Source of the DNA: a virus
Direction: 5' to 3' (one strand)
Length of the DNA stretch: 35,231 nucleotides
IMG/VR virus record: IMGVR_UViG_3300020047_008563
Position numbers and translations under genes: made by a program. The notes below the pieces were generated by a model that had not been told where the DNA came from, did not search any database, and saw nothing but the letters and a program-made list of their open reading frames with translations. Positions 1 through 35,231 of the stretch are shown here, piece by piece; positions within the stretch are counted from its first letter, which is position 1; each line of letters opens with the position of its first letter.

Positions 1-121
1 ATAGGCTTAAACGCTTCACATTCAAGGCCGTGAGGAACGGTAGCACGCCACGTAGTTGAGCGCAATACGTGAAATCTTGAGTGGGGCGGCCAAAAAATAA
101 GTCGTTTCGACGGTTTTGTGA
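1..121. repeat. Terminal direct repeat, left copy (identical to 35111-35231)
   Basis: Read by eye: ataggcttaaacgcttcaca...gtcgtttcgacggttttgtga is present at both ends of the window, 121/121 identical. Confidence 0.95.
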
Positions 122-264
122 AGTGCATAGCTTGTCTAAAGCTTTTTCAAGGCACGAAACTGAAGGATTGGATCGGGAATACTCGTTGAACTGTGAACAG
201 CCGCATTGCCATACCCATGCACGGCCTTATAAGCGCTCCTTTGCCAAAAAAAGAAAAAAAAGAA

Positions 265-696
265 CTAACCGTTAATTTTCCAGCTTATAATTAAAGCGCC
301 AATCATCAAACAAACCGCAAAAGTAACGCTTCTCAGAGCGTCCCAATATAACAAATGGTCCCTAAGTTGTTTTAAATGCTTGGCCTCAAACACATAAAAC
401 ACGTTCTGGGCTTGATTTCCGTGGTTCATGAAATCTGGCATAGCTATCGTTGGCTCGTTTGTTTGACTTATAGGCGTGTTTAGTCGGCCAAGGTAGTCTT
501 CACTGGCTTTTTGCAAAATTTCGTATCCTGGCTCATAGGGCAGTTCGGAGATGTTCTTTTCAAGGGTCTTAAAGACCGTGAATTCATCGTTTCGGACTTC
601 TTGGAATTCAGGTTCTATAATTTGGTGGGGAAATGGTTTGAATTGGGGCTTAAAAACCCTGTTTCGTCGCCTTTTCGTTGAGGATAAACAGTGCAT
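265..696 (-). CDS. Hypothetical protein with C-terminal membrane anchor (143 aa); last gene of the minus-strand array
   Basis: ATG start; TAATG coupling with the 696-866 ORF; C-terminal hydrophobic stretch VTFAVCLMIGALIISW; followed by a T-rich tract on the minus strand. Confidence 0.6.
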   Translation of the reverse strand: MHCLSSTKRRRNRVFKPQFKPFPHQIIEPEFQEVRNDEFTVFKTLEKNISELPYEPGYEILQKASEDYLGRLNTPISQTNEPTIAMPDFMNHGNQAQNVFYVFEAKHLKQLRDHLLYWDALRSVTFAVCLMIGALIISWKING

Positions 697-866
697 TAGC
701 CATCAAGAAGATCGTCAGTCCCGTTGAGATGTATCTCAGCTTTTTTTTTGTTAATGATAGCCACGGTGTCATTGATGGAAAGCTCAAACTTACCTGGAGT
801 CTGTTCGCTCTCCTTGAAAGTGATTATTTTGCCGTCATCGCTAACGTAACTAAAAAATCGTTTCAT
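696..866 (-). CDS. Small hypothetical protein (56 aa), below the ORF-track length cut-off
   Basis: Manual translation MKRFFSYVSDDGKIITFKESEQTPGKFELSINDTVAIINKKKAEIHLNGTDDLLDG; its TAA overlaps the ATG of 265-696 (TAATG); fills an otherwise empty gap; no clear SD; contains an A9 run. Confidence 0.45.
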   Translation of the reverse strand: MKRFFSYVSDDGKIITFKESEQTPGKFELSINDTVAIINKKKAEIHLNGTDDLLDG

Positions 867-886
867 ATTTGGAGCAAAGCACAGTT

Positions 887-1183
887 TTAATGTGATGTCA
901 TTTTTTCGGCCTCAGAAGCCAAGTCTCGGGTCATTTTGTTGGCGGCCATTCTTAGATCATGAACCATCTCAGCAAAAACCGTTTCCACAGTGCCCTCGGT
1001 AAGTCTGAATAGCTCACTTTGGTCAATGAAGTAGTTTGCGCAATGGCATGTATTGCCAACCTTTTGGTGGATGATTTCGATTTGGTAAATGTCTTTATTC
1101 TCAACAAGGTTTGGACCTACGGCAATGATGCCCGTTGGGAACTTATACCGGCGTACTAGGGCTTTGAGGGCTTTGATTGTCAT
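887..1183 (-). CDS. Hypothetical protein (98 aa)
   Basis: Track ORF 887-1321 trimmed to the internal ATG at 1183, which is preceded by AGGAGAAAA; removes a 130-nt overlap with 1191-1397. Confidence 0.6.
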   Translation of the reverse strand: MTIKALKALVRRYKFPTGIIAVGPNLVENKDIYQIEIIHQKVGNTCHCANYFIDQSELFRLTEGTVETVFAEMVHDLRMAANKMTRDLASEAEKMTSH

Positions 1184-1190
1184 TTTTCTC

Positions 1191-1397
1191 CTAACAAACG
1201 AAGCATACATGCTTTTTTGTTGGATCTTCTGCACATTCGATTTCACCAAGTTTTTCATTGTATTGCCATCCATGGCTTGTACCTGATGGTTCAAAAATTT
1301 GGATTTGTTTAGTGAGATCATCTATTGATAGGTCTTTAGGACAACATACTTGTTTGTGTAAGATGTTTTCTCTTTGTGTTGTGAACGTTTTTTCCAT
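1191..1397 (-). CDS. Small Cys-containing hypothetical protein (68 aa)
   Basis: ATG preceded by AAGGAGAAAATGT; CC near N-terminus and C-terminal CFVC. Confidence 0.6.
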   Translation of the reverse strand: MEKTFTTQRENILHKQVCCPKDLSIDDLTKQIQIFEPSGTSHGWQYNEKLGEIECAEDPTKKHVCFVC

Positions 1398-1423
1398 ACA
1401 TTTTCTCCTTTAAAACGGTCTAC

Positions 1424-1678
1424 TCATTCCAGTTTCACTTCTTTTAAATCGACAAATATTTTGGTCAAACTGTACCCTACGTGCTCAAATAAATCCTCCA
1501 AACTGCGCTCGCAAACTTGAAAATGCCTGTCACGACGTGGGTAGGTAATTCGACAAAAATAAAGCGAATTTACTTCGTCCGACCATGGTGTTTTGTTGTC
1601 TACTTTGTGAAACCTTATTTCAAACCCGTTGTTTAGCGCCCATCTCGTGATGGTTTCAATGTTATAGTTCTTGTTCAT
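1424..1678 (-). CDS. Hypothetical protein (84 aa)
   Basis: ATG at 1678 with GAAGGTAAAA upstream preferred over the GTG at 1690 used by the track. Confidence 0.55.
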   Translation of the reverse strand: MNKNYNIETITRWALNNGFEIRFHKVDNKTPWSDEVNSLYFCRITYPRRDRHFQVCERSLEDLFEHVGYSLTKIFVDLKEVKLE

Positions 1679-1889
1679 TTTTACCTTCACACACAGAGCA
1701 TTTGTGCTTATCCCATTTCGGTGGATGGCCTAAAGATACCTGATGAATCCAATCTACAGCAGCCTGCGCACCTGAAAAATATTTCATTTGGATTACATTT
1801 TCTTGACGGTTATCATCTAAAACCACACCCCACAAATCAGCCTCTAGATTTCCTATTTTATAAATATGGCCCCTTCTTAGATATTTCAT
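1662..1889 (-). CDS. Hypothetical protein (75 aa), C-terminal CSVC
   Basis: ATG start, same strand and tight spacing as neighbours. Confidence 0.55.
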   Translation of the reverse strand: MKYLRRGHIYKIGNLEADLWGVVLDDNRQENVIQMKYFSGAQAAVDWIHQVSLGHPPKWDKHKCSVCEGKNEQEL

Positions 1890-1892
1890 TTT

Positions 1893-2243
1893 TCACACTT
1901 CTTCATTCCAGCGTTCTAGCCATTTCATCTGTGCCATTAGAAGTGTATGCATTCCATATGGAGTTACATCATTAGACTCTTCAATGATTTTTACTGCCTC
2001 ATTGATCGCTTTATTCGCACACTCAAGATGAACTTTGTGGCAGCCTGGGAAGTGCTTTTCTTCTACATTTTCCTTAAATTTAAGGATGCGAACAAATTCT
2101 TCTTTTGGTTGATCTAACATAGCCGCAACCGCTTCAATCTTAGAATGAAAATGTCCCACCAAAAACAAACTATCATCTATTTTAGACTTACATTCTAATA
2201 CATAAATTTCTTCTTTGGAGTCTTTAGGGTTATTCGTTTTCAT
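1893..2243 (-). CDS. Hypothetical protein (116 aa)
   Basis: ATG at 2243 preceded by AAAGGAGTTGT; the track start at 2270 has no spacer after its purine run. Confidence 0.6.
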   Translation of the reverse strand: MKTNNPKDSKEEIYVLECKSKIDDSLFLVGHFHSKIEAVAAMLDQPKEEFVRILKFKENVEEKHFPGCHKVHLECANKAINEAVKIIEESNDVTPYGMHTLLMAQMKWLERWNEEV

Positions 2244-2442
2244 ACAACTCCTTTGCGCGTTTTTCGACATCCTCTTGAGATGGTTTGGCCTTACAGCAAT
2301 GTAAGACGGTTACTGACTTGCCTGGTATATCAAAATCGGTTGTGCATATATCATAGCCATAATCTATATCGTCTTCGTGACAACTTTCACAGCAAGTACA
2401 CGATGAGCTACAGCAATAAAAGGAGTCTTTAGGGTTTGGCAT
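2230..2442 (-). CDS. Cys-rich small protein (70 aa; CCSSSCTCCESC plus CC)
   Basis: ATG start, TAATG coupling with 2442-2699; 10 Cys in 70 aa, 7 of them in a 12-residue block. Confidence 0.6.
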   Translation of the reverse strand: MPNPKDSFYCCSSSCTCCESCHEDDIDYGYDICTTDFDIPGKSVTVLHCCKAKPSQEDVEKRAKELYENE

Positions 2443-2699
2443 TAGATTTCCCCCGTTTCGACAAATTTAATAAGAATAGGCAAAAGTTTCTTAACGTCTT
2501 TTTGTGTAAGATGCATGCGAGCCATCACATCTTCTTTTCTTAAACCGGACGGACCTGATATATCTGGGCCAGTATTCTCAATACCTAACCAAATGGCGTC
2601 ATACATAGCCGCAGAGCTTTTTTGTATGCTGCATATTTGATTATATTTATCTTTGAATTTGCCATAGCTAAAACCACGTTCATTTTTAGTTATTTTCAC
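2442..2699 (-). CDS. Hypothetical protein (85 aa)
   Basis: GTG start preceded by GAGGGGGAAAA; GTGA overlap with the upstream gene. Confidence 0.6.
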   Translation of the reverse strand: MKITKNERGFSYGKFKDKYNQICSIQKSSAAMYDAIWLGIENTGPDISGPSGLRKEDVMARMHLTQKDVKKLLPILIKFVETGEI

Positions 2700-2953
2700 T
2701 TTTCCCCCTCTTTCACGCCTAGGATTTGGGCGATTTCATTTAATTTATTCCTTATCGCATTGTTTGTTCGCACAACATCACCGCTCAAAAAATCTTCATC
2801 GTTTTGGTCAATAGCGTATTCTAAGGTTAAAACAGCTATACGAAGACCTCTTAAATAATACATACACCGCCGCCTAGACATATTTTCCATCGGAGGGAGC
2901 GACGCAATAACATTCATTTCTTCATTAATGTATTTCAAAATCTCTTCGGTCAT
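2696..2953 (-). CDS. Hypothetical protein (85 aa)
   Basis: ATG start, ATGA overlap with 2950-3396. Confidence 0.6.
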   Translation of the reverse strand: MTEEILKYINEEMNVIASLPPMENMSRRRCMYYLRGLRIAVLTLEYAIDQNDEDFLSGDVVRTNNAIRNKLNEIAQILGVKEGEK

Positions 2954-3396
2954 TCTAAAATCTCATAATTTGAGTCACCATCGTCTAATCCTGCATCGCC
3001 ACGCGTACTATGGTTTTCGCAAAACTGTCTTATATGCTCACCCCATTCAATATTAGTTCTATGGCCATGATTACAACAATCGGTTTTCTTTTTTAGATAA
3101 ACTGTTGCCTTTTGAGAGCACCCTTCTTGATCGCAAAAATCTTCTTCTGAAGAAAAATAACCTCCCATATTGTCACAAGCTTCAACCCAATTGGACGCCA
3201 TAAGATAAGCCGCGTCTTGCACACTACTACAAACCCATGTTTTTCTTACAATGCCATTTCTTAAAAATTCAACCCTTGCAGAGATTCGCCATTCATCGCC
3301 GCTTAATTCGCTTTCCTTATAACGTGGAATTGTGTTTACCCTTATTTCATCAAATGCTTGCGCATCTGGTCTTAAAGTATTTCCTTTTTTATTCAT
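2950..3396 (-). CDS. Hypothetical protein (148 aa) with Cys/His-rich C-terminal half
   Basis: ATG at 3396 in ATGA overlap with 3393-3584; C-terminal CDQEGC...CCNHGH...CENH suggests metal binding. Confidence 0.6.
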   Translation of the reverse strand: MNKKGNTLRPDAQAFDEIRVNTIPRYKESELSGDEWRISARVEFLRNGIVRKTWVCSSVQDAAYLMASNWVEACDNMGGYFSSEEDFCDQEGCSQKATVYLKKKTDCCNHGHRTNIEWGEHIRQFCENHSTRGDAGLDDGDSNYEILE

Positions 3397-3584
3397 TTCA
3401 ATAGCTCCCAGTAACATTTTTTACACACATCACAATTGCTCGAACCAAAACTGAAAATGACTTCATCTTCTTTAAATATCTTTGCACAATGCGTGCATTT
3501 ATTGGCGCGATCCTTTTTACCCTTTATATTAAAATGCAAATTCTTCCTTCTCGAACCGCCCCACTTTACGCCTTGGTCTTTCAT
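3393..3584 (-). CDS. Small zinc-ribbon-like protein (63 aa)
   Basis: ATG at 3584 in ATGA overlap with 3581-3805; CTHC ... CDVCKKC motif pairs. Confidence 0.6.
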   Translation of the reverse strand: MKDQGVKWGGSRRKNLHFNIKGKKDRANKCTHCAKIFKEDEVIFSFGSSNCDVCKKCYWELLK

Positions 3585-3805
3585 TTCGTTGCCCTCCAAG
3601 CAATCACACGGCGCCCTGAAACCAAACATTCACGATGAAAATCGCCATGAATAAGCTTTTTTTGACGTAACTCTGAAACCCTTGGGGTCACACTTTCGCG
3701 TGGCCAATCCAAAATGTCGCCAATCTCTGCGTTGGTTACACCATTTTTTTCCGAATACTCCTTGATAATATCAATGACCTGTTGCTGGTTGTTGTTAAGC
3801 TTCAT
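3581..3805 (-). CDS. Winged-helix (MarR-like) DNA-binding protein (74 aa)
   Basis: VIDIIKEYSEKNGVTNAEIGDILDWPRESVTPRVSELRQKKLI followed by a wing-like SGRRVIAWR; ATGA coupling on both sides. Confidence 0.65.
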   Translation of the reverse strand: MKLNNNQQQVIDIIKEYSEKNGVTNAEIGDILDWPRESVTPRVSELRQKKLIHGDFHRECLVSGRRVIAWRATK

Positions 3806-3975
3806 GCGTTGCCTGCTTTCATGATGGCATCTACAACTTCGCCAGTTGATAATGAAACCGTGACGACTTCACCGTTTTTCATCACAAGTTTTGTATGTGT
3901 TTTTCCCAAATGGGATTCGTGGATTTCTTCGATTTGCTCAATGTCTATGTTCGACAAATCTTTGCGTGTATCCAT
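3802..3975 (-). CDS. Small hypothetical protein (57 aa), first gene of the accessory cluster
   Basis: Track start at 3990 is TTG. The ATG at 3975 lies exactly 6 nt after a TATTGT -10-like hexamer, the same geometry as two other first genes. Confidence 0.55.
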   Translation of the reverse strand: MDTRKDLSNIDIEQIEEIHESHLGKTHTKLVMKNGEVVTVSLSTGEVVDAIMKAGNA

Positions 3976-3981
3976 TTGGGT

Positions 3982-4009
3982 ACAATACAATATATTACAT
4001 TTAGATCAA
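3982..4009 (-). promoter_or_regulatory. Sigma70-like promoter candidate PA (TTGATC-16-TATTGT) containing a TGTA-pentamer array
   Basis: Minus strand reads TTGATC taaatgtaatatattg TATTGT acccaa ATG; sits in the 36-nt gap between the o-spanin stop and the 3975 start. Confidence 0.5.
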
Positions 4010-4011
4010 AA

Positions 4012-4320
4012 TTATTTTGTGTTTACGCTGTCGATTAAGTCAAGAAGGCCTGTGCGGGCGGTTTCACAAGACTTGAAAGCTTTATAGATGTTTTGCAAAT
4101 CACGGTCCACGAGGCACATGTAGCGCACGTCAACTTCATTACGTCGCATAGGAGCATCTAGGGCCGGCAATAGTTCGGCGCTTGTCCTACGCCATTCAAG
4201 GGGTACTTTTTGGGCTATTTGGCACGACACCACGTAACTCTTCCCACAACCGCTGATAATCATCGGGAGTGCGAGCGCTATCAATTTTGTTTGCAAGAAC
4301 AAGGTATTTTTTCTCTGCAT
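4012..4320 (-). CDS. o-spanin (Rz1-like outer-membrane lipoprotein), overlapped architecture
   Basis: MQRKNTLFLQTKLIALALPMIISGC = basic n-region, hydrophobic core and lipobox IISG|C. The start is embedded out of frame in the 3' end of the i-spanin gene (125-nt overlap). Confidence 0.7.
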   Translation of the reverse strand: MQRKNTLFLQTKLIALALPMIISGCGKSYVVSCQIAQKVPLEWRRTSAELLPALDAPMRRNEVDVRYMCLVDRDLQNIYKAFKSCETARTGLLDLIDSVNTK

Positions 4321-4480
4321 TGCGTGCCCTTTCTAAAGCTCTGTCGATCCCAACCCTAAGGTTGTTTTCCATGTCCAACTGTTTATCGGCCTCATGTTTT
4401 CCCCTAAATAACCACCCTATCATGGCGCCTAAAGCCACCAACACTAAGACAACGATGGCGGCTATACTTGCGGGCATCAT
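4196..4480 (-). CDS. i-spanin (Rz-like), N-terminal TM plus charged coiled-coil
   Basis: N-terminal TM ASIAAIVVLVLVALGAMIGWLF followed by a charged helical region; contains the start of the lipoprotein gene in another frame; lysis-cassette position. Confidence 0.7.
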   Translation of the reverse strand: MMPASIAAIVVLVLVALGAMIGWLFRGKHEADKQLDMENNLRVGIDRALERARNAEKKYLVLANKIDSARTPDDYQRLWEELRGVVPNSPKSTP

Positions 4481-4761
4481 TATTTATGAGGAGGGTTAAG
4501 GGTGAACTTGTCTACGTAAACCTTGAATGTCTTTTTGCCCTGGGTATTGTCGCCCAATTTGCCGGCAATCGTTTGAAGCAAGATTGAAATGGGGTAATAA
4601 AGAACCGCGATCCATCCTAAAATTGTTTTGGCTAGATCGGGCAAAGGCAAAGAAGATAAAAGCTCCAGGATAGGTTGAGACGAAGGTTGTGCTGGGGCCG
4701 TAACGTCCTGGGCAAATGCTGCAAATGTAAATAATACAAACAAAAAGTATAAGTTTTTCAT
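4480..4761 (-). CDS. Signal-peptide/2-hydrophobic-segment membrane protein in the lysis cassette (holin or antiholin candidate)
   Basis: MKNLYFLFVLFTFAAFAQD signal-like N-terminus, second TM ILGWIAVLYYPISILLQTIAG, basic C-tail; strong AAGGAG SD. Confidence 0.5.
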   Translation of the reverse strand: MKNLYFLFVLFTFAAFAQDVTAPAQPSSQPILELLSSLPLPDLAKTILGWIAVLYYPISILLQTIAGKLGDNTQGKKTFKVYVDKFTLNPPHK

Positions 4762-4772
4762 ATATCTCCTTT

Positions 4773-5306
4773 TTAAGTGTTTATCCGTCCCCCTTTAAGA
4801 CCGCGCACTTGCCTAACGCTCGCATAATTATCCAAACCTCGTTGGACATATTGCTTCACATGATCGGATTGCGCGTCTTGATAGGAGCCAGAATTGTATG
4901 AATCAAAAATCTCAACAAGGTTTGAAGCACCAAGTGAAAGCTTTTTCTTGATGTATTTGAGGACGTAATAGATCGCCACATGATCTTGTCCAAATTCTTG
5001 GGGAGTGATCTCTTTGGAAAGTCCGTATTCTCGAACGGCGATCGGGTACATCAATTGAAATGAGCTTCGAGATGTTGCGGCGTCGGACCCATGAAGCGTC
5101 CAAAGTTCTTTGTCGAAATATTTACCGCCTTGATCCCATGCAGTTTCATGCTTTGAGACGTTGTAAACGCCAAAGCTGCTTTCATTTTCCGCGATGGCGC
5201 CCAAAAGCTGAACACCTGAGATGCTTAGTGGCAAATCTTTTTCAAGCAAAACGCCGTAGTATTCAATGAGAGATTTGAGCATTCTTTGTGTTTCTATCAC
5301 TGTCAT
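4773..5306 (-). CDS. Endolysin candidate, lysozyme-like / lytic transglycosylase (SLT-type) fold
   Basis: AIAENESSFG (catalytic Glu-Ser context) and SSFQLMYP resemble SLT-domain motifs; sits between membrane proteins and spanins. Confidence 0.6.
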   Translation of the reverse strand: MTVIETQRMLKSLIEYYGVLLEKDLPLSISGVQLLGAIAENESSFGVYNVSKHETAWDQGGKYFDKELWTLHGSDAATSRSSFQLMYPIAVREYGLSKEITPQEFGQDHVAIYYVLKYIKKKLSLGASNLVEIFDSYNSGSYQDAQSDHVKQYVQRGLDNYASVRQVRGLKGGRINT

Positions 5307-5596
5307 CTCATTCTCCTTTCAGAATACCTCATAAGCAATTCTATTGTGTTCTTAAGTTCTTGCTCTTTTTCTCTTGCTCGTTCTTTTTCGTTGTCAACGA
5401 GCTCTTTGCATATGGCCCTGCTTTCATCTCTAATGAGTTGGATAAGATCGCGTGGATCCTTTCCTTCTGCTGATGCGCTAGAACCAGATTGACGGCTGAT
5501 ATTGTAAGCAGTGAGAGCACCAAGTACGGATATAACCGAAGCCACAACGTGCCCAGGCTGGGCCTTTCTTTTTTCTGTATATTGATCTCGGGCCAT
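5303..5596 (-). CDS. Single-TM protein with highly charged C-terminus (holin candidate)
   Basis: TM VVASVISVLGALTAYNI, charged tail KELVDNEKERAREKEQELK; ATGA coupling to the endolysin gene; weak SD. Confidence 0.5.
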   Translation of the reverse strand: MARDQYTEKRKAQPGHVVASVISVLGALTAYNISRQSGSSASAEGKDPRDLIQLIRDESRAICKELVDNEKERAREKEQELKNTIELLMRYSERRMR

Positions 5597-5620
5597 GTCG
5601 TGGTGCTCATAACCAAGTGT

Positions 5621-5743
5621 TCATTTTGACTGTACACGTGTGGACTCCGCTTGGTCATGAGATGCCTTTTTTTTTGCGTCACATTCAGGACATGCCTGTT
5701 GTTTAAGTTTCCATGTTTTACATTTTTTGCATTGTTCGGTCAT
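5621..5743 (-). CDS. Mini zinc-ribbon protein (40 aa), below the ORF-track cut-off
   Basis: Manual translation MTEQCKKCKTWKLKQQACPECDAKKKASHDQAESTRVQSK; GGGAGG SD 5 nt upstream; starts 2 nt after the tail-fibre stop. Confidence 0.5.
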   Translation of the reverse strand: MTEQCKKCKTWKLKQQACPECDAKKKASHDQAESTRVQSK

Positions 5744-5745
5744 AC

Positions 5746-8610
5746 CTACCTCCCGTATCCAGCTTTTTTAGCGGTCCAGTCCGCGGTCACATAAGAATCG
5801 GCTTGGTCACCCCAAACTCTGATCTGGCCAATACCACCCTTCCAGTGATCGGTGGCAAGTTGAGCTGTGATACCCGCGCCCACAACCAATCTGTCCCATC
5901 CTGGTAGGATGCCATTGACGCCGGTCACGGTATCCCGAAGGACGCCGTCAATATAAACTCGAATGTCGTAAGTGCCGGTATCGTTTGCGCTCCACGAAAT
6001 ACCGTATTGATGCCATTGGTTTTTCACAATGCCAACAGGGCCATAAATAGCGATGTCGGGGCTTGGGCCTGCAAAACTGAAGTGTATGATGTCATCAACA
6101 AAGTGAAGGTCAAAAACATGCGTGCCTTGATCGCCTACGATTGACAACAAATTAGGGCCATCGCTGTTTTCAATGTCTGAACTGTCGCAATCCAACCATG
6201 CCCATACTACGGCCGTGCCGCTCTTTGGGTTAAGGTTTCCGGCCGTTTTGTACCATAAATAGTTGGGCTGAATTTCAACCGTTGTTGTCGTGGTCTTGAT
6301 GAACGTGCCAGGTGCTTGAATGTTACAGAACTGACCCGCGCGCCTACGTTCCATCTGCATACCGGAAACTAAAAGAGTGCCTGTTGCATCAAGTATTAAA
6401 CGCATCTGAGCGTTGCCTGTTGCAGCTCCAGTGAAATCCACATATTTAAACACATGTTGCCATGTGGTGGTTGCCGTAAACGTCGCCGTTGCTGTTTGAG
6501 GGGTTCCTCCCGAATCACCTTCAACAATGATTTTTCCGGCTAAAGTTCCAGAGGCCACCTTGACCCAGGCGCTCACCACAAAAGAATTGTCGGCGGCCGC
6601 AAGAGAGATCGCTTGCTTGATTCCATCGTTGGCAACGCCAGCAATCGAACCATATGGCATATTTGCGCCAAAGGCGTTTCCTACCGCGTTCGTGATGGTT
6701 GGCGTACCAACAGCCGTCCATGTGGTTCCAGGTGCACACGATTGCAAAATGAAGTTTTTATTTAAAGGCTCAAATTGCATGCCCTTGTTTGTGGCTGAGT
6801 TGAGAGGCGGTGCGGCTGGGTAGGCTGGGTTTGCGTACGATGCCAATCCCGCATAAGTGTTTGCATCACTGAAATAGGGCTGTTGCGCAACGATATTTCC
6901 AGTGTGGGAAAAACTGCCAGGTAACAAGGTACCTTCGTATTGCACCACTTGGTTGTTGAATGTGGTCGGTGCTGGCGTGACACCAAGGTCAACCTCAAAA
7001 AGTAAACCCGTTCCAGGCGTTTCTTCAAATTCAATTAACCCACCATTGTAAAGCTCAAGGGCTTCTGCATTAGTAAGCTTCTTAATCCACATCGTGAAGT
7101 TTCTAAACGTTGCAAATGATGACCAATACTGGGGCGTACCTGAATGCTGACCGAGGTAAAGATCAAGGCCGGCTGTCCAGGTCGTAAAGGCCAAAGTCCC
7201 GTCATAGTAAATTTGACCGTTAACAATTAAGGAACGCTCAGTTGAATCTTTCCAGGTGACGACAACATGGTTCCACACGCCGGCTCGTAAACCCATACCG
7301 TTGACGTTCTTGGCTGCGTTGCCAATGTAAAACACTGCGTTGGCCTCACTGGATTCAAGCATGGCAAATTGTTCACTGCCAAGGCTGAAGTAATCCGTGA
7401 TATTTCCTTCGTTGAGGATGGTTCCACCGCGGCCAGTTTTTACCCAAAAAGAAACCGAACCCTCAGCTCTTGCCCCGTCAACTGTGGCCGATGGATAGGT
7501 GCACACTTCTGTGTTTGAGAATTTGGTGGTGTTGGTGGTTTTAACGTAAGGACCAGCACACGCACGAGCTCGCATGTTAGATCCGCCAGTGTTTCCGGCC
7601 TGCTGCATTTGAGCGCCAAAAGCTCTACAGGTGTTGGAGGTATCGACAATAACGCCACATGCCAAAAATCCGGTTGTGGTCGAAGGGAAGTTTCCGTAAA
7701 TCTCAAAGCGTTGCCACTCTGTTGTGAGTCGGCACTCTTGCAAGACTTTCAAGCTTGAATCCACGGTGTCGCGCAATTGCAATTTGACCAACTGCGTGCC
7801 GGTCGTACATTTCAAAAAGATTGAGAATAAATAGGCTTTGGTTGGACTGGCTGGGGCTCCGCTGTTAACGGTTGCATATCCCGTGATCTGTTCGTAACCG
7901 TCTCCAGTTGCAGCACCAATGATACTGTCACCAAGCGTTGTACCAAAAGGATCTACGGCCGTGTTGCCTGCGACCGATCCTGTACCAATGGCCGTCCATT
8001 CGGCTTGGGTTAAATCTTCAGAATAGTAAAGTAAGTTTTCGGTTTCACCCGTAAGCTCAAGACCTGAGGCCAAAGAGTCAGTTGACCCAAACACTGTTGC
8101 ACCAAATACGGGTACCGTGGTCGCAACCTGGGCCAGAGTCCTTTTGCTGTTGGCGTAGTTACGAATCAACGTACGTGTGAAGGTTGGCGTTGGTCCAGTT
8201 GTAGATGTAAGAGATCCATCCAAAGGTGTACGAATAATGATATTGGCACTCTGAGGATAGGCCGAAACCGTAAGGGTTGTATTTCCAGAGACGGCTCCAA
8301 ACGTTGCCGAAATTGTCGTGGGGCTTCCACTTGCGGCGACCGTTGTTGCCAAGCCTGTTGTGGGCGCAATCGTGGCCACTCCGGTGTTACTCGAAAGCCA
8401 AATACATGAAGACGTAATGTCCGCCGTAGTTGCGTCGCTATATGTTCCCGTTGCGGTAAATTGAACCGTTGGTACGTCATCAAGGATGGTTGAAGCCGCG
8501 GGGGTAACTGCAATTGAAACCAAGGTGACTGGAGCAGGTCCAGAAGCTGGGGGGTAGATCCCAAACCCAGCCGATGGATCAACGTTCTCTGGAAATTTTG
8601 TGAAACTCAT
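5746..8610 (-). CDS. Tail fibre / receptor-binding protein (954 aa): Big_2 Ig-like domain plus two [CBM-like + LamG/ConA-like] units
   Basis: ATG at 8610 (TAATG coupling) preferred over the track start 8634. The N-terminal VTLVSIAVTPAASTILDDVPTVQFTATGTYSD...SSNTGVATI...TLTVS matches the Big_2 pattern. SVSFWVKTGRGG...VWNHVVVTW and AVVWAWLDCD...NQWHQYGISW resemble LamG. Confidence 0.8.
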   Translation of the reverse strand: MSFTKFPENVDPSAGFGIYPPASGPAPVTLVSIAVTPAASTILDDVPTVQFTATGTYSDATTADITSSCIWLSSNTGVATIAPTTGLATTVAASGSPTTISATFGAVSGNTTLTVSAYPQSANIIIRTPLDGSLTSTTGPTPTFTRTLIRNYANSKRTLAQVATTVPVFGATVFGSTDSLASGLELTGETENLLYYSEDLTQAEWTAIGTGSVAGNTAVDPFGTTLGDSIIGAATGDGYEQITGYATVNSGAPASPTKAYLFSIFLKCTTGTQLVKLQLRDTVDSSLKVLQECRLTTEWQRFEIYGNFPSTTTGFLACGVIVDTSNTCRAFGAQMQQAGNTGGSNMRARACAGPYVKTTNTTKFSNTEVCTYPSATVDGARAEGSVSFWVKTGRGGTILNEGNITDYFSLGSEQFAMLESSEANAVFYIGNAAKNVNGMGLRAGVWNHVVVTWKDSTERSLIVNGQIYYDGTLAFTTWTAGLDLYLGQHSGTPQYWSSFATFRNFTMWIKKLTNAEALELYNGGLIEFEETPGTGLLFEVDLGVTPAPTTFNNQVVQYEGTLLPGSFSHTGNIVAQQPYFSDANTYAGLASYANPAYPAAPPLNSATNKGMQFEPLNKNFILQSCAPGTTWTAVGTPTITNAVGNAFGANMPYGSIAGVANDGIKQAISLAAADNSFVVSAWVKVASGTLAGKIIVEGDSGGTPQTATATFTATTTWQHVFKYVDFTGAATGNAQMRLILDATGTLLVSGMQMERRRAGQFCNIQAPGTFIKTTTTTVEIQPNYLWYKTAGNLNPKSGTAVVWAWLDCDSSDIENSDGPNLLSIVGDQGTHVFDLHFVDDIIHFSFAGPSPDIAIYGPVGIVKNQWHQYGISWSANDTGTYDIRVYIDGVLRDTVTGVNGILPGWDRLVVGAGITAQLATDHWKGGIGQIRVWGDQADSYVTADWTAKKAGYGR

Positions 8611-8972
8611 TAGACATTCACTCCCGAGAACCAAGCCTGTAATTCGCCTGAACCTGAGGTGTTGGTGAATGTGATACGCATGGCCGCGGCTCTAAGGTGA
8701 TCCATGTTGATAAAAGCGTTTCCATCAACGCCAGCAGCAGCAGGCTGAGGGCTGAAGGGAACAGGGGTCCAATCGTTGGAAGTTCGTGCGTATGGGCCTG
8801 TCGTATTGGGGTTATTGGTAACCTCAACGTTGAAGTCTCCAACAGCGTCTCCGGTCCAAACAAATTGAACCGATTGAACGGTGAGAAAATTGGTATCAAT
8901 GACTTCGCTGACAATGTCGGCCGACATGTCTCCGTCTATGATGGCGTGGAATGATTTGAGTGCGTTGTTCAT
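8610..8972 (-). CDS. Small virion-module protein (120 aa), translationally coupled to the tail fibre (possible fibre adaptor)
   Basis: ATG with AAAGGAGCTCATC upstream; stop overlaps the tail-fibre ATG; beta-rich composition. Confidence 0.55.
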   Translation of the reverse strand: MNNALKSFHAIIDGDMSADIVSEVIDTNFLTVQSVQFVWTGDAVGDFNVEVTNNPNTTGPYARTSNDWTPVPFSPQPAAAGVDGNAFINMDHLRAAAMRITFTNTSGSGELQAWFSGVNV

Positions 8973-9028
8973 GATGAGCTCCTTTTCGGATTAGAGGATT
9001 TTCGCCCTCTGCCGTTGTTAAAAAAATG

Positions 9029-11848
9029 TTACCTATTTACGACCTTTTGTAAAGCCGTACCTGTTCTACTACTTAAATTTAATTTGTCCGCACGCGCTGG
9101 GGTGGCCTTTGAGGAACCTTGAAACGCAGCGTCTTTTTGTTGCTGTTGCTTTGTCATCCCTTGAAGCAAAGCTTGAGATGAACGGATAAAGTCTGGGCTT
9201 TGGGTTTTTTCCAAAGGCTGACCCAGAAACATCGCCGTTGGGTTTCGGTTGGCGATTGGCATCATTTTACCAGCCGCATGTTGTTTGGTTATGGCCATAA
9301 TAACCTGGCTCTTCATGTCGGCGTAAAGCTCAGGATAGACCTGGGTCATTACCTCAAGCGCTTCTTTGGAAACGATCTTGTTTTTCACATCCTTGAGAAC
9401 GTCCTGAGGCTTGTTGATAAACTTGATCGTTTTGGCAAGGCTTGCGATCTGATCTCGGCTAGGCGCGTACTTGGGGTCGAGTAACAAATTGGGCTCTTGT
9501 GGATAAATTGTGGATATTTTAGAACTGAGCAAGTTAATGGCGCGAACGGCGGTCATGTTGATGGCGGTGGCAATGTTGGGCGCGTTTTCCGTAACCCCTT
9601 TCATGCTCTGGGTCAGCCTATCAATCAATACGTTTGCGTCATTTGTGACAAGGTTCACATCATCTCGAAGTTTTTCAAGCTCCTTGGCGTGATCTTGCGA
9701 AGTTTTGTTGGTTAAAAACTTGGTGAGGCCCTTTGATTCTTCAGCCACATGGGGCTCGGTTGTAAACATAGATTTTACTGTTGCGTTAATATTGGCTTCA
9801 TAGCGCTGATTGGCTTTTTCTAAAGCTACAAGGGTACCTAACTTTTGATCGGCCTCCTCAACATTGTTATGCATGTCTAAGAACGCCTTCACACCAACAG
9901 GGGTCATAAGCTGGCCATACCCTGAGGATGCATCAAAAAGCTTACTTGTTCCCTCGCCAATACCTTGGGTGATTTTTTGAATAATATTCTTTGAGGATGC
10001 GCTGCTTTCCATCCTTCCAAGCAAAATATCTTGGATGCCCTTGGCTTGAATCTGCTTTACGAAGTCAGGCATCTCACCTGTCAAAACCATCTTCGCCGTA
10101 CCACTTAGAACTTTGCCGGGTATTTCCGTAGGACGTGCAAGGATGTCGAGGTTTTGCGCAACGTTGGCGCCCCAGGTGCCTTTTTGTAAGCCTTGCGCAA
10201 GTTCAGGGTTGATTTTGCCAAACACTAAGTTGGCTTTGACTGTTTTACCAATGTCGAGCCCAATCAAGTCGCCAAGTTTGGTGAGGATGTCCGCATCTGC
10301 CTGCATGGTCGGTTTCATCGAGCCATAAAGTTGATTTTGGAAAGGTTTCACCACACGATTTTCCGTCCAGTTTGAAATCAAGTCGCTCTTGATGTCTCGA
10401 AGATCCATTTTGAAATGGTTTTCGAGGTCTGTTGAAAGCTTCACGAGCGGCGCGTACTCTTTCATCACGTCCCGATAACCTGGAACCTTGGTTTTTAAGA
10501 ACTCATCAATATTGCGCTGAGCATCGTTTAGGGTTGACGAAATGAAATCATCTTTCAAACCTTCTCGAATGGAATAAATCTTGGTTTCTTTGCGAAGCAT
10601 CTGCAAATTACGCCTAACATCTGGGGCGCTTATTTGGGCAGGCATGTCGTCCGCTGCGTCTACAAACTCTTGAAGCCTGTTGTATGCTTTTTTCCCAATT
10701 GGCGTTCCAAAGTCTGGGCTTTTTTCGATGCTCTTTTGAACATCTTTGAACATCTTTTTGTAGGTGTTTCGCCCCATATAAATGGGAGTGTTGTCGAGAA
10801 TCTCACTTGCCTTGGCTTCCATCTCATCGGTCATTGAGGTGAGCTTATGCATCGACTCTTCAAGCTTATCTGCAAGGGTCACTTCTGTTTTGCTGGCAAG
10901 GTTAAGGGTCGGAACCTCATCTGTACCAATTTTTGCAAAAATAGTAGGTTTTCCCGTGGCGTCGGGCGCTCCAAACTCTTTGATAAAATCTAGATCATTT
11001 TGTTTTAAAGGGTTTTTAGGGTTGATCGCCTCAGCTTGCTTGAGAATTTTCTCATCTGGCATGTCAAAAACGATCTTGCCTTCTGCCTTAAAAGGTTGAG
11101 ATCCTTGACTTGCAGCCACATCATCGGCGGCCTCAATTGTTTCACGTGGAACACTAGCGGCGGCCGCCACGTCATCGGCCTCTTTCACGGCGGTTTTAAC
11201 TTGCGGTAGTATCTTTTTGGCACCAGCTCCTAGGGCCGAAATGACACCACCTATGCCAGCACCCAAAAGTGTACCAATTCCAATCTCAGCAAACGCCCTT
11301 TGAGCGGTGAGCGTTGGGTCTCCTAAGGCTGCCTCACTGATAGGCTGAGACGTTGCAAAGGCAGTGCCTTCAATAGCTGATCCAATTGTCGCTGCAGCAA
11401 TTTTCTTAGCCGATTCACCGGCAATGAATTTTCCTGCAACATTTTCCCCAATTTTGGCAGCGCCTTTGACCAAGGCTGCGCCTGGACCTGCGAGCGATGT
11501 ACCAACAACACCCGCAATATCGCCAGCAGTAGAAGCACCTGGATTGTATTCTTTGAGCCCTGCAAGCGTTTCAGGCTTCACAAGCCCTGTTTGAGTTAAG
11601 GCTACGTCTGAAAGGCCAAACGTTGCACCTCTTGCGAGACCTGCAAGACCCGCCTCAACGCCCCGATCACCATACTCCAAGGACTTGGCTTTTTCTGCAT
11701 CGTAAGCAAGCGCGGCTTCTTCAGATTGAATCTTATAACCACTTTGTAAAGCGGCTTGCAATTCACCTTGATCAATCGTGCCGATCTCACCATAAGGCGA
11801 AATGACATTGACCCTTTTGGGTGCTTGGGGTGTTAAAGCTTCGGGCAT
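9029..11848 (-). CDS. Large internal virion / DNA-ejection protein candidate (939 aa)
   Basis: Position equivalent to T7 gp16. Gly/Ala-rich hydrophobic segments (GIGTLLGAGIGGVISALGAGA). TAATG coupling to the upstream gene. Confidence 0.5.
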   Translation of the reverse strand: MPEALTPQAPKRVNVISPYGEIGTIDQGELQAALQSGYKIQSEEAALAYDAEKAKSLEYGDRGVEAGLAGLARGATFGLSDVALTQTGLVKPETLAGLKEYNPGASTAGDIAGVVGTSLAGPGAALVKGAAKIGENVAGKFIAGESAKKIAAATIGSAIEGTAFATSQPISEAALGDPTLTAQRAFAEIGIGTLLGAGIGGVISALGAGAKKILPQVKTAVKEADDVAAAASVPRETIEAADDVAASQGSQPFKAEGKIVFDMPDEKILKQAEAINPKNPLKQNDLDFIKEFGAPDATGKPTIFAKIGTDEVPTLNLASKTEVTLADKLEESMHKLTSMTDEMEAKASEILDNTPIYMGRNTYKKMFKDVQKSIEKSPDFGTPIGKKAYNRLQEFVDAADDMPAQISAPDVRRNLQMLRKETKIYSIREGLKDDFISSTLNDAQRNIDEFLKTKVPGYRDVMKEYAPLVKLSTDLENHFKMDLRDIKSDLISNWTENRVVKPFQNQLYGSMKPTMQADADILTKLGDLIGLDIGKTVKANLVFGKINPELAQGLQKGTWGANVAQNLDILARPTEIPGKVLSGTAKMVLTGEMPDFVKQIQAKGIQDILLGRMESSASSKNIIQKITQGIGEGTSKLFDASSGYGQLMTPVGVKAFLDMHNNVEEADQKLGTLVALEKANQRYEANINATVKSMFTTEPHVAEESKGLTKFLTNKTSQDHAKELEKLRDDVNLVTNDANVLIDRLTQSMKGVTENAPNIATAINMTAVRAINLLSSKISTIYPQEPNLLLDPKYAPSRDQIASLAKTIKFINKPQDVLKDVKNKIVSKEALEVMTQVYPELYADMKSQVIMAITKQHAAGKMMPIANRNPTAMFLGQPLEKTQSPDFIRSSQALLQGMTKQQQQKDAAFQGSSKATPARADKLNLSSRTGTALQKVVNR

Positions 11849-13386
11849 TATTTAGGCCTAAACGAGGTTATAGGTTGAGTTTGGCTAGGTGTCTGGCCAG
11901 AGGCTCGATTGATATTCTCAATAGCCAAACGTCTTGCGTTTGTTTTCTGCGCCACCGTAGCCTCATTGTCTCCAGGTTTTGGGTAAAAAATGTCTTTCCA
12001 GCCGTTTCGTTCTTGTGGGGTAATTGCTCCACCTGAAACAAAACGACCATAGTTTTCAGAAAATTGATCGGCGGCCTGTTCGTATTGACGGCGTTGGTCA
12101 CCTTTTAAGAGGTCAGGCGTTGCCCAATTTGGGATGTATCTGCTGCGCTCTGTTCCCTTGTATTGCTCTGAAGAATTAGGGTTTTGTGAAAGCCCCGTGA
12201 TAACTTGCTCAGCCTGCAACATTCCACTGGCAAAGGCATTCGCTTTAGCTTGAGATTCAGTCATTGGCTTATTTGCACCAAGCGTTGATTGAATTTTGAG
12301 CATGTCAATCATGCGGTTGGCTTGACCTTCAGCAATCTTATTTTGTAGGTCGGCAAGCTTGAAACCAAGCTCTGCAAGACCCTGCTGCGCTTTGGCCTTT
12401 ACCATCTGGTTACTGGTTTGAGCTTCAACCATTTTTAATTGCGCACCGAACATATTGTACATATCAAGTTTTGCCGCATTTTCCGCCTGACCTAAATCTT
12501 GATACTGTTGAAGCTTCATTTTTAGAAGGTTGTTTTTCTTTCCCATTTCTTCTTTTTGCGCGTCAATATCTCTATTCACAAGGTCATCAATTGCCTTAGC
12601 CGCTGGGTTCACGCCTGTTTTGTTTTGAGACAATCCACCCAAAAACAAACCGATGATAGCCATCACACGGTTCACGCCGCCTTTGATACCAGTCTGACTC
12701 TTCCAAAAATGCCCAGGGTCAATTTTACCCTCTGAAACGTCTTTTTGAATTGCTTCGGTTTCTTGCTTTAATGCATTTCTTTCCGTTTCGTACTTCAATT
12801 TGATGGCTGCATTTTGCTCCGCAAGCTGTTTGTTTTGATCAAGCTGTGCCTTATAGCCCTGGTCAGCAGCAGCAACCTCTTGTTTGTAAGCATTCCTCAT
12901 TTCATTCATGGCATTTTGAGCAGCTCCCATGCCTGGCTGAGGAGGCATTTGAGGAATAGGTGTTTGAGGCGGTGGAACTAAATTTGTAGGCTGCTGGCTT
13001 TGCAAGGCTTCAGGCTGAGATGGTTGAGGTAAAGGCGCTTGAAGCTGAGGTTCTCCTTGTGCAACAATATTTCCAGTTGGCGTAACTTCATACCCAGGAA
13101 TGCGATCACCTGGGCCTCCTCCCATGGGAATGCTAAGAAGTTTTGAATCATCTTTAGGGGTAACACCAGTAGGAACAGCATCAGGCGCAGGTGTGGGCGT
13201 TGCATCCATTTGCAAACTCACCTCATCTGGCTTTAATTTTGGAAGTGATTTGATGACTTTAATTGTATTTTCATCCAAATCTTTTTTTGCAATAGGGAAC
13301 GTCATACCGTTGGCGCTTTGGACCATGTATTGATGATCGCCTTCGTCTACAAACTTAAGACCATTCACGTCCATGTTCTTGGCCAT
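11848..13386 (-). CDS. Internal virion / ejection protein candidate (512 aa) with P/Q-rich linker and coiled coil
   Basis: TAATG coupling at both ends; PQLQAPLPQPSQPEALQSQQP...PPPQTPIPQMPPQP linker; hydrophobic VMAIIGLFLGGL segment. Confidence 0.45.
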   Translation of the reverse strand: MAKNMDVNGLKFVDEGDHQYMVQSANGMTFPIAKKDLDENTIKVIKSLPKLKPDEVSLQMDATPTPAPDAVPTGVTPKDDSKLLSIPMGGGPGDRIPGYEVTPTGNIVAQGEPQLQAPLPQPSQPEALQSQQPTNLVPPPQTPIPQMPPQPGMGAAQNAMNEMRNAYKQEVAAADQGYKAQLDQNKQLAEQNAAIKLKYETERNALKQETEAIQKDVSEGKIDPGHFWKSQTGIKGGVNRVMAIIGLFLGGLSQNKTGVNPAAKAIDDLVNRDIDAQKEEMGKKNNLLKMKLQQYQDLGQAENAAKLDMYNMFGAQLKMVEAQTSNQMVKAKAQQGLAELGFKLADLQNKIAEGQANRMIDMLKIQSTLGANKPMTESQAKANAFASGMLQAEQVITGLSQNPNSSEQYKGTERSRYIPNWATPDLLKGDQRRQYEQAADQFSENYGRFVSGGAITPQERNGWKDIFYPKPGDNEATVAQKTNARRLAIENINRASGQTPSQTQPITSFRPK

Positions 13387-14969
13387 TACGCTTTACCTCC
13401 GCAATACATTTTTTTATAAAGCTCAGAACTGTCTTCGTAGGCCTTTTTGGATTTGATCAAGTCCTCAAACGTCGGAGCTTTTTTATTGCTTTTTAAAACC
13501 TGATCAAGAAAGCGATGAGCAGCTTCAGGATCTTCAACCTTAGACCTAGGAATGACAATTTCGCCCGGAGATAAAAGAGCTGGTACGGTATCATTTTTCG
13601 ACGAATCACCTTGCGTTTTAGCGCGTCCATCTATCTTTCCTCCTTTGGATGCAAGAGCAACAAGACTTAAAAGTTCACTTCCTCCAGCGGCTTCGCCGGC
13701 ACCACCGGCAGCTCCAGCGCCACCCAGGGCTCCAGCTCCGCCAAAATCTCCAACAGCTCCGCCGATTCCAGCAGCCTCACCCGCTCCAGCAGAAGCACCC
13801 GCGCTACTTGCTGCGCCCGTTCCAGGACTTACCGAACTTGTGCTTGGTCCGCCACCTAAGAGGCCTAGCTTGTCTTTATTGGTAATGTCACCGCCGGCCT
13901 TGGCCATTGTTTTGCCTAAATTAGCTCCGGCCGCTGAGATTGCGCTCATTGCGTTGGCGTGTTCAGATGCATAGGTGTTCATCAAGTTTGGTGCGGTCTG
14001 AAGGTTCCCATCAAAAGAAAATTGCTGCGAGGGAATGTCTCCGCCAAAAGCATATCCTTTAACCTTTTTTGCAATCTCTTGAGCAAACGGATTTTCTGGA
14101 ACCTCACCACCATGGGCCATTGAAAACATACCACCGATTGAAGATGATATGCCTGACATTGCACCCATACCGTATTGAGCATCGGTAGAAGCGTTTTGCG
14201 CTGCTGTACCCGCATTGACTCCGTTGGCTGCATTGTACATATCAAAAATCTGCTTCTGATAGGCAAGATCGGCCTGCCTACGCATACCCTCAGCGTTTTG
14301 GGAGGCTTGCGTTTGGTTAACAGCTTGCTGACCCAATTGCGTTTGCTGTTGCCCGTAAATATTTGCGGCGGCTGCCTGCTGTTGCATTCTAGCCTGTTGA
14401 ATGGCCTGCGCTTGTGCTGCCTGTTGCGCTGCCTGATTGCCGATAATTTGCCCCGCTTGTCCTTGAGCAGCCAATTGCTGTTGGGCACTCATGAGTGCTG
14501 CTTGTCCAGCGGCCTGTTGATTTCCTTGCGCAACGTTTTGTGAAGCCATACGCGCCGCCATTGCAGGGTTGACGCCCCTTTGAGAAGCTGCAAAACCAGC
14601 CGCCTGCTTGGCGTTCTGATCGGTCGTCATCTGCAATTGATTCATGGCAGGGTTTGGACCCTCACCACGACTCGTTGCCATCATTTGATTGATAAGTTGC
14701 TGTTGCTGGGCCTGCGTTCCTTGCGCCGCGCTAAAGTCAATTGGGTTTCCGGCGCTTCCGGCAATTTGATTCGCAATGCCAGCCGCTTGCTGACCGTATT
14801 GATTGGCACCGCCAAAATCAACAAGGTTGCCCTGCATCGCTTGATTGATTTCTTGCTGATTCTTATCAAGGCGCTTGTCGAAGTTGCCCTGCTCCATTTG
14901 AGTAGGACCCTTGAATCTATATTCGTTTTCACCTCCAAAAACTGAGGTTAATGCTCCACCGACTCCCAT
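13386..14969 (-). CDS. Q/A/N/G-rich low-complexity internal virion protein candidate (527 aa)
   Basis: AAGGAGCTTTAA ATG start; about 200 aa of Gln/Ala repeats, then a Gly/Ala/Ser tract, then C-terminal NDTVPALLSPGEIVIPRS. Confidence 0.5.
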   Translation of the reverse strand: MGVGGALTSVFGGENEYRFKGPTQMEQGNFDKRLDKNQQEINQAMQGNLVDFGGANQYGQQAAGIANQIAGSAGNPIDFSAAQGTQAQQQQLINQMMATSRGEGPNPAMNQLQMTTDQNAKQAAGFAASQRGVNPAMAARMASQNVAQGNQQAAGQAALMSAQQQLAAQGQAGQIIGNQAAQQAAQAQAIQQARMQQQAAAANIYGQQQTQLGQQAVNQTQASQNAEGMRRQADLAYQKQIFDMYNAANGVNAGTAAQNASTDAQYGMGAMSGISSSIGGMFSMAHGGEVPENPFAQEIAKKVKGYAFGGDIPSQQFSFDGNLQTAPNLMNTYASEHANAMSAISAAGANLGKTMAKAGGDITNKDKLGLLGGGPSTSSVSPGTGAASSAGASAGAGEAAGIGGAVGDFGGAGALGGAGAAGGAGEAAGGSELLSLVALASKGGKIDGRAKTQGDSSKNDTVPALLSPGEIVIPRSKVEDPEAAHRFLDQVLKSNKKAPTFEDLIKSKKAYEDSSELYKKMYCGGKA

Positions 14970-15344
14970 TTAAAGCTCCTTTCCATAGAGCACTCTTTGC
15001 CCTAAAGGTAATGCGCCAATCGTGTTGGCGTAAAGTTCTATTTTATTTACTTTTGAAAAACCTAATAAAAAACTGTAACCACGCTGCTTGGCATAGTTAT
15101 TCAAAATATGAAGAATTGATTCCAAAGCACATTGGCGCTCTACCTTGTCGGCGTGAGGGTGTGTGATGACATTCTCAATCAAGGCAATCCCTGAATCCGT
15201 TTGTGTGAGCCATCCCGCGGCCGTGTTGGGTACGATGTAACCGACGACCGGATAAAGCCGGCGATCAATGGGTGTTTCGTTTCGCAATCGGTACCATGAA
15301 TCAATATCATTCATGTCGGTGTCCTGGACAAGGCGCGGCATCAT
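14970..15344 (-). CDS. Small virion-module protein (124 aa), T7 gp13-like position
   Basis: ATGA coupling to the 986-aa gene; weak GNAT-like layout only (see rejected list). Confidence 0.5.
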   Translation of the reverse strand: MMPRLVQDTDMNDIDSWYRLRNETPIDRRLYPVVGYIVPNTAAGWLTQTDSGIALIENVITHPHADKVERQCALESILHILNNYAKQRGYSFLLGFSKVNKIELYANTIGALPLGQRVLYGKEL

Positions 15345-18301
15345 CCGAAGCTCCTTGATGCGGGCAGTTTGTTCGTTCCACGTTTTGCTCCAACAACAAA
15401 AGTGATTGCGCTCAAACTTAAGCCTTCGCCATAGTTTTCATCTTGAACCTCTTCTATGCCTATTTGAATGGCTTGGCATTTTTGGCGCTCCATGAATAGG
15501 CGGAATTGATACAAGGGGTAGGATCCACCGTAAGGCGTGGTATCACCATAAAACGCGTCATCGCCATAATTTGGGGTTGCCAACAGGTCACCCGGATTGA
15601 TGTAGGTTTGTTGCGAAGCATTTTCATTAAAATCATAGGCCACGGTAAGAATGAGGCGATGCAATGACTTATATTCGCCTAGCAAAAGCATCTGATAAAC
15701 GCGCTGATACCCTTGGAGCCCTGCAAAAGAGAGCCATCCGGTGACCGCTTTCATCTTGATAAAGGCGGTGCCATCCAAGTAAAGGCCTGGGGTTTCCTGC
15801 CATGGCGTTCCCGTTGGTGATAAGTATGTGAATAAGTTTTGAAACACTGTGGCGTCGGCCGCCAAGATGTTGGTGAAAATTGACCATTGCTGAAACAAGT
15901 AATCGTAGACAATACATTGGCCCTCGGCCGTGGCGAAACGTATTTGGTTGGTGTTTGGAACCAAGATGGTCGAGGTGATGGTCAAATCATTGTAAGCGTC
16001 AACGTCAACGCCTATGTATGAACAGTTGAGAGACCTATCAAGTAAGTAAATGCCTTTTTCACTTTTGAAAATGATGCCCAAAGGTGTGATTCCTATAGAC
16101 CGTGGATTGATACAGCCCGCATCTGTGGTGATCACTTGAGGTTTTGCGAAATCATCTTGCGTTCCCGTGTCATTGGGGCCGTCACCCGCTGTCAGCATGA
16201 TGATGTTTCGCTTAAAGATGATTAGCTTATCATCCATTTGGGCCAAACCCGTAATGTCTCCGCCAAACGGATTGACAGGCTTGACGAAAAAGTCTGAAAA
16301 CTCGACAGGTACGCCCTGGATAACTTCCTTTGAAAACCCAAAGTTGTTCTTGTTTTCGCTTGGAACATAAACAATTCGGTTTTTGTAGTTACAAATCAAA
16401 GACACGGCGGGCGGTGCAATGTTTTCGAGCACGTCGCCAGTTGTGTAAAGCAGTTGATTGCCGACCAAGTTCGTATTGGTAACCGCATCAACAAAGGTCA
16501 CTGTGTCGGCCGTGGGATCGTTAAACGTTGGGCTTGTGATCGAGGTCACTTTGTAGAATGTTTGACCAAGGGAAGTCGTACGATAAACGCCGATGATTAC
16601 ATCTGTTCGCCCATATGAGGTCCTTTTGGCTGTGAGTCGCAACGTTGGAATAACCACACTTACGTTGACCTTGTTCACTCCCAACACAAGCGTTTGAGGG
16701 ATCGAGGGCGCTGACATGTGGGTCTGACCAAGATTGTCTTTCCACTCATAAACGAAGCAATATTGGTAGGTGCCAGCGTCAATACCTGCGCCGTTTGCAC
16801 CCGCCGTCAATGTTCCTTGCTCAGGGTACAAATGAAAGCCATGCTCAACCACACTCACACCGTCATACATCGACAAAAAGCCACCGGTGAAATGAAGGTT
16901 TTCGGCAAGGGTTGCTCTTAAATAGGTGTTTTGCGAAAGAAATGAAATGTCAGCTTCAATTAAACCCTCTTGAGAAAACGTGACACCTGACTCAACACTC
17001 AAAGGCTCTTTTTTCCCAAGCGCCAACATGAACTCAGAGTCTGAAATCAAACTCACTTCAGGCAAAACGCTCTTGGCTGTAAGTCCCGCGCCCGTGCTTG
17101 TCGCAATTTTCCCCACCAAAAGCTTGTCGGTTGTTGATAGGAAATAGGTTGGTTGGAGTGTGGACTCATAGGCCAAGGTTAAATAAGAAACATCGTTATA
17201 AGTAAAAACCTTAGAAGCAAGCCCGACACTGCGCATAAATACTTCAGGCGTTCCAGGTGTGATGACCGTTGATACTTTTTCAAGCACGCAATCTCGCACA
17301 AGATGGTTGTATGTCGTGGCGGCTGAGATTTCATAAAAGAGCTTTAATGTTTCGTCGGTGGCTGAAGCCACGGAGGTGACAGCACCGGTGATATTTCGCA
17401 CATTGGCCACAGTCTCAACGTCAAAGGCCACGGTTTCGCTCAAGAGCGCGTAGGTCACGGCAAAACAACGCACCTTTGTGCCGTTGTAATACGCAACGTA
17501 GATGATTTGATTGCTTGAGCACCATACCGAGATGCATGTCGTTGGGTCTTCGCCTACTTCTTGATAATCCGAAGAAACAACGAGGTTGCTGTCAAGGTAA
17601 GCCACAGAGCAAGCTCCGATCGAGTTGTTCCAAGCATAGTACACCCTTGTTGTACCACACATACCCGCATCGAAACACGTATTGACCGGATCAACTGCAC
17701 TTGAAAGTGTTGTAGCCGCTGACAACGTGCCAGGGCTGTTGATGACGGCGCGTTTATAAACAAGGTTGGTGCCGTTGTAGTAAATAAAAATTAAGTAATT
17801 TCCTAAAGCAAATGCCTTTGGGCGCTGGCCACTGGCATCAAGAACGGCATCGCTCACCAAGGGTTGATTGGTTGTCGCATCAAGGACGGAATATCTTGTG
17901 CCGCCGCGCGTGTCTTCCCAACAAAACGACTTCAGGCCAGCAGGGTGATAAGCCGAATCCATGGATGATTGCTGGTACCCATTTGACACCACAAATTTGG
18001 AGTTGATCTCAAGGCTGACAGCCTGACCCTTACTCGTGAAACTACCAAGCGCCTCTGAGTAACTTGAGACGTTGATACCATCAAAAGCCACAAGTTCGTC
18101 CTTGTACGCTGCAAGCGCACTTCCTTGGCTGCCAATAGAAGGTAGCTCAGCATAGCCATTGCGTTTATCAAATCGCTTCACACTTAAAAACGTGGCGTTC
18201 TCAAGCAAAAGCATTTTGCCAGGTAGCACTTGCTTGGAATCGGTCTTTGTATCGAGACCCTTCTCAAAAGAAATCGAAACGTTTTGTTTGTTAAGCGCCA
18301 T
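15341..18301 (-). CDS. Large tail structural protein (986 aa), nozzle / tail tubular protein B-like by position
   Basis: Size and position downstream of the adaptor and upstream of the internal proteins, as in T7-like podoviruses; beta-rich repetitive sequence. Confidence 0.5.
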   Translation of the reverse strand: MALNKQNVSISFEKGLDTKTDSKQVLPGKMLLLENATFLSVKRFDKRNGYAELPSIGSQGSALAAYKDELVAFDGINVSSYSEALGSFTSKGQAVSLEINSKFVVSNGYQQSSMDSAYHPAGLKSFCWEDTRGGTRYSVLDATTNQPLVSDAVLDASGQRPKAFALGNYLIFIYYNGTNLVYKRAVINSPGTLSAATTLSSAVDPVNTCFDAGMCGTTRVYYAWNNSIGACSVAYLDSNLVVSSDYQEVGEDPTTCISVWCSSNQIIYVAYYNGTKVRCFAVTYALLSETVAFDVETVANVRNITGAVTSVASATDETLKLFYEISAATTYNHLVRDCVLEKVSTVITPGTPEVFMRSVGLASKVFTYNDVSYLTLAYESTLQPTYFLSTTDKLLVGKIATSTGAGLTAKSVLPEVSLISDSEFMLALGKKEPLSVESGVTFSQEGLIEADISFLSQNTYLRATLAENLHFTGGFLSMYDGVSVVEHGFHLYPEQGTLTAGANGAGIDAGTYQYCFVYEWKDNLGQTHMSAPSIPQTLVLGVNKVNVSVVIPTLRLTAKRTSYGRTDVIIGVYRTTSLGQTFYKVTSITSPTFNDPTADTVTFVDAVTNTNLVGNQLLYTTGDVLENIAPPAVSLICNYKNRIVYVPSENKNNFGFSKEVIQGVPVEFSDFFVKPVNPFGGDITGLAQMDDKLIIFKRNIIMLTAGDGPNDTGTQDDFAKPQVITTDAGCINPRSIGITPLGIIFKSEKGIYLLDRSLNCSYIGVDVDAYNDLTITSTILVPNTNQIRFATAEGQCIVYDYLFQQWSIFTNILAADATVFQNLFTYLSPTGTPWQETPGLYLDGTAFIKMKAVTGWLSFAGLQGYQRVYQMLLLGEYKSLHRLILTVAYDFNENASQQTYINPGDLLATPNYGDDAFYGDTTPYGGSYPLYQFRLFMERQKCQAIQIGIEEVQDENYGEGLSLSAITFVVGAKRGTNKLPASRSFG

Positions 18302-18623
18302 TTCTTAACCACCCATACTTGTAAGACATCAAGATTTTATTAGCTTCTTCGGGTTTTAAACGAGATCCATTAACATAGGCTTCCATTTCCCATTTCCATC
18401 TCCATGGGTTCCATAAAAACGGGCCACACAAAAGATAAAGGAACAAATATTTTAAAATACCGACGCGATTTTGCTGAACTATGTGCATGGTTTCATGCGC
18501 AATTGTTTTAGATGAAAGCGTTACCCCTTTGGGTTTATAAATAGTGTTGCCCAAAGTGGTGGCATTTTTATGGGCAAAAGGAAATGTGAAAATCCAGTAC
18601 CAGGCTTTATCTTTGATTTTCAC
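18291..18623 (-). CDS. Mini HExxH metallopeptidase-like protein (110 aa), DUF4157-like signature
   Basis: NATTLGNTIYKPKGVTLSSKTIAHETMHIVQQ resembles the DUF4157 block ...G..I.F......LLAHEL.HV.QQ. A downstream WEMEAY offers a possible third ligand Glu. GTG at 18623 preceded by AAAGGAGAC is preferred over the TTG at 18641. Confidence 0.55.
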   Translation of the reverse strand: MKIKDKAWYWIFTFPFAHKNATTLGNTIYKPKGVTLSSKTIAHETMHIVQQNRVGILKYLFLYLLCGPFLWNPWRWKWEMEAYVNGSRLKPEEANKILMSYKYGWLRNGA

Positions 18624-18648
18624 CGCGCCGTCTCCTTTCAATAGCCAT

Positions 18649-19851
18649 CTATAACTCGTAAGCTATCAAGTTAAAGGTGTTCACAAATCCTATGGTTGCG
18701 CCAAATTCGACATCATAGGTGTATGTTCCAGCGCCGCCATTATTGTCTACGTGAACAAGGTTAGCTGGAATTTGAAAGAATGTTGCCCCTCCTAAATCGA
18801 GTTGATATTTACAAATCCTGGTTCCATTTCGTCTGAAGTAGACCACACAACCAAAGCTTGGATCACCATCAAGGACGCTGGCATTAGACCCAGAATCGCC
18901 TTGAACCACGAGTTGAACGGGTCTTCCCGACGTCGTGATAACCACAGGAGCATAAGCCGCGGCGCCGCTATAGGCACCAGAGCCATTGATCCCAACACCG
19001 CCGACGCCAACTGTTGAACCAACCGACCTCGTCGTGGCTTGGCGCATTGAATTGGCACTCCCAGCCGTTGGGGTTGCATTGATGGTTAATGTGTCGCCTG
19101 ATGCATTACCAAGTGTTGTGTTGCCATTGACCGTTGCGTCGCCAGTAAACGTTGAATTGCCAGAAACCGACAACGATCCCGCAGAAACCGCGCCAGAAAC
19201 TGAAAGGCTGGCCAAACTAGGAGCATCCGTAAAAGACAACGCGCCGGTGTTTGAAGATTGTAACAACTTAGTCGATGCTGGCAATGCTCCTGGCCATGTC
19301 ATCGTATAATCTGAGACTAAGGTCACATCAGGCTGAAACGTAATACCTGGAGCCGATAAAGATTCACGCCGAAAGGTGAAGGGCCCAAAATCCATGGCCG
19401 CGGCTTTGTTGGTGTCTTGGGTAAAGGAGAAAGTTTTGGAGGCCGACGTGTAGAAGACCGAAGCCGTGGAGGTGGTGTAATCTCCTCCAATAGCTCCAAT
19501 CGACGCAGCGTTTAAGCCGCCGCCGGCCGTAAGTTGAATCTGTACACCGTTGCCGTCATTGTACCAAAGGTCAATCCCGGATCGGTAAACACATCCTAAA
19601 TCTGAAACGGTGCCAAGAGGTGAGATGTTGGCCGTAAGACGAAGGGACCTAAAGCCCGTCGCATTAAAGTCACCAAAATCCAAATCTCCGTTGATATTGA
19701 TACCCGCTGTAGGTACTTTGACACCTTTGCCCGTGGTGTGATCATGAGCATCAATGACACCAAAGGCGCTGTTGTTTTCTGTCGCATACAATGGCCCCGG
19801 AGTTATGGTTGGATCCGGTAGGAGTAGATTCATGTATGGGGTCGTGCTCAT
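18649..19851 (-). CDS. Tail fibre/spike-like structural protein (400 aa)
   Basis: N-terminal YMNLLLPDPT...NNSAFGVIDAHDH resembles fibre N-termini; central SLSVSGAVSAGSLSVSGNSTFTGDATVNGNTTLGN beta-helix-like repeats; AAGGAG SD. Confidence 0.55.
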   Translation of the reverse strand: MSTTPYMNLLLPDPTITPGPLYATENNSAFGVIDAHDHTTGKGVKVPTAGININGDLDFGDFNATGFRSLRLTANISPLGTVSDLGCVYRSGIDLWYNDGNGVQIQLTAGGGLNAASIGAIGGDYTTSTASVFYTSASKTFSFTQDTNKAAAMDFGPFTFRRESLSAPGITFQPDVTLVSDYTMTWPGALPASTKLLQSSNTGALSFTDAPSLASLSVSGAVSAGSLSVSGNSTFTGDATVNGNTTLGNASGDTLTINATPTAGSANSMRQATTRSVGSTVGVGGVGINGSGAYSGAAAYAPVVITTSGRPVQLVVQGDSGSNASVLDGDPSFGCVVYFRRNGTRICKYQLDLGGATFFQIPANLVHVDNNGGAGTYTYDVEFGATIGFVNTFNLIAYEL

Positions 19852-19860
19852 TTTTCTCCT

Positions 19861-20172
19861 TTAAAAAACCAGTATATCAACCGTCGCCACAGCGTCGGAA
19901 ATTAAGTTAAGGGTTAAATTAGGTAAAGGGTTTGTATCTTGAGTGTCGTAAATATTTGCAGCAGCGCGTTTTCTAACAATGACCCACCCGATCAGCCTTC
20001 TTGCCAAAGTATGGTTGATTGTATTTGATCCTACGACCAAGGGCACATTGGTTAAGATTGTGGAGTCGCTCAAGGGCAATTGCTGTAAATCCGTCAGCGC
20101 CGAAGTAATGTAGTCTTGAATGAGAGAGAGGTCTCGATTGTTCGTGTTGACTCTGGGAACTGAACGAATCAT
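19861..20172 (-). CDS. Small virion-module protein (103 aa)
   Basis: ATGA coupling to 20169-20891; position in the tail module. Confidence 0.5.
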   Translation of the reverse strand: MIRSVPRVNTNNRDLSLIQDYITSALTDLQQLPLSDSTILTNVPLVVGSNTINHTLARRLIGWVIVRKRAAANIYDTQDTNPLPNLTLNLISDAVATVDILVF

Positions 20173-20891
20173 AATCCGTCAAACCCATCGTAAAATCCAC
20201 CGCCTCCATAAAGATCGTAGCCAGTAAGCACGTCGGATACCCTTTGAGGAGATCCAGCGTCACGGTTCTCCGCGGCTTCTTCAATGCGTTTGATGATTTG
20301 GGCTTGTTGGGCAATGAACGGTGTGACATCGCTTTCCTCCTTGGCCATCATGGCAACACACATATCCAAAATGATGTAGAGCTCCCACCCTGACACACCG
20401 TCAATTAAGTCGGCGTCATCTGTAAGCTCAACAGGTCGAATGCTATCAAAAACTCGAAACACCTGACCGGCATTTGGGATAGGGCTAAACCAAAGCTTGT
20501 TCCCGCGTATTTTGTACCGGGTTGAAATACGCCCGATTGCTGTAGGAACTGTTTTAAGTACAAATCGGTTACGCTCGGCCATCATAAAGGGTTTGAGCGT
20601 GTACCATGCACTTGGATCGCTTAAGTTCACCGACATATCAACGCCGGCTAGCTTGTAGAAATCTTCAGGCAAATCAAAAGTGTCGTTGATCCCGTCCGCT
20701 GTAATAAGGAAGGGATCGCCGACAAAATAATCATCGCCAAATTTCTGAACCAGGATGTCATACAAAGCTTTGTATCCATGCGTCGCATAATTATTCATCT
20801 CGGGTTCAGTGAAAAACGTCGAATTGACGCGATCACAGCGTTCCCGAGCTTGCTGCTTGATACTTCCCAATGTGATGACACCCACGGCCAT
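20169..20891 (-). CDS. Head-tail adaptor / tail tubular protein A-like candidate (240 aa)
   Basis: Position after the capsid genes and before the tail genes; no motif recognised with certainty. Confidence 0.4.
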   Translation of the reverse strand: MAVGVITLGSIKQQARERCDRVNSTFFTEPEMNNYATHGYKALYDILVQKFGDDYFVGDPFLITADGINDTFDLPEDFYKLAGVDMSVNLSDPSAWYTLKPFMMAERNRFVLKTVPTAIGRISTRYKIRGNKLWFSPIPNAGQVFRVFDSIRPVELTDDADLIDGVSGWELYIILDMCVAMMAKEESDVTPFIAQQAQIIKRIEEAAENRDAGSPQRVSDVLTGYDLYGGGGFYDGFDGL

Positions 20892-20894
20892 ACT

Positions 20895-21101
20895 TTATGA
20901 CTCCATTTCTGCTTCTTCGTGTGGCACCATTTCACAGGCACTCACGAAGGCTTTTAAAGCACTCCCAAGCATTTTGGCGTCTTTGGATTCCACGGCTGAA
21001 ATGATGTCACTCGCTATGGTTTCGTATTCATCGCCTTCAGGGGCCTCCTCTTCAACAGGGCCCCCGATCATTAACGCTATGTCTTTTGGTGATTTGCTCA
21101 T
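20895..21101 (-). CDS. Small highly acidic protein (68 aa)
   Basis: AAGGAG SD; roughly a quarter of residues are Asp/Glu. Confidence 0.55.
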   Translation of the reverse strand: MSKSPKDIALMIGGPVEEEAPEGDEYETIASDIISAVESKDAKMLGSALKAFVSACEMVPHEEAEMES

Positions 21102-21110
21102 AGCTCTCCT

Positions 21111-21530
21111 TTAGAAACTAAATGGATCTACGTTAGAGTTTCTGGCAATTACTTCAAAGTACAAGTACGCGCCACTTGTTGGGTCTGCAGCAGAACCAGC
21201 ATAATTAAGCGTTTTAAATGAAAATGCGTTATTGGTTACAAAATCACTCTGAAAGTTTGCAGGGGTTGCGTTGTAAAGCTCAGCTTCCGCAATACCTGAG
21301 TTTCCAGAGGCCGAAACAAGCCACGCTTTGAAACTCATGAGTTTGTTGTATTTGTCAGCCAAAGTGACCGTGTAATCTCCAGTGCCGTTTCTAACGACAC
21401 TCAACACACCGCCGCCTTTAACAGTTCCCGAAGTCACCGCGCCGGTTGAACCCACGACGAAACGACCATTGATCCTCACCGTGCTTTGTTCAAAAGCATA
21501 GGTAGGTTGTTTTAAATATCTGTTTGCCAT
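21111..21530 (-). CDS. Capsid-associated protein (139 aa), decoration/accessory candidate
   Basis: First gene after the capsid-gene terminators, AAAGGAGAGAG SD, beta-rich. Confidence 0.45.
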   Translation of the reverse strand: MANRYLKQPTYAFEQSTVRINGRFVVGSTGAVTSGTVKGGGVLSVVRNGTGDYTVTLADKYNKLMSFKAWLVSASGNSGIAEAELYNATPANFQSDFVTNNAFSFKTLNYAGSAADPTSGAYLYFEVIARNSNVDPFSF

Positions 21531-21546
21531 TTTACTCTCTCCTTTT

Positions 21547-21568
21547 GAAAACCAGGTTCTACGCCTGG
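21547..21568 (-). terminator. Hairpin + U-run (distal of two) downstream of the major capsid gene
   Basis: Minus strand: CCAGG cguagaa CCUGG UUUUC. Confidence 0.45.
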
Positions 21569-21595
21569 AGGGTAGTACGATCTGGCCTTACCCCA

Positions 21596-21633
21596 AGAAC
21601 CAGAAAGGGAGGAGCCCCACATGAGGCCCCTCC
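21596..21633 (-). terminator. GC-rich hairpin + U-rich tail (proximal) downstream of the major capsid gene
   Basis: Minus strand: GGAGGGGCC ucaugugg GGCUCCUCC CUUUCUGGUUCUU; 9-bp stem with one mismatch. Confidence 0.5.
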
Positions 21634-21647
21634 AGTTCTATGTGTCG

Positions 21648-22862
21648 TTAGCTCAATTGAACCACGATGTTTTTGCCAGGATCGTTGCATCCAAGCTGAG
21701 CGTAGTAACCGATACGCACTTCGGAGGCGTCACTGTTTGACACACGAAGCATGTCAAGGTTGTCGCCGTATTTTAGAATCATTGGCGCATCGCCAAGGCA
21801 TTCAAGTTTCCATGTATCCATGTCAAGCATGTACATAAGTTTGCTTGGGCATGAGCGATCTGGGAACACATCCACGAAAGATGTAGGACCGTTGATTCTG
21901 ATACCTCGGAAACCAACCTCAGCAGGGCCTTTGAGGTCGATGTACTGAACTTTCGATCCCAAAGATTTTTCCAAGTTGGTGTAGTCTGAGAAGCTTGTGA
22001 CAGCCTTCGAGACGTTTCCACCTTCTCGGCCTACCAAACCAAGAGCGTCAAGCGCAGCTTCTTCGATCGTTTGAGAACGGCCGTCCCATCGGAGACCACC
22101 CAAACGAGAATCAACGCTACGATCAACACCAAAGAATGGGGTTGAAGTTGGAGCGGTTAAAGGTAACCAAGCGCCAAGACCCTTGATTTTGAGGTTGTTA
22201 TCGCCTTGAACAAGCAAGGAGTCGGCTGCTGTCCATCCTGAAGGGGTACCAGCGGCACCGCCGTAGCCCACGTCAGACACGGTCAATGTACCAGCGGCAC
22301 GGTTGACAGCGATGACATAGCCCAAAGCAGCACGAGGTGTACCACCATCGGTTGCATTGGCTTGCAAGACCTGGTTGAGCTCGAACTGAACGATGTCGCC
22401 GGCGTTGACCAAAGTGATCACACCCGTTGAAATCGTGCTGATCGCGCCGATTGTACCGGTTCCAGTTCTAAAAAGAGCTGAACACAATGAGTTCACACAC
22501 TGGCTCAAAGCTCTGTCGATCAGAACCTTAGAACCTTGCATAAATGACATTGGGTCGGTTTCAGAAGCCAACATCAACTCATTTTGAATCGTGGCAATCG
22601 AGTAATCGCTCGCACGTGTCAAAAGGAAGTGGTCGATGCTTGCGGATGTTTGGTTGGCCAAAGCTGTCGCAAAGGTCGCCGATCGTCCTTGTGAGTTGTT
22701 GTAGATGATAGGTAGGGGTTTGTATTTACCTCCGAAGTCATGACTTTTTGGGATCATGGCCAAGAAGGGGTTGTTTGTATAAGTTGCAATCTGGATCTTT
22801 TGTCCATCATACAACTCTTTGAGCATCGCATTGGCGCTCGTAGTATTTAAAACGGTTTCCAT
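21648..22862 (-). CDS. Major capsid protein (404 aa)
   Basis: Position after portal and scaffold, typical size, 140-nt leader gap with AGGAGA SD, hairpin terminators immediately downstream. Confidence 0.75.
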   Translation of the reverse strand: METVLNTTSANAMLKELYDGQKIQIATYTNNPFLAMIPKSHDFGGKYKPLPIIYNNSQGRSATFATALANQTSASIDHFLLTRASDYSIATIQNELMLASETDPMSFMQGSKVLIDRALSQCVNSLCSALFRTGTGTIGAISTISTGVITLVNAGDIVQFELNQVLQANATDGGTPRAALGYVIAVNRAAGTLTVSDVGYGGAAGTPSGWTAADSLLVQGDNNLKIKGLGAWLPLTAPTSTPFFGVDRSVDSRLGGLRWDGRSQTIEEAALDALGLVGREGGNVSKAVTSFSDYTNLEKSLGSKVQYIDLKGPAEVGFRGIRINGPTSFVDVFPDRSCPSKLMYMLDMDTWKLECLGDAPMILKYGDNLDMLRVSNSDASEVRIGYYAQLGCNDPGKNIVVQLS

Positions 22863-23002
22863 TTTCGGTCTCCTAGTTAGGTCAAATTGTTAATTGGGTT
22901 TTTCGTGCGTGTCTTCGCCCAAAACAAATGACTTCAGAGACCGCTGTATGCGTGCGGTGAGAAAACGGTTGACTTCGTTAAAAGTATTACATGAGTGCTT
23001 TT

Positions 23003-23944
23003 TTACTTCAAGCCTTTAATTGTTTTGAACTTCTCCAAGGCGGCCGCCATGCGTTCTTCGTCGGTACGGATACGGCTTGGATTTTCTGGCTGGGTCGTAG
23101 GCGTCATCTGATTGGTCAGTGACTTAGCTTGAGCCACGGCACTCGGAGCGGGCTTAGTTTCGGGAGCCTTAGGAGCAAGGGGTTGATACCTGCTTTTGAA
23201 TTTGGTTGTGTTTGCAACATCGTTAAAGGCTTTTTCCTCAAGCTCTTTTTCTACGGCGTCGGCGGCTACGTCATAGCTAATGTTTTTGTTCATTTTCCAG
23301 CCGGCTTGGATAACTGCGAGAACATAGTCATGTTGACCCAAACTATTGATGAGCTCCCATTTAGGATTGGCTTTTATCTGTTCCTTGGTGCTGTCAAAAA
23401 ACTCTTGAAGCTGTCGATCATAGTTCTCTTTGTCAGCTTTGGTTTTTTCTTCAAGGTTCTGCTTGTCGCGCCCTTCAAGTTGGGATCTTAATTCTGCAAT
23501 CTCAGCCATGGCCCTCTCAAAGGCCACGTTGGCAGGCATTCCTCCGCCATTGAGTTGATACTGTGTAAGCTTATCGTAATTAAGATCAGCCGCTTCAAGC
23601 CATTTATTGGGATCGGTAGCAGCTTCTTTTTTTAGGTTCTCATATTTTTGGTATTCAGCGCGAAGGGATTCTAGTTCTTTTTCCTTAGCGGCCACGGCTT
23701 GTGTGCGAGCCACCAAAGCTTTTTCCTTGCGAGCCAGTACCGCAAAAGCGTCATAAGTTTTGGCCTTATCGGGTGTGGGTTTTTCCACCTCTGTGGGTTC
23801 AGTGGGTGGAACGGGTTGAGCATCGGGTTGTGCTTCACCATTTTGTGGTGTGACTGTTTGGGTCCCGGTCGGTAGCGTCTTCCCATCTTCTTTAACTGGG
23901 GCTGAGGTTGTAGGGGTTGCTTGGGGCGTGACTTCGGTTAGCAT
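23003..23944 (-). CDS. Scaffolding protein (313 aa)
   Basis: Between the portal and capsid genes; P/T/Q-rich N-terminus, then a long charged coiled-coil; AAGGAG SD. Confidence 0.6.
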   Translation of the reverse strand: MLTEVTPQATPTTSAPVKEDGKTLPTGTQTVTPQNGEAQPDAQPVPPTEPTEVEKPTPDKAKTYDAFAVLARKEKALVARTQAVAAKEKELESLRAEYQKYENLKKEAATDPNKWLEAADLNYDKLTQYQLNGGGMPANVAFERAMAEIAELRSQLEGRDKQNLEEKTKADKENYDRQLQEFFDSTKEQIKANPKWELINSLGQHDYVLAVIQAGWKMNKNISYDVAADAVEKELEEKAFNDVANTTKFKSRYQPLAPKAPETKPAPSAVAQAKSLTNQMTPTTQPENPSRIRTDEERMAAALEKFKTIKGLK

Positions 23945-23964
23945 GTATCTCCTTGGTTAACATT

Positions 23965-25842
23965 TTACATGGGCGGTAATACTGGGGCTCCGGCAATTTC
24001 ACCGGGACCTGGAGGGATTGGGGCCATTCCTTGAGGTGCTGGGGCTCCGGGTGGCAATGCACCGGGAGGCGGAAGTTGATCTTCCATAGCGCGATCTTTT
24101 ACAGCTTTGCAGCTTGTCATGAATTGACGGATTAGATCCATGCGCTCTTCTTCAACACCTTGGTTTATGTACAAATTGTAGTATTGAAGTGCAAGTTTTC
24201 CCGCCAAAGTGAGGTCCATAAATTCATCGGGAGGCGTGTACTCACCCTCATCAATGATCTTATCGAGGTAAGAAAGAATGCGCTCTTCCATGGCACCATC
24301 CAAAGTCTCCACCATTTGAAGGTCGGGAAGTGTGAGGAGTTTTTTACCTGTTTGCTCATCAATGAGGCCGGCTTGCATGTACTCTTGAACAGTCTGAAGG
24401 CGCGCAGCAGGGTCATCACTGAAAGCGGACACTGGAAAGCATTGCATGACAAATTGATCATCTTCAAGTTCGACATCTTTCCAGTCAATGGTTTCGATAA
24501 AACGTGATCCTGGAACCTTCACATTAAGCTCGCCATATTCAGCATACAAAGACTTTGCGCGCTGAATCGTGTTGTACGCAATATCAAGACTGAATTGCTC
24601 ATAAGCTTGCCCCATGGTCATGAAGCGTTCTGATTCAATGTCATTGTATTCGCGTAACGCTTTGCCGCTATCAAGGCCCGAAGGTTTCTTGCTCTGAGCT
24701 GATAGCATTGAAATTCCCTCTTGCTCATACCCGCTATTTTTAAGGGTTTGCAAGTGTTGATAGATTTCAGGCTGTACCAAAGGAGGCGTAACGTATTGAG
24801 GAGGTGTGTTGACATACCAACCAATAGGCAAGAAGTCATTTGTGATGTGATCGGTGTTGATCTTAGAACCTTGCTGAAGCCAAAGTTTGGCGGTTCCACC
24901 CAAATGCATGGTTCGTTGAATAACCCACAAAAGTTTGTTGATTTCGAGCTGAATACCCGACAAGCGTTCGGCGCAACCCTGACCCCAAAAGCCAAGCATA
25001 CGTTTGTTGTTGTGAAAAAAGGCGAAAGGAAATGTTCGTCTAAGCCATTCTTCGTCAATCAAGGTGCCGTTATTGGCTTCAATGGCAATGACATGCTTGC
25101 CGTCACCTGCATCTGGAGCGCTTGGCAAATGCCAGGCTTCAGCCACGGTGATGAGATCGGCCGTGTTTCTGTTCTCTGCCTTCATTAAGTCGGTGTTATT
25201 GGCGCGCTTGATGGCTGCCCCTGATTTTGGGAAAAAGCCTTCAAGGACGTTTCGGTCAACTGTCTTGATACGATACAAGTTCCTAGGGTTACCACCGGCC
25301 GCTTCAGCTTCGTCAACCAAAAGCTCTTGGATATAAACGCGCTCATGTCCAACACTGCCATGGTTGTCAAAGTCATGGATGGCGGTCGATCCCAACACGC
25401 CCGCATCTCGGAAACCTTCAGCCATGAGGCGATAGGTTTGGTTTTGGAAATAGATACCTTCATTGAATTGTGTCAAACGCTTGGCTTTGCGCTGCATCTT
25501 GGCGTCACCGCCTGAGGTCAAAAACAAAGGCTTGGGTTTGTTCTTGGCCATTTTTGAGGTCAGTGTATCAACCACACTTTGAACCAAGTTGAATGTGATT
25601 CGATTGCTTGTGACTCCACTTGGTGAGTAAGCCGACATTCCCAAAGCTCCCATCAAAGGCGCGTTGGCGTAGAGTCGCATAAACTTCCCGCGCATGGCGT
25701 TGAGATTGCTTTGTGCTCTGGCTAGGGTTTGAATGTTTTGAAAGATAGCGCCGCTGATATTTGTTTTTGATTTTTCATTCCACCACTGAGCGCCGCCAGG
25801 GTTGGATTTGGGGCCTTGTTCACTGAAATTACGATAGTCCAT
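23965..25842 (-). CDS. Portal protein (625 aa) with Pro/Gly-rich C-terminal tail
   Basis: Size and position between TerL and scaffold; C-terminal QLPPPGALPPGAPAPQGMAPIPPGPG. Confidence 0.7.
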   Translation of the reverse strand: MDYRNFSEQGPKSNPGGAQWWNEKSKTNISGAIFQNIQTLARAQSNLNAMRGKFMRLYANAPLMGALGMSAYSPSGVTSNRITFNLVQSVVDTLTSKMAKNKPKPLFLTSGGDAKMQRKAKRLTQFNEGIYFQNQTYRLMAEGFRDAGVLGSTAIHDFDNHGSVGHERVYIQELLVDEAEAAGGNPRNLYRIKTVDRNVLEGFFPKSGAAIKRANNTDLMKAENRNTADLITVAEAWHLPSAPDAGDGKHVIAIEANNGTLIDEEWLRRTFPFAFFHNNKRMLGFWGQGCAERLSGIQLEINKLLWVIQRTMHLGGTAKLWLQQGSKINTDHITNDFLPIGWYVNTPPQYVTPPLVQPEIYQHLQTLKNSGYEQEGISMLSAQSKKPSGLDSGKALREYNDIESERFMTMGQAYEQFSLDIAYNTIQRAKSLYAEYGELNVKVPGSRFIETIDWKDVELEDDQFVMQCFPVSAFSDDPAARLQTVQEYMQAGLIDEQTGKKLLTLPDLQMVETLDGAMEERILSYLDKIIDEGEYTPPDEFMDLTLAGKLALQYYNLYINQGVEEERMDLIRQFMTSCKAVKDRAMEDQLPPPGALPPGAPAPQGMAPIPPGPGEIAGAPVLPPM

Positions 25843-26098
25843 CTGCTCTTATGCCCTCCGGCTCTTTGGGTTTTTCAAAACTGAGTTGCTCTTGTGTGGA
25901 CCAAAGCAGCATGTCGTCGTCGTTGGGCATACCACCGAGGAGATCCTGTACTTTGGGGTCTTTGAAATCTTCAAGTGTGGGTGGTTGTGGTGGTGCAAAA
26001 ACGAAAGATGCACCGCCATAGGAAAGCGAAGCAATGTTGTTTTTCTTGGCAAACTCCACAAGTTCTTCCAAAGTTTTAATAGTGGTTACAAGTTCCAT
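25829..26098 (-). CDS. Small hypothetical protein (89 aa) between TerL and portal
   Basis: ATG at 26098 preferred over the adjacent GTG; no clear SD. Confidence 0.45.
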   Translation of the reverse strand: MELVTTIKTLEELVEFAKKNNIASLSYGGASFVFAPPQPPTLEDFKDPKVQDLLGGMPNDDDMLLWSTQEQLSFEKPKEPEGIRADGLS

Positions 26099-26111
26099 CA
26101 CAAAAAAGGTA

Positions 26112-27548
26112 TCACGAGTCCGGCAATATTCTATAAAAATTCTCGTTCATGTGTTGATTTTCGAGCTCCGCTTCGAGTTTTTCCTTTATTTTTTGCTCTT
26201 CTCGATCAAAAAAAGCCTGAGTTCCCGGTTTTGGCAGAATTATTTCGGGTTCATGAAGCCAATGTAAGGATTCTCGATAACCGTAGAGCACGGTGTCAAT
26301 GATGTCGGAGTGAAAGTTTTCAGAGACCACAAACTTGCCGTCTTTGTCGCGCGAGTCTTTATCCCATTCAAGCAGTTTTGAATCTTGCGCAAAGCGTGAA
26401 TTCTTTTTGGCTTTAAATCTTCGTGTCCTTAAAGCGTCGTTGAGTAATTCGTAATATTCGAGCTTGCGTGTTTTTTCCGCGGCCGCAACAGGTATTCCAA
26501 AACGTTGGGTGATTTCCTCAGCAATCTTTTTACCCAAACCACCGGTATCCATCACAACCTTGTGGGGTCTGTATTTCACATAGACCTCTTGAAGCTGGCC
26601 AATAAGCGGCGTGATGCCCTGCTTGGGTGTAATGATCTCCTCAACCAAGTAAACCTCAGGCACGCGTGGGTGAAAGGCTAAGACACCTATGGCATCGCTG
26701 TCGTGGTAACCCAAATCAACACCCACCACATACTCCCATTTACCCAAGCGATGCTCAAGCATAGGCAGGCCGTCATAATCGTTGAGGGCCTCATCATATT
26801 TGATCACCAAGGCATCTGGATCACTAACCCATCGGCCGAAATACTCACGTTGAATACTTGGGTGGTTGATGTCCACACCTCGGCGAGCAAGCTCAAGGTT
26901 GATACGTGTCCAAGGGTCTTTAATGTGAGGGTTGTCAAACAGAGAGAAGTTGTGATGGCTCCACGCTGCGTTTTGGGTGATCTTGTAGAAATATCCCGCG
27001 GGAACCGCTCCGGGTGTTCCCGTCATGCGCATCTTGCCGTTTAAATCCATCAAGGCAGGGGCAAGAACGTCATCAATGAGCTGCTCGATGTAAGCTCTCA
27101 TGCTTTGAGGTTCGTCGATACTGACAAGCCTGAGCTTCATACCTCGGAAGTTTTCAATCGCGCGGCTGTCGTTGACGCCGGCTAGGTAGATCATGCTTTT
27201 ATTGGGAAAGGTGAGAGTAAGCTCAGAGATATTGGGCGTGACCCTGATCTTGTACTTCTCCAAGATTTCCAGGGCGATTGGCCACATGAGTTTCTTGGCA
27301 TTGAGACGCGTCAAAGTGATGTAAAGGCTGTCATCTCCAGGATACCGAAGGGCTGTATCAATATGGTTCGCCGCAACGCCTGTTGTTTTTCCCGAGCGCC
27401 GCGTGGTTACGGCGTCGGCGTAAAGGCTTTGATCGGCTAGGAAATTGTACTGCTTGGGATAGCAATACTCTTTAACGTTGAATAGGTTGCCAAGCCGCCC
27501 GCTGAGCTCTGCATTGATGACATCGAGATCCTCGGGCGTCCATGACAT
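26112..27548 (-). CDS. terL: Terminase large subunit
   Basis: Walker A-like TTRRSGKTT, Walker B-like LRLVSIDEPQ, C-terminal nuclease-like VVGVDLGYHDSDAIGV; 478 aa; upstream of the portal gene. Confidence 0.9.
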   Translation of the reverse strand: MSWTPEDLDVINAELSGRLGNLFNVKEYCYPKQYNFLADQSLYADAVTTRRSGKTTGVAANHIDTALRYPGDDSLYITLTRLNAKKLMWPIALEILEKYKIRVTPNISELTLTFPNKSMIYLAGVNDSRAIENFRGMKLRLVSIDEPQSMRAYIEQLIDDVLAPALMDLNGKMRMTGTPGAVPAGYFYKITQNAAWSHHNFSLFDNPHIKDPWTRINLELARRGVDINHPSIQREYFGRWVSDPDALVIKYDEALNDYDGLPMLEHRLGKWEYVVGVDLGYHDSDAIGVLAFHPRVPEVYLVEEIITPKQGITPLIGQLQEVYVKYRPHKVVMDTGGLGKKIAEEITQRFGIPVAAAEKTRKLEYYELLNDALRTRRFKAKKNSRFAQDSKLLEWDKDSRDKDGKFVVSENFHSDIIDTVLYGYRESLHWLHEPEIILPKPGTQAFFDREEQKIKEKLEAELENQHMNENFYRILPDS

Positions 27549-27853
27549 TATTCGTATTCGAGGAACGCAATCATGCTGTTCATGACTTGGAACTTGCGCC
27601 CATTGATTTCAACATAAACCCCATTAGGATTTTCTTCGATCAAGTCACAACGTTGACCGTGTGAGATGAATGGATCGCCTCCGGGAGATTTTTTTGCGTA
27701 GGTTTCTTGCATATTTCCACACAAAGCTCGTTGCTCGGTGAGGCGGAAATACTTAATGGATCGAGGCTTTATTGCGCCCTGTTCCAAACCACCGACCACT
27801 CCGGTCTCTTCGCCCTGGGATTCACTGGACTGTTGTTTCTGTGCTCTTGCCAT
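27548..27853 (-). CDS. Hypothetical protein (101 aa) immediately upstream of TerL (alternative small-terminase candidate)
   Basis: TAATG coupling to terL; AAGGAGAAAG SD; no recognised motif. Confidence 0.5.
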   Translation of the reverse strand: MARAQKQQSSESQGEETGVVGGLEQGAIKPRSIKYFRLTEQRALCGNMQETYAKKSPGGDPFISHGQRCDLIEENPNGVYVEINGRKFQVMNSMIAFLEYE

Positions 27854-28040
27854 TTTCTTTCTCCTTCTCTTTTTGCATTAGTTCGCCGACCATCCTAGCC
27901 TCTTTATCAAGTTCTAGGATCTTGGTTTCCACAAACGCGATGTCTTTGTCGATCATGAGGCGTTTGAAGTGAAGCTCACCTAACGTGGTGAGTTGGGTCA
28001 CATACATTTGTTTAAGTTCACTCATTCTTTGCTGGCTCAT
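27822..28040 (-). CDS. Small coiled-coil protein (72 aa)
   Basis: ATG preceded by GGAAAGGAACA; heptad-like charged sequence. Confidence 0.5.
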   Translation of the reverse strand: MSQQRMSELKQMYVTQLTTLGELHFKRLMIDKDIAFVETKILELDKEARMVGELMQKEKEKENGKSTETTVQ

Positions 28041-28476
28041 TGTTCCTTTCCAAAGCGTATGGGTTAAACCTCACGCGCGTTTTATGGTTACCCCAAAGAT
28101 CAAGCAAAGACTTGGTTAAGTGGCTACACATCCACCCTTCACAGTCTTTGGGTATTCCTTGGTGTTCCAAGAGCATGGCGGCAAAGCCCCGCTCCCGAAA
28201 TGGTTTTTTAACGTAAATGTAATGAACAGTTTTTATTTTAGGCTCTGAGGCCAGAAATCCAAAGATAAGTCCTGGATCTTCAAGGTCACACGCGATCGAA
28301 ACCAAGACGTTGGGATCTGAAAGTGCCAAATCAAGAGCTCGTTGATGATTAGGGAAAAACACATCTGCATGGATGTAATTGGTTTGGGGGCTGTCATGCT
28401 TGTAGGATCTGAGCCAAACGGCGTAGACAAAGGAAATGTCGTCTTTATTTGCCGCTCTGATCTGGATTGGGTTCAT
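28018..28476 (-). CDS. GNAT-family N-acetyltransferase (152 aa)
   Basis: IRAANKDDISFVYAVWLRSY N-terminal pattern and VHYIYVKKPFRERGFAAMLLEH (beta4-motif A, R-x-x-G-x-A acetyl-CoA loop). Confidence 0.75.
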   Translation of the reverse strand: MNPIQIRAANKDDISFVYAVWLRSYKHDSPQTNYIHADVFFPNHQRALDLALSDPNVLVSIACDLEDPGLIFGFLASEPKIKTVHYIYVKKPFRERGFAAMLLEHQGIPKDCEGWMCSHLTKSLLDLWGNHKTRVRFNPYALERNNEPAKNE

Positions 28477-29224
28477 CTTTCGTGGCTTCTCCTACACTTT
28501 TAACTTCTTTGCTTTCGGCTTGAGCAATCAAAGACTTTGCCGTTTGCATTAACTCTTCTGTGGTCATTGAGGCGGCACGTTTGCGCTTAGCTTCGGCGTC
28601 GTCTTCTTTGCCCTCTTTAATATCCATAAGGGTTTTGGTTAATTTTGCCAATGAATTCACATCTTCTGAACTCAAGCCCTCAATTTTCTGTTTGGCTTCA
28701 AGGCGTTTAAACTCAGCGTACATGAGGCCGCCCATAGACATCAAGAGTTCTTGGTGGCTGGGTATAGGTTGACCCTGAATGTTGATCGCATTGGTGAACG
28801 TAGATTGTTCTCTTTTGAAAAGTCCCGCAATTTTAGCTTTATCCATTAAGGCCTGCCTAGCATTGCTTCGGTCAACGTCTTCAATTGCATCTCCGGCATC
28901 ACTAAAAGACACGACACGAGGCTCAAGGCTTATTTTGTAAATATTATCGAGTTTCTTGGCAATGTCTGAGGCAATGGTCACCTTTTCGCGTTCAAATTGG
29001 TCGGCAACAATCTTCCTTGCTGTATCGTAGTAAACTTCAACCTGTCTAGTTGAAATACCCCATAGTTCCGAGCCATTACGAATTACATCGGGTCGAATAA
29101 GTCCTTCGTCAATCCACTTTAAACATCGACTGATACGTTCTTTGAATTCTTTTGGAGTGGCTTTTGGTGTATGGGTACGGCCTAGAGAATCTTTTTTCTT
29201 ACCCTTAATTTTTGATTTTGCCAC
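28445..29224 (-). CDS. Small terminase subunit candidate / HTH DNA-binding protein (259 aa)
   Basis: GTG start after AAGGT; basic N-terminus; HTH-like GSELWGISTRQVEVYYDTARKIV; NARQALMDKAKIAGLF resembles TerS oligomerisation-region motifs; acidic/basic C-tail. Confidence 0.45.
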   Translation of the reverse strand: MAKSKIKGKKKDSLGRTHTPKATPKEFKERISRCLKWIDEGLIRPDVIRNGSELWGISTRQVEVYYDTARKIVADQFEREKVTIASDIAKKLDNIYKISLEPRVVSFSDAGDAIEDVDRSNARQALMDKAKIAGLFKREQSTFTNAINIQGQPIPSHQELLMSMGGLMYAEFKRLEAKQKIEGLSSEDVNSLAKLTKTLMDIKEGKEDDAEAKRKRAASMTTEELMQTAKSLIAQAESKEVKSVGEATKDEPNPDQSGK

Positions 29225-29233
29225 ATGGCTACC

Positions 29234-29419
29234 TTAGCGCAATCCGCGTCGTTTCTTTTGTTTTTGATCTTGTTCGATCAAGAATATGATGAACAGGCCG
29301 CCCAATAAAAAAATCAGGATATAGGATGGAATGAATACAGCCCACCAAGAGACTGAAACGCCACACACCTTTGTGATGATGAGGCCTGCTTGAAGCAAAC
29401 CAAAGAAACCCAATCTCAT
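29234..29419 (-). CDS. Two-TM small membrane protein (61 aa) with basic C-tail
   Basis: LGFFGLLQAGLIITKVCGV and WWAVFIPSYILIFLLGGLFIIFLI, then QKQKKRRGLR; ATGA coupling to the RHH gene. Confidence 0.6.
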   Translation of the reverse strand: MRLGFFGLLQAGLIITKVCGVSVSWWAVFIPSYILIFLLGGLFIIFLIEQDQKQKKRRGLR

Positions 29420-29601
29420 GACTTAACCTTCTTCAGAGCTTTCCCATTTTTATTTTCTTGCCGTTTTTTCTCCAAAAAATCATCTAAAGCTTCTCTCATA
29501 TACACTGACTGGGGGACAGAGGTTAGTTTAGAGAGTTGCTGTAGTTCGTCTTTTACATCTTGAGAAAAATAAAATGTTATGCTCTGAAGATTCTTTGCCA
29601 T
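29416..29601 (-). CDS. Ribbon-helix-helix (CopG/Arc-like) DNA-binding protein (61 aa)
   Basis: SITFYFSQDV (beta strand), KDELQQLSKLTS (helix A), VPQSVYMREALDDFLEKK (helix B); ATG 6 nt after a -10-like hexamer, no SD. Confidence 0.7.
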   Translation of the reverse strand: MAKNLQSITFYFSQDVKDELQQLSKLTSVPQSVYMREALDDFLEKKRQENKNGKALKKVKS

Positions 29602-29607
29602 GATTTA

Positions 29608-29636
29608 TACATACAACACATTACAATATATGTCAT
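29608..29636 (-). promoter_or_regulatory. Sigma70-like promoter candidate PB (ATGACA-17-TATGTA) containing a TGTA-pentamer array
   Basis: Minus strand: ATGACA tatattgtaatgtgttg TATGTA taaatc ATG(RHH); the -35 overlaps the RusA stop codon. Confidence 0.5.
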
Positions 29637-29995
29637 AGTTTTTTGAATTCTAAAGTGAGCTCAAGTCTAACTTCTGATTTCTTGCATTTGGTTTGAGTTG
29701 GGAAGTGCTTAGGCCATGCGTGTTTGGGGCTGTCATCTTTCATGATACCACCTTTCACAAGGGCATCTATTGGCCACTTGCAAAGTGAAACCAAATTATC
29801 GGCATCATAAAGTTTTGAAATAAAGAAATCGGCTTGCCAATAAGTAAACTCTTGAGGTTCTTTTGGCAATTCGTCTTTAAACCACATCAAAAGCTTAAAC
29901 ACCTTTGCTTCATAAAACTTTCGCTCTTGATGAGCCCTTACCCAATGAAGGCGGGCATTAGCTCTGTTGGGTGGAACTGGAAGAACCAATTTCAT
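29633..29995 (-). CDS. rusA: RusA-family Holliday junction resolvase
   Basis: YDADNLVSLCKWPIDALVKGGIMKDDS matches the RusA D-x-D-N...K...D-A-L...D-D pattern; 120 aa. Confidence 0.8.
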   Translation of the reverse strand: MKLVLPVPPNRANARLHWVRAHQERKFYEAKVFKLLMWFKDELPKEPQEFTYWQADFFISKLYDADNLVSLCKWPIDALVKGGIMKDDSPKHAWPKHFPTQTKCKKSEVRLELTLEFKKL

Positions 29996-30216
29996 GCATC
30001 AAATTTCTCAGTATTGACCGGTGTGTTTTCAGCCTTACAAATCCCATTAGAATAAGCCTCTTGCTGTTGTTTAATGATTTGTAGGATCTTATCTCGAAGC
30101 GCCTTTTCTAATTCCTTAGTTCTTAAAAAGCGCCGATAATTTTCAAGGGTATTGAGTAATACCACAAAGCTTATTCCCAAACAAAAACCACAAATAACAG
30201 AATACTCTGCCTCCAT
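29992..30216 (-). CDS. Small N-terminal-TM protein (74 aa)
   Basis: TM YSVICGFCLGISFVVLLNTL; ATGA coupling downstream, TAATG coupling upstream. Confidence 0.55.
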   Translation of the reverse strand: MEAEYSVICGFCLGISFVVLLNTLENYRRFLRTKELEKALRDKILQIIKQQQEAYSNGICKAENTPVNTEKFDA

Positions 30217-30308
30217 TACTTTTTACCTACCCGTTTTTTAGCCAATTTCTTACGAAGAGCCTGCTGTTTAAGATGACGTTTTTTGTTTGTTTCTGTTTGT
30301 TTTTTCAT
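30216..30308 (-). CDS. Tiny highly basic peptide (30 aa), below the track cut-off
   Basis: Manual translation MKKQTETNKKRHLKQQALRKKLAKKRVGKK; ATGA overlap upstream and TAATG overlap downstream. Confidence 0.35.
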   Translation of the reverse strand: MKKQTETNKKRHLKQQALRKKLAKKRVGKK

Positions 30309-30469
30309 TTATCACTCGCTTTCACAATTTCAACAGGTCCGATCTCAACGTGAGCTATTCGGCTTTCCCTAACAACTGAATTTCTTGTATGCGTATTCCA
30401 AAGGCTTCCGATCATGAGGCCCAAAGCTGTTGCAGTTAAGAGGCCCAAAACGGCATATTTTAATGTCAT
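30305..30469 (-). CDS. Tiny TM protein (54 aa), below the track cut-off
   Basis: Manual translation MTLKYAVLGLLTATALGLMIGSLWNTHTRNSVVRESRIAHVEIGPVEIVKASDK; ATGA overlaps at both ends. Confidence 0.5.
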   Translation of the reverse strand: MTLKYAVLGLLTATALGLMIGSLWNTHTRNSVVRESRIAHVEIGPVEIVKASDK

Positions 30470-30681
30470 TGTTTATCCTCACACGTCAAAGGCTTACCAT
30501 CCTTATCAACAAGCACGATGCGGGATGTAGAATAACCGTGAGAAATGCCATACAACACACCGTGAATGCATTCTTCTTTTGTTTGGTTAATAAATGCCCA
30601 CACCAAAAGCAATAAAAACACTCCTAACCCTCCAAAAAATAATATAGAAAACCAATCTGCCTCACCTTTAATTTTTTTCAT
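30466..30681 (-). CDS. Small TM protein (71 aa)
   Basis: TM WFSILFFGGLGVFLLLLVWAFI; ATGA coupling both sides. Confidence 0.55.
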   Translation of the reverse strand: MKKIKGEADWFSILFFGGLGVFLLLLVWAFINQTKEECIHGVLYGISHGYSTSRIVLVDKDGKPLTCEDKQ

Positions 30682-30920
30682 TTGTTTAATTCCTCAATCA
30701 AAGCGTCGGATAAAATTACAGCCTCTTTTGCAAGTTCAATTATAAGTGTTTCAGGTTTAATGTTGGATAGTAACCCTTGCATCGCCATCGCCGCAAAATA
30801 CTCGCGCTTAGTTAAACCACCATCCACCGACTGAACAGTTTGGCGTTGACCATGCTTATCGTAATGGTAAGACGTTTCTACATTATAAGTCACAAGGTCA
30901 TTTGGTTTTGTTTTCATCAT
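30678..30920 (-). CDS. Conserved-looking small phage protein (80 aa; GLTKREYFAAMAMQGLL motif)
   Basis: GAGGTGAA SD; from memory, the motif recurs in many phage hypothetical proteins. Confidence 0.55.
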   Translation of the reverse strand: MMKTKPNDLVTYNVETSYHYDKHGQRQTVQSVDGGLTKREYFAAMAMQGLLSNIKPETLIIELAKEAVILSDALIEELNK

Positions 30921-30926
30921 TTCACC

Positions 30927-31373
30927 TCAACACCAATCATAAAAAAAACGCCATCTCTCTAAATTTGGCATGTTTAAAATCGTATTTACTTGCTCAGCCG
31001 TATCCTCTAAGAATAATTTAATCTTTTCATCAAACTCATAATCTGTATCCTCTATATTAAAAAATTTGTCATACTTAGATTTGTCTGAAATGGCGGCGGC
31101 GCATTCATCTCTAAGTTTTACTAAAACACTTGGATCTACACAATTCCTCTCATCGGAAAAACTGGGAAATGGATTTTTAATAACATGTCTTAAAATCCAA
31201 TCGTGAATGACATAAGCCTTGCGCCAATACATCATTTCCAATTTTATTTCATAAACCTCACTACGCAAAGGCATCCCATTTTTAATCATAACGTCATGAA
31301 GGCTTGCCATCAAAACATCATCTTCAATTGAATCAAACTCACGCTTTCCAAATAGCATCATATCCAGGCCCAT
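30927..31373 (-). CDS. Hypothetical protein (148 aa; MGLDMMLFGK... YWRKAYVIHDW)
   Basis: AAGGAG SD; from memory, resembles a widespread phage family of unknown function. Confidence 0.55.
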   Translation of the reverse strand: MGLDMMLFGKREFDSIEDDVLMASLHDVMIKNGMPLRSEVYEIKLEMMYWRKAYVIHDWILRHVIKNPFPSFSDERNCVDPSVLVKLRDECAAAISDKSKYDKFFNIEDTDYEFDEKIKLFLEDTAEQVNTILNMPNLERWRFFYDWC

Positions 31374-31404
31374 TAAAATAACTCCTTTTGCTCAGTTGGT
31401 GCCT

Positions 31405-32226
31405 CTACAGGTGGAAAAATTCACTCTGCACATCATTCCATAATTGTTCCAATTCAGCGGCGTTTAAATCCTTAAGCATTCGCCCTGTTTTCTCTTTCAC
31501 ATAAGCTGCGGCAGAATCTTTGTTGTTAGCAAATGGGCCGTATTTCCCAAGCATTAAATCAGCGCAACGTGTTCGCCAATCTAAGATTTCTTTATCGGTT
31601 AAGGCTGGGGGAATGTTTGCCGGTGGCGTAGGTGGTAGACTTGGCGCTGGCGCAGCTTTTGGCGTCGTCGGTAATGGCTCAGGCGTAGGCAATGGCGTCA
31701 ATGGAACAACCTCACCGTCATACTTGATGTCATCCTCATCAGGGATTGGCAACCCAATAAGCGACTTGATGGCGCGGCGCTGGGCCTTTGTCACGCACTT
31801 CATCTTCGCATTGGCATAATCCTCACCGCCAAGATTCTTTAAGGTAACAGCGGCAAAGTTATCAGAAAAACGACCATCTGGCATTGAGGCACGCACGGCC
31901 ACTTCATAAAGCTGCAAATCTTTATCAATGGACTGAGACCGGATTTCGCAAGAGATTTTCTTCTGTTCACCAATCATGTGAAACGCGGCGGCCGGCGCAA
32001 AGAACTTAAGACCGTTTCTTGTTTGGATGAATAAAAACGGGTTCATCACCAAAGGAATTCCCAAACTATCGCACAAGCTTTTAACGAATACGATCTTGTC
32101 GGGAACACTTACAGCTTGCCAATTACCATCAAGGGTGGCTTGCACGGCCGCTTGTGGAAGTGTTTGATTTTTACTTGGGTCATCGTAGACTACGGTTTGA
32201 GTTGTTTTTTTAATTTCTTTGGTCAT
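31405..32226 (-). CDS. Single-strand annealing protein candidate (RecT/Erf/Rad52-like) with Pro-rich linker
   Basis: SLCDSLGIPLVMNPFLFIQ...GLKFFAPAAAF and NAKMKCVTKAQRRAIKSLIGL resemble annealase motifs; neighbourhood with RusA. Confidence 0.5.
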   Translation of the reverse strand: MTKEIKKTTQTVVYDDPSKNQTLPQAAVQATLDGNWQAVSVPDKIVFVKSLCDSLGIPLVMNPFLFIQTRNGLKFFAPAAAFHMIGEQKKISCEIRSQSIDKDLQLYEVAVRASMPDGRFSDNFAAVTLKNLGGEDYANAKMKCVTKAQRRAIKSLIGLPIPDEDDIKYDGEVVPLTPLPTPEPLPTTPKAAPAPSLPPTPPANIPPALTDKEILDWRTRCADLMLGKYGPFANNKDSAAAYVKEKTGRMLKDLNAAELEQLWNDVQSEFFHL

Positions 32227-32228
32227 AA

Positions 32229-32891
32229 TTACCTCACGCTCACACGGGTTACTTGTTGGAATACAATTCCAGGCACATCTTGACGCTCACTTTTAAACGT
32301 CTTCACAAGGGCATTGAGCTTTTTCTCATCAACGCACAGATACTCAAGGGGCACTTTTGACTTATCTGCAACAGCCCACTCCCAAACCAAAGACTGAGCA
32401 ATCATTGTGTCGGATGTGCGTATCGTTTGGCGTAACGAGTTTGGATCATAGTTTTGTAATGAATTAACCTGAGCCTTTGCCAATGCGGCAATAGGAGACT
32501 CTTCGCCGGAAATGAACGCCTGCTTATCAAGTTCGGCCTGTTTTGCCTTAGCCTCCGCCAACATCTCTTGACGTTTTTCTTCAGCCTTTCTGATTTCCTC
32601 TTGGCGCTTAGAATCCATGTAAGCACCCAGGTTTTTCCTTAAGGTCGCTTCAACTTCGGTAAAAGGACGCAGCGCATCTCTGCATTTTGCCTCAAAATCA
32701 GCTAAAATGCGTTTCTGGGGTCGGATAAATTCATCACGAAACCCATCCATCTGCTTTTTTCTGAGGTTTATTTCACCCAAACGGTCTGTTGCAACCTGAG
32801 CTTCAAAATCGTTCGTTATAGGCGATTTTATCCACTCGGTTAGGTTTTGGGTGTTTTTAAGTTCTTGGGGTAAGTTCGGTAGTGTTTCCAT
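32229..32891 (-). CDS. Coiled-coil protein (220 aa), first gene of the recombination block
   Basis: GAAGGA SD; long charged helical centre (RQEEIRKAEEKRQEMLAEAKAKQAELDKQ); Gp157/DUF1351-like only by impression. Confidence 0.5.
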   Translation of the reverse strand: METLPNLPQELKNTQNLTEWIKSPITNDFEAQVATDRLGEINLRKKQMDGFRDEFIRPQKRILADFEAKCRDALRPFTEVEATLRKNLGAYMDSKRQEEIRKAEEKRQEMLAEAKAKQAELDKQAFISGEESPIAALAKAQVNSLQNYDPNSLRQTIRTSDTMIAQSLVWEWAVADKSKVPLEYLCVDEKKLNALVKTFKSERQDVPGIVFQQVTRVSVR

Positions 32892-32903
32892 AGTTCCTTC
32901 TGT

Positions 32904-32931
32904 ACATTACAATACAACATATTAACTACAA
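32904..32931 (-). promoter_or_regulatory. Sigma70-like promoter candidate PC (TTGTAG-16-TAATGT) containing a TGTA-pentamer array
   Basis: Minus strand: TTGTAG ttaatatgttgtattg TAATGT acagaaggaact ATG; overlaps the stop of 32922-33194. Confidence 0.5.
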
Positions 32932-33194
32932 GTTATTCGATTAAAAAATACTTGGCGCGCTTCTTTGGCCAGTCGGGTCAGGTGAGCACTTCGATCAATT
33001 TCAGACATATTAGAAACAAACTCAGAACTTAGATAAGCCGCCGTTTCATCGTTAGTGACTAACCTTTGTCTCATACTGTGATCTCGTTGGAGTTCAAAAC
33101 AGAACGTCACGCCGTTTTTATGTTTGGCGGTTGAGTCCTCAGGATCGACGACCCAGTTTCGTTGCCAAGCGTAGTTTTTGCTTTTTGGGCTCAT
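32922..33194 (-). CDS. Hypothetical protein (90 aa)
   Basis: ATG in ATGA overlap with the 33191-33346 ORF. Confidence 0.55.
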   Translation of the reverse strand: MSPKSKNYAWQRNWVVDPEDSTAKHKNGVTFCFELQRDHSMRQRLVTNDETAAYLSSEFVSNMSEIDRSAHLTRLAKEARQVFFNRITCS

Positions 33195-33346
33195 GAAATC
33201 ACCGCATAAATTTCTTGAGATTCTTCATGTTTCTGTATGTGAACCAAATTAACTTCCTTGCTTTCAAAAACAGAGCATTGAAAAATAACTGTAGCGTCTT
33301 GATCTTTCAGTAAGCTCAATTCCTCTATCAGTTCTTTGACGGTCAT
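33191..33346 (-). CDS. Small hypothetical protein (51 aa), below the track cut-off
   Basis: Manual translation MTVKELIEELSLLKDQDATVIFQCSVFESKEVNLVHIQKHEESQEIYAVIS; ATGA overlaps at both ends. Confidence 0.5.
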   Translation of the reverse strand: MTVKELIEELSLLKDQDATVIFQCSVFESKEVNLVHIQKHEESQEIYAVIS

Positions 33347-33534
33347 TCTTTCCCCTTAAACAAGTGCCCATTGGCTTCAAGATCCTCTTCCCATATTCGT
33401 ATATTACCAACATACGGATAAGACGGATCTGTTTCGTTCACCCACATTTTAAAAATTACCGTGTGAACTTTACCAGGCTTAAGCTCCAGCTCTTTTGCAA
33501 ACTGTCTTAGCAATTCACCATTTGGAAAATTCAT
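33343..33534 (-). CDS. Hypothetical protein (63 aa)
   Basis: ATG at 33534 preceded by GAGGAAGAATAAA; the track start lies further upstream. Confidence 0.55.
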   Translation of the reverse strand: MNFPNGELLRQFAKELELKPGKVHTVIFKMWVNETDPSYPYVGNIRIWEEDLEANGHLFKGKE

Positions 33535-33535
33535 T

Positions 33536-33706
33536 TTATTCTTCCTCCACATCTTTGTTTTCTAAAACATCTAAAGCAATTCTACGATTGCGGCGCTCTT
33601 CGTATCTTTCAAAGAACGCTTTGTTTTTGGCGATCTGTAGATTTAATCGAACCATCTCATCTCGCCATTCTTCGTCACTGATTGTTTTTTTTGGGTCTTT
33701 TGCCAT
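33536..33706 (-). CDS. Small charged protein (56 aa)
   Basis: ATG at 33706 preceded by GGAGGAAATCAA. Confidence 0.55.
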   Translation of the reverse strand: MAKDPKKTISDEEWRDEMVRLNLQIAKNKAFFERYEERRNRRIALDVLENKDVEEE

Positions 33707-33717
33707 TTGATTTCCTC

Positions 33718-33918
33718 CTAGTCGCACGTGTCAGATGCTAAGAACGTTACAGTTTTTTCCGTCTCTTCAATGATGGTCGCGCCATATCCGTAGCTTAATG
33801 AACCCCATTCGTAAGAATTCAACCATGCTTTTTTCTCTTCTTCATTTTCAAAGAAACGAGTTCGAGGCTTACGTTTGAGTTGCTGCGAAAGGACGTGGTT
33901 TTCTGGGTAAGCTTTCAT
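33718..33918 (-). CDS. Hypothetical protein (66 aa)
   Basis: ATG at 33918 preceded by GGAGGTGCACG, ATGA overlap with the 33915-34046 ORF; the track N-terminal extension is rejected. Confidence 0.55.
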   Translation of the reverse strand: MKAYPENHVLSQQLKRKPRTRFFENEEEKKAWLNSYEWGSLSYGYGATIIEETEKTVTFLASDTCD

Positions 33919-34046
33919 CGTGCACCTCCAAGACCAAGAGCAAAAACAAACGCCATGTATCCACCTACGCAAGTCAAAAGCGTAAGCGCACACACGATAT
34001 ATTCAGTTATTGGGGTTTTTTGGGTTGTGTAATGATTGTGTTTCAT
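33915..34046 (-). CDS. Tiny TM protein (43 aa), below the track cut-off
   Basis: Manual translation MKHNHYTTQKTPITEYIVCALTLLTCVGGYMAFVFALGLGGAR; GGAG 7 nt upstream. Confidence 0.45.
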   Translation of the reverse strand: MKHNHYTTQKTPITEYIVCALTLLTCVGGYMAFVFALGLGGAR

Positions 34047-34105
34047 AGTGTTCTCCACTGCCCTCTTTCCTCAGGCGTCGGTTGAGTCTTGATTGACTCG
34101 ATAAG

Positions 34106-34137
34106 TACATTACAACACATGTGATTATGTATTGCAA
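34106..34137 (-). promoter_or_regulatory. TGTA-pentamer array PD with possible TTGCAA -35 element
   Basis: Minus strand: TTGCAA tacataatcac ATGTG TTGTA ATGTA c; shares the exact 11-mer TTGTAATGTAC with PC; about 60-nt leader to the 34046 ATG. Confidence 0.4.
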
Positions 34138-34165
34138 GCTTTTATTTAAAAAAAGATCAAGGTAC

Positions 34166-34717
34166 TTATTTCATCGCTTTTGGTGAGATAAGTGCTTTTT
34201 GAACTGTTGCATTTTTTGCAAGAGTTGAGTCGGATTCTTTTAATGCTTTACGTTTGGCCAATATTTGTTTCCTTCGCAGTTTTGCATATTTTGCGACTTT
34301 ATTTTTATTGCTGTGTTTATACGCCAAAGTTCTAATGTTATTACAAAGGCGGCAAAATGTGGCGTTCTTGCTAATTATTATGTTTTTTTCAACCCATTCG
34401 TGACCATGGCGGCAATGGGTTCTTGGTGGTGAGATGGCGTGTTTAAATGCCCATGCGCGTGCAATGTTAACTGAGCGTGTAACTGTTTCTAAATGAGAGG
34501 GATTTACGCAGTCGCGTACTCGACATAAATGGTCTAACTCTAAACCGTTTGGAATTTTACCTTTGTAATGTTCATAAAAAATTCTATGAGCTGCCTTTTT
34601 TTTATAATCTTTCCCTGGCGCTACTCGCGCATAACCATCTCTACATAGACTTGAAGCCCATCTCATACATCCATTGAAATCTGTAATATAGTTTTGAAGT
34701 ATTTCTTTTAATTCCAT
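34166..34717 (-). CDS. HNH homing-type endonuclease (183 aa) with C-terminal zinc-finger-like region
   Basis: CMRW...DGYARV...AHRIFYEHYKGKIPNGLELDHLCRVRDCVNPSHLETVTRSVN is the classic HNH_3 pattern; then HCRHGHEW...CRLCNN. Confidence 0.85.
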   Translation of the reverse strand: MELKEILQNYITDFNGCMRWASSLCRDGYARVAPGKDYKKKAAHRIFYEHYKGKIPNGLELDHLCRVRDCVNPSHLETVTRSVNIARAWAFKHAISPPRTHCRHGHEWVEKNIIISKNATFCRLCNNIRTLAYKHSNKNKVAKYAKLRRKQILAKRKALKESDSTLAKNATVQKALISPKAMK

Positions 34718-34723
34718 TTTGTA

Positions 34724-34751
34724 ACTATACTGCGCCGTGACTTGGTGTCAA
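34724..34751 (-). promoter_or_regulatory. Near-consensus sigma70 promoter P1 (TTGACA-16-TATAGT)
   Basis: Minus strand: TTGACA ccaagtcacggcgcag TATAGT tacaaa ATG(HNH); no SD between the -10 and the start codon. Confidence 0.6.
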
Positions 34752-34785
34752 AAATTAACCTAGTCACAGTGTATTATTTTATTTT

Positions 34786-34812
34786 CAACTGGTTACTGAA
34801 TTTAACCGGTTG
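34786..34812. promoter_or_regulatory. Imperfect 9-bp inverted repeat in the non-coding control region
   Basis: CAACTGGTT actgaattt AACCGGTTG (8/9 complementary). Confidence 0.35.
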
Positions 34813-35110
34813 AGCGACTTCTAAAAAAAAGGATTTGCTGAGGTGGTTGCTATGAGATGGCTCCGCCTAGTGGTTTTTTTCTTCCGTTCACCCGTAAAGG
34901 GATTCACTACATAAAAAAACGTTTAAATCTGGGGGGATAAAAAAAAAGGACCCAATTTCTTGAGTCCCTTCGGCTTTCGCCTTAAACTTTCTTTTGCACA
35001 GGAAAGTTGTATGATCGAGTTGAAAAAATCCTACCACATCTCACTTGATCCACAACATTTTTCTTCTGCCAGTTATGTTTTTGAGAACTTTCACTGTGAA
35101 AAGATACTCA

Positions 35111-35231
35111 ATAGGCTTAAACGCTTCACATTCAAGGCCGTGAGGAACGGTAGCACGCCACGTAGTTGAGCGCAATACGTGAAATCTTGAGTGGGGCGGC
35201 CAAAAAATAAGTCGTTTCGACGGTTTTGTGA
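35111..35231. repeat. Terminal direct repeat, right copy (identical to 1-121)
   Basis: Same 121 nt as positions 1-121. Confidence 0.95.

Follow-up and report, generated by a model that had tools for sequence, protein, structure and literature searches.

A gene for a protein of 110 residues (below, the mini-gene and the mini-protein) lies on the minus strand of the IMG/VR virus record IMGVR_UViG_3300020047_008563, of which the whole 35,231-nucleotide stretch was analysed and is referred to as the window. According to the ORF list and the sequence, the gene runs from a GTG start codon at 18623 to a stop codon at 18291-18293. Its features and those of its neighbours are listed in Table 1. The first-pass annotation had described this open reading frame correctly, without giving its strand but including its 11-nt overlap with the gene of 986 codons that follows, and the peptide NATTLGNTIYKPKGVTLSSKTIAHETMHIVQQ that it quoted is found in the product. 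With a TTG at 18641 as its start the protein would have 116 aa, but the 110-aa form is preferred, because every close homologue begins to align at the GTG ('M.IK.K'). No notable rival reading frame was found on the plus strand over the mini-gene, where the only one is an ORF of 49 aa (18159-18308), and no promoter or terminator signal exceeding chance was found in the flanks.

Table 1. Features of the window at and around the mini-gene
Feature	Position	Strand	Basis
Mini zincin-like CDS, 110 aa	18291..18623	-	ORF list; homologues align from GTG; 122 clusters at E ≤ 1e-10
Shine-Dalgarno-like AGGAG, 8 nt upstream of GTG	18632..18636	-	Read from sequence
Late gene of 400 aa, putatively fibre-like, upstream; ends 25 nt before the GTG of the mini-gene	18649..19851	-	ORF list
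Late structural gene of 986 aa, downstream; begins with an ATG and shares the final 11 nt of the mini-gene	15341..18301	-	ORF list
SU10-type head-to-tail adaptor gene	20169..20891	-	PF24175 SU10_adaptor, 4.6e-8, 34.2 bits against a cut-off of 27
HExxH motif (HETMH), residues 43-47 (H43-E44-T45-M46-H47)	18483..18497	-	Invariant in alignments A1-A4
WEMEAY, residues 78-83 (W78-E79-M80-E81-A82-Y83), on predicted helix 73-86 ('glutamate helix')	18375..18392	-	E79 invariant
Hydrophobic, aromatic-rich segment, residues 54-72 (VGILKYLFLYLLCGPFLWN), with invariant Y63 and P68	18408..18464	-	Kyte-Doolittle, conservation
TTLGNTIYK, residues 22-30, predicted beta-hairpin ahead of the active-site helix	18534..18560	-	Predicted strands 22-24 and 27-30

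The neighbouring genes indicate the setting. The 400-aa protein has a weak match to phrog_14293, a family of unknown function, and no match in Pfam or the PDB. The 986-aa protein weakly matches phrog_511 'internal virion protein' (1.4e-5), and the gene in the equivalent position at another locus, L011, matches the same family at 4.3e-11. The window phage is podovirus-like, with a portal and a large terminase in addition to the SU10-type adaptor, and the adaptor marks the region as a podovirus-like tail module. The 11-nt overlap with the 986-aa gene implies a likely translational coupling, and the gene arrangement supports the view that the mini-protein would be co-translated with tail genes.

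The mini-gene is real and well conserved. A 99% identical copy is present on an independent contig (L012), and 9 close homologues and 465 representatives at E ≤ 1e-3 were found. The 110-aa form comprises about 122 clusters (E ≤ 1e-10), and the wider family 1,827 protein clusters. The short length of the gene, its GTG start and its GC content of 37.8% (vs 45.2% for the window) might suggest a non-functional chance ORF with a chance HExxH motif, which would occur in a random 110-aa protein with a probability of about 0.003, given frequencies of about 2.2% for H and about 6% for E. Hundreds of homologues, however, keep the length, the motifs and the start position, and there are a Shine-Dalgarno sequence and a confident predicted structure. 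The conservation of HExxH across relatives is decisive in this regard, and the chance-ORF explanation, vanishingly improbable, is refuted by the conservation data.

So far the family has been seen in metagenomes only, and tblastn detected no homologue in cultured or deposited phages among 50,697 phage records. Sequence comparison resolves the 110-aa form into two sister clades: one of bacteriophages, to which the window protein belongs, and one carried on archaeal chromosomes, with copies beside ABCE1 and IleRS. The relatives of 180 aa are located in accessory regions. The mini-protein had been described as stand-alone, and this is borne out, as its 110 residues hold no extra domain.

Conservation is concentrated on the residues expected of a gluzincin-type site. 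HExxH, which is presumed to supply two zinc ligands and the catalytic base, is kept in all 104 members of the 110-aa subfamily (close relatives). Two broader alignments, whose 55 and 129 sequences share 25-58% identity with the window protein, show no variation at H43, E44, H47, P68, R75 and E79; the same is true of Y63 in the former and of Q50 and Y103 in the latter, and E81, A82 and Y83 reach at least 90% conservation in one or both. The presumed third zinc ligand, E79, follows H47 at a distance of 32 residues. The earlier proposal of HExxH together with a downstream Glu as a gluzincin-type site fits these data, both elements being invariant across a large family. The ExxA after R75 recalls the M48 'ExxAD' Glu-helix motif. 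Ahead of the active-site helix, the conserved 'TTIGxTIY' aligns with 'NKTIYINK' of selecase and with PF13699 from position 39 onward, and the hairpin at residues 22-30 of the model is presumed to be the substrate-binding edge strand of a zincin.

In the AlphaFold2 model the window protein is a compact helical bundle with a mean pLDDT of 85.3, ordered from residue 2 (pLDDT 90 over residues 1-10) through its end at residue 110. A strand, a short helix and a hairpin are followed by the HExxH helix (38-54, pLDDT above 90), a helix at 56-65, the E79 helix (73-86) and a C-terminal helix. Such an order is expected of a minimal zincin, judging by the minigluzincin structures. Foldseek against the PDB gave no significant match to any solved structure. 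Its best matches, none significant, were all zincins (PPEP-1, E = 0.2; the VgrG2b effector domain, E = 0.43-0.8; TM-scores 0.34-0.38); VgrG2b (first for the better model), PPEP-1, PPEP-3 and PprI led the list, and no minigluzincin or selecase structure was recovered. In the viral library BFVD, where DUF4157, IrrE-like and SprT-like phage proteins led, the best match was an unnamed viral protein at a marginal E = 5.4e-3, followed by a viral DUF4157 protein (E = 0.063, prob 0.98). With regard to the check for a zincin fold suggested earlier, the model is confident and zincin-like in topology, but it has no significant match to a solved structure.

Similarly, the curated family thresholds were reached by neither the window protein nor the relatives tested, and the sub-threshold matches of the family are exclusively to zincin families. 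The only Pfam match of the window protein is to PF13699 (DUF4157/eCIS_core), at 18.7-18.8 bits (E = 0.002) against a gathering cut-off of 22 bits, and it is limited to model positions 39-77 of 79, that is, to the strand and the HExxH helix. PF13699 is matched by 22 of the 55 relatives (best 1.7e-5), its scores for ten archaeal-clade members are 13-18 bits, and none of the 120 best family members listed has a precomputed match. Peptidase_M56 (PF05569; cut-off 31 bits) is matched by ten archaeal-clade relatives at 24.8-27.8 bits (1.8e-6 to 1.5e-5) over profile positions 154-236 of 296, and by 13 of the 120 best relatives listed in precomputed searches, and the window protein does not match it at E ≤ 1. 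There are also matches to phrog_15610 'protease' (1e-4; 13 of 55 relatives) and to PF18894 (PhageMetallopep; 3 of 55). Among PDB sequences the best match of the family is selecase MJ1213, at E = 0.028-0.087 with the 55-sequence profile and over the strand-plus-HExxH region only; selecase is absent from the matches of the 10- and 129-sequence profiles, the latter of which has Ste24p as its best match (E = 0.71), and proabylysin and projannalysin were undetected at E ≤ 10. Because most of the HMM matches cover the strand-plus-HExxH region only, they are possibly motif-driven. By these sequence comparisons the family falls outside curated family models and appears to be placed between DUF4157/eCIS_core and the M48/M56/minigluzincin group.

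The likeness to DUF4157 that the first-pass annotation had pointed out is thus partial: PF13699 is the sole Pfam match, but membership fails at the cut-off, the model is matched in its C-terminal half only, and the relatives score equally or higher on Peptidase_M56. With DUF4157 and VgrG2b (PDB 6H56) the mini-protein shares the signature '...G.TIY...(x)n...HExxHxxQQ', an association with phage-tail-like machinery and, presumably, a Glu on a later helix as third zinc ligand. VgrG2b, a DUF4157-annotated gluzincin with HExxH and a Glu third ligand (H935, H939 and E983), acts as a periplasmic toxin that brings about lysis (PMC6899460). The spacing from His to Glu, however, is 44 residues in VgrG2b and 32 in the mini-protein. 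DUF4157 proteins are N-terminal or central modules of long toxins, in contrast to the stand-alone product of 110 aa, and the motifs LYLxxxP and NPWRxKWExEAY of the mini-protein family fall outside the Pfam model.

It is on this likeness that the mini-protein might be regarded as a bona fide domain of the DUF4157/eCIS_core type. Following proposals made for the cargo of eCIS and T6SS, it would then either be taken up into the tail or virion for injection or process an effector that is injected. The Pfam match, the viral DUF4157 protein and VgrG2b among the Foldseek results, and the position among tail genes, the tail machine being related to contractile injection systems, all point in this direction. 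In known systems, eCIS cargo consists of a disordered N-terminal loading sequence, DUF4157 and a C-terminal toxin (bioRxiv 10.64898/2026.05.27.728243; PMC8213781), and DUF4157/eCIS_core is associated with an eCIS or T6SS locus (sheath, tube, baseplate, AAA+ ATPase), with toxin domains fused or adjacent (PMC8213781). This architecture is absent here, contrary to the likeness to eCIS cargo noted earlier. The modelled protein is ordered almost from its first residue and ends at residue 110, with neither a loading sequence nor a toxin domain; the neighbouring genes are structural or lysis genes, with no immunity-like partner among them, and the window of this podovirus-like phage with its SU10-type adaptor has no eCIS sheath, tube or AAA+ locus and no T6SS locus. 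Moreover, cargo loading in AlgoCIS does not require DUF4157 (bioRxiv 10.64898/2026.05.27.728243), and the archaeal sister clade is chromosomal. We do not think that the mini-protein is injected cargo of the eCIS type, and consider this explanation very unlikely.

Other known groups resemble the mini-protein in different respects. Minigluzincins and selecase are archaeal stand-alone metallopeptidases of about 105-110 aa (proabylysin, 4JIU; projannalysin, 4JIX; selecase MJ1213, 4QHF-J). They are like the mini-protein in size, stand-alone architecture, predicted order of elements and the position of HExxH on a long central helix, and they are archaeal, as is its chromosomal sister clade; however, they offer no parallel to its occurrence in phages and its position in late operons, and the sequence match to selecase is marginal. 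The minigluzincins are described, in what PMC4559962 reports of Lopez-Pelegrin et al. (2013), as soluble models of M48 and M56 catalytic domains. The integral-membrane gluzincins of these families, M56 (BlaR1/MecR1) and M48 (Ste24/HtpX), share with the mini-protein a hydrophobic helix directly after HExxH, but the mini-protein lacks multi-pass transmembrane domains and a sensor domain, and its spacing from HExxH to Glu is short (about 25 residues). SprT-like and ImmA/IrrE (M78) proteins, PF18894 and phrog_15610 are likewise small phage HExxH proteins, though all their matches to the family are weak (E of at least 1e-7). They lack the conserved NPWRxKWExEAY block and are typically encoded in regulatory or replication regions, whereas the mini-gene is found at the junction of tail and lysis genes.

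This placement recurs. In nine of ten independent phage backbones the mini-gene lies in a late operon, beside fibre-like or structural genes or an endolysin gene, usually with overlapping frames; the frames overlap or abut those of the neighbours in the window and at L009, L010, L011, L001, L013, L019 and L021. At L018 the mini-gene lies within a run of small ORFs. The mini-gene had been described as embedded between tail structural genes, and this holds for the window and several phages, but elsewhere an endolysin gene or small ORFs adjoin it, and in the archaeal sister clade it is chromosomal. No single phage-specific role is implied, because the placement varies, as at L018, in the accessory regions that carry the 180-aa relatives and in the archaeal chromosomes.

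Directly downstream of fibre-like or large tail genes, where the mini-gene lies in the window and at L010, L011, L013 and L019, is the classic position of a tail-fibre assembly gene. The mini-protein might therefore assist the assembly or folding of the adjoining fibre or tail protein without being catalytic, its zincin-like fold and metal site serving only structure or binding; translational coupling, which suggests matched dosage, would agree with this. Cognate chaperones, however, co-vary with their clients, and here the upstream proteins, like the neighbours in general, are unrelated from locus to locus while the mini-proteins are 42-59% identical. The catalytic Glu E44 is invariant, beyond the metal ligands alone, and homologues occur with no fibre gene nearby, in archaeal chromosomes and at L018. 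A role as a silent chaperone is accordingly held to be distinctly improbable.

At other loci the mini-gene is associated with lysis genes. An endolysin gene is its immediate, overlapping neighbour in two phages: the mini-gene lies just upstream of it at L001, and directly after the lysozyme gene at L021. At L013, L009 and L019 the endolysin gene lies two to four genes downstream. These positions are consistent with a membrane-anchored mini-protease of the M48/M56 kind, or a small membrane protein, that regulates lysis, with residues 54-72 as a monotopic or re-entrant anchor; its substrates might be a holin, an antiholin, a spanin or a signal-anchored endolysin at the inner membrane. The segment, which may be either a core helix or a membrane-interface anchor, is Trp/Tyr-rich and is the single hydrophobic segment of the window protein, whose net charge is +10, and the Peptidase_M56 and Ste24p matches of the family reach into it. 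Its 19-residue Kyte-Doolittle mean is 1.38 in the window protein, under the usual threshold of 1.6, and the subfamily medians are 1.37 (110 aa) and 1.86 (180 aa); a value of at least 1.6 is reached by 30% of the sequences in the 110-aa alignment and by 75% in the 180-aa-dominated one. This transmembrane-like hydrophobicity in the latter alignment stands against the reading preferred below, that of a compact zinc peptidase, since E79 might miss the metal if the segment between H47 and E79 spans the membrane. On the other hand, the spacing from H47 to E79 is too short for a transmembrane hairpin, the model is a compact helical bundle, and in the window and at L011 the mini-gene is flanked by large structural genes, and no lysis gene was recognised in the vicinity. 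A membrane-anchored regulator of lysis is therefore considered unlikely.

The preferred reading is that the product is a minimal, stand-alone zinc metallopeptidase of the gluzincin type, of about 110 residues and made late. This is considered probable. That the gene exists, is conserved and is placed as described has been shown, whereas its zinc site, catalysis and target are what we infer. The protease assignment is supported by the conservation of the motifs, the topology of the AlphaFold model and the repeated sub-threshold matches to zincins only. H43, H47 and E79 would bind zinc and E44 would act as the general base, while the hairpin 'TTxGxTIY' would provide the edge strand that aligns a peptide substrate, and the invariant Y63, P68 and R75 with the conserved Y83 would shape the site. 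The phage gene would be a self-contained cassette, translationally coupled to tail-fibre, structural or lysis genes; since it sits in the late operon and is so coupled, the enzyme would be produced late, alongside virion and lysis proteins, and would act late in infection by cleaving some protein or peptide. Its likeliest target would be in the cell envelope, as for an accessory of lysis or exit, or a component of the virion or tail.

A more specific proposal, which is tentative and unlikely, is that the phage clade represents an unrecognised class of late-acting proteases that act on the host envelope, encoded by a cassette shared by podoviruses, Mu-like myoviruses and phages of more than 100 kb, and akin to a housekeeping mini-protease of DPANN archaea and methanogens. 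Such an envelope protease might assist lysis, being set free together with the endolysin, or might be delivered by the tail to remove an envelope protein at entry, and phages would have acquired it as a portable cassette of one gene.

Phages commonly encode small HExxH proteins, and for this reason the surprise to specialists should be moderate. The mini-protein is a predicted enzyme; if it is active, few known self-contained metallopeptidase scaffolds would be smaller. The large family that it defines, of about 1,800 clusters, has been missed by curated databases and is absent from the deposited phage records searched. That the gene recurs where tail-fibre and lysis genes meet, in phage backbones unrelated to one another, points to a portable late function outside the standard models of lysis and tails. 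The mini-protein may also serve as a minimal stand-alone relative for studying the role of DUF4157-like zincins in injection systems derived from phage tails, and the archaeal chromosomal sister clade would offer a second, cellular entry to the same biochemistry.

The mini-gene, which encodes the 110-aa HExxH-bearing mini-protein, is a real reading frame, as claimed in the first-pass annotation; read from the sequence, it lies on the minus strand, and its product contains the peptide that was quoted, with HETMH at residues 43-47 and WEMEAY at residues 78-83 (see table). The 110-aa reading begins at a GTG, 8 nt 5' of which stands AGGAG. An alternative TTG would add six residues, and the GTG position is where all close homologues begin. 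The claimed 11-nt overlap is also confirmed, the end of the mini-gene lying inside the 986-aa ORF, and on the other side 25 nt separate the stop of the 400-aa ORF from the mini-gene start. No promoter- or terminator-like signal flanking the mini-gene rises above shuffled controls, and it is therefore taken to belong to the late operon; the hypothesis of a moron with its own promoter or terminator was rejected on the same ground.

The GC content of the mini-gene is 37.8%, versus 45.2% in the window and 47-50% in both neighbours, and its GC3 is 0.40 versus about 0.48. These values are suggestive of horizontal acquisition, yet they do not exceed the sampling noise expected of 110 codons, and the dip is partly due to a composition rich in Lys, Tyr, Phe, and Ile. 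A terminator-like hairpin called on the plus strand coincides exactly with the codons of HExxH (coding strand: CATGAAACCATGCAC). This hairpin is a by-product of the two His codons (CAT/CAC) flanking ATG and is unlikely to be a regulatory element.

A word-indexed search recovered nine close homologues of the mini-protein (45-59% identical), and an exhaustive profile search recovered 465 representatives (E ≤ 1e-3). A 55-sequence profile, used in a second indexed search, gave 1,827 clusters, mostly of about 180 aa and none of them Pfam-annotated, and a profile of the 110-aa form gave 122 clusters (E ≤ 1e-10). Tblastn searches of 50,697 deposited phage records with the window protein and one 180-aa relative gave nothing usable. 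The two broad alignments (55 and 129 sequences) consist of proteins that share only 25-58% identity with the window protein, and neither shows any substitution at H43, E44, H47, P68, R75, or E79. Y63 is likewise invariant among the 55 sequences, as are Q50 and Y103 among the 129, and conservation of E81, A82, and Y83 reaches 90% or more in one or both alignments. HExxH is kept in all 104 members of the 110-aa subfamily. Such conservation is what an enzyme active site shows, and it does not fit a chance motif.

The evidence for a zincin is consistent, though every match is below the curated threshold. DUF4157 (PF13699), the signature named in the first-pass annotation, was the sole Pfam match of the window protein, but its score of 18.7 bits falls short of the cut-off (22), and it spanned only model positions 39-77 of 79. 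PF13699 was matched (E < 0.1) by 22 of the 55 relatives, with 1.7e-5 as the best value, Peptidase_M56 by six, and PhageMetallopep by three; ten relatives of the archaeal clade scored 25-28 bits with Peptidase_M56 (cut-off 31) and 13-18 bits with PF13699. PHROG 15610 ('protease') was matched at 1e-4, and NCBIfam gave no meaningful match. In sequence searches of the PDB, the best match of the 55-sequence profile was selecase MJ1213 (E = 0.028), an archaeal mini-peptidase that is likewise 110 aa long, and that of the 129-sequence profile was Ste24p (M48; E = 0.71). Two other PDB candidates were discarded: STEAP1 (10-sequence profile, E about 3) is a spurious match driven by the hydrophobic segment, and orf18 of the portal-tail complex of Legionella phage LME-1 (9EFK, E = 0.24), attractive at first as a zincin motif in a tail protein, was rejected because HENVQ stands where HExxH is expected.

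The AlphaFold2 model (129 sequences; mean pLDDT 85.3) consists of a strand (2-5), a short helix (8-13), a hairpin (22-30), the long HExxH helix (38-54), and helices at 56-65, 73-86 (bearing E79), and 91-98. This element order agrees with the proposed zincin fold and with the layout of minimal gluzincins. Foldseek comparison of two models with the PDB gave no match at E ≤ 0.001; the top matches are zincins, namely PPEP-1 (E = 0.2), the VgrG2b effector domain (E = 0.43-0.8), PPEP-3, and PprI, yet none is significant. In the BFVD, searched with one model, the top named matches are DUF4157, IrrE-like, and SprT-like phage proteins, and the best E-value of any match is 5.4e-3. The C-terminal domain of VgrG2b is a DUF4157-annotated, solved gluzincin with ligands H935, H939, and E983; in the periplasm this domain is toxic, and lysis follows (PMC6899460).

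A more specific reading, that of a DUF4157-type cargo of extracellular contractile injection systems (eCIS), fails on its testable features. Besides the score below threshold, the defining genomic association of DUF4157, that with eCIS loci and toxin domains (PMC8213781), is absent around the mini-gene, and so is the cargo layout of a disordered N-terminus, DUF4157, and a C-terminal effector (bioRxiv 10.64898/2026.05.27.728243) from the mini-protein. The function of DUF4157 is not known, and it is dispensable for AlgoCIS cargo loading (bioRxiv 10.64898/2026.05.27.728243). A more fitting description of the family is that of orphan zincins placed between DUF4157 and the M48/M56/minigluzincin group.

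The segment that follows HExxH (VGILKYLFLYLLCGPFLWN) is hydrophobic and aromatic-rich. Its 19-residue Kyte-Doolittle mean is 1.38 in the window protein, with medians of 1.37 in the 110-aa form and 1.86 in the 180-aa subfamily, and the mini-protein has seven Trp and a net charge of +10. Because of these features and the hints from M56 and Ste24, a peripheral or re-entrant membrane association is possible. The gap of about 25 residues between H47 and E79 is too short for a transmembrane hairpin, and a compact bundle is predicted by AlphaFold.

The 110-aa form was surveyed on ten independent phage backbones (see table). The frame of the mini-gene overlaps or abuts its neighbours at almost all ten loci. 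All-against-all BLAST found no neighbour or partner (cognate fibre, immunity gene, or Laminin_G_3 protein) shared across the loci, the Laminin_G_3 protein of L009 excepted. The mini-protein is 42-59% identical across loci whose neighbours show no detectable similarity, which makes the mini-gene a portable one-gene cassette. Its preferred place is in the late operon, where tail-fibre and lysis genes meet, without a fixed partner, and the murein-specific endolysins indicate bacterial hosts. A Laminin_G_3 protein is also encoded in the window, 10 kb from the mini-gene, and along its whole length it shares 31% identity with the one immediately 3' of the mini-gene in L009; in the Mu-like phage of the P0006 locus, another lies one gene 3' of the mini-gene copy. 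There may thus be a loose association with LamG-type host-recognition proteins.

Coordinates of features in the window and at other loci with relatives of the mini-protein (L numbers, P0006), and gene orders, in which bracketed numbers give the mini-gene product in aa
Locus	Feature	Coordinates	Strand	Gene order or remark
Window	Mini-gene, 110 aa	18291-18623	-	adaptor, 103, 400, [110], 986 (also L012, 99%-identical strain)
Window	HETMH codons	18483-18497
Window	WEMEAY codons	18375-18392
Window	AGGAG	18632-18636
Window	Alternative TTG	18641
Window	Terminator-like hairpin	18482-18501	+
Window	986-aa ORF	15341-18301
Window	400-aa ORF	18649-19851
Window	SU10 adaptor gene, 240 aa	20169-20891		above Pfam threshold
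Window	Portal-like gene, 625 aa
Window	Large terminase gene, 478 aa
Window	Laminin_G_3 protein, 962 aa	5746-8634	-
Window	512-aa ORF	11848-13386	-	contains the unaligned patch
Window	Patch unaligned with L012	12911-13220
L012	Patch unaligned with window	12755-13062
L011	Mini-gene			two SU10 adaptors, 564, [109], PHROG-511-like protein
L009	Mini-gene			545, 279, 84, [109], 841-aa Laminin_G_3 protein, 98, M15 endolysin
L009	Laminin_G_3 protein, 841 aa	3691-6216
P0006	Mini-gene			Mu-like baseplate, 260, 85, [108], 127, 871-aa Laminin_G_3 protein
L010	Mini-gene			tail fibre (334), [109]
L001/L002	Mini-gene			[114] overlapping GH108 endolysin
L013	Mini-gene (117-kb myovirus)			baseplate wedge, 166, 948, 625, [109], 153, 73, amidase endolysin
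L019	Mini-gene			305, [108], 445, 411, 972, M15_4 endolysin
L021	Mini-gene (112-kb phage)			lysozyme, [112], overlapping
L018	Mini-gene			within a run of small ORFs
L003	~180-aa relative	8001-8558		also L004, L005
L006	~180-aa relative	8001-8561
L007	~180-aa relative	8001-8540
L014	Sister-clade copy	5023-5355
L015	Sister-clade copy	3094-3432
L017	Sister-clade copy	1769-2113
L016	Sister-clade copy	7995-8345
L022	Sister-clade copy	6001-6342

In the window the mini-gene lies within the late module of a phage that is podovirus-like. The large terminase of this phage reaches no more than 26% identity with that of any cultured phage (50,697 deposited phage records), and the 986-aa neighbour has no match in cultured-phage records; by these comparisons, the phage has no cultured relative. 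A contig of 35,497 bases is reported to carry a near-identical protein, and the window is therefore probably nearly a complete genome. The first-pass annotation called the 400-aa and 986-aa neighbours fibre-like and nozzle-like. Their positions are as described, but the names are position-based labels only, because family matches are weak or absent and PDB sequence searches with both proteins gave no matches. Most structural ORFs of the window have no Pfam or PHROG match, and no endolysin was recognised among the 30 window ORFs scanned. The window and L012, an independent IMG/VR contig, are about 99% identical across 13.9 kb, with a patch of about 310 bp unaligned at the DNA level. The 512-aa protein containing it is 82% identical overall between the two, versus 100% for the neighbouring proteins; the patch looks like a localised hypervariable cassette, and the protein looks like a probable receptor-binding protein.

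The ~180-aa subfamily, which is much the larger, is seen in phage accessory regions, including contigs of about 200-310 kb. At L003 the relative is flanked by an AcrVA2-like gene and an HNH endonuclease gene, neighbours that might hint at an anti-defence role for this branch. Clustering of the 104 members of the 110-aa form gave a split of 52 versus 52, with a mean between-clade identity of 43%; all nine members of known phage context fall in one clade, and all seven labelled cellular or archaeal fall in the other. When prokaryotes were scanned with the close alignment, at one genome per species, four loci emerged, each of them in an archaeal genome bin. Three loci are on Woesearchaeota contigs that are syntenic and have the gene near ABCE1/RLI, ribonucleotide reductase, and ornithine decarboxylase; at the fourth, on a 484-kb Methanosarcinales contig, the gene is beside PanE and CoaBC. 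A 665-kb contig carries an additional copy, close to the genes for isoleucyl-tRNA synthetase and a TrmB regulator. The sister clade is chromosomal in archaeal genome bins, and several of its proteins fall just below the Peptidase_M56 threshold.

It is reasonably probable, if well short of assured, that the mini-protein is an active metallopeptidase of this general gluzincin type. Zinc would be held by H43, H47, and E79, and water would be activated by E44; the conserved hairpin 'TTxGxTIY' may serve as the edge strand binding substrate, and Y63, R75, and Y83 may help to shape the active site. The mini-protein would be produced late, in step with the tail and lysis proteins, and would cleave a target; any particular class of substrate can be proposed only with low confidence. 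Two placements fit about equally. An envelope-directed accessory of lysis or exit is suggested by the adjacency to endolysins and the resemblance to the periplasm-acting VgrG2b, and a role on virion or tail components is suggested by the location of the mini-gene among structural genes, which it has between them in the window, L011, and L019. As a kind of protein, small phage zincins with HExxH are already known. What is new is the family itself, its size, and its absence from curated models and cultured phages, together with its cassette-like spread over unrelated tail modules and its archaeal sister clade.

Follow-up and report, generated by a model that had tools for sequence, protein, structure and literature searches.

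The phage genome and its array sites

The window, by which the whole stretch of 35,231 nucleotides analyzed here is meant, begins and ends with an exact 121-bp direct repeat (bases 1-121 are identical to bases 35111-35231), from which the window could be deduced to be complete, representing a genome of 35,110 bp that is terminally redundant or was assembled as a circle. The minus strand carries all credible genes of the phage, and non-coding DNA accounts for 4.9% of the genome (1,743 nt). The gene content includes TerL, portal, and capsid genes, an internal-virion-protein-like gene, and an SU10-type adaptor. PHROGs and Pfam scans of 50 of the ~57 predicted proteins, which include all early and large ones, revealed neither an RNA polymerase nor a sigma factor, and no known RNA families or tRNAs were found in the genome. 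A megablast search gave no close relative among cultured phages, for which TerL matches show only 24-26% identity, and metagenomes contain many relatives of 35-39 kb with terminases that are 45-66% identical. The phage belongs to an uncultured, podovirus-like family that is known only from metagenomes. A host search in genome contigs returned matches solely to metagenome bins of doubtful assignment.

Four intergenic gaps, referred to as sites A to D, hold arrays of short tandem repeats on the gene strand, each directly 5′ of the first gene of a block. The small early genes lie behind site B, exonuclease and recombination genes behind site A, a packaging and structural block led by an RHH gene behind site C, and an accessory cluster behind site D. 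The original prediction had listed four minus-strand strings and placed each at the head of a gene block; all four strings are present as described, and the description of the gene blocks holds. The arrays are as follows, with PWM scores from the matrix described in the next section.

32903..32922, minus strand: site A array, ATATG TTGTA TTGTA ATGTA, then C at 32902 (PWM 24.8; 5-nt-shifted copy 18.3)
34106..34120, minus strand: site B array, ATGTG TTGTA ATGTA, then C at 34105 (PWM 23.4)
29608..29631, minus strand: site C array, ATATA TTGTA ATGTG TTGTA TGTA, with two overlapping motif copies
3981..4000, minus strand: site D array, ATGTA ATATA TTGTA TTGTA, then C at 3980 (PWM 24.5; upstream copy 13.1)

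The site A array takes up most of the 30-nt gap between a 90-aa gene and the exonuclease-like gene (ATG at 32891), and the array of site B overlaps the -10 element of a predicted early promoter. The two copies at site C are C1 (29631-29617) and C2 (29621-29608, with a 1-nt deletion), and the array ends 6 nt before the RHH start codon, spanning the predicted spacer and -10. The distance from the array to the ATG is 11 nt at A, 6 nt at C, and 5 nt at D, and approximately 60 nt to the first ATG at B. Only at A does the array abut a Shine-Dalgarno sequence.

Sequence and statistics of the array motif

The repeat unit of the arrays is (A/T)TGTA, which occurs in three to five tandem units per site in strict 5-nt phase. 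Alignment of the sites gives the 15-mer consensus ATRTRTTGTAWTGTR, of which there are five copies, two of them overlapping at site C. All five lie on the minus (gene) strand at the four sites, within non-coding DNA. Likewise, the pattern AT[AG]T[AG]TTGTA[AT]?TGT[AG] has five minus-strand matches, all in sites A-D, and none on the plus strand.

With 200 dinucleotide-preserving shuffles as the baseline, the phased units show a strong excess over the genome, confined to the minus strand and to sites A-D. TGTA pairs at 5-nt phase occur three times on the minus strand and not at all on the plus strand, against a shuffle mean of 0.26; three phased TGT[AG] units are observed three times (0.005 expected), and four phased T[GA]T[AG] units also three times (0.0 expected). 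The phased-TGTA matches fall exclusively in the four sites, all of which are in the 4.9% of non-coding DNA. When this non-coding DNA alone (1,743 nt) was shuffled, the observed count of phased units was reached in 0 of 2000 shuffles. Furthermore, a leave-one-out PWM trained on three sites ranks the held-out site 4th among 70,434 positions, right behind the training sites. The TGTA array family is far beyond chance. The next-best match, at 2203, was considered as an additional array member and was taken as chance, as its PWM score is 12.9, compared to 23-25 at the sites, and it lies within a gene.

The 11-mer TTGTAATGTAC, which had been predicted to be exact at two sites with one mismatch at each of the other two, is indeed exact at A and B (32912-32902 and 34115-34105) and has one mismatch at D (3990-3980); at C, the best match is TTGTAATGTGT, with two mismatches rather than one. 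A look-alike upstream of the capsid gene (22983-22994), proposed as a weaker member, drops out of the family, being absent from the top PWM matches and belonging to a separate promoter-like site, TTGAAG-17-AATACT. This site lies in a 140-nt gap before the capsid gene (23010-22863, minus strand), has an upstream TG, and ranks 7th on the sigma70 matrix used below. A strong terminator-like hairpin is found 3′ of the capsid gene (21633-21608).

Promoter candidates and predicted start sites

The sigma70 consensus was applied here as an assumption and may not be that of the host. The following candidates were obtained at the four sites, together with the promoter of an HNH endonuclease gene, which lies outside the array family and serves as a comparator.

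32904..32931, minus strand: site A, weak promoter candidate, TTGTAG 32931-32926, 16-nt spacer, TAATGT 32909-32904
34102..34137, minus strand: site B, predicted early promoter, TTGCAA 34137-34132, 17-nt spacer, TGTAAT 34114-34109
29601..29636, minus strand: site C, predicted promoter of the RHH-led late block, ATGACA 29636-29631, 17-nt spacer, TATGTA 29613-29608
3975..4009, minus strand: site D, predicted promoter of the accessory cluster, TTGATC 4009-4004, 16-nt spacer, TATTGT 3987-3982
34717..34751, minus strand: HNH endonuclease gene promoter, TTGACA 34751-34746, 16-nt spacer, TATAGT 34729-34724

Among 35,195 gene-strand positions scored with the sigma70 matrix, from which the host consensus may differ, site D ranks 9th, site C 23rd, and site B 38th. 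Site A ranks only 120th-250th: its candidate TTGTAG-16-TAATGT has a score of 5.1 and rank 250, and an alternative, TTAATC-17-TATGTT, has rank 120. The view that every array fills the spacer and -10 region of a sigma70-like promoter candidate is partly supported, site A being weak. At site C, an alternative promoter, TTTAGA-18-TATATT, has its -10 at 29630-29625 (rank 23), and the -10 that fits the orthologous geometry, TATGTA, is without the usual final T. The predicted promoter of site B has a TG at -15/-14, and its predicted +1 is A34102, the first base of a leader, ATCGAGTCAATCA, that is conserved in the relative L003.

The position of the arrays relative to the -35-like hexamers is also regular. 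Counted from the hexamer, the array end lies exactly 23 nt downstream at A (TTGTAG, ending in ATGTA), C (ATGACA, ending in ATGTA), and D (TTGATC, ending in TTGTA), and A and D share the same layout of a hexamer, 3 nt, four pentamers, and a C. The register of the array at B is 3 nt off compared to that of the other three sites.

At sites C and D and at the HNH gene, 6 nt separate the -10 (TATGTA, TATTGT, and TATAGT) from the ATG at 29601, 3975, and 34717, respectively, which would make the A of the start codon the +1; leaderless transcripts are therefore predicted. The HNH, RHH, and first accessory genes, which have the -10 at exactly this distance, are without a Shine-Dalgarno sequence, and site D passes a filter for the leaderless geometry. 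In the window and related loci, a qualifying promoter with its -10 ending exactly 6 nt before an ORF-opening ATG was found in 10 cases, against ~2.7 at other distances, and the same spacing is seen at the RHH gene of the relative L003 (L003:7890-7925). The start sites predicted from these geometries are A34102 for B, ~32898-32896 for A, A29601 for C, and A3975 for D.

Several features around the early region can be described in their own right. The predicted early transcript (34102-34040, minus strand; L003:4685-4740) opens with a conserved ATCRAGTCAATCA and could form a hairpin at its 5′ end (GAGUC-AAUCAA-GACUC); the folding of the 60-nt leader is better than that of shuffled sequences (z = -2.6). 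A 14-codon mini-ORF (34046-34002) lies between this leader and the first real gene. The HNH endonuclease gene (34166-34751, minus strand; phrog_826, E 2.8e-41) has no counterpart at that position in L003 and carries the only near-consensus sigma70 promoter of the genome, which ranks 1st of 35,195 and contains no TGTA array. The gene has the appearance of a self-contained mobile element inserted upstream of the early promoter. The ~500-nt non-coding stretch from the genome end to the HNH promoter contains a terminator-like hairpin with a 12-bp stem and a T-run (34971-34944, minus strand).

Strain variants and related phages

The comparison set consisted of 80 IMG/VR loci together with L003 and L005, with 45-61% terminase identity and ~1.1 Mb in total. 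Looked for in related phages, as the original prediction had proposed, the motif is kept in strain variants, and no phased array occurs on the gene strand in the ~1.1 Mb of relatives, in which two are found on the opposite strand. A 10-mer half-motif is present at chance frequency in all relatives except L003. In a scan of IMG/VR, the 17-mer common to A and D gave 83 single matches in unrelated contigs, many of them giant-virus bins; these have neither protein similarity to the window nor a second array and were taken as chance. Judged from these comparisons, the array motif is species-specific.

In the strain variants (95-99% identity), all array sites are kept. A 97%-identical genome (L090) has arrays B and D unchanged, with different bases just outside B, and site C is identical in all strain variants (L006-L010 and L095), with a varying coding sequence upstream. 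In strain variants of site A, 6-7 flanking or degenerate positions change around an invariant core. A second haplotype of this site has seven substitutions in the 34 nt that separate the ATG from the -35-like hexamer. Two of them convert ATATG TTGTA into ATATA ATGTA and correspond to the degenerate R and W positions of the motif, and none of the seven falls in the 15-nt core TGTATTGTAATGTAC, for which our own combinatorial estimate gives a chance of ~0.01. This pattern of substitution indicates that the TGTA cores are under selection. The number of repeat units is constant in the strain variants (L006-L010, L090, and L095), which differ by point substitutions only, and this constancy speaks against the arrays as a phase-variable microsatellite (contingency locus). 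Whole cassettes are replaced among the strain variants L006-L010, L090, and L094, at window positions 30305-29633 and 3595-2442, and several metagenome contigs break off at most a few hundred bases from A and D, which suggests mosaic junctions close to the arrays.

The nearest relative, L003, has a terminase that is 61% identical and is syntenic with the window from the RusA-like gene onward. Its gap between the RusA-like and RHH genes holds TTGACT-17-TACATT, 6 nt, and the ATG, which is the positional counterpart of site C. The early promoter of L003 reads TTGCAA-17-TATATT, 6 nt, and then ATCAAGTCAATCA, compared to TTGCAA-17-TGTAAT, 6 nt, and then ATCGAGTCAATCA at site B. By this conserved geometry, B and C are identified as putative promoters. 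Since the counterparts in L003 are without the TGTA array, the array would not be needed for a promoter at those positions.

A distinct spacer motif, ATTGTG(A/T)GCAC (ATATATTGTGAGCAC / TCTAATTGTGTGCAC), is common to the two L003 promoters and located at -29 to -15. At the early promoter, as well as at L003:565, this motif is preceded by ATRTATTGT, which is the 5′ half of the window motif as well. Similar to the TGTA array, the L003 motif lies between the -35 and -10 of the matching early and RHH promoters, and at the early promoter it has the 5′ half ATATATTGT in common with the window array. Its 3′ half, in contrast, is a GTGnnCAC quasi-palindrome in place of the further TGTA pentamers of the window, and the motif is positioned one helical turn upstream of the copy at site B. 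Sigma70 itself does not specify the spacer sequence, and a shared spacer motif therefore points to a bound factor. The spacer motifs of L003 and the window suggest a bound factor whose specificity has drifted. The RHH protein of L003 is very different, being too diverged for confident alignment, and the motif is partly different, in what is a single comparison. A rule by which each phage would have its own shared spacer motif was not retained, as a pairwise intergenic k-mer scan was too noisy beyond L003. L003 also contains a tandem 10-nt repeat, AAATGTACAC, present three to four times at L003:2330-2380 and including TGTAC, which is located at the called start of a 294-aa gene or upstream of it and has no counterpart in the window; it could represent iterons or another operator array.

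Candidate binding proteins

Two small proteins encoded behind the arrays were considered as candidates for the bound factor.

29416..29601, minus strand: RHH protein, 61 aa, first gene behind site C (Pfam RHH_3, E 4.7e-11)
3581..3805, minus strand: 74-aa protein, second gene behind site D, second candidate (sub-threshold HTH / winged-helix matches)

Both had been named as possible common regulators, one as an RHH and the other as a winged-helix protein, and the two assignments fare differently. The RHH_3 domain is genuine, with 42.9 bits compared to a curated cut-off of 21.6, and the protein has a weak match to 7by2, a solved CopG-family regulator. For the 74-aa protein, the Pfam matches HTH_Crp_2 (E 0.004), HTH_24 (E 0.0087), and Sigma70_r4 (E 0.0099) are all below the cut-offs, and its single-sequence AlphaFold model has a pLDDT of 54 and is unusable. 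Both proteins are orphans in the searches performed. Homologues of the RHH protein outside its own species were not found in 5.8 billion proteins or in IMG/VR, and a local HMM and tblastn search of the 80 related loci and L003 recovered just L003 and weak noise. The 74-aa protein likewise has no homologue beyond its own species in 5.8 billion proteins and no similarity to a GerE-like protein of L003. The RHH protein is the best candidate for the array binder, a link that is drawn because of the adjacency of its gene to site C and by analogy with the systems described below.

Parallels with known regulatory systems

Operators shared between promoters are already established in phages and plasmids, and those made of tandem pentamers and bound by RHH proteins are among them. 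In phage lambda, CII sites (TTGC-N6-TTGC) are present at three promoters, and the late promoters of phage P2 are Ogr-dependent. The present arrays resemble these systems in that one phage protein would act at several dispersed promoters by means of a short repeated element whose position relative to the core promoter is fixed. CII and Ogr, however, are activators with sites at or upstream of the -35, whereas the arrays lie over the spacer and -10, where repression would be expected.

By analogy, the closest parallel is the ArtA regulon of the S. aureus plasmid pSK41. ArtA is an RHH protein that binds ACATGACATG, which consists of two tandem pentamers and recurs at six promoters, among them that of the regulator itself; binding occludes sigma (PMC2777438). 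The likeness lies in a small RHH protein encoded in the element and in dispersed tandem-pentamer operators that overlap a core promoter element. There are also differences: ArtA sites overlap the -35, whereas the phage arrays cover the spacer and -10, contain three to five pentamers of another repeat sequence, and belong to a phage rather than a plasmid, with binding being a prediction here. Moreover, ArtA and the phage RHH protein have no sequence similarity.

Very short repeats arranged in arrays and read cooperatively by RHH dimers are also known from partition systems. ParG of TP228 reads degenerate ACTC 4-bp boxes with AT-rich spacers (PMC3130281), and omega of pSM19035 coats 7-bp heptads, of which at least four contiguous repeats are required for full ParA-ATPase activation (PMC9499535). 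The repeats of omega and ParG have a 7- or 8-bp period, occur in mixed orientations, and have a centromere role, whereas the phage arrays have a 5-bp period with all units direct, and the phage has no partition genes.

A proposed shared operator and its alternatives

The explanation that we favor, and to which we give an even chance, is that the four sites are sigma70-type promoters with an embedded operator for one sequence-specific protein, probably the RHH protein, resulting in coordinated and autoregulated repression. Four host-type (sigma70-like) promoters would start the four core transcription units of the phage, and the tandem (A/T)TGTA pentamers that make up the spacer and -10 of each would constitute the operator. 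One sequence-specific DNA-binding protein would coat the repeats and compete with RNA polymerase for the spacer and -10 DNA, so that the four units would be controlled together through the shared operator. If the binder is the RHH protein encoded behind site C, it would regulate its own synthesis as well. Some features do not fit easily. A single repressor on all four units leaves their temporal order unexplained, the core promoter at site A is weak, and the register at B differs by 3 nt. For the RHH protein in particular, 5-bp units lie on opposite faces of the helix and are more tightly packed than in the RHH arrays known so far (7-8 bp), and it may be the 10-mer that is actually bound.

The alternative that survives best, although unlikely, is an intrinsic promoter class in which the array is read by RNA polymerase itself and no dedicated repressor exists, recognition being due either to the host polymerase alone or to one that a small phage factor redirects, by sigma appropriation or as a sigma-like protein. 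The TGTAW repeat would supply a -10-like TAWTGT every 5 nt and an easily melted TG/TA-rich spacer, and the -10 candidates TAATGT, TATTGT, and TGTAAT all derive from the repeat. An array is found on every core promoter candidate, with the HNH gene, missing at that position in L003, as the sole exception. The constant spacing of -35 hexamer and array end at A, C, and D is consistent with such a class, as is the faint Sigma70_r4 match of the 74-aa protein (E 0.0099). Nevertheless, PHROGs and Pfam reveal no phage RNA polymerase or sigma factor among the 50 of ~57 proteins scanned, and the L003 counterparts have the ordinary -10 hexamers TATATT and TACATT. In addition, the C1 copy resides purely in the spacer (-30 to -16), the register of B is shifted by 3 nt, and the core hexamers are weaker than those of the consensus promoter that the phage itself carries.

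Compared to the intrinsic class, action of the arrays at the RNA level is a distinctly smaller possibility. UGUA repeats in a read-through polycistronic mRNA would bind a translational repressor or another RNA-binding protein, and control of this type is known from T4 RegA and from TRAP, which acts on 5-nt-phased (G/U)AG repeats. Several properties of the arrays speak for such a mechanism. Every copy is found on the coding strand, the spacing between array and ATG is 11 nt at A, 6 nt at C, and 5 nt at D, no terminator separates these three sites from the genes upstream, and the arrays are C-free with repeats in 5-nt phase. At B, however, the first ATG is ~60 nt away, and the conserved promoter geometry places the array upstream of the predicted +1; the C and D transcripts are predicted to be leaderless, which would leave the array outside them. 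The fixed 23-nt distance to the -35-like hexamers would be meaningless for RNA, and as for an RNA-binding protein, none was identified, a KH_5 match (E 0.027) being below threshold.

It is similarly improbable that the arrays bind a global regulator of the host, which would tie the phage promoters to a physiological signal of the host. The idea gains from the fact that neither phage candidate could be linked to the motif and from the species specificity of the latter, as host-range-linked features can be species-specific. When the arrays were compared by eye with consensus sequences of known bacterial regulators, no fit was found to LexA, Fur, TyrR, CpxR, PhoB, marbox, ArcA, or OmpR, and relatives from the same samples are without the motif, both of which speak against a host factor.

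A further reading, for which we see equally little probability, regards the arrays as the recognition element of a phage-specified transcription programme rather than as simple repressor sites. Assembling along the 5-bp-phased repeats over the spacer and -10, a small orphan protein (the 74-aa HTH protein or the RHH) would hand the host RNA polymerase to otherwise weak promoters, or would switch the polymerase off in an order set by how many units each array has. If true, this would be a new way to mark 'self' promoters in a phage without a polymerase, and the spacer motif of L003 would be a second specificity of the same system.

The weakest reading, that the arrays are conserved module-boundary linkers for cassette exchange between co-infecting strains, is very improbable: genes upstream of C differ between the window and L006-L010 around an identical 70 nt holding C, L090 has 3595-2442 replaced downstream of D, and metagenome contigs break near A (L006-L010) and near D (L094), but homologous recombination would have very little sequence to work with in 15-24 nt, deletions would be favored by having four copies in one genome, module boundaries are where promoters normally lie in any case, and the fixed -35-like spacing is left unexplained.

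Implications for the phage family

With the shared operator as the preferred reading, the analysis provides a regulatory map for an uncultured phage family, comprising four predicted promoters with their predicted start sites, a putative operator common to all four, and two orphan proteins as candidate regulators. The motif, which is short and sharply defined, is specific to the species, and a comparison between the phage of the window and L003 would offer a cheap test of how an operator and its regulator diverge. Moreover, the array together with its binder could serve as an orthogonal repressor-operator pair.
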